Positions 1-64,000 of a stretch of DNA of 64,000 nucleotides are shown one piece after another; position 1 is the stretch's first letter; the number at the start of each line of letters is the position of its first letter. Below the pieces are notes generated by a model. It worked only from the letters and a program-made list of their open reading frames with translations, ran no database searches and was not told the DNA's origin. Made by a program: the position numbers and the translations under genes. This DNA is from an uncultured Acidobacteriota bacterium (GTDB lineage Bacteria > Acidobacteriota > Thermoanaerobaculia > Multivoradales > SZUA-115). Location of the stretch: contig CAWDVR010000005.1 in the NCBI GenBank assembly GCA_963805975.1, positions 1 through 64,000 on the forward strand. The letters are read 5' to 3'.

Positions 1-100
1 ACCCCATGTTTTCTGGCAACGATAGAGCAACGACAGACCGCCGCCGGCCTTATTGCTCGATCTCTATGGATTGTAACTGCTTGGGAATGAAGCGGTTAGG

Positions 101-177
101 TGGTGCACCCTGCAGGACTCGAACCTGCAACCTTCTGATCCGTAGTCAGATGCTCTATCCAATTGAGCTAAGGGTGC
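101..177 (-). tRNA. tRNA-Arg (anticodon ACG)
   Basis: Reverse complement GCACCCTTAGCTCAATTGGATAGAGCATCTGACTACGGATCAGAAGGTTGCAGGTTCGAGTCCTGCAGGGTGCACCA forms a cloverleaf with a TTCGA T-loop and encoded CCA. Confidence 0.97.
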
Positions 178-245
178 GCTCAACTGCGGAAGGCGAATTG
201 TAGAGGATGGGGGCCGTCGATTCAAGGCTACCTCGGGATTGCCGG

Positions 246-1955
246 CTACCAGTCGCGGCTCTCGCAGGCTCGGATGTCTTCGGCGGTGAGGGGCGGATGG
301 CGCGGGACGGTGCGGGCTTTCTGGTAGCGGAGCCTGACGTTGGGGCTGAAGCACTCGACGTAGCCCGCGGGTGGGAAGCGATCGTGGCCCATTTTGCGAC
401 GGGTGTTGGGCCGCGCCGGGCCGCGGGCGATCACGCGGTCGTTGAGGCCCAGAAGGTCGAGGATGTTGGCGCGTGGCAGCACCCATCCTACGACGCCGAC
501 GCTGCCCGCCGCCGCCACCGGGAAGCCGTCCGCGGGGGCCGTCAGGCCGAGGTCGCGGTGCAGCAGGATCTCGCTTTGGTAGCGATGGAAGATCTGATGC
601 TCGCGATGGCGCGTGCAGACCATGCGGTCGATCAACCAGAACTGGGTGCGGTCGAAGAGGCGAGCATAGCCACGGAGCGGCGCTGGAAAGGCGTCTTCGA
701 CCGGCACCTTCATGAAGTGGGTCTGCGATCGGGTGGTGAGACGTTGGCTGCGATGCCAATGCACCCAAGGGATGGGCCAGGAGGCGACGACGAGCGCGAG
801 GAGGAAGGCTACGGCCGGTCCGCGCCGCCAGGCGAGGGCATTCAACAGCCAGACGGCGCTCACGGCGACCCACGGCACGAGCTGGCTCAGGACCCGGTAC
901 TCGAAATGGTCGCCACCGATGACCAGGACGTAGTAGCCGGCGTGAGCGAGAAGGGCGGAGGTCACTACCGCCGAGGGGAGCGATGCGCGGCTCCATGCCA
1001 GCACGGCACTGTGGAGCACGAGGCTCCTCGAGCTCTGGCGAAGCAGGCGGGCCATCCACAAGGCGGCGAGCAGCAGCCAGAGCCAAAGCGCGTACTCGAG
1101 CACGAAGGACAGGAGATATTGCAGCCCCGACTCGGGCCAGGCTTGCAAGTGCTTGGCGTAGTAAGTGTTGGGAAGCCACTCGCCGTAGGTGTGGTGGCGC
1201 CAGAGGAGGTGGGCCGGCACGATCGAGAGCGGCGCCAGCTCGCCGGCCCGCCGCGCCGGGAAGGCTCGCCAGAAGCGAACTTCGCGCCGCGTCGCATCTC
1301 CGGTCTCGCGGTTGGCTTTCTCCACCAACACCTCGCCGAGCCACAGCAGCCCGCTGGCGGCAGCGAAGAGCAGGCCGTCTGGCCGTGTCAGGGCGGCGAG
1401 GGCCGCCGCGCCGTGGAGTGTGGGGCCCCGCCACCCCTTCTCGCGGCCGACGAAGAGCGCCAGAGACACCCACGCTGTGAGCAGGAAGTTGAACAGCGCG
1501 GTCTCGAGCCCGGAGCTTGCGAAAGCGAGGAAGGTTCGGTTGCTCACCACTGCCAACAGAACCCACGCGAGCAGGAGCAACCGAACCGAACCGAGCTCTG
1601 CGCGCAGCGGCAGCCGCCAGACCATGGCCGCGGTCAGCACGAGCGTGAGAGCGGAGAAGCCGAGCAGCAGCGGGTTGGCGGCAACGGGCGGCTCAATCCC
1701 GGTAGCCTGCCAGACGACGTCGAGGAGGACGAGCCACAGGAGGCTGGTGTAGCCCTCGACCGGCGGGAACGGCGGCGCGTTCCAAACGTAGCCATGGCCG
1801 AAGTGGCTGTTGCTCGCGTAACGGAAGGTGATGTAGGAGTCGTCGGTCAGGAACCAAAGCGCCTGCCAGCCGCAGACGAGCGCGCCTACGGCCAGAGCGA
1901 CGAGCAGACCTACGGCCATCTCGCGCCGCGAAAGGTGAATCCAAGAGCGATTCAT
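246..1955 (-). CDS. Multi-pass GT-C fold glycosyltransferase (arabinofuranosyltransferase AftB-like)
   Basis: 569 aa with many TM helices; motifs DDSYITFRYA, VEGYTS, SGLET, TRPDG, PNTYYAK and DLLGLND. Confidence 0.75.
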   Translation of the reverse strand: MNRSWIHLSRREMAVGLLVALAVGALVCGWQALWFLTDDSYITFRYASNSHFGHGYVWNAPPFPPVEGYTSLLWLVLLDVVWQATGIEPPVAANPLLLGFSALTLVLTAAMVWRLPLRAELGSVRLLLLAWVLLAVVSNRTFLAFASSGLETALFNFLLTAWVSLALFVGREKGWRGPTLHGAAALAALTRPDGLLFAAASGLLWLGEVLVEKANRETGDATRREVRFWRAFPARRAGELAPLSIVPAHLLWRHHTYGEWLPNTYYAKHLQAWPESGLQYLLSFVLEYALWLWLLLAALWMARLLRQSSRSLVLHSAVLAWSRASLPSAVVTSALLAHAGYYVLVIGGDHFEYRVLSQLVPWVAVSAVWLLNALAWRRGPAVAFLLALVVASWPIPWVHWHRSQRLTTRSQTHFMKVPVEDAFPAPLRGYARLFDRTQFWLIDRMVCTRHREHQIFHRYQSEILLHRDLGLTAPADGFPVAAAGSVGVVGWVLPRANILDLLGLNDRVIARGPARPNTRRKMGHDRFPPAGYVECFSPNVRLRYQKARTVPRHPPLTAEDIRACESRDW

Positions 1956-2068
1956 GGCGACCTGCCGCGTATACGGCCGGCGCCGAATATGTGTCTACGA
2001 CATTACTTGGCTTGAAGGTTTGCGACCGGGCTTCCACGAGGAGCAACGTGGAACGCCGAGCCCGATGA

Positions 2069-2863
<795 letters not shown>

Positions 2864-2874
2864 GGCCGTCGAGT

Positions 2875-3291
2875 CTACAAGAGCGCCTGATCGGCGAACG
2901 GATTGGGCTCGACCGGCATCTGCCAGCCGCCGCCCGCGGTGCGCTCCAGCACCTCGTTGCCCTCGCCCAGGAGCAGCACGGTGGGCTTGTGGCGCCTCGC
3001 CTCGCGCTCGTCGTACACGGCGTAGCTCACGAGAATCACCAGGTCGCCGGGCCGTGCCTTGTGCGCCGCGGCGCCGTTCACCATCACTTGCCGGCTGCCG
3101 CGCGGCGCCGGGATGGCGTAGGTGGCGAGGCGCTCGCCGTTGGTGACGTTGTAGATCTCGACGCGCTCGTTGACCAGGATGTCGGCCGCGTCGAGCAGGT
3201 CCTCGTCGATCGCGACCGAGCCCTGGTAGTGGAGGTCCGCGGCCGTCACGGTGGCGCGGTGGAGCTTGGACTTCATCATCGTGCGTTGCAT
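2875..3291 (-). CDS. panD: Aspartate 1-decarboxylase
   Basis: Motifs [14 protein letters not shown] cleavage site and NGAAA. Confidence 0.97.
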
Positions 3292-3307
3292 GGCGCCTCC
3301 TCGGAGG

Positions 3308-4162
3308 TCACTCGTGTAGGTGGAGCTGGAAGTTGTCGATCAGCCGCGTCGCGCCGATGCGTACGGCGAGCGGCAGCACCACGGAGCCGGTGAGCACGGG
3401 GAGCGGCTGGAAAGTCTCGGCGTCGACCGCCTCGGCGTACTCGATCTCGGCTCTCGGCTCGCCCGCGAGAACAGCGCGCAGGAGCCGGCGGATCTCGTCC
3501 CCCCGGCGCTCCCCAGCCTCGATCGCCGCCTTCGCCGCGGAGAGCGCGCGGTAGAGCGCGGGCGCCGCACACCGCTCGCCGGCCGAGAGGCGGACGTTCC
3601 GTGAGGACAGCGCCAAGCCGTCCGGCTCGCGCAGGGTGGGGCCGGCGACGATCTCGATGGGCAGTCCCAGGTCTCGCACCAGCCGCCGCACTAGGGCGAG
3701 CTGCTGGGCATCCTTCTCGCCGAAAACGGCGACGTCCGGCTGCACCAGCCCGAAGAGGATGGTGACGACGGTCGCGACGCCGCGGAAGTGGCCGGGTCGG
3801 AAGGCGTCCTCGAGGCCCTCGGCCGGCGGCCCGGCGACCTCGACGCGGGTGGCGCTCCCGGGCGGGTAGATAGTTTCCACCGCAGGCAGGAACAGCAGGT
3901 CGCAGCCGGCCTCGGCCAGGAGCTCGGCGTCCCTCTCCGGCGTGCGCGGGTAGGCGGCGAGGTCGTCCGCGCTGTTGAACTGGGTGGGGTTGACGAAGAT
4001 CGAGGCCACCACGCGGTCCGCCCGCTCGCGGGCGATGCGCACCAGCGAGAGATGCCCCTCGTGCAGCGCACCCATGGTGGGCACGAAGCCCACCGTGCGG
4101 TGGCGTTCCTGCCACAGCGCCTGCTCGAAGCGCAGCCCTATCGGATCGGTGACGATCTGCAT
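3308..4162 (-). CDS. panC: Pantoate--beta-alanine ligase
   Basis: Motifs [34 protein letters not shown] and RLIDN; start taken at MQIVTD. Confidence 0.97.
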
Positions 4163-4167
4163 GGCCG

Positions 4168-5070
4168 TCAGCCGTAGATCTTGCCCACGGCGGGCACGGG
4201 CGCCTGGCTGGGATCGCCGTAGCTCTCGGCGGCCGACGGGAAGCGGCCGGCGCGCACGTCGGCGGCGAAGGCCTCGACGGCGCGCCGGACCTCGCTCCCG
4301 AGCTGTGCGTAGCGCCTGACGAAGCGCGGTGCGATGCGCTCTTCGAGGCCCAGGAGGTCGTGGTAGACGAGCACCTGGCCGTCGCAGGCCGGGCCGGCGC
4401 CGATGCCGATGGTGGGGATCGCGAGCCGCGCCGAGATCTCCTCGGCGAGCGCGGCGGGAATGCACTCGAGCACCAGCGCGAAGGCGCCCGCGGCCTCGAG
4501 CTCGACCGCGGCCTCGACCAGCCGGCGCGACGCCTCTTCACCGCGGCCCTGTACCTTGAAGCCGCCGAGCTTGTGGACCGACTGCGGGGTGAGCCCCAGG
4601 TGCGCCATCACCGGGATCTCGGCCGCGGCCAGCGCCGCCACCAGCTCCGGCCGTGCGCCCTCGATCTTCACCGCCTGGGCGCCCCCTTCCTTGACGAAAC
4701 GGAGCGCGTTGGCGATTGCCGCCTCGGTGCCGAGGTGGAACGAGCCGAACGGCATGTCGGCCACCAGGAGCGCGCGGGTCACGCCGCGCCGCACGGCCTT
4801 GACGTGGTGGAGCATCTCCTCGACCGTCACCGACAGGGTGTCGGCGTGACCGAGCACCACCATGGCGAGAGAGTCCCCCACCAACACCAGGTCGGCGCCG
4901 GCAGCGTCCACCTGCCGGCCCTGAGGGTAGTCGTAGGCGGTGACCATCACCAGCTTCTCGCCGCGCTCGGGCGCGCTGGCGACCGCCGGCACCGTGACCT
5001 TCCGTGGTGCCGCGGGCTGGCCGGAGACGGCGACCTGAAGGGGCTTTCCGAGGCGGTCCTTCGACGGCAT
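4168..5070 (-). CDS. panB: 3-methyl-2-oxobutanoate hydroxymethyltransferase
   Basis: Motifs TAYDY, LVGDSL, HLGLTPQS and IGIGAG..CDGQVLV; alternative start at 5082. Confidence 0.97.
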   Translation of the reverse strand: MPSKDRLGKPLQVAVSGQPAAPRKVTVPAVASAPERGEKLVMVTAYDYPQGRQVDAAGADLVLVGDSLAMVVLGHADTLSVTVEEMLHHVKAVRRGVTRALLVADMPFGSFHLGTEAAIANALRFVKEGGAQAVKIEGARPELVAALAAAEIPVMAHLGLTPQSVHKLGGFKVQGRGEEASRRLVEAAVELEAAGAFALVLECIPAALAEEISARLAIPTIGIGAGPACDGQVLVYHDLLGLEERIAPRFVRRYAQLGSEVRRAVEAFAADVRAGRFPSAAESYGDPSQAPVPAVGKIYG

Positions 5071-5302
5071 GGCCCTACCCACCTTTCTCGCCGCCCGGCT
5101 CTTGCGAGGCGGGTCGACGGAATGGCCTGGATTCGGGCGCGGCGAGGAACGGGGGGTGAGACGGAGGGAGATGGCAGCGACGCTGCGCGGGTCGTCGCCA
5201 GCTCACGAGCTTCGCGGTGCCTGTCCCTCGGGATCAGGCCCGCTCTCGCGGATGGCTCCGCGCGGCGGCGGGGCGTCTTTCGCTTCCGTCTCGGTCCCTG
5301 GC

Positions 5303-5953
5303 CTACCGGGATCCAAGCGGTACGTAGTACTCGGTCCCCTTCACGGGGCGGTTGAGGCGCCGGATCAGCTCTTCGAAATCCTCGGGCCGATGCGGAAAGT
5401 TCAAGTGCCTCGTGTCCACCACCAGCAAGGGGGACCGGCTGTAGTAATGATAGTAGTGGTTGTAGGCGTCGATCAACTCGGAGAGGTAGTCGGGCGAGAT
5501 CTGGCGCTCTACGGGACGGGAGCGCTTGCGGATGCGCTCCATGCAGGTATCGACGTCGGCCACCAGGTAGAGCACGAGGTCGGGGGTCGGCACCTGGGGC
5601 TCGAGCAGAGTGTAGAGCTTGTCGAACAGCATCAGCTCGTCGTCCGAGAGCGTCAGGTAGGCGAAGATGCGGTTCTTCTGCAGAGTGTAGTCCGCCACCA
5701 CCAGGCGGCTGAAGAGCTCGCGCTGCACGATCTCCTGCTGCTGCTTGTAGCGCGAGAGGAGAAAGTAGAGCTCGGTCTGGAAGGCGGCGCCCTCGCGGTC
5801 TTCGTAGAAGGCGGGGAGGAACGGGTTGTCCACGTCCTCCAGCACCTTCACGCCCTCGAAGCGGCGGGTGAGCATCTCGACCAGGGTGGTCTTGCCCACC
5901 CCGATGGGACCGTCGACGGCCAGGTAATGGAAGGGCAGTGTTTCGGTGCTCAA
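5303..5953 (-). CDS. Deoxynucleoside kinase
   Basis: P-loop DGPIGVGKTT, NPFL..FY, AFQTELYFLLSRY and PDLVLYL; TTG start overlaps the mqnE stop. Confidence 0.92.
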   Translation of the reverse strand: MSTETLPFHYLAVDGPIGVGKTTLVEMLTRRFEGVKVLEDVDNPFLPAFYEDREGAAFQTELYFLLSRYKQQQEIVQRELFSRLVVADYTLQKNRIFAYLTLSDDELMLFDKLYTLLEPQVPTPDLVLYLVADVDTCMERIRKRSRPVERQISPDYLSELIDAYNHYYHYYSRSPLLVVDTRHLNFPHRPEDFEELIRRLNRPVKGTEYYVPLGSR

Positions 5954-7073
5954 ACCGCCGCCGCCTCGCGCACGAGCGGGTTGTAGAGCGTGTCGCGCTC
6001 GACGGGCGTGAAGCCGGCCAGGCGGACGATCCTCTCGAGCTCGGGGCGGGTCAGGGCTTGCTCGGTCTGGGCGCCGGCCATGTGGTAGATCGTCTCTTCG
6101 ACCACCGTGCCGTCGAGATCGTCCGCGCCGAAGCGCAGCGCCACCTGCGCGAGCTTCGGCGTCACCATGATCCAGTAGGCCTTGATGTGCGGGATGTTGT
6201 CGAGCACCAGGCGGGCGGTGGCGATGTGGCGCAGGTCGTCGAGGCCGGTGGTGTGGTACTTCAGGCCCAGGTAGTTGTTCTCCGGGTGGTAGGCGAGCGG
6301 GATGAAGGCGTTGAAGCCGCCGGTGTCGTCCTGGAGGTTGCGCAGCCGCAGCAGGTGGTCCACCTTGTGGTGTACCTTCTCGACGTGGCCGTAGAGCATG
6401 GTGCAGTTGCTGGGGATGCCCATGCCGTGCGCGATGCGGTGGACCTCGATCCACTCGCCGGCGTCGAGCTTGCCGTCGCAGATGATCTCCCGCACTTCCG
6501 GGTGGAAGATCTCGGCGCCGCCGCCGGGGAGTGAGCCCAGGCCGGCGTCGCGCAGGCGGCGGAGCACCTCGGCGATCGAGATCTTCTCGCGCTGGGCGAA
6601 CCAGCCGATCTCGATCGCCGTGAAGGCCTTGAGGTGCACGTTGGGGAAGCGGGCCTTGAGGCCGCGCAGCATCTCCTCGTACCAGGCGAGCGAGAGGTCC
6701 GGGTGCAGCCCGCCCACGATGTGGAACTCGGTGACGTCGTTGCCGCCCTGCTCGGCGGCGCGGCGGTACACGTCCTCGTGGCTCATCTCCCAGGCGTGGG
6801 ACTCGCCGGGCAGCGCCGCGAAGCTGCAGAACTTGCAGTTGTAGGTGTAGACGCAGATGTTCGTCGGGTTGATGTGGCGGTTGACGTTGAAGTACGTCAC
6901 GTTCCCGTGCAGCTTCCGGCGCACGGCGTCGGCCAGGCGGCCGAGGTGGAGCACGTGCGGGGTGGTGAAGCATAGGGTGGCGTCCTCGGCGACAGGCGCT
7001 CGCCGTCCCGCACCTTGGCGGCGATCTCGGAGAGCGCCGGGGGGAAGCTTTCGGGCTGGATGGAGCTCGTCAT
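5950..7073 (-). CDS. mqnE: Aminofutalosine synthase (radical SAM); apparent 1-nt frameshift near 6989
   Basis: NRHINPTNICVYTYNCKFC, SLPGGGAEIF, TMLYGHVE, HIKAYW and FGADDLDGTV. The plausible N-terminus MTSSIQPESFPPALSEIAAKVRDGERLS is in a different frame from EDATLCF onward. Confidence 0.85.
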
Positions 7074-7111
7074 GGTGGGCCTCGCCGGGGATAGGCGCCG
7101 GGGCCGGCGAC

Positions 7112-7993
7112 CTAGGATCGGAGCAGCAGTATATCAACCGCCGTCGCGGCGAAGAGCCAGAGCGACAGGGCTCCGTTGGCGAGGAAAAAGGCGGCGTCGA
7201 GCCGCGAAAGGTCACCCGGCCGCACCACCCAATGCTGGTAGGCGAGGAGCGCCAGGCAACCCAGCCACCCCAGCCAGAAACCGGCTCCCAGGCCATCGGG
7301 ATACACCCACGGCAGGGCGGTGAGGAGGCCGAGGGTCGCGGCGTGGAGGAGGCCCGAGAGCCACAGCGCCCCCACCGTGCCGAAGCGGGCGGGGATCGAG
7401 AACAGGCCCGTCCGGCGGTCGTGCGCCTCGTCCTGCAGGGCGTAGAGCACGTCGAAGCCGGCCACCCAGGTGAGGACCGCCGCCGCCAGCACGAAGGGCG
7501 TCGCCTCGACGCTGCCCTTGACCGCGATCCATGCGCCGAGCGGCGCGCCGGAGAGGGCGAGGCCGAGAAAGAGATGCGCCGCCCAGGTGAAACGCTTGGC
7601 GTAGGAGTAGCCCAGGAGGATGACGAGCGCCAGCGGCGAGAGCGCCAGCGCCAGCGGGTTGAGCTGCCAGGCGGCCATCACCAGGAGCGCCGCGCTCGCC
7701 GTCACGAAGCCGGCCACCCAGGCCGGCGAGATCTCCCCCTTGGGCAGCGCGCGGCTGGCGGTGCGCGGGTTGGCGGCGTCGATCTTGCGGTCCACCAGCC
7801 GGTTGAACGCCATCGCCGCGCTCCGCGCCCCCACCATCGCCACGACGATCCAGGCGACTGCCTGCCACGAGGGCCATCCCTCGGCCGCCAGGATCATGCC
7901 GAGAAAAGCGAAGGGCAAGGCAAAGACCGTGTGCTCGAACTTGATCATCTCGAGCACGGTCCGGAGCTGGCGGACGATGGCGGCGGCTTTCAT
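7112..7993 (-). CDS. UbiA-family prenyltransferase (MqnP-like, futalosine pathway)
   Basis: Motifs IKFEHTVFALPFA, NRLVDRKIDAANPRT and GFDVLYALQD; adjacent to mqnE. Confidence 0.9.
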   Translation of the reverse strand: MKAAAIVRQLRTVLEMIKFEHTVFALPFAFLGMILAAEGWPSWQAVAWIVVAMVGARSAAMAFNRLVDRKIDAANPRTASRALPKGEISPAWVAGFVTASAALLVMAAWQLNPLALALSPLALVILLGYSYAKRFTWAAHLFLGLALSGAPLGAWIAVKGSVEATPFVLAAAVLTWVAGFDVLYALQDEAHDRRTGLFSIPARFGTVGALWLSGLLHAATLGLLTALPWVYPDGLGAGFWLGWLGCLALLAYQHWVVRPGDLSRLDAAFFLANGALSLWLFAATAVDILLLRS

Positions 7994-8056
7994 GGGCGGC
8001 TCAAGAGTGTATCCGTCTCGTCGAGCTCGTATTTGTATGCCATTCTCAGGCTTCCC

Positions 8057-8398
8057 TCACTCAATCGCCTCGATCCGATCCGCAAAGACCCGGACCAGGC
8101 GATGCTGCTCGCTCAGGTCGCAGATCTCTTGCCAAGCGCCAGAGATCATCTGATGGAACTGGCGAATTCGGAGGTTCCCAAGGCATATATGGATCACTCG
8201 TGGGGGCGGTGTCTGAAGCATCGCTCGAGCCGAGAAATCGGCATCCTTGGAGACGATCGTTAGTGCCTGTTCGGTGGCGAACCGCCAGACCCGTGAGTCG
8301 GACCATTCGTCGCCCAGGTCACGCTGATGTAGGTAATCCTCGCCGCGCCAGATTGAGAAGTAGTACGGCAGGTTGACGTCGATCAAGTACCGGGCCAT
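8057..8398 (-). CDS. DUF5615 PIN-like toxin
   Basis: Motifs YLIDVNLP, SDSRVW, IVSKDADF and PPRVIHICLGN; lies directly downstream of a DUF433 gene. Confidence 0.85.
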   Translation of the reverse strand: MARYLIDVNLPYYFSIWRGEDYLHQRDLGDEWSDSRVWRFATEQALTIVSKDADFSARAMLQTPPPRVIHICLGNLRIRQFHQMISGAWQEICDLSEQHRLVRVFADRIEAIE

Positions 8399-8399
8399 C

Positions 8400-8648
8400 T
8401 CAGGCCGGGATCTTGAGAACGTAGCTGTGGCTCAGGAGCTCCGTCGCAAAGCCAAGGCAGGCGTCGATGTCCTCCGGCTCCAGCGACGGGTACTGCCGCA
8501 GAATCTCCTCGCGGCTCTCACCGGCGTAGAGCAGTTCCAGAACCGTCTGCGCCGTGATGCGCTTGCCGCGGATCGTGGGTCTGCCGTTGCAGAGATCCGG
8601 GTCGATGGTGATGCGGCCTAGTGCGAGGATTTCGTTGCTGCCGGCCAT
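8400..8648 (-). CDS. DUF433 antitoxin
   Basis: RITIDPDLCNGRPTIRGKRI...YPSL..EDI.ACL; AAGGAGG RBS. Confidence 0.92.
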   Translation of the reverse strand: MAGSNEILALGRITIDPDLCNGRPTIRGKRITAQTVLELLYAGESREEILRQYPSLEPEDIDACLGFATELLSHSYVLKIPA

Positions 8649-8718
8649 CGCTGCCTCCTTACTGCGTGGAGGCAAGGGTAGCAGCCAGCACCGCTGCCGG
8701 CAAAGTGCCCAGCAGCTC

Positions 8719-9120
8719 CTACCAAACCCGCCCCGGCCGCCTTGAGCTGGGCCTTCGCGTGGGCGATGGCTTCTGGCGGCCTCGTCGAGGACTCTCGTCG
8801 GTGATCTTCATCGCCTGGGCTTCGACCAAATCGGCCGCGGCCGCCTTGGCGTCGATCTCCTCGGCGACCTGTGCCTTCTCGGTCAAGACGGAGACCTTGT
8901 TGTCCACCACTTGGGCGAAGCCGCCGTCGATCAGGAAGGCGTGCTTGCCCTGCGGGGTGTCGGCGCGCAGCCAGCCGACGCCGAGTTTGGCGAGGAGCGG
9001 CGCGCGGTGGGCGAGGATGCCGATCTCGCCGTCCCAGGCCGGAATGGCGACGAAAGTAGCCTCGCCCTCGAGGACAGCCTTCTCGGGGGTGATGACGGAG
9101 AGCTGAAAGGTGGCAGCCAT
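8719..9120 (-). CDS. atpC: ATP synthase F1 epsilon subunit (C-terminus probably affected by indels)
   Basis: LSVITPE, GEIGILAHRAPLL and IDGGFAQV; a plausible last helix AIAHAKAQLK is out of frame near 8770. Confidence 0.92.
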   Translation of the reverse strand: MAATFQLSVITPEKAVLEGEATFVAIPAWDGEIGILAHRAPLLAKLGVGWLRADTPQGKHAFLIDGGFAQVVDNKVSVLTEKAQVAEEIDAKAAAADLVEAQAMKITDESPRRGRQKPSPTRRPSSRRPGRVW

Positions 9121-9128
9121 GTTGGACC

Positions 9129-11460
<2,332 letters not shown>

Positions 11461-11471
11461 GGCTCGGAGTC

Positions 11472-13234
<1,763 letters not shown>

Positions 13235-13238
<4 letters not shown>

Positions 13239-13840
13239 GTTGCTTCCTCCGCCGTGTAGGCCTTGCCGCTCAGGATCTCGCTCGATGCGCGAGCGAGGAG
13301 CGCGCCGCCGAGCCGCGAGAGCTCGCGCGCCACGCTGGTGTCGATCTTCTCGTCGCCCACCCGCACGACGAGGCCTCCCAGGATGTCGGGGTCCACAGTC
13401 TCGACGAGATGGCTCCGGCGCCCGGTGTGACGGTCGACGGCGGCGGCGAGACGTTCCTTGAGCGCGGGCGACAGCGGTACCGCGCTCACGACGTGAACGT
13501 CCACGATGCCGCGCGCCGCCTGGTGCTCGCGCCGGAAGGTCTCGGCCACCTCGGGCACGAGCGCCAGCCGGCCCTTGCGCCGCATCACCTGCAGCGCATC
13601 GACCGTGAGGTCGGAGAGCTTGCCCCGGAACAGCGTCTCGAGCGTCCGGCCGACCGCCTCGGTGCCGAGCAGGGGATCGCGCAGCAGGCGGCCGAAGTCC
13701 CGGCTCTCCCGGGCGAGATCCGCCAGCTCGGCGAGCTCGCCAAGCGTCGCCTCCTCGCTGCCCTGCCGGCTCGCGAGGTCGAGGATCGACCGCGCGTAGA
13801 GGCGCGCGACGGCCAGCTCCTTGTCGTTGAACTTGGGCAT
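13235..13840 (-). CDS. atpH: ATP synthase delta subunit
   Basis: VARLYARS and [19 protein letters not shown]; operon position. Confidence 0.95.
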
Positions 13841-13869
13841 GGTCCCCTCTTGGTTCGTAACGCGGCGCT

Positions 13870-14520
13870 CTAGTGGGTGCCGTGGCCGGCGGATCTCTGT
13901 CCGCCCGGTGGAGCCGCCTCGAGACGGGCGATCGACTCGGCGATCAGCCGCTCGTGGTCCCCGCCCTTGATCTCCTGCCGGATGATGCGCGCGGCAGCGT
14001 CGGTCGCCAGGCGGCCGGCCATGGTGTAGAGGTCCTTGACCGCCGTGTCTCTCGCCAGCTCGATCTCGCGCTTGGCGCGGGCGATGGTGCGCTCCGACTC
14101 CTCGCGCGCCTGCTGCTCGATGCGCGCCTTGACCGTCTCGCCGTCGCGCCGGCCTTCCTCGACGATCTTGGTCGCCTCGGCCCGCGCCTGGGCGAGCCGC
14201 TCCTCGTACGACTTGAGCCGTGCCTCGGCCGCCTCGCGGTCGGCCTTGGCCTGGGCGAGCGAGTCGCGGATGAAGCCCTCGCGCTCTTGCAGCTGGGAAA
14301 GGATCGGGCCCCAGGCGTACTTGCCGAGCACGAGCAGGACGAGGCCGAAGATCACCAGCGTCCAGATCATGTTGCCGACGTCGCCCGCGAACAGGCTGAC
14401 CTCGCCGGCCGGCGCGTGGGTCTCGGCCCCGCAGACCGGCAGGGCCAGCGCCGCGAGAGCGAGAGCCGCAAGCGCGAGGATCGGGGCCGCGCGCGGGCCG
14501 CTAGAGAACCTGGCGCGCAT
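13870..14520 (-). CDS. atpF: ATP synthase F0 subunit b
   Basis: WTLVIF...[12 protein letters not shown] followed by a long coiled coil; N-terminal extension. Confidence 0.95.
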
Positions 14521-14523
14521 CGC

Positions 14524-14871
14524 TCAGCGGCTCGCCATGAAGGCGATGATCAGCGCGAAGAACGCCGCGCCCTCGATCAGCGCCGCGGTGAGGATCATCG
14601 GCGTGAACACCTTGTCGGCCACCTCGGGCTGGCGGGCGATCGACTCCACCGCCGAGCCGCCGATGCGGCCGATGCCGGCGCCGGCGCCCATGATCACCAG
14701 GCCGACGCCGATGCCGGCGCCCAGCTTGCCGGCGCCCTGTGTGGTGAGCATCGAGCCCTCGGCGGCGTGAGCCTCTGCCGGCTGGGCGGATACCGGCAGC
14801 GCCGGCAGGAACATGAGGACGAAACCGGCGAGGATCATGCCCAGCGCGACAGACGCGGACCTCTTGCTCAT
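14524..14871 (-). CDS. atpE: ATP synthase F0 subunit c with N-terminal extension
   Basis: GAGAGIG, RQPE loop and ALIEG. Confidence 0.96.
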   Translation of the reverse strand: MSKRSASVALGMILAGFVLMFLPALPVSAQPAEAHAAEGSMLTTQGAGKLGAGIGVGLVIMGAGAGIGRIGGSAVESIARQPEVADKVFTPMILTAALIEGAAFFALIIAFMASR

Positions 14872-15008
14872 GATGACAACCCTTTCCTTGCTAGCTGTTG
14901 GGGCGCCGTGCGGGGCCGGTCGCCCTCCTTAGAGTCTTGCCGATTGCGCCATGCGGCCCGCGCTCCCCGCGCGAAGTTGGGCATGGCAATGGATTCCCTG
15001 GAAAGCAG

Positions 15009-15890
15009 TCAGTGCGCCGCCGCCTCCCCGTGGTGGTCGCCGGCGTGGTCGTCGTGATGCACGTTGATCGACATCCCGATGAACAGCGTGGTCAGGAAGG
15101 TGAAGATGAAGGCTTGCAGGAAGGCGACGAGGAGCTCGAGGCAGGTGAGCGCGATGGAGGCGAGAACCACCGGGATCGCCACCAGGCCGCCCGCCAGCGC
15201 GCTCGAGGCGCCGGCACTCAAGATGAAGGACAAGAGCACCGCGAGCACCAGGTGGCCGGCCACCATGTTGGCGAAGAGTCGGAGCGTCAGGGCGACGATC
15301 TTGGCCGGCAGCGAGATGAAGACCTCGATCGGCACCAGGAGCGGCGCCATGTACCAGGGGCCGGGGTTGAAGTGCTTGATGTAATCCATCCCGCCCAGGC
15401 GCAGGCCGTTCACCACCATCAGCACCATGGTCATGATCGCCAGTGTGGCGGTGACCCAGATGTTGGCTGTGGCCGTGCCGCCCAGGTGGACGCCGAAGAG
15501 GGCGGAGACCGCCGGGATCGGCAGCATGCCGAGCAGGTTCACGGTCAGGATGAAGAAGAAGAGGCTCCAGATGAACTTGATGAAGCGGTCGGTGTGCTTT
15601 CCCAGGACGGGCTCGGCGACGGTCTGACGGAGGTATTGGCAGATCACCTCGACCACGTGGCCAAAACCGGTCGGTACCAGCCGCTCCACCGCATCCTTGC
15701 TCTGGCGCCGGCGCAGCGACCAGGGTAGAACCAGGATCAGCAGCAGGCCCGCCAGGAGCAGCATCGAGATATGGTCGGAAAAGACCGTGATCTCGCCGTT
15801 CGGCGTCAGCAGGCCGAAGTCGGCGGGACGGGTCACGATGGGGTGCTGCACCACGTGCCCGACGGGATCGTCTGTGCCCGCTGCCATCAC
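15009..15890 (-). CDS. atpB: ATP synthase F0 subunit a
   Basis: Motifs NLLGMLP, LRLFANMVAGH and ELLVAFLQAFIFTFL. Confidence 0.97.
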   Translation of the reverse strand: MMAAGTDDPVGHVVQHPIVTRPADFGLLTPNGEITVFSDHISMLLLAGLLLILVLPWSLRRRQSKDAVERLVPTGFGHVVEVICQYLRQTVAEPVLGKHTDRFIKFIWSLFFFILTVNLLGMLPIPAVSALFGVHLGGTATANIWVTATLAIMTMVLMVVNGLRLGGMDYIKHFNPGPWYMAPLLVPIEVFISLPAKIVALTLRLFANMVAGHLVLAVLLSFILSAGASSALAGGLVAIPVVLASIALTCLELLVAFLQAFIFTFLTTLFIGMSINVHHDDHAGDHHGEAAAH

Positions 15891-16300
15891 TTCTCCGTAG
15901 CGCGCCCGTCCCGCAAGACGGCGAGCGCAAAGTACGTGTCCAAGGCGAGCAGCGCGAGATAGCTCACCGCCAGCCAGAAGAGGAGCGGCCGAACGAGAAA
16001 CCGTCCGCTCGCGAAAGCCGACCCGCCCAAGGCGACGGCCAGAAAGAGCCGCAACCCGATCGCCGCCAGCGCCATGCTCGCCCGGCGGTCGGGCGCGGTG
16101 CCCGGACCCGCGGCCAGGAGCGGCAGCGCTCCCAGGGCAGAAGCCACGGCGCTCACCGCGATCCCGGCGAGCATCGCCGCCGCCTCAGCCCCATCCGACC
16201 TCGTGGCCCACCCCAGCGCACCGAGCGCCAGACTGACCGCGGCGGCAGCCAGGAGGAACCGCAGGTACCGGTTCCCCGCGGCCGGCCCGGGGACGTTCAT
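15887..16300 (-). CDS. ATP synthase protein I-like membrane protein
   Basis: Four hydrophobic segments; ATGA overlaps with its neighbours in the atp operon. Confidence 0.6.
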   Translation of the reverse strand: MNVPGPAAGNRYLRFLLAAAAVSLALGALGWATRSDGAEAAAMLAGIAVSAVASALGALPLLAAGPGTAPDRRASMALAAIGLRLFLAVALGGSAFASGRFLVRPLLFWLAVSYLALLALDTYFALAVLRDGRATEK

Positions 16301-16575
16301 GGCTCTTCGCCAGGGCCGTCCTGCTCGGTCGGGGCGCCGGGCGCCTCGACCTTTCCAGCAGACTCGCGATATTCCCGAATCGACGAGCGGAGGAAGTTGT
16401 ACATGCCGCCGACGAGCCCCAGGGCAAAACAGCTCAGGATGCCCCAGGGGTCGGTCTTGTAGTAGCGATCTATCCAGTAGCCCAGAAGGCTGAATCCGCC
16501 GACTGCCGCCGCCAGCTCGATGCCCAGCGAGTACCAGCGAGCCCACTTCGATGGAGAGTTCGACTCGCTCGGCAT
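16297..16575 (-). CDS. AtpZ/AtpI family protein
   Basis: GIELAA..G.FSLLGYWIDRYYKTDPWG pattern; first gene of the atp operon. Confidence 0.85.
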   Translation of the reverse strand: MPSESNSPSKWARWYSLGIELAAAVGGFSLLGYWIDRYYKTDPWGILSCFALGLVGGMYNFLRSSIREYRESAGKVEAPGAPTEQDGPGEEP

Positions 16576-16601
16576 CACCGGCCCGCTCGTGAAGCGGCGC
16601 G

Positions 16602-16631
16602 ATTGTACAACTTCGGCACAAGCGGTTTCAA
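16602..16631 (-). promoter_or_regulatory. Putative sigma70 promoter of the atp operon
   Basis: TTGAAA-18 nt-TACAAT on the minus strand upstream of the atpZ-like gene. Confidence 0.55.
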
Positions 16632-16780
16632 GGCAAGGGCGCACCCTTGGGGCCGAAGAGTCCCACATGCGGCAGGTCGCCGCATTTTAGATGAGCCTGC
16701 CCATACTGGATGATCTCTAGGCCCCCGGACGCCAGGAGCTGGACCCTGCTCGCGGTTCGGACTTCCGGAAGGAGGAGGAG

Positions 16781-18601
16781 ATGAGCACTCGCCGTTCCTC
16801 TCGCTGCTCTCGGTTCGCTTTCGCCGTCGGCCTCCTCGCGATGGCTCTCGTGCTCGAGACGGGCGCCGCACCGCCGGCCGCCGCCCAGGTGGGTGTTGGC
16901 CCATCGCTTCCGCCACCACCACCTCCGCCGCCTCCTCCCGGGGAAGACTGTGAGGCAGGAGGAGGAGGTTGGGCTGCCGCCGGGAACTGCCCCTCCTGGG
17001 GAGGATGGGTCAAGACCATGCCGGGGACCGTCTGCACGATGAACGTCGGCAACGGGGCTGCCTTCACCGGCTACACCAACAAGATCCGCAACTGTAGCGA
17101 GGCGAGCGACCGGGCCCAGGGCATCGCCGGCGACTCGTGCGACGTGATCAACATCATCGAGCTCAACACCGAGCTCCAGTGCGGCTGCGCCTGTGACCCG
17201 GCCAACGCCTGCGACCTGTGGGACCTCACCGGTCTCAAGTGCCTGCGCGACAAGCCCGGCCGCCCCGGCCACTGCATTCCGCAGGGCTACTACGAGCCGG
17301 ACCGCTGTGACCTCTGCAAAGGGTGCGGCAAGGGCAAGTCGATCGGTTGCCAGACGCAGGCGGAAGAGATCTGCGACCCCAACCACTACGACATCGTCTG
17401 CACCGAGGAACCCACCTTGGGCTGCGACTGCACCTGCGTCAAGAGAGGTCCGTGCTCGGTGGGCGCCGGTAGCTGCACTCCTCCCGCGGTCTTCCGCTCG
17501 CCTCCGGGCATGGGCTGCGACGCAGGCAACTACGCCACCTGTCGGAAATGCGACTTCGACGGCGACGGCAGCTACGACTACGGCACCTGCACGGCCCACC
17601 CGCCGCACTGCAACTCCGCGAGCGACGACCGGTACCGCCAGACCTGCCTGCGCACATGCAGCACGCCGATCATGGAAAAGGCCGCCCAGTTCCTCGCCGA
17701 CGCGCGCATCCGGGTGATCTCCGGCGACATGAACTGCGATCCCGACGAGTGCGGCATCCTGTTCGGCACCTGCCCGTGGATCTCTCTGATGGGGAGCTAC
17801 GGCCTCGAGGTGTGCGAGACCACCGGGCCGACGACCGGCTTCAACTGCACGGTGGACTTCGTGCTTTCGAACGCCTGCGGCTGTGGCAAGCAGACCTCCC
17901 GGCAACCGTCGCCCGGCGATCACGACACCATTGTCTTCACACCTCAGCCCGTGGCCTGGAACGGGCCGATCATCGAGATCCTCGACGCCGAGAGCGCCAC
18001 GAGCTGCCCGGACCCCGATCAGCACGACCTCACTTCGGATTTCCTGGGCGGCTTCGCGAGCTGCCCCGCTCTGGCGAACGGCCAGCCGGTTCCGGCGTGC
18101 TCCTCCTGGGGCCACACCTACGACGCCAAGCTCCGTTACGAGAGCCCGGTGGACGAGTGCTTCCTGGAGCCCGAGAACCCCTCGCAGGTTCCGGTCCTGG
18201 TCTGCGACGTGGCGACCGCCACTGCCTGGGCCCGGTGCTCTCCCGGCGCCTCCTCCGGCGCCAGCTCGTTCGTCAGCGTGGGCAAGGCGGAGGCCTCTCA
18301 GGGCGCCACCTGCGTCGACGGCGTGCCTTACAACCCGCCGGCAGACGTCGACAGCAAACCCGAGATCGTGATGCCCACCCTCTTCGAGCGCGGTGGCAAC
18401 CTGTTCTTCGAGGTGGAACGCGACGCCACCCGTGACCGCGGCGGCGAGTGCAACGCCCCGCTTCCGTCCGGACCGTGCATCGAGCCGATCGGGCCGGCAC
18501 TGCCGGGCGCCGACGGCGGCTCGTCGAACGGAGACGGTCTCGCCTTCGACAAGCAGGCGGAAATCTGTGCGGTACCGCCGGACGAGCCGATAGACGAGTA
18601 A
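16781..18601 (+). CDS. Secreted cysteine-rich hypothetical protein
   Basis: GGAGGAGGAG RBS, signal peptide, poly-Pro linker, 47 Cys by manual count and strong GC3 codon bias. Confidence 0.85.
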   Translation: MSTRRSSRCSRFAFAVGLLAMALVLETGAAPPAAAQVGVGPSLPPPPPPPPPPGEDCEAGGGGWAAAGNCPSWGGWVKTMPGTVCTMNVGNGAAFTGYTNKIRNCSEASDRAQGIAGDSCDVINIIELNTELQCGCACDPANACDLWDLTGLKCLRDKPGRPGHCIPQGYYEPDRCDLCKGCGKGKSIGCQTQAEEICDPNHYDIVCTEEPTLGCDCTCVKRGPCSVGAGSCTPPAVFRSPPGMGCDAGNYATCRKCDFDGDGSYDYGTCTAHPPHCNSASDDRYRQTCLRTCSTPIMEKAAQFLADARIRVISGDMNCDPDECGILFGTCPWISLMGSYGLEVCETTGPTTGFNCTVDFVLSNACGCGKQTSRQPSPGDHDTIVFTPQPVAWNGPIIEILDAESATSCPDPDQHDLTSDFLGGFASCPALANGQPVPACSSWGHTYDAKLRYESPVDECFLEPENPSQVPVLVCDVATATAWARCSPGASSGASSFVSVGKAEASQGATCVDGVPYNPPADVDSKPEIVMPTLFERGGNLFFEVERDATRDRGGECNAPLPSGPCIEPIGPALPGADGGSSNGDGLAFDKQAEICAVPPDEPIDE

Positions 18602-18628
18602 GGCAGGGCCGAGCCCCCCTCGCGGGGG

Positions 18629-18823
18629 CTAGCGCGGAGGCTGGGACGTGGAGGCGGGCGCTTCCTCGAGCGCCTCCGCGCCCGGCGAGGGGACCGGGTG
18701 CTCGGCGGTGATCTCGATCGGCAGGTTGGCTCCTTCCCGAGAGCCGCCCTGCCCGCGGCAGCCGAGCGTGAGCACGGCCAGGAGGCCGACCGCGGCAAAG
18801 CCTCTCCGGGACCGCTCAGTCAC
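18629..18823 (-). CDS. Small putative lipoprotein
   Basis: Basic N-terminus, hydrophobic core and LTLGC lipobox; overlaps the end of the Rrf2 gene. Confidence 0.45.
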   Translation of the reverse strand: MTERSRRGFAAVGLLAVLTLGCRGQGGSREGANLPIEITAEHPVPSPGAEALEEAPASTSQPPR

Positions 18824-19298
18824 GGATCACCGGCAGGCAGGTGTGGCCGGTCTGGAAGGGCACCTGCAGATCCTCGCGCAGGATGTGCTGCTGGCGGGCG
18901 GCGAGGTCGGCGAGCGAGGTGCCGGTCAGGATGGTGTCGACCGCCTCCTTGACCTGGAGGAAAACCTCGCGGATGGCGCAGTGCTCGGTGCCGATGTGGA
19001 TCGAGCAGGGGAGCGCGAGGATCTGGTCGATCGAGGTGGTCTGGCCCTCGAGCGTGATCAGGATGTCGCGGAGCGTGATCGCCTGGGCCGGGCGCGCCAG
19101 GCTGTGGCCACCCTGGGGGCCGCGGTTGGACTGGATCAGGTGGTCCTTGGCGAGCAGCGCCAGGATCTGGCGCAGGTAGGGCTCGGGGATCGCCTGCTCG
19201 CGGGCGATCTCGTGGCTGGTCACCGGGTGCTCGCCGGCGGCCGTCGCGATGTAGAGCATCGCCCGAATGCCGTACTCACCGCGCGTCGAGATCTTCAC
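18816..19298 (-). CDS. Rrf2 family transcriptional regulator
   Basis: MKISTRGEYGIRAM, IPEPYLRQIL and RGPQGGHSLAR. Confidence 0.95.
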   Translation of the reverse strand: MKISTRGEYGIRAMLYIATAAGEHPVTSHEIAREQAIPEPYLRQILALLAKDHLIQSNRGPQGGHSLARPAQAITLRDILITLEGQTTSIDQILALPCSIHIGTEHCAIREVFLQVKEAVDTILTGTSLADLAARQQHILREDLQVPFQTGHTCLPVIRD

Positions 19299-19349
19299 CA
19301 GGGCCTCCTGCGGGCCATCTTACTGCACCGCATGGGAGCGTCTCCCCGC

Positions 19350-21551
19350 CTAGAAGTGAGGATAGGCGGCCGTCCCATCCCATCCTTCGGGCGGCGGCGA
19401 GGCGCGCAGCCGCCGGCAGCGCTCGGCGAAGTGGCGCGCCGGCGGATCCTCCCCCAGGTCTTCGAGGATCGAGGAGAAGAGCCGCTCGGCGCGCACGAAC
19501 TCGCGGTTGCGGAAGGCGGCGAGCGCCGCCTCGTAGCGCACCACCCGCTGGCGGTCGCCGGGCGATGCGGGGCTCGCGGCCACCAGCTCGTAGATGGTTG
19601 CCGGCGCGGCCTGGCCCCGCAGGCGCACGCGGTCGAGCTCGCGCACCACGACCTGGTCCCCCGCCAGGCTCGCGGTCGCCTCGTCGAGCACGACCTGGGT
19701 GCCGTAGATGCGCCCGAGCCGCGCCAGGCGGGGCGCGAGGCTGGCGGCGGCGCCCACCGCCGAGTAGAGCGGGCGGCCGTGCGGAGCGAGCACGCCGACC
19801 GTCATCTCACCCGAGGCGATGCCGATCTCGAGGGCCGGCTGCAGGCTGCCGAGCGGCACCTCGCGCGCCGCCGCCAGGACGGCCTTGAGCTTCGGGATCT
19901 CGGCCCGCAGCGCCACGGCGGCGCGGCAGGCGCGGGCCGCCGGCTCGGCGAGCGGCAGCGGCGCACCGAACACCGCCTTGAGTGCGTCCGCGCCGGCGCT
20001 CTCGAGGCCGCCGCCGGCGCCCAGGACCGCCGCCGAGAGCGGGGCGAGCGCCCGCTGGAGCGCGGCCTCGAACGCCTCCGGTGCCAGCCGGTCGGCAAGC
20101 TCGGCAAGGCCGGAGATCTCGACCGCGAGCACCGTCGCCCGCCGGCGCTCGGTGGCAAGGGCGGCCTCCGGGTTCAAGGCCAGCGCCTCGACCGCCGCGT
20201 CCGGCACGGTGCCTGAAAGCAGGGACTCGAGCTCGCGCCGGCGCTGGCGGCGCCGGCTTCCGGTGACGCCGAAGACCGCCAGCGCCGCCCCGGTGGCGGC
20301 GAGCAGGGGGCTGGCGAGCGGCAGGTGCCAGGAGGACGTGGCGAGCGCCGAGTACGAGGCCACCGGCCAGAGGAGGACCAGCCCGGCCACCGCCAGGGCA
20401 GCGCCAAGCCGGGGCCTCGAGAACGCGGCGATGCCGGCGGCGAGGAGCCCCCAGGCCAAGGTCGCGAGCCAGCCCACGGCCGCCACCATGCCGCCGGCGC
20501 GCACCGCGGAGCGTGCCAGGAGGTTGCCGGCAGCCGTGGCCTCGAGCAGCAGGCGAGAGCCTGTGGGGTCGAACGGGGTCGAACGCGCCATAGCCTCCTC
20601 CAGGAGTCCGACGAAGACGAGCCGGTCGTTCAGCCGCTCGGCCCCCACGCGGCCGGCCAGCACGTCGGCCGCCGCCGCCCACGACGGAGGCCGGTGCAAG
20701 TCGAGCGTCAGCCGGCCCTGGGTGTCGATCGGCACCGGCTCGCCGCTCAATCGCAGCCGCGGCCATCGTGCCCTCGTGCCCTCGCCCCGGCCCGGCGCCG
20801 AGAGCCGGGCCGGCTGCCCCTCGTAGGCGGACGCCGCGGCGAGCGCCAGGCGAGGCAGCACCGCCCGGCCGTCGCTCGCCAGGAGCGGCAGGCGGCGCCC
20901 GCCCGCGGCGGCGACGGGGGCGAACCCCTCGGCCTCGGCGGCAGCGCGGAAGAGCTCGAGGTTGGGCTTCGCCCCGCTCCAGCGGGGCACGGAGAAGCGG
21001 CTGCCGGCGCTGCTCTCGATCTCCAGCACGGGCGCGATCTTGGCAGCCGCCGGCACCGGCCCGGCCTTGGGCGCCGGACCGGGCTCGGTGCTCGCTGCCA
21101 TCTGCCCGGGAAGCGCGAGCACCACGTTGCCGGCGTCGGCGATGGCGGCGGCCAGGGCCTCGTCCTCCCAGGCGCGGTCGACCTCGGGGCCCGGCGGCGT
21201 GGGCAACGCGAGATCCAGGTCGAGCACGATCACCCGCGCCCCACCGCGGGCGAGGCGCTCGACCAGGCTCGCGAGGTCCGCGCGGGACCAGGAGGGCAGG
21301 CTGCCCCCGGCTCGCTCGATGCCGCAGACGAGCACCGTGGGGTCCGGCTCGCCGCTGCCTCGGAACCGGGTCATGACCTCGAGCGCAGCCGCCTCCACGG
21401 CAGCGAAAGCGCCGAGAATCTGCAGCGCGACGACGGCCAGCGCCACCGCGGCGCCGATCCCCAGGACCCCGGCTTTGGTCAACGCCCGCACCGACCCGGC
21501 AGGCCTTCCTGCCGGCGCCGGGGCACGGCGGATCGGGGCGGCACGCTCCAC
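19350..21551 (-). CDS. CHASE2 domain adenylate/guanylate cyclase-like protein (degenerate active site)
   Basis: CHASE2 (WSRADLA.LV..L...GARVIVLD), three TM helices, a class III cyclase domain (VFGAP, IGIASG, RELDRVRLRG) and a PP..WDG tail. Confidence 0.85.
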   Translation of the reverse strand: MERAAPIRRAPAPAGRPAGSVRALTKAGVLGIGAAVALAVVALQILGAFAAVEAAALEVMTRFRGSGEPDPTVLVCGIERAGGSLPSWSRADLASLVERLARGGARVIVLDLDLALPTPPGPEVDRAWEDEALAAAIADAGNVVLALPGQMAASTEPGPAPKAGPVPAAAKIAPVLEIESSAGSRFSVPRWSGAKPNLELFRAAAEAEGFAPVAAAGGRRLPLLASDGRAVLPRLALAAASAYEGQPARLSAPGRGEGTRARWPRLRLSGEPVPIDTQGRLTLDLHRPPSWAAAADVLAGRVGAERLNDRLVFVGLLEEAMARSTPFDPTGSRLLLEATAAGNLLARSAVRAGGMVAAVGWLATLAWGLLAAGIAAFSRPRLGAALAVAGLVLLWPVASYSALATSSWHLPLASPLLAATGAALAVFGVTGSRRRQRRRELESLLSGTVPDAAVEALALNPEAALATERRRATVLAVEISGLAELADRLAPEAFEAALQRALAPLSAAVLGAGGGLESAGADALKAVFGAPLPLAEPAARACRAAVALRAEIPKLKAVLAAAREVPLGSLQPALEIGIASGEMTVGVLAPHGRPLYSAVGAAASLAPRLARLGRIYGTQVVLDEATASLAGDQVVVRELDRVRLRGQAAPATIYELVAASPASPGDRQRVVRYEAALAAFRNREFVRAERLFSSILEDLGEDPPARHFAERCRRLRASPPPEGWDGTAAYPHF

Positions 21552-21711
21552 GGAGGGCTCGATGGGGTCGCTTTCCGAGGCTCGATTTCGGGGCTTGAAG
21601 CGTTCGTCGGCGCTCTAGTCTACCCGGCGCGCGGTTGAAAGCGGGGCGGGGCATTTGGTACTCTAGGTTCGTTTCACCGGCCGCTCCGGCCGGTTCTCCG
21701 TAGTTCTCTAC

Positions 21712-21787
21712 GGCGCATTCGTCTAGGGGTCTAGGACGTCGCCCTCTCACGGCGGTAACACGGGTTCGAATCCCGTATGCGCTACCA
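21712..21787 (+). tRNA. tRNA-Glu (anticodon CTC)
   Basis: GGCGCATTCGTCTAGGGGTCTAGGACGTCGCCCTCTCACGGCGGTAACACGGGTTCGAATCCCGTATGCGCTACCA forms a cloverleaf; TTGAAA-18-TACTCT lies upstream. Confidence 0.97.
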
Positions 21788-21833
21788 GCCCTCCATCCGC
21801 TGCCTCACCGCCTGATCCCGCCGGGAGGGAACC

Positions 21834-22289
21834 ATGAAGCTGACCGTCAACGGTACTCAGCACGAGGTGGAGGCGCCGGCCGAGATGCCGCTGCTGTGGG
21901 TCCTCCGCGACCTGCTCGGCCTGACCGGCACCAAGTTCGGCTGTGGCATGGCGCAGTGCGGCGCCTGCACGGTGCACCTCGACGGCAAGCCGCTGCGCTC
22001 CTGCGTCCTTCCCGTGGCGGCAGCGGCGGGCAAGTCGATCACCACTATCGAAGGCCTGTCGACGGACGGCAGCCACCCGGTGCAACGCGCCTGGGCCGAG
22101 CTCGACGTGGTGCAGTGCGGCTACTGCCAGCCCGGCCAGATCATGTCGGCCGCGGCGCTCCTGGCCGCGAAGCCGGAGCCCAGCGACCACGACATCGACG
22201 CGGCGCTCTCCGGGAACATCTGCCGCTGCGGCACCTACCAGCGCATCCGCGGCGCGGTGCACCGTGCCGCCGAGCTGGCGAAAGCCTGA
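21834..22289 (+). CDS. iorA: (2Fe-2S)-binding subunit, isoquinoline 1-oxidoreductase alpha-like
   Basis: Motifs [25 protein letters not shown] and GNICRCGTY. Confidence 0.92.
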
Positions 22290-22317
22290 TCCACCGCGGA
22301 ACGATAGCCGTGATGAA

Positions 22318-22402
22318 GCTTGCCTTTTCAGTGCCCTGGTCCGGTGCTCGACGCCCCCTGCGGGTAACGCTGCGCTCCTCCCAGGGCACTGAAAAGGCAA
22401 GC
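22318..22402. repeat. Hairpin repeat element, copy 1 (22-bp perfect inverted arms, 41-nt core)
   Basis: Arms GCTTGCCTTTTCAGTGCCCTGG and CCAGGGCACTGAAAAGGCAAGC; the core matches 57511-57551 in inverted orientation. Confidence 0.85.
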
Positions 22403-22431
22403 GAGAGCCACGCTCGAACGGAGGCTTCCCG

Positions 22432-24618
22432 ATGAGCGCCGCGACCCCCGACAGCTCGGCGACGAGCCCCTCCCGCCGCGACTTCCTCAAGATCGGCGCG
22501 CTCGCCACCGGCGGCCTGGTGATCGCTTTCACCGTGCCCCGCGCCAAGCGCGTCACCGCCGCACAGCAGGCTTCGGCCGGCGCCTCGAGCCCGGAACCGT
22601 TCGCCCCCAACGCCTTCCTGCGCATCGGCCGAGACGACAGCGTCACCGTGCTGATCGCGCACTCGGAGATGGGCCAGGGCATCTGGACCGCACTGCCGAT
22701 GCTGGTCGCCGAGGAGCTGGACGCAGACTGGACCGACGTCCGGGTCGAGCATGCGCCGGCAGCCCCCGAGTACCGGCACACCGTCTTCAGCATGCAGATG
22801 ACCGGCGGCTCCTCGACCACCTGGTCCGAGTTCGAGCGCTACCGCCAGGCAGGGGCCACCGCCCGGGCGTTGCTGGTGGCGGCGGCGGCGGATCGCTTCG
22901 GGGTCGCGCCCGCCGACTGCCGCACCGAGAACGGCGCGGTGATCGCCGGCGAGAAGCGCGCCCCCTACGGCGAGCTGGTGGACGACGCGGCCAGGCTGCC
23001 GGCACCCAAGACGGTGGCGCTCAAGGAGGCGAAGGACTGGAAGCTCATCGGCCGGCCGACCCTGCGGTTGGACACCCCGGAGAAGATCACCGGCCGTGCC
23101 CAGTTCGGCATGGACGTGCGGTTCGACGGCCTGCTCACCGCCGTGGTGGCCCGTGCGCCGGTGTTCGGCGGCTCCGTCCGGTCGTTCGACGCCGGCCGCG
23201 CCAAGGCGGTGCCGGGCGTCCGCGACGTGGTCGCGGTGCCGAGCGGCGTGGCGGTGGTGGCCGAGCACTTCTGGGCTGCCAAGCTGGGCCGCGACGCGCT
23301 CGAGATCGACTGGGACCTCGGCCCCAACGCGGCTCTCGACAGCGCCGCCCTGCGGGAGGAGCTCCGCGGCCTGGCAGCGACCGCGGGCACGGTGGCGGCC
23401 CAGGCCGGCGACGCCGGCGGCGCGCTGGCCAAAGCGGCGAAGACGGTGGCGGCCGAGTACGCCGTGCCCTACCTGGCGCACGCGCCCATGGAGCCGCTCA
23501 ACTGCACGGTGCGGATCGGACCGGACCAGTGCGAGATCTGGACCGGCACCCAGTTCCAGACGCTCGACCAGATGGTCGCGGCCGAGATCACCGGGCTGCG
23601 GCCGGAGCAGGTGGAGATCCACACCACCTTCCTGGGCGGCGGCTTCGGCCGCCGCGCCACCCCGACCTCGGACTTCGTGCGCGAGGCCGTGCACGTGGCC
23701 AAGGCCGCCGGCCAGCCGGTCAAGACCGTGTGGACGCGGGAGGACGACGTGCGCGGCGGCTATTTCCGGCCGGCCTTCCTGCACCGCGCCCGCATCGGTC
23801 TCGGCGCCGACGGCATGCCGGTGGCCTGGCAGCACACCCTGGCTGGCCAGTCGATCGTCGCCGGGAGCCCCTTCGAGGCGGCGATGGTGAAGAACGGCAT
23901 CGACGCCACCTCGGTCGAAGGGGTGGCCGATTCGCCCTATTTGACGGAGGTTCCGGACCACCGCATCGAGCTGCACTCGCCCCGCACCGGCATCCCGGTG
24001 CTCTGGTGGCGGTCGGTTGGCCACAGCCACACCGCCTTCGTGATGGAGAGCCTGATCGACGAGCTGGCCCATGCTGCGGGCAAGGACCCGGTCGCGTACC
24101 GCCGCGTGCTGCTCAAGGACCATGCGCGCCACCTGGGCGTGCTCGACCTGGCGGCCGAGAAGGCGGGCTGGGGAGGGCCGCTGCCCGCCGGCCGCGCGCG
24201 CGGCGTCGCGGTGCACGAGTCCTTCGGCAGCTTCGTGGCGCAGGTGGCCGAGGTGTCGGCCGAGAACGGGCAGATCCGCGTGCACCGCGTGGTCTGCGCC
24301 GTGGACTGCGGCGTCGTGGTCAACCCCGCCAGCGTGCGCGCCCAGGTCGAGTCCGGCATCGCCTTCGGCCTGGGGGCGGCGCTCTACAGCTCGTTGAGCT
24401 TCAAGGACGGGCGCGTCCAGGAATCGAACTTCCACGACTACCGCGTGCTGCGCATGAACGAGATGCCGGTGGTCGAGGCCCACATCGTGGCGAGCACCGA
24501 GCGCCCCGGCGGCATTGGCGAGCCCGGCACGCCACCGATCGCGCCGGCGGTGGCCAACGCCGTGTTCGCGCTGACCGGCGAGCGGCTGCGCTCGCTGCCG
24601 CTCGAGCTCTCGACCTGA
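22432..24618 (+). CDS. iorB: Molybdopterin-binding subunit, isoquinoline 1-oxidoreductase beta-like (Tat signal)
   Basis: SRRDFLK Tat motif; SEMGQG, TGGS, HAPMEP, GGGFGRR and GIGEP. Confidence 0.92.
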
Positions 24619-24628
24619 GGAGACGGCC

Positions 24629-25219
24629 ATGCGTCGACACTTCGCACTGACGTTGCTCCTCGCGCTGCCCGTCGTCGCCTGCGGCCCGTCGGCCGCGGAG
24701 CGCGAGCAGGCCGTCGCCGCCTTCGCCACCGTGCAGCAGGTGTTCCAGCACCCGCGCTGCCAGAACTGCCACATCCCCGGCGACGCGCCGCTGCAGTTCG
24801 ACTCCGGGGTGACGCACGCCATGGCCGTGACGCGCGGCCCCGACGGCAAGGGTGCGCCCGGCCTGCCGTGCGCGACCTGCCACGGCGAGGCCAACCCGCC
24901 GGCGAGCTACGGCCCGCACGCGCCGCCCGGCGCGCCGCACTGGGCGTTGCCGCCGCCGGAGCACAAGATGGTGTTCATCGGCCTCTCGCCCGCGGCGCTC
25001 TGCGCGACGATCAAGGACGAGAAGGAGAACGGCGGCCGCGACCTCGACGCCCTGCTCGAGCACGTCAGCAAGGACAAGCTGGTGCTCTGGGGCTGGGACC
25101 CGGGCGGCGAGCGGGCGCCGGTTTCGGTGCCGCACCCGGAGTTCGTGGCCAAGTTCGAGCAGTGGGCCGCGGCCGGTGGGCCCTGCCCCGCGGAGCGGAT
25201 CGCGGACGCCGCGCGCTGA
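24629..25219 (+). CDS. Diheme cytochrome c lipoprotein associated with iorAB
   Basis: Two CxxCH motifs (CQNCH, CATCH), PPGAPHWAL and a VVAC lipobox. Confidence 0.85.
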
Positions 25220-25390
25220 GGTTGCGCGCCGCCGGCGAGCGCAACTTCGGCCCCCGCAACGCGTAGGAAAGCTCCGAACGGAACCAAGGCGCCTCGACCC
25301 CCGCCCGAAGCGGTAGGATCGAGGCCCGCGGCCAGCCGATTGCGGGCCCGAGGCCCACGTTCCACCCAACTCGAACAGGAGATCCCGAAG

Positions 25391-26161
25391 ATGCTTCGCA
25401 AGACCCCATATCGCGCGTTTGCCGCCCTCGTGGGCCTCGCCCTGGCCGCACCCCTCGGCGCCGCCGAGGCCCCGAAGACCGCCGACGAGGTGATCGCCCT
25501 CAACCTCGCGGCCCGCGGCGGCGCCGACAAGATCGCCGCCATGAAGACCATGCGCCTCACCGGCAAGATGGCGATGGCCCCCGGTATGGAGGCACCCTTC
25601 GTCCTCGAGTGGAAGCGGCCCAACAAGATGCGCATCGAGTTCACCCTCCAGGGGATGACCGGCATCCAGGCCTTCGACGGTGAGACCGCCTGGATGCTGA
25701 TGCCGTTCCTCGGTCAGACCGCACCCGAGCGCATGCCCGAGGCGCAGGCCAAAGAGGTCATCGACCAGGCCGATGTCGAGGGGGCGCTGGTCAACTACAA
25801 GGAGAAGGGCAACCAGGTCGAATACCTGGGAGTGGTCGACATCGAGGGCACGCCCGCCCACAAGCTCAAGGTCACCAAGAAGAGCGGCGACGTCGTCAAC
25901 TACTACCTCGACACCGACTCCAACCTCGAGATCAAGGCCGAGATGAAGCGCACCGACAACGGCCAGGAGCAGGTGGTGGAGGTTAGCTTCGGCGACTACA
26001 AGGAGGTCTCCGGCCTGATGGTCTGGCACGCGATGGAAGCCAAGGCCCCCGGCGCCCCGGGCGGCCAGGCGATGACCTTGGAGAAGGTCGAGGTCAACGC
26101 GGACCTGCCCGACGCCCGCTTCTCCATGCCGCCGGCCGCCCCGAAGCCGCCGGGCGGCTGA
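25391..26161 (+). CDS. Secreted LolA-like / outer-membrane lipoprotein-sorting protein
   Basis: Signal peptide; ARGG.DK, KRPNKMRIE, QAFDG..AW and DYKEVSG. Confidence 0.7.
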   Translation: MLRKTPYRAFAALVGLALAAPLGAAEAPKTADEVIALNLAARGGADKIAAMKTMRLTGKMAMAPGMEAPFVLEWKRPNKMRIEFTLQGMTGIQAFDGETAWMLMPFLGQTAPERMPEAQAKEVIDQADVEGALVNYKEKGNQVEYLGVVDIEGTPAHKLKVTKKSGDVVNYYLDTDSNLEIKAEMKRTDNGQEQVVEVSFGDYKEVSGLMVWHAMEAKAPGAPGGQAMTLEKVEVNADLPDARFSMPPAAPKPPGG

Positions 26162-26285
26162 CGCGTACGTCGATCGCTCGACCCGCCGCCCGAGCCTCTG
26201 CCGGTCGGGCGGCTCTCCAATCTCGTCACTGATCCCGGCCGGGGGCTCCGGCCCGCGGCCACCGTCCGTTGGTGAAGGAGGAACC

Positions 26286-29200
26286 ATGTGCTCTCGTTGG
26301 AGTTTGTCTGCCTGGAGTGGGTCTGCCTGGAGCCTGTCCCTCTGGTTCGCCATGGCGCTCGCCGCGCTGCCCGCGGCGGCCCAGACCGTGATCGACTCGG
26401 CGACCTTCGGCGGCCTCGAGGCGCGGGACATCGGCCCGGCGGTGATGAGCGGCCGCATCTCCGCCATCGACGCCGTGGGCAAGGACCCGCTGACCATCTG
26501 GGTGGGCACCGCGACCGGCGGCGTCTGGAGGTCGACGGACGGCGGTCTCACCTTCAAGCCGGTGTTCGATGAGCATACGCAGTCCATCGGCGCTCTCGCC
26601 ATCGACCCCAAGGATCCCAAGACGGTGTGGGTCGGCACCGGCGAGTCTTGGACCCGCAACAGCGTCTCGGTGGGCACCGGCGTCTACAAGACGACCGACG
26701 GCGGCGACTCCTGGAAGCTGATGGGCCTTCCCGACTCCGAGCGCATCGCCAGGATCCGCATCGACTCCAAGGACGGCAAGACGGTCTTCGTCTGCGCCAC
26801 CGGACACCTGTGGAGCGTCAACCAGGAGCGTGGCGTCTACAAGACGACCGACGGCGGCGAGACCTGGAAGCGCGTGCTCTACGTGGACGACTCGACCGGC
26901 TGCTCGGACCTGGACGGCGACCCGCAGGACGGCAACGTGCTCTACGCCGGCATGTGGCAGTTTCGCCGCTACCCGGACTTCTTCACCTCGGGCGGCAAGG
27001 GCAGCGGGCTCTTCCGCTCGCTGGACGGCGGCGAGACCTGGCAGCCGGTGACCGCGGGGCTTCCCGCCGGCGAGAAGGGGCGCATCGCGGTGGCCGTCGC
27101 ACCCTCACGTCCCAGCGTCGTCTATGCCACGGTCGAGGCCGAGAAGACGGCGCTCTATCGCTCGGACGACCTGGGCGCGACCTTCCGCGAGGTCAACCAC
27201 TCGTTCAACGTCATCGCGCGACCGTTCTACTTCTCCCGCCTGGTCGTCGATCCCACGGACTACAACCGCCTCTACAAGCCGGGGCTCACCCTCGGCATCT
27301 CCGAGGACGGCGGCAAATCGGTCTCCGGCGGCCTCGACTTCGGCGGCGGCGTGCACTCCGACCACCACGCGCTGTGGATCAACCCGGCCAACCCCCAGGA
27401 GCTGCTGCTCGGCACCGACGGCGGCGTCTACCACTCCTATGACCGCGGCCGCCGCTGGCGCATGGTGCGGGCGCTGCCCGTGTCGCAGTTCTACCATGTG
27501 AGCTTCGACATGGAGCAGCCGTACAACGTCTTCGGCGGCCTCCAGGACAACGGCTCCTGGATGGGCCCGTCGAGCTCGATCGGCGGTATCGAGAACCGCG
27601 ACTGGGAGAACGTCGGCGTGGGCGACGGCTTCCACGTCTACCGCGACCCGGCCGACCCGGACTACCTCTACAGCGAGTTCCAGGGCGGCGAGATCCGCCG
27701 CGTCCGCATCTCGACCCGCGAGGCCCGCGACATCAAGCCGCAGCCCAAGACCGGCGAGCCGGACTACCGCTTCAACTGGAACACCCCGATCGCGACGTCG
27801 CCCAACGAGAAGGGCACGATCTACATCGGCTGCCAGTTCCTCATGCGCTCGCGCGACCAGGGCGAGTCCTGGGAGAAGATCTCGCCCGACCTCACCACCA
27901 ACGACCCCAAGGGCCAGCGGCAGAAGGAGTCGGGCGGCCTGTCGCGCGACAACACCACGGCCGAGAACTACACCACCATCTACTCGATCTCCGAGTCACC
28001 GCGAAACGGCCAGGTGATCTGGGCGGGCACCGACGACGGCAACCTGCAACTGACCCGCGACGGCGGCAAGACCTGGACGAACGTGGTGGCCCAGGTGCCC
28101 GGCGTGCCGGCCAGCACCTGGGTGTCGGCGGTGTCGGCCTCCCCGCACGACGAGGCGGCGGCCTTCGTGACCTTCGACGGTCACCGCGCCGGGGACATGA
28201 AGACCTACGCCTACCGCACCTCGGACTTCGGCCAGACCTGGACGGCAGTCGCGGCCACGGGGGTCGAGGGCTACGCCTGGGTGCTGAAGCAGGACCTGGT
28301 GGACCCCGACCTGCTGTTTCTCGGTACAGAGTTCGGCCTCTACATTTCGATCGACAGCGGCAAGGGATGGGCGCGCTTCACCGGCAACCTGCCCAAGGTG
28401 GCGGTACACGACATCGCCATCCACCCGCGGGACCACGACCTGATCCTCGCCACCCACGGCCGCGGCGTCTACATCATCGACGACATCACGCCGCTGCGGC
28501 AGCTCTCGAGCGAGGTGGTGGAGGCCGAGGTCACGATGCTCGGGGCGCAGCCTTTCCTGATGCCGACCGAGCCCTTCGCCCAGAGCTTCGGCGGCGACGA
28601 CGAGTACGAAGGGAAGAACCCGCCCGAGTCCGCCGTCATCACCTACTACCTCAAGAAGCGGCACGTCTTCGGCGACCTGAAGCTCGAGATCTACGACGCC
28701 GAGGGCAAGCTCCTCTCCACCATCCCGGGCGGCAAGCGCAAGGGGCTCAACCGCGTGCTCTGGCCCATGCGGCTGCCGCCTCCCAAGGTCCCGCCGGCCG
28801 CCTCCCTGGTGCAGGCCTTCGTCGGCCCGCGCGTCGCCGAGGGCACCTACGCGGTGAAGTTGATCAAGGGCAAGGACACGTTCACGGGCGAGGTGACGCT
28901 GGTGGCCGATCCGCGCTCCCCGCACTCGGCCGAGGATCGCGCCGCGCAGCAGAAGCTCTCGATGCGGCTCTACCTGATGCTCGAGGATCTCACCTACCTG
29001 GTCGAGACCGCCGTCGAGGTGCGCGACCAGGCGAGAGCCCAGGCGCGTGCGCTGCCCGAGGGAGATCGCCTGCGGAAGACCCTGGAGGGGCTGGCCCGCG
29101 CCTACGACGAGTTCCGCGCCGGGCTGGTCTCGGCGGACGATGCGACCCTCTTCGCCGGCGACGAGAAGCTGCGCGAGCAGATGTCCGCGCTCTACGCCGG

Positions 29201-29408
29201 CGTCACCGGCTACGAGGGGCGTCCCACCCAGACGCAGCGCGACCGCACGGAGACGCTGGGCGGCAGGCTCGAGGAGGCCCGGAGGCGCTTCGAGGAGCTG
29301 GCGAAAGGTGAGCTGGCGCGCGCCAACGAGGCCCTGAAGAAGAAGGGCCAGCCTGCGATCACCGTCAAGACGCGCGAAGAGTGGAAGGCGGAGCGAGAGA
29401 AGATCTGA
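26286..29408 (+). CDS. VPS10/sortilin-like BNR-repeat beta-propeller (putative glycosyl hydrolase)
   Basis: IGPAVMSGRI, multiple S/TxDGGxTW repeats, GGLQDNGSW, RFNWNTP and ATHGRG. Confidence 0.9.
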   Translation: MCSRWSLSAWSGSAWSLSLWFAMALAALPAAAQTVIDSATFGGLEARDIGPAVMSGRISAIDAVGKDPLTIWVGTATGGVWRSTDGGLTFKPVFDEHTQSIGALAIDPKDPKTVWVGTGESWTRNSVSVGTGVYKTTDGGDSWKLMGLPDSERIARIRIDSKDGKTVFVCATGHLWSVNQERGVYKTTDGGETWKRVLYVDDSTGCSDLDGDPQDGNVLYAGMWQFRRYPDFFTSGGKGSGLFRSLDGGETWQPVTAGLPAGEKGRIAVAVAPSRPSVVYATVEAEKTALYRSDDLGATFREVNHSFNVIARPFYFSRLVVDPTDYNRLYKPGLTLGISEDGGKSVSGGLDFGGGVHSDHHALWINPANPQELLLGTDGGVYHSYDRGRRWRMVRALPVSQFYHVSFDMEQPYNVFGGLQDNGSWMGPSSSIGGIENRDWENVGVGDGFHVYRDPADPDYLYSEFQGGEIRRVRISTREARDIKPQPKTGEPDYRFNWNTPIATSPNEKGTIYIGCQFLMRSRDQGESWEKISPDLTTNDPKGQRQKESGGLSRDNTTAENYTTIYSISESPRNGQVIWAGTDDGNLQLTRDGGKTWTNVVAQVPGVPASTWVSAVSASPHDEAAAFVTFDGHRAGDMKTYAYRTSDFGQTWTAVAATGVEGYAWVLKQDLVDPDLLFLGTEFGLYISIDSGKGWARFTGNLPKVAVHDIAIHPRDHDLILATHGRGVYIIDDITPLRQLSSEVVEAEVTMLGAQPFLMPTEPFAQSFGGDDEYEGKNPPESAVITYYLKKRHVFGDLKLEIYDAEGKLLSTIPGGKRKGLNRVLWPMRLPPPKVPPAASLVQAFVGPRVAEGTYAVKLIKGKDTFTGEVTLVADPRSPHSAEDRAAQQKLSMRLYLMLEDLTYLVETAVEVRDQARAQARALPEGDRLRKTLEGLARAYDEFRAGLVSADDATLFAGDEKLREQMSALYAGVTGYEGRPTQTQRDRTETLGGRLEEARRRFEELAKGELARANEALKKKGQPAITVKTREEWKAEREKI

Positions 29409-29425
29409 CCCTTCACCGACGTCGA

Positions 29426-29458
29426 GCGCGGACCGGCTTTCACCCCGCCGGTCCGCGC
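29426..29458 (+). terminator. Putative terminator hairpin
   Basis: GCGCGGACCGGC-9 nt-GCCGGTCCGCGC just after the stop codon; no U-tract. Confidence 0.5.
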
Positions 29459-29654
29459 CGCCGGCTCTCGCCGAGCTCCAACCCCGCCTCATCCCACCCC
29501 CTTTCGGAAGCGCCGGCTCTTCCCGCGAGCGACAAGTTCTTGCGCTCCCGGGCAATCACCTGGCGATCGGATCTTTCCTCGGAGCGACAGAAAATCCCGC
29601 CTCTGGGATAAGACTTATCACCCGACGCAAAGACCTGATCTAGAACGACTTACA

Positions 29655-29683
29655 TTGCGAAAACCAGGGAGCGTCAATAGATT
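29655..29683 (+). promoter_or_regulatory. Putative sigma70 promoter of XRE gene 1 (leaderless)
   Basis: TTGCGA-17-TAGATT, 8 nt before the GTG start. Confidence 0.6.
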
Positions 29684-29691
29684 TCCGCTCC

Positions 29692-30192
29692 GTGACGACC
29701 TTCAAGCGGTTGGGGCGGGCGCTGCGCTTTCTACGCGAGCAGCAGGGGCGAAGCCAGAAGGAGGTGGCGGTCGCCGCCAACGTGACGCCGCCCATGCTGT
29801 CCGCTTTCGAGAACGAGCGCTCGAGCCCCGAGCTCGACACGCTCGACCGCCTGCTGCACCGCGGGCTCAAGGTCTCGCTGGGGGACCTCGAGTGGGCGCT
29901 CGACATCGTCAACGACCGCCTGCCACGCGACGGAGCCGCGACGGCAGGCCGAGCCGCGCCGAATGGCACGGCTTCCCGCCCGGGAACGCGGGCAACGGGT
30001 GCCCCGGCGCCCGATCCCCTGGTGAACGCGGCGCTTTCCGAGCTGGGGGCTCTCGGCTCGACCCCGCTCGGCGCAGCGCTCGAGCAGGGCTACGCCGAGG
30101 TGGCGCGCGGGCTGCTCCGGCTCAGCCGTGCGGTTCTCGAGTCGATGCTCGAGCCCGCGCACGACCTGCCTTCCTCCGGCCGCGAAGATTGA
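29692..30192 (+). CDS. XRE family HTH regulator (paralog 1)
   Basis: LGRALRFLREQQGRSQKEVA....VTPPMLSAFENERSSPELDTL. Confidence 0.92.
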   Translation: MTTFKRLGRALRFLREQQGRSQKEVAVAANVTPPMLSAFENERSSPELDTLDRLLHRGLKVSLGDLEWALDIVNDRLPRDGAATAGRAAPNGTASRPGTRATGAPAPDPLVNAALSELGALGSTPLGAALEQGYAEVARGLLRLSRAVLESMLEPAHDLPSSGRED

Positions 30193-30218
30193 AGCGCCAG
30201 GCGGCCGGACCGAGCATC

Positions 30219-30247
30219 TTGCGCCGGGGCTCGCGTTCCTCTAGGAT
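30219..30247 (+). promoter_or_regulatory. Putative sigma70 promoter of XRE gene 2
   Basis: TTGCGC-17-TAGGAT. Confidence 0.5.
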
Positions 30248-30278
30248 CGCTCGCGGGCAGGGGGTGAGTGATCACCCG

Positions 30279-30686
30279 ATGCCCGCCCTCCAACAACTCA
30301 TCCTCGATCTTCCCAAAGCCCTGGTCTGGCTGCGGCTCGTGGAGCGACGCAAGCAGCACGAGGTCGCCGACGGCGCCGACCTGACCCAGGCGATGCTCTG
30401 CTCCTATGAGAAGGGCAAGCGGGTCCCCAGCCTGCTGAGCCTGGCACGCACCCTCGACGCGCTCAACGTCGGTTTCGCCGAGCTCGAGCGGGTCCTGCGG
30501 CTGGTGCACAAGGGATCCCCCGATACCGGCGAGCCCGTGGTGCCACCCCCCAAGCGGCGCCGGGTGACGGTACCCGTCACCGAGCTTTCGAGCGAGGATC
30601 TCGCCGCCCTGGTGGGCTCGGAGCAGCCCCTCGAGCCCCGGGAGGAGGCGGCGTTGCGTAAGGTTCTGGTCGCCTTCTGCCGCTAG
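30279..30686 (+). CDS. XRE family HTH regulator (paralog 2)
   Basis: LPKALVWLRLVERRKQHEVADGADLTQAMLCSYEKGKRVPSLLSL; this is the C-terminal part of the 29655..30686 ORF, so the start is uncertain. Confidence 0.88.
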   Translation: MPALQQLILDLPKALVWLRLVERRKQHEVADGADLTQAMLCSYEKGKRVPSLLSLARTLDALNVGFAELERVLRLVHKGSPDTGEPVVPPPKRRRVTVPVTELSSEDLAALVGSEQPLEPREEAALRKVLVAFCR

Positions 30687-30888
30687 AAGGATCGCTCTGA
30701 GACGTCGCGGGTTCCGCGACCAGAGAAAAAGTAGATTTCCTGATCACGAATCCATAGATCCCCGCAAGAGATTTATGTTTCCGAATTAGGGTTCAATATC
30801 TCCAATATGATCTCTGTACAGGAAATAAATCCTCTCGTAAGATAATGCGCCTTGAGGCGTAACTTTTTGAAAAGAAACGACTTGGCGG

Positions 30889-30917
30889 TTGCCCCCAAGC
30901 ACGATGAGGTCTATATT
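30889..30917 (+). promoter_or_regulatory. Putative sigma70 promoter of XRE gene 3 (leaderless)
   Basis: TTGCCC-17-TATATT, 7 nt before ATG 30925. Confidence 0.6.
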
Positions 30918-30924
30918 CCGGCGC

Positions 30925-31398
30925 ATGTCTCGGGTCGCTGCTTTCGAGGGTCTCGGCAAGGCGCTGCGCTGGCTCCGGGACAAGCAGGGTAAGAAGCAGT
31001 ACCAGCTCGCCGAGAGCGCGGGCATCACCAAGGCGATGCTCTCCGCCTACGAGACCGACAAGCAGAAGCCCTCGATCGACACCCTCGAAAAGATCATGAG
31101 CGCTCTCCTGGTGGACCTGCCCGACTTGTTCCACGCCCTGCAGGTCGTCAACGAGGTGCCGCACTTGGCGCGCCGCCAGGATGGTGCGGCGGGCTACGAG
31201 CGCCAGGGGCTCCCGGGCTCTGCTCCAAGACCGGACGTCTATTCGGTGCTGGGCCTCGAGCGGCCGGTCGCGCCGCTCGAGGAGGAGGCGCTGGCCCAGA
31301 TCCTGTACGGCTTCCACCAGCTCCTGCGGCACTTCCACCACGAGCTGGCCGCCGCCCGCGTGGCGCTCACGGTCGACGAGCCGCCGCCGGAGGCGTGA
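30925..31398 (+). CDS. XRE family HTH regulator (paralog 3)
   Basis: LGKALRWLRDKQGKKQYQLAESAGITKAMLSAYETDKQKPSIDTL. Confidence 0.93.
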   Translation: MSRVAAFEGLGKALRWLRDKQGKKQYQLAESAGITKAMLSAYETDKQKPSIDTLEKIMSALLVDLPDLFHALQVVNEVPHLARRQDGAAGYERQGLPGSAPRPDVYSVLGLERPVAPLEEEALAQILYGFHQLLRHFHHELAAARVALTVDEPPPEA

Positions 31399-31422
31399 GG
31401 GGCGCACGCCGTGCGCCCCTAG
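31398..31422. repeat. REP-like palindrome, copy 1
   Basis: AGGGGCGCAC-GCC-GTGCGCCCCT followed by AG, between convergent genes; second copy at 50936. Confidence 0.7.
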
Positions 31423-33611
31423 AACGGATCGAGGACGAAGTACGAGGGCGAAGGCGTCAGGTCCACACGCTCCGTCGGCGGGGGAGCGATCTCTTCGCCG
31501 TCGCGGCTGAAGGCGGCCAGCGCACGGCGTGGAAGGTCGGCCGCGATCCTGCCCTGAATCACGCTCCAACCCACGACCAGCTCGCCGCCTCCGGCAAAGG
31601 CGAAGCGATGGAGCCTCGCCTGCGGCACCGAGGGGAGCGGCCCGAGGGCCGTGGCGCCCGCGAGGCGGCGCACGAGGTGAGCGAGGGCCCAGTAGGCGGG
31701 GCGGCGGGCCAGGCCACCACGGGCACCTCGCTCACCATCACCCGGGCGCGCCAGGCCGTAGCCGCGGGCCACGAGCTGCCACCAGTAGACGCGCTCTGCG
31801 GCGCCGCTCGCCAGGATGGGGAGGTAGAAGCGCACCAGATAGTCCGCCTGCGCCTCTTCGTCGACCGCCACGCTGCGGCCGGCCGGTGAGTGCGGCCCTT
31901 CGGCGAGCGGCCAGTTGATCTCGGTGATCCAGGAGGCAGGACCACTGTTGCGCGCCGTCTCGGCGATCGCCTTCATCAACAAGGCCTTCTCGAGCGCGTC
32001 GAAGCCGAGCTGGCGGTTCTCGGGCGCCCCGCGCCGGTCCACGTAGAGCAGGCTCGCCAGGCCGTCGAGCGCAAAGCCGCGCCGCTTCAGGTTGAGCACG
32101 GCGGTGGTGACGTGGGGCTCGAAGTCGATCACGCCGGGGCCCAGGAGGCGGACGCGGGGATCGCGGCGGGAGAGCTCCTCGCCAGCCGCCCTCGCCAGCT
32201 CGACGTACTCCTGGTGGCGCCAGACACCCCACTTGCTGCGGTTGATCGCCTGGCCGACCTGGAACGCCTGGCCGTAGGGCAGGAAGCGCTCGCCGAGATC
32301 GGCCACGGCCGCGCGCCAGCCTTTCGGGTCTTTCACCAGCTCGCGGGTTTGAGGCAGGGAGAACGCGAGGTCGTACCCTCGCCCGGCGAGCTCGCGGGCG
32401 AGCGCCTCCTCCTCCCTGTGCTCCCGCTGCCAGGGATGGAGCCGCAGCAACACGTGCCGCACCCCCAGCTCCTCGACCGCCGCGAGCAGGGCCTCCGGGT
32501 CGTCGCCGTAGGGCCGGAGAGCGATGCCCGCTCCGCCCCACGGCCGGGGCTCCCGGAAGAGCTCGGCCCGCAGCTGCCGGAAGCGACGCCAGGCCCGCGG
32601 CGCGGCGAGCGCCAGCACCAGGCCGGTCTCGAGGTGGGCGGGGGCATCGGCCAGCCGGACCAGGGCCTTTTCGAGCCGGCCGGCGTGCTGGTGGGGCTGG
32701 TCCGAGAGCGGGTCCCAGACCACGCGGTCGCGGCGCGCGGCGCCGGCGGGAGGCGGCGGGATGTGGGCGTGCGCTCGCCGCGGAGCGAGCGCCGCCACCG
32801 GCCGCCGCAAGCCCCGGAGCGGGCGCTTGGCTCTGCCCTTGAGCTCGAAGCCGGCCTGGTAGAGGCGGAAGAGGCGCCGCTTTCCGGGCGTCAGCTCCGG
32901 CCCCCAGTAGGCGCCCAGCAGCCATTCCTCGAGCGCCGGCCGGGTGAGGGCCAACCGGCAGAGATCGCGGGTGCGCTGGCTGACCGAGAGCCGGCGCGGG
33001 AAACGGCAGCGGTTCAGATCCACCAGGTAGAGCCGGACGGCGCCTGCCGCCGGCTGGACGAGGACGTTGCCCACCGAGAGATCCCGGTGCCAGATGCCCC
33101 CGTCGTGCATTTTCCGCAACAGGCGGCCGAGCGCGGTCAGAAAGGCCTCGGGGCTTACGCCGCCGAGCTCCGGTGCCGAGAGGTCGGCGCCGGCCCGCGC
33201 CGCCCGCAGCAGGGGCCGGGCCTCGAAGGCGCCGTCGATCCGGCGGCAGAGGTAGAACGAGGGTCCTCCAGGCGCCACGGCCTCGACCGCCGCGATCGGC
33301 TCGGGCGTCGGGATCCCGGCCGCGGCCAGGGCGCGGGCCGCGGCGAAGCTCCGCATCCCCTTGCTGCCTCGGAGCCGTCGGGCAAGGCGCCGGCGGAGGC
33401 TCTCCTCGCGGAACTGCTTGACCACCACGGCGACCGCGCCGGCGGGCCCCTGGAGGGCGGCCTGGTAGAGGTAGTTGCGGCCCCAGTGCAGGGTCTCGAG
33501 CGCCGCGGCCGGATCGATCAGGCGGCGGATCTCGGTCTCGAGCTCCCGCGGACGGAATAGAGACGCGACCTCGCCGCGCCAGCCCTCGAAGGCGAAGCGC
33601 TCGCTCGTCAC
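31419..33611 (-). CDS. LPS kinase (InaA/Kdo/WaaP-like) fused to a glycoside hydrolase-like TIM barrel
   Basis: N-terminal VVVKQF, GIPTPEP, HRDLSVGN and LVDLNR; C-terminal WITEINW and ERVYWWQL. The GTG start overlaps the rng stop. Confidence 0.75.
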   Translation of the reverse strand: MTSERFAFEGWRGEVASLFRPRELETEIRRLIDPAAALETLHWGRNYLYQAALQGPAGAVAVVVKQFREESLRRRLARRLRGSKGMRSFAAARALAAAGIPTPEPIAAVEAVAPGGPSFYLCRRIDGAFEARPLLRAARAGADLSAPELGGVSPEAFLTALGRLLRKMHDGGIWHRDLSVGNVLVQPAAGAVRLYLVDLNRCRFPRRLSVSQRTRDLCRLALTRPALEEWLLGAYWGPELTPGKRRLFRLYQAGFELKGRAKRPLRGLRRPVAALAPRRAHAHIPPPPAGAARRDRVVWDPLSDQPHQHAGRLEKALVRLADAPAHLETGLVLALAAPRAWRRFRQLRAELFREPRPWGGAGIALRPYGDDPEALLAAVEELGVRHVLLRLHPWQREHREEEALARELAGRGYDLAFSLPQTRELVKDPKGWRAAVADLGERFLPYGQAFQVGQAINRSKWGVWRHQEYVELARAAGEELSRRDPRVRLLGPGVIDFEPHVTTAVLNLKRRGFALDGLASLLYVDRRGAPENRQLGFDALEKALLMKAIAETARNSGPASWITEINWPLAEGPHSPAGRSVAVDEEAQADYLVRFYLPILASGAAERVYWWQLVARGYGLARPGDGERGARGGLARRPAYWALAHLVRRLAGATALGPLPSVPQARLHRFAFAGGGELVVGWSVIQGRIAADLPRRALAAFSRDGEEIAPPPTERVDLTPSPSYFVLDPF

Positions 33612-35125
33612 ACTTCCTCGATCGTGAAGCGCTCCTGATGAAGCTCCGGGTCGCTCTGCACCAGGACGCCCACCGCGAGCGTCCGCTCCAGCTCGTCGAG
33701 GATGGCGCGCTCCTCCTGCTGCAAGGCGCGGGCGACCTCCGGATGCACCCGCACCAGGAGCTCGCGGCCCAGGATCTCGCCCTTGAGGCGCAGCACCTCG
33801 CGCCGCAGAGAGAGGCAGATGGTGGACACCGAACGGATGCGCGAGGTGCCGCCGCAGTAGGGGCAGGGCTGGGTCAGGAGACGCTCGAGGTTGGTGCGGC
33901 TGCGCTTCCTGGTGATCTCGACCAGGCCGAACTCCGAGATGTTGAGCATCTTGTTGCGCGCCCGGTCCTTGTGCAGCTCGGTGGCGAAGGCCTCGAAGAC
34001 CTCCTGCCGGTGCGCCTCCTCGGTCATGTCGATCAGGTCGACGACGATGATCCCACCCAGGTCGCGCAGCCGGATCTGGCGCACGATCTCGCCCACCGCC
34101 TCGAGGTTGGTCTTGAGCACCGTGTCCTCGAGGTTGCGGTCGCCGGTGAAGCGGCCGGTGTTGACGTCGATCGCCACCAGCGCCTCGGTCTGGTTGATGA
34201 CGATGTAGCCGCCCGATTTGAGCCACACCTTGGTGCGCAGCGCGGCCTCGATCTGGGCCGGCACGTTGAAGCGGTCGAAGAGCGAGCCCTCACCACGGTA
34301 GAGCTTGACGCGGCCGACGAGCGCCGGCTGCACCTGGTCCAGGAACTCGACGATCCGGGTGTAGGTCTCCTCGCCCTCGACCATCAGCACCGAGAAGTCG
34401 GCGTTGAACACGTCGCGCACCACGCGCAGCGCGAGGTCGAGGTCGCGGTGCACGAGGGTGGGCGCCGAGACCCGGCGGCTCCGCTCGTGGATCTCGCCCC
34501 ACAGCCGCCAGAGGTAGGCGACGTCGGCCTCGAAGTCCTGCCGCTGGCGGCCCTCGCCCAGGGTGCGGACGATCAAGCCGCCCGAGGGCGGCCCGAGGTT
34601 CTCGACCGCCGCCAAGAGGCGCTGCCGCTCGGTGTCGTCCTCGATGCGGCGCGAGACCCCGAAGTGGCGCACCGTGGGCAGCAGCACCAGGTAGCGGCCG
34701 GGGAGCGTCACCTGGGTGGTGATGCGCGCGCCCTTGTTGGCGAGCGGCGCCTTGACCACCTGCACCAGGAGCTCCTGGCCCGGCTTCAGGAGGTCGTCGA
34801 TCGACGGCGAGGGGCTGGCCGGGAAGCCGCCGCCATGGGTCTCGTCGAGGTCGAAGTGGGGCTCTTCGGCGACGGCGCCGGAGACCTCCTCGGTGACGTC
34901 GCTCACGTAGAGGAAGGCGTCGCGCTCGAGACCGATGTCGACGAAGGCCGCCTGCATGCCGGGCAGCACCCGCGTCACCCGCCCTTTGTAGAGGTTGCCC
35001 ACGATGCCGCGGTGGCGCAGCCGCTCGATGAAGATCTCGGTCAGCCGGTCTTCCTCCAGCACCGCGATCCCCGTCTGGTGGGGATCGCTCTCGACCAGCA
35101 TCTTGGACTGCAGTGCTTCGCTCAT
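33608..35125 (-). CDS. rng: Ribonuclease E/G family (RNase G-like)
   Basis: Motifs GNLYKGRV..VLPGMQAAFVDIG, IDVNTG and RLRDLGGIIVVD. Confidence 0.93.
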   Translation of the reverse strand: MSEALQSKMLVESDPHQTGIAVLEEDRLTEIFIERLRHRGIVGNLYKGRVTRVLPGMQAAFVDIGLERDAFLYVSDVTEEVSGAVAEEPHFDLDETHGGGFPASPSPSIDDLLKPGQELLVQVVKAPLANKGARITTQVTLPGRYLVLLPTVRHFGVSRRIEDDTERQRLLAAVENLGPPSGGLIVRTLGEGRQRQDFEADVAYLWRLWGEIHERSRRVSAPTLVHRDLDLALRVVRDVFNADFSVLMVEGEETYTRIVEFLDQVQPALVGRVKLYRGEGSLFDRFNVPAQIEAALRTKVWLKSGGYIVINQTEALVAIDVNTGRFTGDRNLEDTVLKTNLEAVGEIVRQIRLRDLGGIIVVDLIDMTEEAHRQEVFEAFATELHKDRARNKMLNISEFGLVEITRKRSRTNLERLLTQPCPYCGGTSRIRSVSTICLSLRREVLRLKGEILGRELLVRVHPEVARALQQEERAILDELERTLAVGVLVQSDPELHQERFTIEEV

Positions 35126-36186
35126 CGGTTGACGTGCCGCCGGAGGTCGACGCCCAGGATCAGCCCCGTGGCGAGAAAGTTGAGCAGAGTGAACGAGCCG
35201 CCGTAGGAGATGAAGGGCAGCGGGATGCCGGTGATCGGCACCAGGCCCACCACCATGGCCGTGTTGTAGAGCACGTGGAAGGCGAGCATGGAGAGCAACC
35301 CCGCCACCATCAGGATGCCGGCGCGGTCGCGGGCGCGCATGGCGACCACGGTGGCGTTGACGAAGAAGAGCGAGTAGAGCCCCAGAACGGTGATCACCCC
35401 CAGGAATCCCCACTCCTCCGCCACCACCGCGAACACGAAGTCCGTATGGCGCTCGGGCAGGAAGCGGAGCTGGCTCTGGGTGCCCTGCATGTAGCCGCGG
35501 CCGGTGAGCTGGCCGGAGCCCACCGCGATCTTGCTCTGCCGGACCTGGTACCCGGCGCCCTGGGGGTCGGCGCTGGGAGTGAAGTAGGTGAAGACGCGCT
35601 GGCGCTGGTAGTCCTTCATGCCGAGCGTGAAGACCAGGGCACCGACCACCAGCCCGATCGCGGCGAGGCCGAAAAAGGTCTTCAAGCGCATGCCCGCCAC
35701 CAGCGTCATGCCGGCAAAGATCGGCATGTAGAGGAGCGCTCCACCGAGGTCCGGCTCGCGGGCGATGAGCACCATAGGCACCGCCACCAGCACCAGGCCG
35801 ACAGTGATCTGGCGCAGGGTGAGGTAGCGCTGGTTCGAGAGCGCGAAGTAGCGGGCCAGGAGCAGCGTGGTCGCGAGCTTCATCATCTCCGAGGGCTGGC
35901 CGCCGAGGCCGCCCCAGCCGAGCCAGCTCCGCGCTCCACCGCGCACGTCGCCGAAGAACAGCACCAGCACCAGGGCGACCAGCCCCAGCCCGTAGAGCGC
36001 CGGCGAGAGATCCATCAGCACGTGGTAGTCGAGGCTGACGGTGAGCGCCACCAGCACCAACCCGAGCCCCACCCACAGCAGTTGCCGCGGCAGGTAGTCG
36101 TGGGTGAGCTCGGAGCTCGCGCTGTGCACGGTGGCGAGGCCGATGGCGGCGAGCAGCAGGGCGGCGACGAGCAAGACCCAGCGCAC
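35122..36186 (-). CDS. rodA: Rod shape-determining protein RodA (start uncertain)
   Basis: Motifs QPSEMMK, EPDLG, GYQVRQSKIAVGSG, LPERHTDF and PLPFISYGGS. Confidence 0.95.
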   Translation of the reverse strand: MRWVLLVAALLLAAIGLATVHSASSELTHDYLPRQLLWVGLGLVLVALTVSLDYHVLMDLSPALYGLGLVALVLVLFFGDVRGGARSWLGWGGLGGQPSEMMKLATTLLLARYFALSNQRYLTLRQITVGLVLVAVPMVLIAREPDLGGALLYMPIFAGMTLVAGMRLKTFFGLAAIGLVVGALVFTLGMKDYQRQRVFTYFTPSADPQGAGYQVRQSKIAVGSGQLTGRGYMQGTQSQLRFLPERHTDFVFAVVAEEWGFLGVITVLGLYSLFFVNATVVAMRARDRAGILMVAGLLSMLAFHVLYNTAMVVGLVPITGIPLPFISYGGSFTLLNFLATGLILGVDLRRHVNR

Positions 36187-36214
36187 GCCCGCCAGGCGGC
36201 GCCCCTGCGTCCCT

Positions 36215-38017
36215 CTAGCCCCCGACGAGGGTAGGGCCAGGTTGGACGTCGACGCTCGCGAAGAAGATCTCATAGAGGGCCCTGGCGACCGGCGCGGCGT
36301 TGACCGAACCGGCGCCCGCGTGCTCGAGAAAGACCACCACCACCAGCTCGGGATGGTCATAGGGTGCAAAGGAGGCGAACCAGGCGTGGTCGCGGTGCTC
36401 GACCTTGAGCTCGGTGTTCTTGGTCCAGGTCTTCTGCGTCACCACCTGGGCGGTGCCGGTCTTGCCGGCGACCTCGATGCCGGGAAGCTGCGCCTGGCGG
36501 CCGGTGCCGTCCCCTTCGTTGACCACCGCCCACAACCCGCGGCGCACCAGCGCCACGGCCTTGGGGTCGAGCCCCAGGAGCTCCGGCTTCGGCACCTCGG
36601 CCCCCTGCACCAGGTGCGGGGTGGCGTAGCGCCCGCCGTTGGCCACCACCGCCGCCATCGCCGCCATCTGCAGCGGCGTGACCAGGAGCGGGCCCTGGCC
36701 GATCGCCACCGAGATGGTCTCGCCCGCGTACCAGGGATGCTTGCGGGCGGCGAGGCTCCAGGCACTGTCCGGCACCAGGCCGGCCTTCTCGCCCTTGATG
36801 TCGATGCCGCTCGGCCGCCCGAGATGGAACTTGCGGGCATAGCGCGCGATGCGCTCGATCCCCAGGCGCTTGCCCAGGTGGTAGAAGTAGACGTCACAGG
36901 AGTACTTGATCGCCCGGTGCAGGTCCACCGTGCCGTGGCCGCCCTGTTTCCAGCAGCGGTAGCGATGGTCGTAGAAGGTGGCGGCGCCGCCGCAGAACTC
37001 GGTATCGGAGGGATTGATGACCCCTTCCGAGATGCCGGCGACCGCCATCACGATCTTGAACACCGAGCCCGGCGAATAGCGGCTCTGCAAGGCGCGGTTC
37101 TGGAGCGGATGGTTGGGCCCCTCGATCAGCGTCCGCCACTCGTCGGCCGCGAGCGGCCGGGTGAAGAGATTCGGGTCGTAGGAGGGCGAGGAGGCGAGCG
37201 CGCGAATGGCGCCGTCGCGCGGATCGAGGGCGACGATCGCTCCCACCTTGCCCTCGAGCTGGCGCTCAGCCTCCTGCTGGAGCGCGAGGTCGAGGGTCAA
37301 GGTCAGATCCTTGCCCGGGTGCGCCGGCTTCTTGCCGTACTCCTCGAGCGCCTGGCCGCGGCTGTCGACTACCACGATGCGCTCGCCGTCCCGGCCGCGC
37401 AGGCTCTTGTCGTAGGTCGCCTCGATGCCCTTCCTGCCCACCAGGTCGCCGGGGACGTAGACCTCGGGCGCGCTCTTCAGATCCTCCTCGCTCACCTCGC
37501 CCAGATAGCCCAGCACGTGCGCCGTGCCGCCCGCCTGGCGGTAGATCCGCTGGTGGCCGATCTCGACCTCGAACTCGGGGTGCTCGAGGCTCGCCACGCC
37601 GAACCGCGAGACCTCGGAGAGCGAGAGGTTCTTGGCCAGGGTCACGGGCTGGAACTGGGGCAGCGAACGCACGCGCTCGAGGGTCGCCTCGAGGTCCGCG
37701 GGCGCGCGGCCGAGGATGCGGGCCGCGTAGGCGACGCTCGCCGCGAGGTCGTGGGCCCGGGTGCGGTCGAGCGTCAAGTCGTAGCTCGGCACGTTCTCGA
37801 CCAGGATGTTGCCGCCGCGGTCGAAGATCAGCCCGCGCGGCGCCTTGATCGGCACCTTGCGCAGGCGATTGTTCTCCGCCAGCTCCCGGTAATGATCGCC
37901 GCGCACCACCTGGGTGGTCCAGAAACCGGCGACGACGATCAGCAGCAGGGCGTGCAGACTGCCGACCAACCGCTGCACGCGGCCCACCAGCTCGTCCTTG
38001 TGCTCGCGGACGTTCAT
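36215..38017 (-). CDS. mrdA: Penicillin-binding protein 2
   Basis: APRGLIFDR; SVFK (SxxK), SCD and KTGTAQ. Confidence 0.95.
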   Translation of the reverse strand: MNVREHKDELVGRVQRLVGSLHALLLIVVAGFWTTQVVRGDHYRELAENNRLRKVPIKAPRGLIFDRGGNILVENVPSYDLTLDRTRAHDLAASVAYAARILGRAPADLEATLERVRSLPQFQPVTLAKNLSLSEVSRFGVASLEHPEFEVEIGHQRIYRQAGGTAHVLGYLGEVSEEDLKSAPEVYVPGDLVGRKGIEATYDKSLRGRDGERIVVVDSRGQALEEYGKKPAHPGKDLTLTLDLALQQEAERQLEGKVGAIVALDPRDGAIRALASSPSYDPNLFTRPLAADEWRTLIEGPNHPLQNRALQSRYSPGSVFKIVMAVAGISEGVINPSDTEFCGGAATFYDHRYRCWKQGGHGTVDLHRAIKYSCDVYFYHLGKRLGIERIARYARKFHLGRPSGIDIKGEKAGLVPDSAWSLAARKHPWYAGETISVAIGQGPLLVTPLQMAAMAAVVANGGRYATPHLVQGAEVPKPELLGLDPKAVALVRRGLWAVVNEGDGTGRQAQLPGIEVAGKTGTAQVVTQKTWTKNTELKVEHRDHAWFASFAPYDHPELVVVVFLEHAGAGSVNAAPVARALYEIFFASVDVQPGPTLVGG

Positions 38018-38518
38018 CGCGACAATCGCACCCGGTCGACACGGTCGATGCGCCGGCGCTCGCGCGCCCCGCGGAAGCTCTCGGTGGCGGCGTAGAAGGC
38101 TAAGGCCACCAGACCGTTGGCCGCCGCCGTCACCACCCACCACGGGGGCGCCTGGCCCTCGCGATCCCTCATCAGGGTCACGGTCAGCGCGAAGAGGATC
38201 GCCTGCTGGACCAGGGTGGCACCGAGCACGGTCGCCATCACCGCCGCCGGGCGCTCGATGATGAGCCGCTGACCGAGCCGCGCCGCGGAGTAGCCGATGA
38301 AGGTGTCGGCGAAGCCATGCAGGCCGTAGGGGCTGCCCGACAGGCCGTCGTGGACGAAGCCGCAGATGGCACCGCCGACCAGGCCGGCGAGCGGACCGCC
38401 GGCGAGGCCGTTCCCGACCGCGAGCACGGCGAAGAGGTCGACGAAGCGGGGGAAGTCCGGGGCCAGCGCCACCCCACCCATGTGGGCCAGGACGACGGCG
38501 GCGAGCCCGGCGGCGAAC

Positions 38519-38532
<14 letters not shown>
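38014..38532 (-). CDS. mreD: Rod shape-determining protein MreD
   Basis: Hydrophobic protein with a G...D.LSG..YGLH motif, located between mreC and mrdA. Confidence 0.88.
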
Positions 38533-40557
<2,025 letters not shown>

Positions 40558-41997
40558 CTAAAACGTCTCGACGAACACCCGTTCCCGGCGTTCGATGGTG
40601 TTGCCCCGGGCGTTCTCGGCCCGTAACGTCACAAAGCTCCAACCCTCCTCGAAGACCTGGATGGTGGTGGTGAACGACCCGTCCGGCGCGACGGTGATCC
40701 GCTCGCCGTTGATCGTGAGCTCGGCACCCGGCTCGGTGGCGCCGCGGAGCATGAAGATATTGCCATACGAACTGACCGAATGGAGCTGAATTTCCAGCTT
40801 TTTTCCCTCGGCGGCGTCGTTGGCGAGCGCCGCCACCCGAAAGCGGCGCGGCGCGCTCCAGGGACCCTGCACGCCGTCGCCGTCGACCGCCGCCACTCGC
40901 CACTCGAAGCTGCCCTCGCCGCGCAGGCCGAGCGTGGCGCCGGTCCGCACCCGGTCCGGGGCATCGATCACCCGGTCGGTGAAGGCGCTGTCCTTGGCGA
41001 TCTGGAGGGCATAGCGGACGGCACCGCGGATCGGGCTCCAATCGAGCGTCATCTGCTGCGCCTTGCCGAAGTTGACCTGGAAGTTGTCGGCCGGGGCGAG
41101 GAGCTGGGGCTCGCCGGGCAGGTCGCTGGGCGGTGACAGCTCGGTGCCCACCTGCACCACCTGCTTGAGCGGTGCGACCTCGCGCCGCACCCCGCTCCTG
41201 GCCGCCACCTCGACGCTCCCCTCGTAGCTCACGAAATGGGCGGTGCCGGAGTCGCGGTCGTAGGACACCGCAGCCTCGGAGTCGCGGCCCACCCGGGCGT
41301 GCGCCTCGGGCGTCGAGACGCTCGAGTCGCGCTCGCTGGTCTCCATGTTCACCCAGCCGTATTGCATGCTGATCGCCTGCTCCGGGCTGCCGCCGGGCGA
41401 GCTGGTGCGATAGACGCGGAACATGGTGTTCGCCCGCACCACCGAGCGCGTGCCGTTGGCGAAAGCGATCTCCGCGCTGCCGCCGGGACCGGTACGCACG
41501 TAGTCGCCCGAGGAGAGGGCGGCGCCGTCGGCCGCCGGCTCCCAGTCGCCGCTCTCGCCACGGCTGTACTGGACGCTGCCGTCGACGGTCAAGAACCGGG
41601 CCTCGCCGAACGAGTCGCGGCGACCGAGCGAGACCTCGATCCACTCGAGCAGGCTCCTGGCGCTCCTGGCGCTGGTGAGCGCGCGGGAGTGGTCCCCCTC
41701 GTCGTAGCTCGCGCGGGCCTCGCCGGCGGTCCTCCTGGCGTCCTCGAGCTCGGCGCGATAGGAGCCCACGCCGACCTGTTGATCGAGCTCGGCCACCAAC
41801 CCCTCGACCGCGGCGATCGCGGCCTCCGCGGCGCGCTTGTCGAGACCCTTCTCCCAGGAGCGGAACCCGAAGGCTCCCGCCACCAGCGCCGCGGCCACGA
41901 GCCCAAGGGTCGTCCACGCTCGGAGGGAGTCCACCGAGATGCTGTACCAGTCATTGAGCCGGCGCTTTTTCTTGTCGGCCACTCTGTTCTCGGCCAC
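40558..41997 (-). CDS. Membrane-anchored FecR-domain protein with FN3/Ig-like C-terminus
   Basis: N-terminal TM helix; GDYVRTG..GSAEI.F.NGT and STPEA; WRVAAVD.DG..GPWS. Confidence 0.75.
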   Translation of the reverse strand: MAENRVADKKKRRLNDWYSISVDSLRAWTTLGLVAAALVAGAFGFRSWEKGLDKRAAEAAIAAVEGLVAELDQQVGVGSYRAELEDARRTAGEARASYDEGDHSRALTSARSARSLLEWIEVSLGRRDSFGEARFLTVDGSVQYSRGESGDWEPAADGAALSSGDYVRTGPGGSAEIAFANGTRSVVRANTMFRVYRTSSPGGSPEQAISMQYGWVNMETSERDSSVSTPEAHARVGRDSEAAVSYDRDSGTAHFVSYEGSVEVAARSGVRREVAPLKQVVQVGTELSPPSDLPGEPQLLAPADNFQVNFGKAQQMTLDWSPIRGAVRYALQIAKDSAFTDRVIDAPDRVRTGATLGLRGEGSFEWRVAAVDGDGVQGPWSAPRRFRVAALANDAAEGKKLEIQLHSVSSYGNIFMLRGATEPGAELTINGERITVAPDGSFTTTIQVFEEGWSFVTLRAENARGNTIERRERVFVETF

Positions 41998-42198
41998 TCG
42001 GTTTCGGCGAGATGGGGGTTCTCGGCCTGCACTAGGAGTTTTCTTCGGGACAAGCTTCGGGAATATACCACAAGTCTCTGTAAAAGCGAGGGTTAGGCGC
42101 CATTCGCGGCGGCTTCGCCGGTACCTTCTCGCCTTGCCCCGCGCCGCGGACTGCTGCTACAGTCCTGCGCCTCTCCGAATGGGGGGAAGGGGACAGCT

Positions 42199-44148
42199 AT
42201 GCTTCAGTGGACGCGCGACAACCTCAAGCATCTCAAGTGGACTCTCTGGCCGGTGATCCTCGCCTTCGTGGCCGGCTTTGTCGTCATTCCCCAGTTCGAC
42301 AGCGGTGGTGGCGGCGACGATCGGGTGGCGACGATCGGCGACGAGACCATCACCCAGGCCGAGTTCGAGCGCGAGTATCGCAATCTCCAGGATCAGTACC
42401 GGAGCTCGTTGGGCGAGCGCTTCACGCCCGAGCTCGCCCAGCAGTTCCGCCTGCCGCTGCAGGCGATCAACCAGCTCGCGGCCGAGAAGCTGATGGTGGA
42501 AGAGGCGCGGCGCGCGGGCCTCACGGTGACGGATGCCGAGCTCCGCCAGCTCCTCATCGACATGCCGGGACTGCAGGACGAGAGCGGCCGGTTCATCGGC
42601 TCCAGGCGCTACGCGGAGGTGCTCAGGGCGAACGGCTACCCTTCGCCCGCGGCTTTCGAGAGCGGGCTGCGCGAGAACCTGCTCGGCCAGAAGCTGCAAG
42701 CGGCGCTGGCCGCCGGCGTCTACATCCCGGACGCTGCGGTCGAGGCGCGCTATCGGCGGGACGTGGAGAAAGCCCAGATCCGCTACGTAGAGGTCCCCGG
42801 CTCCCGCTTCGCCGCCGATGTGAAGGTCGAGCCCGAGGAGGTCAAGTCCTTCTTCGACGCCCGGCGCGAGGAATACCGCCGCCCCGAGCAGCGCGTGGTC
42901 AGCTATCTGCTCGTCGACGCCAACCGCCTGGGCGCGACGCTCGAGGTCCCACAGTCGGAGATCGCCGACTTCTACGGACAGAACCAGGCCGACTACTCGC
43001 GAGAGGAGCAGGTCCACGCCCGGCACATCCTGATCAAGGTGGACGACAACCGCAGCGACGAGGCGGCGAAGGCCTTCGCCGCGGAGGTGCGCCGGCGGCT
43101 CGAGGGCGGGGCCGATTTCGCGGCCGTGGCCAAGGAGGTGTCCGAGGACCCCGGCTCGAAGCCGCGCGGCGGGGACCTCGGCTACCTGTCCCGCAACGGC
43201 GTGGTCCCGGAGTTCGGCGAGGCCGCCTTCTCCGCCACTCCCAACCAGCTCGTGGGCCCGGTGAAGTCCTCTCTCGGCTACCACCTGCTGGAGGTGCTCG
43301 ACCATCGCCCCGGCGGCCAGCGGCCGCTCGAGGAGGTCTCGAACCAGATCCGCCAGCGATTGCAGAACGAGCGCGCCCAGGCGCAGGCCGAGCAGAAGGC
43401 GGCGGCGCTCGCCGAGCGCATCGGGAAAGAGAAGCTCACCTCCGACGAGCAGTGGAAGGGGCTCACCGAGGGCGCGCCCTACATCACGGTCGAGAAGTCT
43501 CCGGCCTTCGGCCTGCAGGACAACGTGCCCGGCGTCGGTCGCGCGCCGGAGTTCCTGAGCACCGCCTTCGAGCTCGAGAAGGGCGAGGTCTCCGACCCCG
43601 TCCGGCTGCCTCGCGGCTGGGCGATCCTGCGCCTCGACGAGGCTCTCCCGCCTCGCCTTCCCGAGCTGACCGAGGTCGAGACGCAGGTCCGCCAGGCGCT
43701 CAACAAGCAGAAGCAGGACGGTCTCGCTCTCTCCCGCCTGGCGGCGGCGCGCCGGGAGCTCGATGCCGGCCAGAGCCTCGAGCAGGTGGCGAGCGGGCTC
43801 GGCGTCGAGGTCAAGGACAGCGGCGAGTTCGGCCATGGCCAGCCGGTCGCCGGGCTGGGCCCCAACCCCGGGTTGACCGAGGCGGCGCTCGCTCTCTCGC
43901 CCGGACAGACCGGCGGTCCGGTCGCCTCGCGGCTGGGCGCGGTCCTCTTTCAGGTGACCGAGCGCAAGAGCTGGGACCCGCAGGAGTTCGCCCGCGAGAA
44001 GAACTCCACCCGGCGGCAGTTGGAGGGCGAGCAGGCGCAGCGCCTCCTCGCCTCGAGGATCGAGAGCCGCATTCGCGAGGATCTGGACTTCAGCAAGCGG
44101 TTCATCGCCGCCTACGGGGCGCCTCCCGAGCCGGCGCAGAAGCGTTGA
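42199..44148 (+). CDS. SurA/PpiD-like peptidylprolyl isomerase chaperone
   Basis: SurA N-terminal domain; HARHILIK and SEDPGS..RGGDLG parvulin motifs. Confidence 0.92.
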   Translation: MLQWTRDNLKHLKWTLWPVILAFVAGFVVIPQFDSGGGGDDRVATIGDETITQAEFEREYRNLQDQYRSSLGERFTPELAQQFRLPLQAINQLAAEKLMVEEARRAGLTVTDAELRQLLIDMPGLQDESGRFIGSRRYAEVLRANGYPSPAAFESGLRENLLGQKLQAALAAGVYIPDAAVEARYRRDVEKAQIRYVEVPGSRFAADVKVEPEEVKSFFDARREEYRRPEQRVVSYLLVDANRLGATLEVPQSEIADFYGQNQADYSREEQVHARHILIKVDDNRSDEAAKAFAAEVRRRLEGGADFAAVAKEVSEDPGSKPRGGDLGYLSRNGVVPEFGEAAFSATPNQLVGPVKSSLGYHLLEVLDHRPGGQRPLEEVSNQIRQRLQNERAQAQAEQKAAALAERIGKEKLTSDEQWKGLTEGAPYITVEKSPAFGLQDNVPGVGRAPEFLSTAFELEKGEVSDPVRLPRGWAILRLDEALPPRLPELTEVETQVRQALNKQKQDGLALSRLAAARRELDAGQSLEQVASGLGVEVKDSGEFGHGQPVAGLGPNPGLTEAALALSPGQTGGPVASRLGAVLFQVTERKSWDPQEFAREKNSTRRQLEGEQAQRLLASRIESRIREDLDFSKRFIAAYGAPPEPAQKR

Positions 44149-44738
44149 TCGGCTATCTCAAGGGCGTACCGCTCGCGGTGCGGCCGGACTCCGTCCTGCT
44201 CGACGTGGGTGGCGTCGGGTACGCCCTTTCGATTCCCCTCTCGACCTACTACGCCCTGGAGCGCGCGGGGGAAGGGCGGCCCGTGGGGCTCTATGTCCAC
44301 ACCCATCTGCGGGAGGACGAGATCAGCCTGTACGGCTTCTCGACGGAGCTCGAGAAGCTGCTCTTCGAACGGCTGATCGCGGTGTCGGGCGTCGGCCCTC
44401 GGCTCGCCCGCGTGCTCCTCTCCGGCATGCCGCCGGAGGAGGTCATCGCCGCTCTCGCCGCCGGCGACGCGACGCGCCTGACACGCATCCCCGGCGTCGG
44501 CCGCAAGACCGCCGAGCGGCTGGTGCTGGAGCTTGCGGACAAGATTCGGGAGCTGGGCCTCCCTCTACAGGCCCCACCCGCCATGGCGGCCGACGGCGAG
44601 GTGATCTCGGCGCTCGTCAACCTCGGCTACAAGATCGCCCTCGCCGAGAAGGCGGTGGCCGAGGCGCGGCGGCTGGCACCGGACGCCGAGTTCCACCAGA
44701 TCCTGAGAGCGAGCCTGCAGCGGCTGGCTCGCGGCTGA
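44145..44738 (+). CDS. ruvA: Holliday junction branch migration protein RuvA
   Basis: IGYLKG, DVGGVGY, LYGF, VSGVGPR, IPGVGRKTAERL and ALVNLGY; TTG start. Confidence 0.96.
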   Translation: MIGYLKGVPLAVRPDSVLLDVGGVGYALSIPLSTYYALERAGEGRPVGLYVHTHLREDEISLYGFSTELEKLLFERLIAVSGVGPRLARVLLSGMPPEEVIAALAAGDATRLTRIPGVGRKTAERLVLELADKIRELGLPLQAPPAMAADGEVISALVNLGYKIALAEKAVAEARRLAPDAEFHQILRASLQRLARG

Positions 44739-44967
44739 GAGCGCTGCTTTTCCGAGGTCCCCACCTCGGCTGGTCCCGGAGTTACTTTTTCTCGACGGCA
44801 GGTCTTATACTCTTGTGTGCAGACATGGAGATGCCTTCGGAGTCTTCGCGGGTCGACCGGCGCCCAATGACCTGTCCCTGCTCGGTCGAGGCCCCGCACC
44901 TCTGAGGCATCAACGTCGGTGTCGGAACATTTCCGGCTGAACCCGGCTTCCTCATGGAGGGCTGGCC

Positions 44968-45063
44968 ATGCGTCTCCTGCTCTGGTTGCTTTCGCTGCTC
45001 GAAAATCCTCTCACCCCGTTCCGCGCCATCGAGGAGGGCTCCCTCAACGACCCCGATGGTTAG
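44968..45063 (+). CDS. 31-aa peptide MRLLLWLLSLLENPLTPFRAIEEGSLNDPDG (putative signal-peptide precursor)
   Basis: GGAGG at 44956-44960, 7 nt before the ATG; hydrophobic N-terminus, acidic C-terminus and host-like codons. Too short for the ORF track. Confidence 0.65.
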   Translation: MRLLLWLLSLLENPLTPFRAIEEGSLNDPDG

Positions 45064-45132
45064 TGTCGCGCCCTACCCAGGCTCGCGAAATGGCACCTCG
45101 CGAGCGACTCCTGAGGTATAGTCGTGACAGTC

Positions 45133-45414
45133 ATGTCTGGGATCTACGCCGCGCGAGCGCGCGGCAGGAGCGCGACCGAGGGCAAGGCGGAAGGCCCCTT
45201 CGTCGAGTTCCTGCGCACGGTTCAGCCGAAGGCTACTCGGCTGATGGAGAGTTACTGCCTGGCGCCCGAGGCCACGTCCTCGATCTTTCACGACACGCTC
45301 GAAACTCTGGTGTGGAAGTGGGAGACGGTGCGAGATCGCGAGAGCTGGCTGCTGGCGGTCCTGCAACGCAAATGTGAGCTTCTCGCCCGCCCGCCCGGCG
45401 AGGTGCGGCGGTGA
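45133..45414 (+). CDS. Stand-alone sigma-70 region-2-like mini-protein (no region 4)
   Basis: FVEFLRTVQPKATRLMESYCLAPEATSSIFHDTLETLVWKWETVRDRESWLLAVLQRKC resembles ECF sigma region 2; TATAGT upstream; GTGA overlap with the next gene. Confidence 0.6.
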   Translation: MSGIYAARARGRSATEGKAEGPFVEFLRTVQPKATRLMESYCLAPEATSSIFHDTLETLVWKWETVRDRESWLLAVLQRKCELLARPPGEVRR

Positions 45415-46703
45415 GCGGAGATCGATCTCTCCCACCGGAGCCTACACCTTTGGTGCCCGCGCTCCGGGCCCTCCCGGCGCCGCGCTCGACCGCACCTGCC
45501 GACGATCCCGCGGTCGACTACAACGCCGTCTTCGACCGGGTCTTTGCCGAGGCCGTGCGCCACGAGCGCAGCCTGGCTATGGAACGGGTGGAGGCGCTGG
45601 CGCTCGCCACCGAGCTCGAGGGCCAGCCGCCACGGCGGCGGCGCCTCCTGGTACGCAACAGCCGTCGCTACCAGACCTGGTCCATCTGCCAGGGCCTCAT
45701 CGACCGCAGCCACCAGCTCGGCTTCAACGAGCCCCAGGAAGGCCTTGACCTGGCCGAGCTCGCCACCGAGGTGGCCGAGCGGCTCGACGCCAGGCACTAC
45801 GGACCGATCCAGGTCCGGGACATGAAAGCCGCCGCCTGGAGCCAGTACGCCAACGCCCAGCGCGTAGTGTCCGACTTGCGTAAGGCGGACGAGGCGTTCG
45901 GCATCGCGGAGCACTTCCTGGCTGGCGGTACGGGCGACCTCCTGGCGCTCGCCCGCTTCTACGACCTCAAGGCGTCGCTGCGGCGCGCGCAGCGGCGGTT
46001 CGAGGAGAGCGAGGCCCTGCTGGGCTCGGCCATCGACCTCTATCGCCAGCTCCACGATTCCCGCCGCGAGGGCGGCGCGCTGATCAAGCTGGCGGCCGTC
46101 CGCGACCTGCAGGGCCGGCTCGAGAGCGCCATCGAGCTCGTGCAGCAAGGCTCCAGCCTGCTCGACCCGGTGGCCGACCTGCGCCAGATCAACCTGGCGC
46201 AGGCCAACCTCATCAGTCATCTCGCCGATGCCGGCCGCTGCCTCGAGGCCCAGGTCCTGCTGTCGCGCGCACGCCGGGCGCAAGTGGCCGAGGGGGACGC
46301 GATCCCGCTGCTGCGCTTGCGCTGGGTGGAAGGCAAGATCGCCGCCGGACTCGGCCACACCGCGCTCGCCGAGCGTGCCTTCAAGGACGCGCGGCAGGGC
46401 TTCGTCGACAACGGCCTGGGCTACGACGCGGCGCTGGTCTCGCTCGAGCTCGCCGAGCTCTTTGCGCGCGCCGGCCGCGCTGGCGAGATGAAGGTCCTCG
46501 CTCTCGAGATGCTGCCCATCTTCCGCTCCCGCGACGTGCACCGGGAGGCCCTCGCCGCGCTTCTGGTGCTGCGCCAGGCGATCGAGGCCGAGGCCGCCAC
46601 CACGGCGGTGATCGGTGAGGTGCGCACCTTCCTGCGCCAGGCCCGCGACAACCCGCGCCTGCGCTACGAGGGATCGGTATCCACCGTGGGCGCCACCGGT
46701 TGA
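45411..46703 (+). CDS. TPR-like alpha-solenoid protein
   Basis: Repeated amphipathic helix pairs ([38 protein letters not shown]...AE) and C-terminal [15 protein letters not shown]. Confidence 0.85.
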
Positions 46704-46764
46704 GCGCCCGCTCGCCGTTCCGCATCGAGCGCGGGCTCCGGCGACCCAGCCGCTCCCTGCCGCG

Positions 46765-47790
<1,026 letters not shown>

Positions 47791-47804
47791 TCTCCCGCCC
47801 AGCC

Positions 47805-49910
47805 ATGGCCCGGAGCCTCGACCCGATCTTCTCGCCGCGCTCGGTCGCCGTGATCGGCGCCTCGCGCCGCCGCGACTCGATCGGCTTCGCCCTGATCCGC
47901 AACCTGGTGGCCGGCGAGCTCAACGGCACTATCTTCCCGGTCAACCCCAACGCCTCGTCCGTCCACTCCCTCAAGTGCTACCCGTCGGTGGCGGCGATCC
48001 CCGACCCCGTGGACCTGGCGGTGATCGCGGTGCCGCGGCCGGCCGTGCAAGGGGTGGTCGAGGAGTGCCTGGCGCACGGGGTGCGCGGCTTGGTGGTGAT
48101 CACCGCCGGCTACGCCGAGACCGGCGAGGAGGGGGCGCGCCACGAGCGGTTGCTGCTCGACACCGTGCGCGCCGTGGGGGCGCGCATGATCGGCCCCAAC
48201 TGCATGGGCGTCATCAACACCGATCCCGAGGTGCGCTTGAACGCCACCTTCGCGCCGGTACCGGCGCTCGCCGGCTCGATCGGCTTCGTCAGCCAGTCGG
48301 GCGCGCTGGGGGTCGCCATCCTGAACGTGGCCTCCGACCTGGGTCTCGGCCTCACCCAGTTCGCCTCCATGGGCAACAAGGCCGACGTCTCCGGCAACGA
48401 CCTCCTCGAGCACTGGGAGGACGACGAGACGACGCGCGTGGTGGCGATGTACCTCGAGTCCTTCGGCAACCCGCGGCGCTTCACCGAGATCGCCAAGCGG
48501 GTGGGCAAGAGGAAGCCCATCCTGGTGGTCAAGTCCGGCCGCACCAGCGAAGGAGCCAAGGCGGCGAGCAGCCATACCGGCGCCATCGCCGGCGCCGACG
48601 TCTCGGTCTCGGCCTTCCTCGAGCAGTGCGGGGTGCTGCGCGCCGACACCATCGAGGAGCTGTTCGACGTCGCCCGCGCGCTCGACCGCTGCCCGCTGCC
48701 CCGCGGCGAAAGGGTGGCGATCGTCACCAATGCCGGCGGGCCGGCGATCATGGCGACCGACGCCTGCGTCAGTCTCGGGCTCGAGATGGCGGAGCTCGGC
48801 CCCGCGACCGTGGCCGAGCTGCGGAGCTTCCTGCCGCGCGAGGCGAGCTTCGGCAACCCGGTCGACATGATCGCCTCGGCCAACGACGTCAACTACGCGC
48901 GCGCCCTCCAGGCCGTCGCCGCCGATCCGGGCGTCGACATGGTGATGGTGATCAACGTCACGCCGCTCCAGTACCGGCCCGAGGACGTGATGGCGGCGGT
49001 CGCCCGCGTGGCCGGCGAGCAGCGGGAGCCGAAGCCGGTGCTGGCGGTGATGATGGCCACCGACGACTTCTACGAGGAGATGAAGCTCCGCGCCGGCGAG
49101 CCGCCGATCTACCGCTTCCCCGAGGCGGCGGCGCGCGCCATGGCCCAGCTCGCCCGCTACGCGGCCTGGCGCCGCCGGCCGGCCGACGAGGCGCCGCCCG
49201 ACTTCCCCATGGACGACGACGAGATCGGCCGCCTGCTGGCGGCGACCGGCGACGGCTACCTGCCCGCCGGCGACGCCTTCCGCGTGCTGGAGCTGGCCGG
49301 CATCCCGCTGGCCCCGTACCGGGTCGCGAACACCGCGGACGGCGCGCTCGCAGCGGCCTCCGAGATCGGCTACCCCGTGGCCGTCAAGGCCGACGCCGTG
49401 GGCCTGGTGCACAAGAGCGACGTGGGAGCGGTGGCCCTGGGGCTCGGCTCGAAAGAGGAGCTGGCCGAGGCGCTCCGGGCCATGGAGCAGCGCCTGAGCG
49501 AGGCGGGGTACACGGCGCGCTCCTTTGTCGTCCAGGAGATGGTGAAGGGCGGCCACGAGGTGATCTTCGGGCTCTCGACCGATCCGCGCTTCGGGCCGCT
49601 CCTGATGTTCGGCCTGGGAGGCAAGTACGTCGAGGTGCTGCGCGACGTGCGCTTCGGCGTGACGCCGCTCTCCGCCGCCGAAGCGGAAGAGATGGTCCGC
49701 GGCATCCGCGGCTTCCCGCTCCTCGCCGGCGTGCGCGGCGAGCGAGCGGCTGATCTCCCGATCCTGATCGAGATCCTCCTCCGCCTAGCCCAGCTCGGCC
49801 GGCGTTTCCCTGCCATCCGCGAGCTCGACGTCAACCCGTTCCTGGCTTCACCGGAGCGGGAGACCGCGGTGGCGCTGGATGCAAGGATTCGGGTGGAGGG
49901 AGGTCCGTAA
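47805..49910 (+). CDS. Acetate--CoA ligase family protein (ADP-forming, fused alpha/beta)
   Basis: Motifs PRSVAVIGAS, GPNCMG, SQSGA, SHTGA, NPVD, HKSDVG and ELDVNP. Confidence 0.93.
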   Translation: MARSLDPIFSPRSVAVIGASRRRDSIGFALIRNLVAGELNGTIFPVNPNASSVHSLKCYPSVAAIPDPVDLAVIAVPRPAVQGVVEECLAHGVRGLVVITAGYAETGEEGARHERLLLDTVRAVGARMIGPNCMGVINTDPEVRLNATFAPVPALAGSIGFVSQSGALGVAILNVASDLGLGLTQFASMGNKADVSGNDLLEHWEDDETTRVVAMYLESFGNPRRFTEIAKRVGKRKPILVVKSGRTSEGAKAASSHTGAIAGADVSVSAFLEQCGVLRADTIEELFDVARALDRCPLPRGERVAIVTNAGGPAIMATDACVSLGLEMAELGPATVAELRSFLPREASFGNPVDMIASANDVNYARALQAVAADPGVDMVMVINVTPLQYRPEDVMAAVARVAGEQREPKPVLAVMMATDDFYEEMKLRAGEPPIYRFPEAAARAMAQLARYAAWRRRPADEAPPDFPMDDDEIGRLLAATGDGYLPAGDAFRVLELAGIPLAPYRVANTADGALAAASEIGYPVAVKADAVGLVHKSDVGAVALGLGSKEELAEALRAMEQRLSEAGYTARSFVVQEMVKGGHEVIFGLSTDPRFGPLLMFGLGGKYVEVLRDVRFGVTPLSAAEAEEMVRGIRGFPLLAGVRGERAADLPILIEILLRLAQLGRRFPAIRELDVNPFLASPERETAVALDARIRVEGGP

Positions 49911-49962
49911 GGACCGCCAGTGCTAGCATCGGCTCAAATTCCGAACCAGGGAAGGGCCGGTG

Positions 49963-50934
49963 ATGGCGACAGGTGTCGTCGCTGCCGAGCGAGTGGAGCG
50001 CATGACTCCCACCGTCGTCTACTTCATCCAGAGCCACCGCGACCCGGAGCAGATCTACCGCGTGGTGCGCACGCTGCGGCGGGGGAGCGAGCGGGGCGTG
50101 ATCGTGGTGCAGCACAACTTCGCCAGCTGCCCTCTCGACTGGGCGCCGCTGGCGGACGTGCCGGGGACCCACCTGCTGCCGGCCTCGGGAAGGCAGATCC
50201 GCTCGCACTTCTCCTGCCAGGTGCAGCCCTACCTCGACCTGATCGCCTGGCTGGAGCGCGAAGGGATCGCCTACGACTGGCTGGTGAACCTGACGGCACA
50301 GGACTATCCCGTCACGCCGGTGCCCGAGATCGAGCGCTTCCTGGGCGCCGCGAGCGCGGATGCGTTCATCCGCTACTGGGACGTGCTGTCGCCGGCGAGC
50401 CCGTGGTCCCGGCGCAAGGCCAGGGCCCGCTACTGGCACCGCTACTGGCGCTTCGCCGAGGGGAGCGAGCCCGCGCTCCGGAGGGTGCGGTTCCTGACCA
50501 AGCTGCTGCCGCTGCACTTCTATCTCGACTACGGGCCCTGGGTGGGCCTGCGGAAGCTCTCGACGCCGTTCTCGAACGAGTTCCGCTGCTACGGCGGCTG
50601 GGCGTGGTTCTCGTTGCGGCGGGAGGCCGCGCTCTACCTCAAGGATTTCCTGGCGTCGCACCCGGAGGTCGACCGCCACTACCGCGAGGTCAAGGTCCCG
50701 GAGGAGTCGCTGGTGCAGACGGTGCTCGCCAACAGCGGCCGCTTCCGCATGGTGGACGACGACCTGCGCTACATCGACTACGCGCGGGCCCACAAGGGCT
50801 CGCCGCGCGTGATGACCGTGGACGACCTGCCGCTTTTCGCCACGGGGCGCTACCACTTCGCGCGCAAGTTCGACCTCGGGGTCGATGCGGTGGTGCTCGA
50901 CCGCATCGACCGCGAGCTGCTGGGGATGGCATGA
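49963..50934 (+). CDS. Core-2/I-branching glycosyltransferase (GT14)
   Basis: YFIQSH, NLTAQDYP, YGG.AWFSL, PEES..QT, LRYID and FARKFD. Confidence 0.88.
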   Translation: MATGVVAAERVERMTPTVVYFIQSHRDPEQIYRVVRTLRRGSERGVIVVQHNFASCPLDWAPLADVPGTHLLPASGRQIRSHFSCQVQPYLDLIAWLEREGIAYDWLVNLTAQDYPVTPVPEIERFLGAASADAFIRYWDVLSPASPWSRRKARARYWHRYWRFAEGSEPALRRVRFLTKLLPLHFYLDYGPWVGLRKLSTPFSNEFRCYGGWAWFSLRREAALYLKDFLASHPEVDRHYREVKVPEESLVQTVLANSGRFRMVDDDLRYIDYARAHKGSPRVMTVDDLPLFATGRYHFARKFDLGVDAVVLDRIDRELLGMA

Positions 50935-50935
50935 G

Positions 50936-50959
50936 AGGGCGCACGCCGTGCGCCCCGAC
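50936..50959. repeat. REP-like palindrome, copy 2
   Basis: AGGGCGCAC-GCC-GTGCGCCC followed by CGAC, between convergent genes. Confidence 0.7.
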
Positions 50960-50985
50960 GAGACGGCCGGCACGGGGGCCGGCCG

Positions 50986-51612
50986 CTACGGCTTGATCTC
51001 GGCCTTGGTGATCACGATCGGGTCGACCGGAACGTTCTGGTGGGGGCCGCGGTTCCCGGTCGGGACCTTGGCGATGGCGTCCACCACGTCCATGCCCTCG
51101 ACCACGCGGCCGAACACGGCATAGCCCCAGGGATCGCGATCGGGCGAGGGATCGAGCCCCTTGTTGTCGACCAGGTTGACGAAGAACTGGGAGGTGGCGC
51201 TGTTCGGGTCGGGGGTGCGCGCCATCGACAGCGAGCCGCGCACGTTCTTGAGGCCGTTCTTCGCCTCGTTCTCGATGCCTGCCTTGGTCGGCTTCTGCTT
51301 CATGTCGGCAGTGAAGCCGCCGCCCTGGATCACGAAGCCTGGCATGACGCGGTGGAACACCGTGCCGTCGAAATGGCCGGAGCGGGTGTAGGCGAGGAAG
51401 TTCTCGACCGTCTTGGGCGCCTTGGCGCTCTCGAGCTCGATGACGATGTCGCCCTTCGAGGTATGAAACACCACCTGGGGGTTGCTCACGCTGGGCTCCT
51501 TGGCCGTGGTCTGGGTCGTCGCCGGGGTGCCGGGCTTGGGCGGCTGCGGGCTCGGGGCCGGCGCCGCAGGCAGTGCCATGGCGAGGACGAGAATGGAAGC
51601 TACGAAGCTCAT
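50986..51612 (-). CDS. Cyclophilin-type peptidyl-prolyl isomerase (secreted)
   Basis: Motifs APKTVENF, FHRV..GFVIQGGG, SATSQFFVN and YAVFGRV; signal peptide. Confidence 0.96.
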   Translation of the reverse strand: MSFVASILVLAMALPAAPAPSPQPPKPGTPATTQTTAKEPSVSNPQVVFHTSKGDIVIELESAKAPKTVENFLAYTRSGHFDGTVFHRVMPGFVIQGGGFTADMKQKPTKAGIENEAKNGLKNVRGSLSMARTPDPNSATSQFFVNLVDNKGLDPSPDRDPWGYAVFGRVVEGMDVVDAIAKVPTGNRGPHQNVPVDPIVITKAEIKP

Positions 51613-51671
51613 GGGGTTCCTCCGCGGATACTGCGCTCGTGGGGACCGAGCGGATGAGTGAGAATCCTAGC

Positions 51672-52265
51672 ATGCGACCCGGTGCCATCCCGCCCGCCGG
51701 CGTGGTGCTGGCGGGCGGAGAATCGCGGCGGCTGGGCCGCGACAAGGCGGCGCTCTCTTTCGCCGGCGAGCCGCTGGTGGCGCGGGCGGCGGCGAAGCTC
51801 GCCGCGCTCGTCGAGCCGGTGGTGATCGCCGACCGCGGCCGGCGCTATCTCGAGGGCTTTCGTTCCGTGACGGACGGCCCGGGGGCAGGCCCGCTCGCCG
51901 GCCTGCTGGGTGCCGCGGCGACTCTGCCGGGGCGCTCGCTCCTGGCCCTGGCCTGCGACCTGCCGCTGCTTCCCGCCGCGCTGCTCGCGGCCTTGGCAGA
52001 GGAGACCGCCTTCGACTGGGTGCTGGCGAGGACCGGGCGTGGCACCGAGCCGCTCTGCGCCCTCTACTCACCGGCGGCGCTTACGCGCCTCGAGCGCCGC
52101 GCCGCCGCGGGCGTCTACTCGCTCCACGACCTCGACACCGAGCGCGGGCTCTCCGTCCTCTGGCTGGGACCCGACGAGCTGGCGCGGTTCGGCGATCCGG
52201 CGCGGATGTTCCTCAACATCAACCGCCGCGAGGACGTCGCGGCGCTCGCGGCCGAGGATCTCTAG
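51672..52265 (+). CDS. mobA: Molybdenum cofactor guanylyltransferase
   Basis: Motifs LAGGESRRLGRDKA, GPLAG, ACDLP, EPLCALY and NIN...D. Confidence 0.92.
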   Translation: MRPGAIPPAGVVLAGGESRRLGRDKAALSFAGEPLVARAAAKLAALVEPVVIADRGRRYLEGFRSVTDGPGAGPLAGLLGAAATLPGRSLLALACDLPLLPAALLAALAEETAFDWVLARTGRGTEPLCALYSPAALTRLERRAAAGVYSLHDLDTERGLSVLWLGPDELARFGDPARMFLNINRREDVAALAAEDL

Positions 52266-52573
52266 GCGCTGACCGGCGTCGGGTCGATGTCGCGCAGGAA
52301 GTCGTAGCGGTAGATCCCCGTGCCGTGCCCGTCGGAGAACACCAGCGACAGGCCGTAGTTGCCCACCGGCTGAATGGCCTTGAGATCGACGCTCGACGCC
52401 GGCGGACGGAAGATGATCTCGGTCGCCGTGTGGCCCTGACAGACGGCGCAGGGGCAGTAGCCGCGCAGGTAGTCGTAGTCGTAGAGCGCGGTACGGCCGT
52501 CGTTCCAGGTGAGGGCGAGGCGTCGCTCCTCGGGCAGGCGGCGCGCTTCGGTCAGGTAGAGGGGGGCGGCCAC
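52262..52573 (-). CDS. DUF971 / GBBH-like N-terminal domain protein
   Basis: LRGYCPCAVC, VGNYG and FSDGHGTGIY. Confidence 0.92.
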   Translation of the reverse strand: MAAPLYLTEARRLPEERRLALTWNDGRTALYDYDYLRGYCPCAVCQGHTATEIIFRPPASSVDLKAIQPVGNYGLSLVFSDGHGTGIYRYDFLRDIDPTPVSA

Positions 52574-52617
52574 GCCGGCGATGGTAGCATTCTCGCCGGA
52601 CACCACAGGAGCCTTCC

Positions 52618-53259
52618 ATGCGCAACCGCGTTGCACCCTTGCTCATCGCCCTCGCCGCTCTCGCGCTCTTGCTTCCCGGGATCGCTCAGGCACAGGCCGG
52701 CGGCCGCTTCGAGCTCACCCCGACCCTGATCTACCGCGGCGTGGGCGACGTGGACGTGGAAGACATCGACATCTTCGACGACTCGCTCGAGATCGACGAG
52801 GGCACGGCGCTGGGGGTCCATCTCGGCATCCCTCTCGGCCGCATGGTCTCGCTCGAGCTCCTGGCCAACCGGCAGGAGACCGAGCTCCTGGCCGATGGTG
52901 GCCTGTTCTCGGAAGAGACGGTGATCGCCGACGTCGACATCTCCTACTACCACGTCGGGCTCGCGCTCCAGTTCGGCAACGGCCAGGTGCATCCGTTCGT
53001 CGCCGGCAGCCTGGGCCTGGCCCGCATCGAGGTGGACCTGCCCGGCACGACCGACGTGGACCGTCCCTCCGCCAGCCTGGGCGGCGGCGTCAAGATCTTC
53101 TTCGGCGAGCACTTCGGGTTGCGGCTCGAGGGCCGCGGCTACTACATCGCGCTCGACGACGACGAGGACCGCGACGACGATCGGGACCACGATCGCTGGG
53201 AGAACGAGGACTCGGTCACCCAGGCCGAGGCCTCGGTGGGCCTGATCTTCAGTTGGTGA
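52618..53259 (+). CDS. Outer-membrane beta-barrel protein
   Basis: Signal peptide, alternating beta strands, GGGVKIFF, GLRLEGR and a terminal FSW. Confidence 0.85.
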   Translation: MRNRVAPLLIALAALALLLPGIAQAQAGGRFELTPTLIYRGVGDVDVEDIDIFDDSLEIDEGTALGVHLGIPLGRMVSLELLANRQETELLADGGLFSEETVIADVDISYYHVGLALQFGNGQVHPFVAGSLGLARIEVDLPGTTDVDRPSASLGGGVKIFFGEHFGLRLEGRGYYIALDDDEDRDDDRDHDRWENEDSVTQAEASVGLIFSW

Positions 53260-53269
53260 GGCGGGCCGG

Positions 53270-54499
53270 CTAGTCCCGGCCGTGGTCCGCTTCCACGTCG
53301 TGGGGCCGGCGCGCCAAGATCAGCGCCTGGCCGACCTCGCCCATGCGGCGGAAGCCCAGCAGGTGGAAGATCTCGAGCGCGTACCAGCGGGCGATGCGCA
53401 GGCTCACCAGGTAGGTCGCCGGCTGCTCCGGGTGGCGGCGCACGCCGGGCAGCCAGTGCACGATCGAATCGACCCGCATCCTGCGCAGCCAGGCGGAGAG
53501 CTTGAGCCACGCCGGGTGGAAGCCGCGCACCAGGAAGAAGCCGTCGTCGCCGAGCCGCTGGTAGAGCGGCATCAGGATCAGCCCGCGCTCGGGCACGCGG
53601 ACCGGTCCCCGGCGGTCGTGGGCCACCACCTGCCCCTTCTCGACCGCCTGGAAGCTGGTGAAGCCGGGCAGCATGCGGAACTCGTCCGGCGGCGTGATGG
53701 CGTGCCGGTAGCGCACCTCGACCACCGGCGGCAGCGCTGCGGACGCGGTGGCGAGCAGGCGGCCGAGACGGGCCGGGCGAGGGATCTTGCCCGGCGCCAG
53801 GAGCCCCGCGCTCTCGAGCGCGATCCAGATCGCGGTCTCGGCATGGTCGACCGTCGTCGGGCCCTGGTGCTGGCCGCCCTCGAAGGCCACCGTCACGTGA
53901 CCGCGGTCCGAGCAGTAGGCGAGGAGCGTGCCCTCGAGCTGCTCCTCGAGGCCGAGCACGACCGGCGCCGGGATGCGCGCCGCGAACGCCCGGTTGCGCA
54001 ACGTGTCGGCCAGCACCACGAAGGGCGCGCCGCCGCCCGAGGTGGAGTGCAGGTCCAGAATGTAGGTGCGGCCGCGGGCGCGGCCGAAGACGGCCTCGAG
54101 CTCCTGCGCCAGCTCGAGCTGCTCGCGATCCTCTTCGACGAGCGTCTCGCGCTCGGCGCGGCGCTCGATGGCCTCCAGCCGCCGGCGGGTCCAGGAACGG
54201 TTGAGGTCGCGAGACCGATAGCGCACGCCCTCGGCGAGCGCCTGGCGGTTGCCGGAGAGGGCCACCAGCTCGCCGGCCAACAGATGCTCCCGACCGGACA
54301 GCTCGGCGAGCACCCGGGCCAGGGCGGCCGGACCGCTGGGCTCGTTGCCGTGCACGCCGCCGATCACCACCAGGGTGGGCCCTGGACGTGCTCCGAGGAC
54401 CCGCCCCAGCACCCGGGCCGGAAGCGCCGGCGTGAAAACGCCCTCCTGGCTGGAAACGTTTTCCATCTCGCCCGCATCCCGCCGCTCGAGAACTGCCAT
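53270..54499 (-). CDS. Succinylglutamate desuccinylase/aspartoacylase family Zn hydrolase
   Basis: Motifs GGVHGNE, DLNR, LDLHSTS and FEGGQH. Confidence 0.88.
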   Translation of the reverse strand: MAVLERRDAGEMENVSSQEGVFTPALPARVLGRVLGARPGPTLVVIGGVHGNEPSGPAALARVLAELSGREHLLAGELVALSGNRQALAEGVRYRSRDLNRSWTRRRLEAIERRAERETLVEEDREQLELAQELEAVFGRARGRTYILDLHSTSGGGAPFVVLADTLRNRAFAARIPAPVVLGLEEQLEGTLLAYCSDRGHVTVAFEGGQHQGPTTVDHAETAIWIALESAGLLAPGKIPRPARLGRLLATASAALPPVVEVRYRHAITPPDEFRMLPGFTSFQAVEKGQVVAHDRRGPVRVPERGLILMPLYQRLGDDGFFLVRGFHPAWLKLSAWLRRMRVDSIVHWLPGVRRHPEQPATYLVSLRIARWYALEIFHLLGFRRMGEVGQALILARRPHDVEADHGRD

Positions 54500-54538
54500 C
54501 GCGCTCATCTTAGACCTCGATCAAAGTCGCGCACCCTA

Positions 54539-56107
54539 TCATGGCGCGAGCCGCCGTGAGAGGACGCAGGCGTTGATGCCCCCGATGCCCATCGAGAGCT
54601 TGCCGGCCAGGCCTTCCGGCACCGGGCAGCCGGTGTCGTAGACGAAGCCCTGATGGACGCGGGCGATCTCGAGGTTGAGCTCGTGCTCGGCGAGCGGCGT
54701 CGGGAACAGGCTGCCGCGCGCGTAGCCCAGGTACTGCGCCGTCAGCTCCCAGCCGCCGGCCGCGCTCATGCCGTGACCGAAGGTCCCTTTGCGGGCCGTC
54801 ACCAGCACCGTCTCCGGGAAGACACCGCGCAGGGTCTCGACCTCCAGATAGTCGCCCGGCGTGGCGGTGGCGTGAAGGTCCCAGCTACCGACCTCCGCCG
54901 GCACCACGCCCGCTTCGGCGAGCGCCAGGCGGACGGCCGCCGTGGGCCCCTCTTTGGACGGCGTGATGATGTGGTCGGCATCCGCGGTCACGCCCACGGC
55001 GAGCGGCTCGAGCCCCAGGGGCCGGAACCCCCGGCCAGTCATGTGCTCGAGGTCGCCGACGATCCAGGTCACGGAGCCGCCGGCAACGTGCGTGCCGCGC
55101 AGACCCGAGAGCGGCTTCGACACCGAGCCGTCGGCGGCCGTCACGCGCGCGTTGTAGAAGGCGCCGACGGTGAGCGGGTGGGGCGGCGGGTCCGTCGCGC
55201 CGATCACCACCGCCTTGGCCTCGCCGCGGCGGATGGCGTCGATGGCGAGCTTCAGGGTCACGCCGAAGGTGGCGCAGGCCGCCACCGGGGCGAAGGCCAT
55301 GCCGGTGATGCGGCCGAGCATCGAGATCTGCGACGCCGGGGTGTTGGGGATGTTCCACAGGAGGTTGGGGGAGACCGCCTTCCACGGCGGATCAGGCGCC
55401 TCCCAGCGCTGCTTCAGCCGCAGGTAGCGGCGCTGCTTCTCCTTGATCACCGACAGCTTGCCGGCCTCGACCTCGCCCTCGACGGACAGCGACTCGATCT
55501 CCTTGAGCTCGGAGAGGTACTGCCGCAGCTGCTCCGACCTGGGCGCCCAAAAGGCCCACCATGCCTCCTCGGCGTCATCCTGCTCCTCGGGCGTCGCGGT
55601 GGCCGGGTCGGCGGGAAGCGGCGCCCCTGCCTCGGCTCGCGAGCCCTCGTGGTGGGCGCGCAGGGCGGCGTTGCGCCGCTCGTCGGCCCAGAAGCGGTTC
55701 CAGCGCCGCTGCGCCCGGTAGAGCTCCAGGCTCGCCCGCTCGATGGTCGGCAGGCTCCCCAGGCCGGTGCCGTAGTAGACGTGGGCGCGCGATCCCAGCC
55801 GCTCCAGCTCCTCCTCGAGGCCGGGGTTCTGGCCCAGGGCCTGGATGAACGAGCCGATGGCGAACAGGCTCGAGGGATCCATCTTCTCGACGAGCTGCGG
55901 GTAGCGGTTGGGGCGGAAGCGCTCGTCCACCCAGGGCTTGTAGGCCGCGAAGGAGAACTCCGGCGTGCCGACCAGGAAGTTGTCGGCGCCGAAGCCGTTG
56001 AACGGGGCGAGCCAGGAGCCGCCGGCCGCCAGGTTGGCCTCGAAGCGCTCGATGTTCGGCGAACGAGGACCGACGATCCCCCAGCCGAAGATGCCAACCC
56101 TACGCAC
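54539..56107 (-). CDS. Stand-alone beta-ketoacyl synthase family protein with large insertion
   Basis: Cys-His-His triad in AACAT, DLHATAT and FGHGMSA; C-terminal SMGIGGIN. Confidence 0.85.
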   Translation of the reverse strand: MRRVGIFGWGIVGPRSPNIERFEANLAAGGSWLAPFNGFGADNFLVGTPEFSFAAYKPWVDERFRPNRYPQLVEKMDPSSLFAIGSFIQALGQNPGLEEELERLGSRAHVYYGTGLGSLPTIERASLELYRAQRRWNRFWADERRNAALRAHHEGSRAEAGAPLPADPATATPEEQDDAEEAWWAFWAPRSEQLRQYLSELKEIESLSVEGEVEAGKLSVIKEKQRRYLRLKQRWEAPDPPWKAVSPNLLWNIPNTPASQISMLGRITGMAFAPVAACATFGVTLKLAIDAIRRGEAKAVVIGATDPPPHPLTVGAFYNARVTAADGSVSKPLSGLRGTHVAGGSVTWIVGDLEHMTGRGFRPLGLEPLAVGVTADADHIITPSKEGPTAAVRLALAEAGVVPAEVGSWDLHATATPGDYLEVETLRGVFPETVLVTARKGTFGHGMSAAGGWELTAQYLGYARGSLFPTPLAEHELNLEIARVHQGFVYDTGCPVPEGLAGKLSMGIGGINACVLSRRLAP

Positions 56108-56214
56108 GAAGCCCGGTCTCCTCCGTTCCGCGACAGCTCGCCTGAATTCGCGAGATGTTATCCGAGAAGGCGCCGGCGGCGCTGGTCAGGGATGGAGAGC
56201 GAACCGTAGCGCTC

Positions 56215-56541
56215 TCACGGTGGATCGATCGTGCCCGCAGAGGTCCAGGGGCCGCAGCGCGCCACGCGGCCCGCAGCGCGCAGGCCGCCCCGTAGCGCAC
56301 CGTGCTTGCCGATCGCCCCCGCGGCGTAGTGGCTGCAGGTCGGGGTGAAGCGGCAGCGGACGCCCAGCGCGGGCATCCGGGGGGACAGGGTGCGCTGGTA
56401 GAGGTGGATGCCGGCGAGGAGCGCCCGCGCCGAGACCTGGCGCTCCGGGGCCTGGAGCTGGTCGGCGGCAAAGAGAAGCAACGCGACCGCGGCGGCGATC
56501 ACGGCGCGCCGGCGGCCCCTGGTCATGCGGCCCCTGGTCAT
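56215..56541 (-). CDS. yidD: Membrane protein insertion efficiency factor
   Basis: YQRTLSP, CRFTPTCSHYA, RCGPW and DP. Confidence 0.88.
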   Translation of the reverse strand: MTRGRMTRGRRRAVIAAAVALLLFAADQLQAPERQVSARALLAGIHLYQRTLSPRMPALGVRCRFTPTCSHYAAGAIGKHGALRGGLRAAGRVARCGPWTSAGTIDPP

Positions 56542-56959
56542 GGCGGCAGCGTGCCGGCCACCAGCCGGTAGAGCCACAGGCCGCCAAAGAGCGCCAGGTG
56601 GACGAGCGCCAGGGAAAGCTCCCACCGCTCGGCGGCGAGCGCCTTGCCGCGCAGGATCACGGTTCCCCAGGCGAGCCACAGCAGCGCCCCCTCGGCCGCG
56701 AGGAGCGGCGCCAGCGGGTGCATCCGCACGGCCGCGGCGAGATCTCCCTGCGCCATCAGCGTGAAAGCGCGCGTGAGGCCGCAGCCGGGACAGGCGAGAT
56801 GGGTGTGGCGGCGGAAGAGGCAGAGCGAGCTCTCGACGGCGCCGCTCGGCGTCCAGTGGGCGAAGACCAGCCAGGCGAGGGCGGCGAGGGCCGCCGCGCC
56901 GGCCCAGAGGGCGAAGCGGCTCCGGCCGACCTGCACCGGAGCCGCGGTCGAGTCACTAG
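56538..56959 (-). CDS. DUF2752 domain membrane protein (start uncertain)
   Basis: CLFR..T.L.CPGCGLTRA...HPL motif. Confidence 0.85.
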
Positions 56960-57339
56960 AAGCGATCAGCGTACTGGCTGATGCCGGGGACGATGACACG
57001 CTGGCCGTTGACGCCCTTGATGATGCAGAAGATGTGGAGAATGATCACCGCGAGCCAGATGAAGAGGCCCAGGATGCCGGTCAGGCAGCCACCGACCCCG
57101 TGGGTCACCGCCGCGGCCACCATCTGCACCACGAAGAGGCCGATCCAGAGGATGAACTCGGCCACCATCAGCACGATGCCGTGCTTGGCGTGCCACTGCA
57201 CCTCGCGGTCGTCCTTCTCGACCAGGAGCGGGATCAAGGCCAGCAGCCAGAGGTACGACAGCACGATCATGATCCCGCGGTTCTGGCTCACGGCGCCGCC
57301 GGGGGGAGGCGGAACAGGGGGAATGCCGGGTTCGGTCAT
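56956..57339 (-). CDS. DUF4870-like membrane protein
   Basis: LSYL..LALIPL.VEKDD.EV.WHAKHG; three TM segments. Confidence 0.8.
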   Translation of the reverse strand: MTEPGIPPVPPPPGGAVSQNRGIMIVLSYLWLLALIPLLVEKDDREVQWHAKHGIVLMVAEFILWIGLFVVQMVAAAVTHGVGGCLTGILGLFIWLAVIILHIFCIIKGVNGQRVIVPGISQYADRF

Positions 57340-57487
57340 CGCTTGGGACCCTCCGATTCAGAAGTTGGACGACGCACTCTCGAGAGCCGTGCGGTCGGGG
57401 ATGGGATCGATAGGCGTCAGTCTATCCAAGGCCATACGGGCCGACAAGGCTCACCACGGCGACAGAGCTGGCCGGCTTGCACGCAAG

Positions 57488-57574
57488 GTGGGGCAGCCGA
57501 GGGAGCCGGGGAGCAGCGCAGCGTGACCCGAAGGGGGCGTCGAGCAGCGGACCAGGCTCCCTCGGCTGCCCCAC
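57488..57574. repeat. Hairpin repeat element, copy 2 (23-bp arms with 1 mismatch, 41-nt core)
   Basis: Arms GTGGGGCAGCCGAGGGAGCCGGG and CCAGGCTCCCTCGGCTGCCCCAC; the core is 37/41 identical to copy 1 in inverted orientation. Confidence 0.85.
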
Positions 57575-58226
57575 TCACCCTTCCCATGCTCGACAAATCG
57601 CCTCGCGAGGGGCCGTCACCTCACACCGTGCTTCGAGCCCGAGCTCCGCCAGCGCCTCCTCGAGCCGGGGGCGCTCCGCGGCCCAGACCCGCAGGGTCAG
57701 CTCGACTCCCTCGCCATAGCGCTCGGACAGGATCTCGATCGCCGGTGGATGGAGCAGGCGCTTGACCGCGCCCAGGCGCTCGTAGGGGAGCGACACCGCA
57801 AGCTCCACCGTCGGCACGCGGAGCACCCGTCGCGAGGCCGGCCAGCGCCTCGCGGACCGCGCCGGCATAGGCGCGGGCCAACCCGCCCTTACCCAGCTTG
57901 GTGCCGCCGAACCAGCGCACCACCACGGCGAGGACGTCCGACAGATGGGCACCGCGCAGCACCCGCAGCATCGGCATGCCGGCCGTGCCCGCGGGCTCGC
58001 CGTCGTCCGCGCTGCGCTCCTGCGGCTCGGCACCCAGGCGCCAGGCCCAGCAGTGGTGCGTGGCGTCGGGAAAGCGCCCGCGCAGGGCTTCGATCTCGGC
58101 GCGGGCCTCGGTCGCGCCGGCGACGGGCAGCACCAAGGCCAGGAAGCGGGAGCCCTTCTCGCGCAGCTCGGCCTCGGCCGAGCCGGCGGGCGCGCGATAG
58201 CCAGCCTCAGCCGGCGACCCGCTCAT
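57575..58226 (-). CDS. yigZ: IMPACT/YigZ family protein; apparent frameshift near 57827
   Basis: EKGSRF, ATHHCWA, DDGEPAGTAG.P and RWFGGTKLG.GGL.RAY; the C-terminal domain (VELAVSLPYERLG) is in another frame. Confidence 0.85.
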
Positions 58227-59370
58227 AGATGCGGCGGTACTGGGCCACCACGGCCTCCTGCCCGAAGCGCTGGATCGCCTGTCTCCGCGCTTCCTCGCCG
58301 AAGCGCCGGTGGCGCTCCGGATCGGCGAGCAGGCCGACGGCGGCCTCGGCCATGCCGTCCACGTCGCCCACCGGCAGGAGGTAGCCGGTGACGCCGTGCT
58401 CGACCACCTCCGGCAGGCCGCCGGCATGTGCACCGACCACCGGCACTTTGCAGGCCATGGCTTCGAGGGCCGAGAGACCGAAGGACTCGGCGTCCGAGGT
58501 CAGGAGGAAGAGGTCGGCGCCCACCAGCACCTCCTCGACCAGCGGCAGGTTGCCGATCAGGGTGATCGAGTCGCAGATGCCCAGCTCCCGGCAGCGCTGC
58601 TCGACCTTGGGGCGCTCCGGGCCGTCGCCCACCAGCAGCAGGCGCGCCGGTGTCCGCCGCCGCACGCGGTCGAAGGTCTCGATCACGTCGAGCACCCGCT
58701 TGACCGGCCGGAAGTTCGAGATGTGGACGAGGATCTTCTCCTCCGGCCGCGCCCAGCGGCGGGCGCCCGGCAGAGGTGCCGCGCGCTCGTAGCGGCCGGG
58801 GTCGACGAAGTTCCCCACCACGTCGATCTCGGCCTCGATGCCCAGCTTCTCGGCCGTCATCCGCCGCAGCCACTCGGAGACCGCGGTGACCGCGTCGCTC
58901 TCCAGGATGCCGAAGCGGGTGGTCTCGAGATAGCTGGGATCGTTGCCCACCAGGGTGATGTCCGTGCCGTGGAGCGTGGTGACCACGGGCAGCGCCTGCG
59001 GCTCGAGGATCTGGCGCGCCAGCACCGCGGAGACGGCGTTCGGCACCGCGTAGTGGACGTGCATCACGTCCAGCCGCTCGCGCCGCGCCACCTCCACCAT
59101 CTTGGTGGCGAGGGCGAGCGAGTAGGGGGGGTACTCGAAGAGCGGGTAGTTGGCCACCACCACCTCGTGGTAGTGGAGGTTGGCGTAGAGCTCGGGCGGC
59201 GGCGCGGTGGCGAGCGTGCGCAGGCTCCCGCAGAGGCTCGAGAGCCGCGACGGCAGCGCATAGCTGATGATGTGGACCTGATCGCCGCCGGCGGCGAGCG
59301 CCATGGCGAGCTCGGTCGCCACCACGCCCGAGCCGCCGTAGGTGGGGTAGCAGTTGATGCCGATCCTCAT
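58207..59370 (-). CDS. bshA: N-acetyl-alpha-D-glucosaminyl L-malate synthase
   Basis: CYPTYGGSGVVATEL, YPLFEYPPY, HVHYAVP, HISNFRPVKR and ESFGLSALEAM. Confidence 0.96.
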   Translation of the reverse strand: MRIGINCYPTYGGSGVVATELAMALAAGGDQVHIISYALPSRLSSLCGSLRTLATAPPPELYANLHYHEVVVANYPLFEYPPYSLALATKMVEVARRERLDVMHVHYAVPNAVSAVLARQILEPQALPVVTTLHGTDITLVGNDPSYLETTRFGILESDAVTAVSEWLRRMTAEKLGIEAEIDVVGNFVDPGRYERAAPLPGARRWARPEEKILVHISNFRPVKRVLDVIETFDRVRRRTPARLLLVGDGPERPKVEQRCRELGICDSITLIGNLPLVEEVLVGADLFLLTSDAESFGLSALEAMACKVPVVGAHAGGLPEVVEHGVTGYLLPVGDVDGMAEAAVGLLADPERHRRFGEEARRQAIQRFGQEAVVAQYRRIYERVAG

Positions 59371-60104
59371 CGCACGCCCCCGGGGAGAAGGGCGAGCGGG
59401 TCGCGCACCGCGAGCGGCTGCCGGCTCCAGAAGGGCTCGCCGAAGGTGGCGCCCACCAGGGCCCCGAAGTGGCGGGCCCGGCCTTCGACGGCGAGGCGGA
59501 AGTCCTCGGTCGCCACCTTGGTGATCGGCTCGGCGCGCTTCGCACCGGCCTGGTGGAGCTGGCTCCGGTAGGCGTCGAGCGAGGCGACCTTGGCCGGCCA
59601 GGCAGCCGTCACGTCCACCACGAAGCTCACGGCGAAGGAGTCGTGCTGCATGAACGAGAATATTGCTCCTGGCCGATGGGGCGTCGCCGGCCGATGGGGC
59701 GCCCCCGCTCCCCGGTGCCTGAGGCCCGCGTAGAAGCAGGCGGCCTCGACCAGGGCGTGGGCCCGCCCGTGGTCGGGGTGGCGGTCGGCGGGCGTGGGGG
59801 AGAGCACCAGCTCGGGCTGCAAGCGCCGCAGCACGGCGATCAGCGCGTCCTCCTCCGCCTCGCCGGTGCGCAGCCGGCCATCGCCGCAGTCGAGAAAGTC
59901 GAGCGTCGCGGCGCCGAGCGTCGCGGCGGCCCTCTCGGCCTCGGCCCGGCGCTCCTCGGCGGTGCCCCGCGTGCCGGCCTCTCCGCGCGTCAAGTGGACG
60001 ATGCCCACCCTCTGCCCGCGGCTGGCGGCGAGAGCCAGCGTGCCGCCACAGCCGAGCTCCACGTCGTCCGGATGCGCGCCGATGGCCAGGATGTCGAGGT
60101 GCAA
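59367..60104 (-). CDS. bshB1: Bacillithiol biosynthesis deacetylase
   Basis: AHPDDVELGCGGT, LTRGEAGTRGT and DRHPDH; located in the bsh cluster. Confidence 0.93.
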   Translation of the reverse strand: MHLDILAIGAHPDDVELGCGGTLALAASRGQRVGIVHLTRGEAGTRGTAEERRAEAERAAATLGAATLDFLDCGDGRLRTGEAEEDALIAVLRRLQPELVLSPTPADRHPDHGRAHALVEAACFYAGLRHRGAGAPHRPATPHRPGAIFSFMQHDSFAVSFVVDVTAAWPAKVASLDAYRSQLHQAGAKRAEPITKVATEDFRLAVEGRARHFGALVGATFGEPFWSRQPLAVRDPLALLPGGVR

Positions 60105-60122
60105 GGGGATCTCCTTCCCGGC

Positions 60123-61769
60123 CTAGATCCGCACGATCTGGAGCCGCTCGGCGTCGAGCTCCACCTGCTCCCAGAACGCGTCTGCGAAGCGGTCGCCGTA
60201 GCGGGCGAAGAACGAGGCGGTGGCAATCGCCCGCTCCTGGAGCTTGCCGCCCGGCAGGCAGACGGCGCGGAGCTGCTCCACGCGGCGGCGGGTCTCGCCG
60301 TCGGCGCGGGCGGCGGCGGCGGTGGCCTTGTCCGAGAAGGTGGCGAGCGCGCGGTCGATGGTGTCGCGGGTCTTCTGCCACGGCGACTCAAGGTTGCGAT
60401 CGACGGCGAGCGCCTGCTCGCGCAGAGCGGCCAGCTCGCGCTCGACGAGCGCGCGGAGCGGCGCCGCGATCTCGCCGCCGTGGCGGGCCACGAGCTTGCG
60501 GTCGAGCTCCGTCTCGGGAGCGAAGAGGTCCGCGAGCTCCAGCCCGAGGCCGGCGAGCCAGCCGCAGTGCCGCTCTTCGAGCACTACCACCTGGGGGCGG
60601 AGCGTGGTCCAGGGCGCTTCGATCCCCAGCACGGGATAGACCGCCGCGGTCTGGGCCATGTAGGACATCTCGCCCGGCCCCAGCACTTGCAGGGTGGTGC
60701 CGAGCACCGCGTCCTGGATCGCGGGCCGCGCCAGCACGCCGGGGCTGACGCGCTCCGGTTCGGCCTCCAGGATGGCCAGGAGCTCGGCCAGGGGTGCCGC
60801 GGGCCGCTCACTGCCGCGGAGCGCATACTCACTCTCGCCACGCCACGCGATGCGCCGGCGCGCGCCTTCTTCGAGCAGGAAGAGCGGGGAGACACCGCGC
60901 TGGGGCGCCACCTGCAGGCGGTAGCCACGCTCGCCCACGCGAGCGTCGGCGGCCTCGTAGGCCGACTCCACCGCGGTACGCCGTTCGATCAGCAGCTTCA
61001 GCCACGGCCGCTCGGCCTCTTTGAGGGCGGGCAACTGCGAATCGAGGAGCAGCGGGCAGCGCTCGCCCAGGAAACGGACGAGGAGGGCCGAGAACGCCTC
61101 GCCGAAGCCCGCCTCCGGCCGCGAGAGAGAGGCCACGCGCCGCCACTCCTCGGCCCAGCCGGGGCCGCCGCCGAGGGCCTCGATCTCGGCCAGGACCGCC
61201 TCGACGCCGGGCCCTAGGGGGCGCAGGCCGAGCGGCGCGAGGGGCGACGGGTCCGGCCCGAGGTCGAAGGTTCGGGGGCCACCCGAGGTGAGCACCGTCG
61301 CGGTCGCGGACTCGGCCCAGTCGTGGTCCTCGGTCGCCACCCAGAACACGGCCACGGCCGGCTGGCCCGCCGCCTCGAGCGCCTCCGCCCAGCGTGCCGC
61401 GGTCACGGCCTTCGAGAAGGCGTAGAGCGGGCCGCCGAAAAGCCCCGGCTGCTGGCCGGTGACCACCACCCGCGTCTCGGGCGCGGCCAGCTTCGCCGCC
61501 AGGCGGTCTGCCGCCGGGTGGCCGTAGCCGCGGTTGGCGGCGGCGAGCGCCGCGGCGAGCGCCGTGCGATCGGCCGCCGGCGGCGGGCCTTCGGGGAGCT
61601 TGCCCGGGCGCAGGAAACGGAGCGGTGCGAGGAGATCGAGATCGCGCCCGGCGAGCAGGGCCGAGGGCAGGGGGCCGAGAAGCCCGAGCTCGTCGAGCGA
61701 CAGGTCGCCCGGGCGACAGGCAGGCTCCTCGGAGAGTGCCAGAGTCTCAGGCAGGGTCGTGGTGATCAC
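60123..61769 (-). CDS. bshC: Bacillithiol biosynthesis cysteine-adding enzyme
   Basis: VTGQQPGLFGGPLY, VFWVATEDHD, SPGVLARP.IQD, GPGEMSY and LQER; GTG start overlaps the upstream stop. Confidence 0.93.
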   Translation of the reverse strand: MITTTLPETLALSEEPACRPGDLSLDELGLLGPLPSALLAGRDLDLLAPLRFLRPGKLPEGPPPAADRTALAAALAAANRGYGHPAADRLAAKLAAPETRVVVTGQQPGLFGGPLYAFSKAVTAARWAEALEAAGQPAVAVFWVATEDHDWAESATATVLTSGGPRTFDLGPDPSPLAPLGLRPLGPGVEAVLAEIEALGGGPGWAEEWRRVASLSRPEAGFGEAFSALLVRFLGERCPLLLDSQLPALKEAERPWLKLLIERRTAVESAYEAADARVGERGYRLQVAPQRGVSPLFLLEEGARRRIAWRGESEYALRGSERPAAPLAELLAILEAEPERVSPGVLARPAIQDAVLGTTLQVLGPGEMSYMAQTAAVYPVLGIEAPWTTLRPQVVVLEERHCGWLAGLGLELADLFAPETELDRKLVARHGGEIAAPLRALVERELAALREQALAVDRNLESPWQKTRDTIDRALATFSDKATAAAARADGETRRRVEQLRAVCLPGGKLQERAIATASFFARYGDRFADAFWEQVELDAERLQIVRI

Positions 61770-62497
61770 GTCTTCCTCGCTACCAGGATCAAACGCTCGC
61801 TCGCCGCCGAGTAGGCCCGGCCGTCGAAGTCGCCGAAGGTCGAGAGCAGCTCGAAGCCGGCCCACAGCAGGCCGTTCTTCACCTCGTCGAGGCGGTAGGC
61901 GCGCACGCTCTCGAGGAAGGTCCGCGCTGCGCCGCCGGGCGAGCTCAGGCGGATGCGCTTGTTGAGCCGCTGGGTGGCGGCATCGTACCAGCGCTCGATC
62001 TCCACCACCCGCCCGTCGACGGTGCGGGTCTCGCGCGGCTTGAGGCCGGCGATGGCAGGCTCCGGGTTCAGGAGGTCGAGGAGGAAGCTGCCGCCGGTCT
62101 CGAGCACCCGCGCCACTTCCTCGAGCACCAGGAAGTTCTCGCGCTCGCTCTCGAAGTAGCCGAAGGAGGTGAAGAAGTTGAGCACCCAGCCGAAGGTGCG
62201 GTCGGCGAACGGCAGGCGGCGCATGTCCCCGCCCACCCGCGGCAGGTCCGGCCGGCGGGCGAGCAGCGTGAGCGAGAGGTCGATGCCGAGCGCGCGGTGC
62301 CCCCTTCGGCGCAGCACCTCGGTATGGCGGCCGGCGCCGCAGGCCAAGTCGAGCACGGCACCCCCTTGGCGGTCGGGGAGCCGGGCGTCCCCCAAATGAC
62401 GCTCGACGAAGTCCACGTGCAGCTCGGCCTCACCGCGGTCGCGGTGCGCATAGAGGTCCATGTACTCGTCGCCGAACCACTCCCGATACCAGGCCAT
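61766..62497 (-). CDS. Class I SAM-dependent methyltransferase (candidate bacillithiol N-methyltransferase)
   Basis: VLDLACGAGRH, GDMR, NFFTSFGYF and ESVRAY; translationally coupled to bshC. Confidence 0.88.
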   Translation of the reverse strand: MAWYREWFGDEYMDLYAHRDRGEAELHVDFVERHLGDARLPDRQGGAVLDLACGAGRHTEVLRRRGHRALGIDLSLTLLARRPDLPRVGGDMRRLPFADRTFGWVLNFFTSFGYFESERENFLVLEEVARVLETGGSFLLDLLNPEPAIAGLKPRETRTVDGRVVEIERWYDAATQRLNKRIRLSSPGGAARTFLESVRAYRLDEVKNGLLWAGFELLSTFGDFDGRAYSAASERLILVARKT

Positions 62498-62556
62498 GGG
62501 CGGCGATGATAGCCCGAGCGGCCGGCGCGCGCGGGCCGCGATATCCTTGCCGGATC

Positions 62557-62826
62557 ATGCCCGGCCGGAGCAGCAAGCGGATTCTTCTCTGGAGCGCCTT
62601 CGCCGGCTTTCTGCTGCACACGGCCGCGGCGCTCCTGGTCTGGACCCGCTGGGGCCAAGGCGCGCGCGGCCTCTACCTGGTGTGGATGGACCTGCCGCTC
62701 TCGTTCGCCTGGGCCGGCGAGTACGGGCGGGCGCTCCTGGTGTGGAGCCTCACCGTGGGCGGTGCCTGGTGGGCGGCCCTCACCGCGCTTCTGGCGTACG
62801 TTTTCGGCCGCATTGGTCGTCGATAG
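62557..62826 (+). CDS. Small membrane protein
   Basis: Two to three hydrophobic segments; TATCCT box upstream. Confidence 0.55.
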   Translation: MPGRSSKRILLWSAFAGFLLHTAAALLVWTRWGQGARGLYLVWMDLPLSFAWAGEYGRALLVWSLTVGGAWWAALTALLAYVFGRIGRR

Positions 62827-62832
62827 GCTCCC

Positions 62833-63815
62833 ATGCTGCAGCTCGGCAGGTCACAGTCGACCCACCCCTCTTCCTGGCGCCGATGGCGGGCGTCACGGAC
62901 CGCGATTTCCGCCTCATCGTGCGGCGCATCGGCGGCGTGGGCGTGGTGACGATGGAGTTCATCTCCGCCAAGGGCCTCGCCGGGGGCGACCGGCTGGCGA
63001 CGAGCCTCATGGTGTTCTCCGCCGAGGAGCGGCCGCTCTCCATCCAGATCTACGGTGCGGACGCCGCCACCATGGCGGAGGCGGCGCGCATCGTCGAGGC
63101 CTCCGGCGCCGACCTCTGCGACATCAACATGGGCTGCCCGGCGAACAAGGTGCTCGCCGGCTGCGCCGGCGCGGCGCTGATGGGAGACCTGGGGCTCGCC
63201 GAGGCGATCGTGCGCGAGGTGACGCGGGCGGTCTCGATCCCGGTGACGGTCAAGTTCCGCCTCGGGCTCGACGACCGCCGGCTCGCCTACCTCGACCTCG
63301 GTCGCATCTGCGAGGCGCACGGCGTGGCTGCGGTGGCGATGCACGGGCGAACCGCGCGGCAGGGCTTCTCGGGGCGCGCCGACTGGGAGCCGATCGCGCG
63401 CCTCAAGGAGACCGTTGGCATCCCGGTGATCGGCAACGGCGACGTCGGGACGGCCGACGACGCGGTGAGGCTGCTGCGCTCTACCGGCTGCGACGGCGTG
63501 ATGGTGGGCCGCGCCGCCACGCGCGACCCCTGGGTGTTCCGGCAGATCGCGGCCCGGCTCGGCTACCAGGCGTTCCGTGAGCCGACGCTCGCCGAGCGCG
63601 GCACGCTGATCCGTGACCACTTCGCGACCGTGGTGCGCCGTGAGCCCGAGGGCGCCGCACTCCACAAGCTGCGGCTCTTCACGCGCTGGTACAGCCAGGG
63701 GCTGCCCGGCGGCCAGCGCCTGCGGCGCCAGATCCAGGAGCTGCCGACGACCGCCGCGTTCCTCACCGCCATCGACAGCTTCTTGGGCGAGCTCGACCTC
63801 GAGGCGGCGGCTTGA
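62833..63815 (+). CDS. dusB: tRNA dihydrouridine synthase; apparent 1-nt frameshift near 62846
   Basis: LAPMAGVTD, DINMGCP, VTVKFRLG, HGRT, GNGDV and DGVMVGR; the likely start MLQLG is out of frame with VTVDPP. Confidence 0.92.
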
Positions 63816-64000
63816 GCGCCGGGGCGGGCAGCGCGCCGGGGAGTAGCCTGGTTCGCGAGCTCCCGGTTTCCGTCGAGCGGGCGCGCGCGGCCGTGACCGA
63901 GGCCGCCGAGCGCTGGGGCGCGGACTGGGACCCCGAGACGGGCACGATCTCGCTGCCGCTCGCGGCCGGCCTGCGCGTCGGCGTGGGCCGTGGCTCGCTC
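63812..64000 (+). CDS. Hypothetical protein, partial (runs off the window)
   Basis: TTG overlapping the dusB stop; open frame ...AVTEAAERWGADWDPETGTISLP... Confidence 0.5.
   Translation, partial: MSAGAGSAPGSSLVRELPVSVERARAAVTEAAERWGADWDPETGTISLPLAAGLRVGVGRGSL

Follow-up and report, generated by a model that had tools for sequence, protein, structure and literature searches.

A three-gene cassette between ruvA and ruvB of an uncultured member of the Thermoanaerobaculia (Acidobacteriota) is a reduced copy of a family in which peptide genes, TPR proteins with a zinc anti-sigma domain, and ECF sigma factors occur together. The reduction is threefold: the peptide has no signal peptide, the TPR protein has no zinc domain, and the sigma-2-only protein lacks the polymerase-binding motif. 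We give roughly even chances to the reading that the cassette is a conserved member of this peptide/TPR anti-sigma/ECF sigma family in which the sigma-2-only protein serves as a decoy gated by the peptide. The DNA analyzed, hereafter the window, is the 64,000-nt stretch at positions 1 to 64,000 of contig CAWDVR010000005.1 (assembly GCA_963805975.1), and all coordinates refer to it.

The three ORFs are real, and their co-oriented arrangement and coordinates agree with the original prediction, which had been made from the sequence alone. All lie on the plus strand, as do the flanking genes ruvA (44145-44738; Pfam RuvA_N, HHH_5, and RuvA_C) and ruvB (46765-47790; Pfam RuvB_N, AAA_lid_4, and RuvB_C). 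The first ORF (44968-45063) encodes a 31-aa peptide with an amphipathic N-terminal helix and an acidic tail; the proposed ribosome-binding site, GGAGG at 44956-44960 with a 7-nt spacer before the ATG, was confirmed and is retained in the orthologues of G001 and G004. The second (45133-45414) encodes a sigma-2-only protein of 93 aa counted from the ATG at 45133, or 96 aa from the GTG at 45124. As had been proposed, it resembles only region 2 of an ECF sigma factor, matching four full-length ECF sigmas of its own genome over their region-2 half (E 3.5e-10 to 9.1e-08), one of which was scanned and gave Sigma70_r2 and r4 matches. The third (45411-46703), whose start overlaps the end of the second (GTGA), encodes a 430-aa cytoplasmic TPR solenoid with a Pfam TPR_12 match (E 3.8e-07) and, again as described, no matching Pfam HTH family.

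Orthologues of the peptide, 31-33 aa long with a DP[DN]G tail, were found at the equivalent position in four other genomes, which argues against a chance ORF, and no strict-tail ORF occurred in any of 1000 random windows drawn from the source genome. The tail forms the core motif G-x-x-x-D-P-[DN]-G (residues 24-31; 45037-45060, plus strand), which is likely the active part, judging from held-out conservation and synonymous changes. In particular, the G at -4 of the core was present in 30 of 33 held-out units, D, P, and G were invariant across 10 short peptides (themselves chosen by the same motif), and the last eight codons including the stop, compared between G000 and G004, comprised six synonymous changes, one non-synonymous change, and one identity. 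The residue preceding D differs among orthologues (N, N, R, T, and L). D-P-x-G may resemble RHS cleavage motifs. Neither Pfam nor NCBIfam contained a family for the 31-aa peptide; five long precursors, a short orthologue, and an additional sigma-2-only protein were likewise without an NCBIfam match. That the peptide is a RiPP was rejected because the cassette and the flanking ruvA and ruvB, to which this search was confined, encode no modifying enzyme.

The expectation stated with the original prediction, that this TPR family and peptides ending in DPNG or DPDG recur in Thermoanaerobaculia, proved correct. The TPR family gave 15-43 matches per genome in 22 of 41 Thermoanaerobaculia genomes and comprises 1432 clusters at 50% identity (E <= 1e-30). 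All 18 named relatives are from Acidobacteriota, an ESM Atlas search returned Acidobacteriota TPR clusters only, and a phylum sample at E <= 1e-40 gave TPR matches in six of nine same-class genomes and in none of 111 others. Peptide and TPR genes are tightly linked across the class, so that the conserved small DP[DN]G-tailed ORF sought beside TPR homologues was found: an upstream ORF ending in D-P-[DN]-G was present at 20 of 39 held-out loci by the strict definition and 26 by the loose one, against none by either definition on the opposite strand; the order is reversed at L032 and L037, where the TPR gene comes before the precursor. The sigma-2-only gene, which had also been expected in these flanks, was directly upstream of the TPR gene at 19 of 98 loci, a full ECF gene at 17, and neither at 62. 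At several loci a precursor, a full ECF, and a zinc-bearing TPR gene are consecutive. Loci with less than 900 nt upstream were left out of these sets (two of 60 in the first, one of 40 in the held-out, and more, including L118, in the 98-locus set); L015 (the second half of L014, which is frameshifted), L016 (a weak match), and L059 (a duplicate of L030) were dropped before the 60-locus count, and the automatic peptide classes of the 98-locus survey include some wrong starts (e.g. L007 and L128). The literature that we searched, which included few subscription papers, does not describe the family; the supplement of PMC7826278 could already list the ECF subfamily or the promoter.

Most precursors in the family have a signal peptide, of the Sec type in the long ones, and up to six tandem cores occur per precursor. 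In the 31-mer, a simple heuristic found neither a positive n-region nor an A-x-A site, and the description of this peptide as an exported pre-peptide was thus not borne out. A signal-less peptide class exists in the family, and the receptor tree implies at least six changes in this state. Because it has no signal peptide, the 31-mer would more likely act inside the producing cell or at its membrane, providing feedback, and signaling between cells would fall to the long precursors that bear a signal peptide. It is unlikely, if still worth serious attention, that the 31-mer is a pheromone that leaves the cell without a signal peptide, is trimmed, and is taken up again, which would make the cassette itself a quorum-sensing unit. 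The streptococcal pheromone precursors SHP and ComS are likewise short and signal-less, the N-terminal helix of the 31-mer is amphipathic (moment 0.49), two family-5 solute-binding proteins in the genome could serve uptake, and the residue before D varies as it would among specificity variants. Against this stand the missing n-region and cleavage site and the lack of an exporter or protease gene inside the cassette; moreover, the Trp/Leu helix is probably no export signal alone, a similar one (judged by eye) following the signal peptide in long precursors. We regard as distinctly improbable a scheme in which all family ligands are cytoplasmic and export merely removes them, so that the family senses secretion capacity or growth state and the signal-less copy is a non-removable ligand. 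The existence of the signal-less class and its repeated changes of state would suit it, and re-import across two membranes would be harder than in Bacillota, but tandem and paralogue-specific cores fit released signals better.

The cassette lies before ruvB in five of eight family genomes, with ruvA detected upstream in four; the other three retain the sigma-2 gene alone. Peptide and TPR genes are therefore co-present in five and co-absent in three, with the sigma-2 gene in all eight, although the genomes compared are kin and not independent of one another. The losses in three genomes, together with the fact that all three genes are shorter than the full architecture, could mark the cassette as a decaying remnant of a precursor/ECF/zinc-TPR operon. 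This is very improbable, because the cassette is intact in five genomes across three genera, plus two paralogous copies, within one receptor clade (support 92), its tail codons change synonymously, and the sigma-2-only proteins have a conserved signature of their own with at least six state changes on the tree. To the same low degree we credit the small ORF with being a leader or ribosome-arrest peptide that controls downstream translation in cis. In favor of this, the stop codon comes immediately after the conserved motif and is followed by a hairpin, an inverted repeat of 8 bp in the gap between the peptide gene and the sigma-2 gene (45081-45105, plus strand) that has no U tract and was not called a terminator. 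A leader peptide fits poorly with precursors lying downstream of the TPR gene (L032 and L037), with cores repeated within precursors, and with a separate -10-like block ahead of the sigma-2 gene. This block (45112-45122, plus strand) is conserved in G000, G001, and G004 and ends in a sigma-70-like -10 hexamer, from which we infer a separate promoter for the sigma-2 gene; a consensus scan of 44700-45450 found no sigma-70 promoter and no terminator.

Returning to the peptide-gated decoy, we examined the TPR protein as the putative receptor. The model of the 430-aa protein is an all-helical, continuous solenoid (pLDDT 92.1) that aligns with Rap and NprR over about 300 residues (Z 21.2-22.6, rmsd 4.6-5.6, identity 9-14%). 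To this extent the receptor part of the original analogy with RRNPP quorum sensing stands, since the fold is like that of peptide-binding solenoids. The match does not single out RRNPP receptors, however, because eukaryotic LGN scores equally or higher (Z 23-24), and no RRNPP chain was among the best 60 of 129 sequence matches of the protein. Some Rap alignments extend into residues 40-90 of the model, where a bundle-like arrangement is possible. Residues N148, R151, N266, R302, and W305 are 87-98% conserved, and the 430-aa protein deviates from the consensus at some conserved positions (R141A, R222G, and H265A).

Most family receptors have at the N-terminus a zinc anti-sigma domain, which the earlier reading missed along with its loss here. 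The motif H-x3/4-C-x2-C was present in 105 of 150 TPR homologues and at seven of 14 own-genome loci, and H-x3-C-x2-C is absent from the 430-aa protein. In searches with the modeled N-terminus of a paralogue, RslA ranked first in one (Z 5.3, rmsd 2.2, 44 residues) and ChrR in the other. These matches were weak (Foldseek E 0.27, Z 5.3), as were those to zf-HC2, which 21 of the 96 members gave at E <= 0.1. These anti-sigma fold matches are confined to the zinc bundle, the part that the 430-aa protein lacks. Judging from the model and an alignment to zinc-bearing homologues, the protein retains from the anti-sigma region a long N-terminal helix (residues 37-70; 45519-45620, plus strand), which in homologues comes after the zinc bundle and which the RslA alignment stops short of. 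As a guess from the model, this helix is a candidate for binding the sigma-2-only protein.

The sigma-2-only protein matched no Pfam or NCBIfam family of its own, and among 25 sigma-2-only members four gave a Sigma70_r2 match. Region 4 is absent, since the ORF stops about 22 residues past the conserved Trp, and orthologues end likewise; seven of 62 sigma rows in this comparison could not be classified and were left out. The polymerase-binding motif D-x-x-D-x-x-Q was found in 39 of 40 full-length proteins versus 0 of 23 sigma-2-only proteins, and [YF]-W in the same proportions. Before E-x-W, the sigma-2-only proteins have R in 20 of 23, whereas the full-length ones have P in 39 of 40. The sigma-2-only state itself involves at least six changes on the receptor tree. 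A DAED motif is required for core binding (PMC8999054). Because the polymerase-binding motif is lost, the sigma-2-only protein is likely a sigma decoy rather than an output. On its own it probably does not serve as a transcriptional output, as D-x-x-D-x-x-Q and Y-W-R are missing and no sigma-4-only partner of the same subfamily was found in the source genome (G000, 96% complete; an unrelated partner would escape the search). On these grounds the proposed output through a sigma-like partner found no support. It is scarcely credible that the protein is half of a two-subunit sigma like Bacillus SigO-RsoA and a real transcriptional output: split ECFs exist (PMC7826278), and a region-2.3-like segment with its own conserved residue corresponds to one named as the RsoA-SigO contact in a title cited there, but the acidic core-binding motif, the Y-W-R stretch, and a sigma-4-only protein of the subfamily in G000 are all lacking.

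A sigma-2-like domain replaces the zinc domain in a natural fusion, P0153 (E 1.3e-05; probability 55%). A profile of the sigma-2-only proteins against solved structures gave nothing significant (best E 0.27). The pairing of sigma-2-only and TPR genes is not obligate, because three of eight family genomes have the former without the latter, and zinc-bearing TPR neighbors are commoner than zinc-less ones (11 versus 8 among the 98 loci). EcfP-type phospho-activation, prompted by a Thr and a Ser at the motif of the window copy, was rejected because orthologues are without these residues.

A putative two-block promoter motif of ECF type, TGTC[AC]CG-N16-GCAC[CT], is new in this analysis and occurs upstream of the peptide gene, of held-out precursors, and of NRPS genes. 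Ahead of the peptide gene, the predicted -35 block lies at 44873-44879 and the predicted -10 block, 16 nt past it, at 44896-44900 (both plus strand). The motif was originally spotted by eye, and a one-block Gibbs sampler run upstream of 38 precursors found no motif, yet the two-block motif upstream of precursor genes is statistically real. The window site scored 15.3 bits with the window excluded from training, scores of at least 12 bits were obtained at nine of 26 held-out precursors versus 0.18 in shuffles, and exact matches at the true spacing outnumbered those at a wrong one in the 22 high-copy genomes (169 versus 31) but not in the 19 low-copy genomes (27 versus 33). Its occurrence is patchy: two of six scored short-peptide/sigma-2-only loci had it (the window and G004, the latter a training site at 16.9), the others scoring 0.8-4.2, and it was upstream of none of the four full ECF genes of the genome.

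RRNPP systems pair a TPR receptor with a short exported pre-peptide whose C-terminal residues are the signal (Rap/Phr, PlcR/PapR, and AimR/AimP), and export is mostly by the Sec/SPI route. Class I zinc anti-sigmas carry H-x3-C-x2-C in an N-terminal three-helix bundle, and a fourth helix binds sigma region 2.2. Like the RRNPP(A) systems (Rap-Phr, NprR-NprX, PlcR-PapR, Rgg-SHP, and AimR-AimP), the cassette places a small peptide gene beside a cytoplasmic TPR gene, and the family shares with them a conserved C-terminal core, sometimes in tandem as in some Phr propeptides (PMC11343458), a similar solenoid, and many paralogous pairs per genome. It differs in lineage, cytoplasmic peptide-sensing TPR receptors being described for Bacillota and their mobile elements (PMC9765709; PMC10075063); in the N-terminal module, where RRNPP receptors have an HTH and/or a Rap-type three-helix bundle as output (PMC9765709) and this family has no HTH but the zinc anti-sigma domain missing in this copy; and in the signal-less 31-mer. 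The original interpretation is supported in gene linkage, solenoid fold, and ties to ECF sigmas, and not supported in the export of this peptide or in the sigma-2-only protein as output. With zinc anti-sigma/ECF pairs (ChrR-sigmaE, RslA-SigL, and RsiW-SigW) the family shares its three-helix bundle, which ranks them at or near the top, and some adjacent full ECF genes; unlike them, its sensor is a cytoplasmic TPR solenoid with a peptide gene, and the 430-aa protein has no zinc bundle. DdvA of Myxococcus xanthus (DdvA-DdvS) likewise combines TPRs with a zinc anti-sigma domain (PMC11506125), and its N-terminal domain was among the fold matches of the paralogue (E 3.0). In contrast to the acidobacterial family, which has no CHAT domain, and to the 430-aa protein, modeled as a continuous solenoid, DdvA sits in the membrane with its TPR-CHAT domain in the periplasm, its release is thought to be proteolytic, and the relevant sections of PMC11506125 report no peptide gene. 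In PhyR-NepR-EcfG of Alphaproteobacteria, a sigma mimic binds the anti-sigma and frees the real sigma (PMC4598750); the putative mimic of the cassette consists of sigma-2 only, and a peptide-binding TPR protein would control it. SigO-RsoA of Bacillus subtilis likewise has the sigma-2 region as a separate polypeptide; in the present case the search of G000 found no sigma-4-only partner of the subfamily, and the core-binding residues are lost.

In the decoy reading, the DPDG tail of the peptide likely binds the predicted TPR groove, and the TPR protein would hold or release the sigma-2-only protein, perhaps through helix 37-70. The decoy would then free full-length ECF sigmas from zinc-type anti-sigmas, acting in trans on the seven zinc-bearing paralogues and tuning ECF activity; the four full-length ECF sigmas of the subfamily would recognize the promoter motif, and the likely output includes peptide-synthetase genes. 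For this reading we count co-occurrence, tail ORFs, tandem cores, the fold, the zinc motif, ECF rows, lost residues, P0153, and the promoter motif, and against it the unspecific fold match, weak anti-sigma matches, non-obligate pairing, the patchy motif, and R141A/R222G/H265A. If true, it would be a new wiring of peptide signaling in a lineage with two membranes, acting through sigma factors and using sigma-2-only decoys. More tentatively, and less likely than not, Thermoanaerobaculia run a multi-channel peptide network of 15-40 receptors per genome through anti-sigmas instead of DNA-binding regulators, with the cassette as an intracellular amplifier: an ECF-induced peptide without a signal peptide would make the zinc-less TPR protein release the decoy, which would titrate the other anti-sigmas and raise a regulon including peptide-synthetase genes. 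In that case, synthetic core peptides would wake silent biosynthetic clusters in this lineage. These proposals are testable without culturing the host, as they involve three short genes, an eight-residue core, and a defined promoter motif. In the source genome the motif also lies upstream of MbtH and NRPS genes, suggesting a way to control natural-product clusters.

The interval between ruvA and ruvB holds a genuine regulatory cassette, both conserved and unusual. A sequence check confirmed the trio of co-oriented ORFs in the original prediction, here placed on the plus strand as a 31-aa peptide ORF (44968-45063), a 93-aa sigma-2-only protein (45133-45414), and a 430-aa TPR protein (45411-46703), along with the ribosome-binding site of the first and the GTGA overlap of the other two. 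Pfam matches likewise confirmed ruvA (44145-44738) and ruvB (46765-47790), both plus-strand, on either side. The ruvA gene apparently starts with TTG (44145-44148), overlapping the stop of an upstream gene that looks SurA/PpiD-like by eye, and this gene order is also kept in the compared family loci. The window corresponds to contig C5:1-64000 of its own genome (G000), and in all eight family genomes, G000 included, the sigma-2-only gene lies immediately downstream of ruvA, immediately upstream of ruvB, or both (in G006 the contig stops short of ruvB, and in G005 it starts after ruvA). Peptide and TPR genes occur together in G000, G001, G004, G005, and G007, and neither occurs in G002, G003, or G006, a pattern reflecting few events among kin rather than eight independent tests. 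The peptide orthologues are 31-33 aa long with 18-65% identity to the window peptide. Because they retain D, P, and G while their tail codons vary synonymously, with the stop alternating between TAG and TGA, the small ORF is, judging from sequence comparison, under selection.

The 430-aa protein proved to be a TPR protein free of an HTH, as predicted, giving a TPR_12 match and no HTH family match in Pfam. Its model was a confident helical solenoid (pLDDT 92.1) with fold matches to LGN (Z 23-24) and to Rap and NprR (Z 21.2-22.6); at the level of the model, this shows a fold of the peptide-binding type, from which RRNPP descent does not follow. The conserved residues N148, R151, N266, R302, and W305 would suit an acidic peptide. 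An N-terminal H-x3/4-C-x2-C motif was found in 105 of 150 homologues and at 33 of 40 held-out loci. When the N-terminal model of a paralogue was compared with 48,161 chains, RslA ranked first (Z 5.3, rmsd 2.2, 44 residues), and Foldseek listed ChrR, RslA, DdvA, RsiW, and a SigK-bound anti-sigma with non-significant E-values. Several loci show the gene order precursor, full ECF, zinc-TPR. The window receptor is without the zinc bundle and retains the long helix that follows it; it falls in a 7-row clade (FastTree support 92) in which every member is accompanied by a short peptide and a sigma-2-only gene, and the zinc motif was absent in all six members tested. One 1090-aa homologue (P0073) has two TPR stretches and an HTH-looking N-terminus, and one zinc-TPR paralogue (L014/L015, G000:C2:839204-840302) is split across two frames by an assembly error or as a pseudogene.

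The TPR family occupies 14 loci in G000, plus one weak match, and matched in 35 of 41 genomes, 22 of them with 15-43 matches each; a wider sequence library held 1432 clusters at E <= 1e-30. In a phylum sample with 14 candidates scored per genome, it was found at E <= 1e-40 in six of nine same-class genomes and none of 111 others. All 18 named relatives were Acidobacteriota, and those labelled at a lower rank were assigned to Thermoanaerobaculia or Holophagales. The proposed scan of homologue flanks revealed tail ORFs beside many of them. Of 58 loci, 19 had an upstream co-oriented ORF ending in D-P-[DN]-G, and 38 had one under a looser pattern; the corresponding counts were 0 and 3 for the opposite strand and 0 and 22 for 1000 random windows. 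The pattern had been fixed only after many of the 58 loci had been viewed. Among 39 held-out loci, the strict and loose counts were 20 and 26, with 0 and 0 on the opposite strand. Genome searches and held-out loci bore out the recurrence of this TPR family and of DPNG/DPDG peptides in Thermoanaerobaculia that the original prediction had suggested. The precursors form two classes: long ones (about 80-160 aa) carry between one and six G-x-x-x-D-P-x-G cores in addition to a Sec-type signal peptide and an amphipathic Trp/Leu helix, and short ones (29-35 aa), including the window peptide, consist of the helix and one core only. The partner receptor was zinc-less for 10 of 12 short peptides versus 7 of 44 long precursors, six of those ten pairs coming from the window receptor's single clade. 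Two loci (L032 and L037) follow the Rap-Phr order, in which the precursor gene comes after the TPR gene; both have a sigma-2-only gene upstream. At L070, a single TPR gene lies between two multi-core precursor genes that are nearly identical. Read by eye, the divergent cassettes L002 and L010 (G000:C5:623135-632041) flank a tRNA-like end and what resembles the remnant of an integrase, a hint that mobile DNA carries such cassettes along.

We propose, at about even odds for the scheme as a whole, that the peptide tail acts through the TPR protein and a sigma-2 decoy on the balance of zinc-TPR anti-sigmas and full ECFs. The tail is predicted to bind the TPR protein, which would hold or release the decoy, and the decoy would shift that balance; either sign of effect is conceivable, and release on peptide binding would give a positive loop. 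The cassette would represent a new form of peptide sensing in the cytoplasm, probably connected to sigma factors. The exported pre-peptide originally envisaged was not supported for the window copy. Because this peptide lacks a signal peptide, and its helix has a counterpart in exported precursors beside their signal peptide, action inside the producing cell is more likely. An exported pheromone is improbable. That the peptides are cytoplasmic ligands titrated by export is more doubtful still, and we consider it very unlikely that the cassette is a remnant or the small ORF a cis leader peptide. As for the RRNPP analogy, a peptide gene does adjoin a TPR gene and the mode of working would be alike, but the cassette is set apart by its lineage and missing export signal and homology is unsupported; it is therefore not an RRNPP member. 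Its family shares features with zinc anti-sigmas and with DdvA (PMC11506125) without matching either, and the cassette would resemble PhyR-type mimicry (PMC4598750) without matching it. No published description of the family was found in the literature searched.

The resemblance of the 93-aa protein to ECF region 2 only was upheld, since it matches region 2 of four full-length ECFs in G000; it ends about 22 residues past a conserved Trp. G000 encodes four full ECFs of this subfamily and four sigma-2-only proteins. Three of these ECF genes lie in tandem with no adjoining TPR match (L178, G000:C1:1248300-1252700), and the fourth is at C1:1331693. D-x-x-D-x-x-Q and [YF]-W each occur in 39 of 40 full-length relatives versus none of 23 sigma-2-only proteins, and the originally envisaged output through a sigma-like partner is accordingly unlikely for this protein by itself. 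The DAED motif makes the acidic contact with the beta-prime subunit (PMC8999054). Sigma-2-only genes without TPR are also seen in other families. In G000, two such genes (L176, G000:C5:412446, and L177, G000:C4:146619) have no peptide or TPR neighbor, and comparable solitary genes are present in G116, G079, and G045. Because the motifs are lost, no sigma-4-only protein of the subfamily was found in G000, and sigma-2-only genes stand alone, the sequences favor a decoy rather than a sigma that works by itself or as half of a split pair, and the latter is very unlikely. In one natural fusion (P0153), a sigma-2-like domain that scores against the sigma profile replaces the zinc domain ahead of the TPR. 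Counting against the decoy reading, sigma-2-only genes neighbor 11 zinc-bearing and 8 zinc-less receptors. In another homologue (P0160), the part fused ahead of the TPR is also sigma-2-like, its resemblance to the sigma profile being by eye only.

A motif spotted by eye, TGTC[AC]CG-N16-GCAC[CT], lies about 90-100 nt upstream of many precursor genes; a one-block sampler run there missed it. With a matrix of 13 training sites, the window site left out, 9 of 26 held-out precursors scored at least 12 bits (shuffles 0.18, opposite strand 0), and the window site scored 15.3 bits at 44872. Across G000, nine sites, one of them a training site, scored at least 18 bits at the true spacing, and none did so with the spacing shifted in any of five ways; a threshold of 14 bits gave 57 versus 30-52. 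Of the eight remaining sites above 18 bits, seven lie ahead of an MbtH-like gene (L166, G000:C1:565734), an NRPS condensation-adenylation module (L167, G000:C2:239068), a PLP-dependent enzyme (L168, G000:C4:97142), a serine hydroxymethyltransferase, a uridine-kinase-family gene, a GT87 glycosyltransferase, and an aminotransferase. Because top-scoring copies precede the first three, biosynthetic clusters may belong to the motif's regulon. Exact matches, summed by hand, numbered 169 with the true spacing and 31 with a wrong one across 22 high-copy genomes; across 19 low-copy genomes they numbered 27 and 33, the classes being set by TPR match counts. The motif heads five of eight scored operons with a full ECF, some being training sites, in keeping with ECF autoregulation (PMC7826278), and we infer that subfamily ECFs read it. 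It occurs at only two of six scored loci of the window receptor's clade and before none of the four full ECF genes of G000; feedback through the motif is therefore not a fixed trait of the cassette. A separate -10-like block lies ahead of the sigma-2 gene in three orthologues. Elsewhere in G000, a 16.8-bit site (C2:1192840) lies ahead of a small protein that is rich in Cys and apparently secreted.
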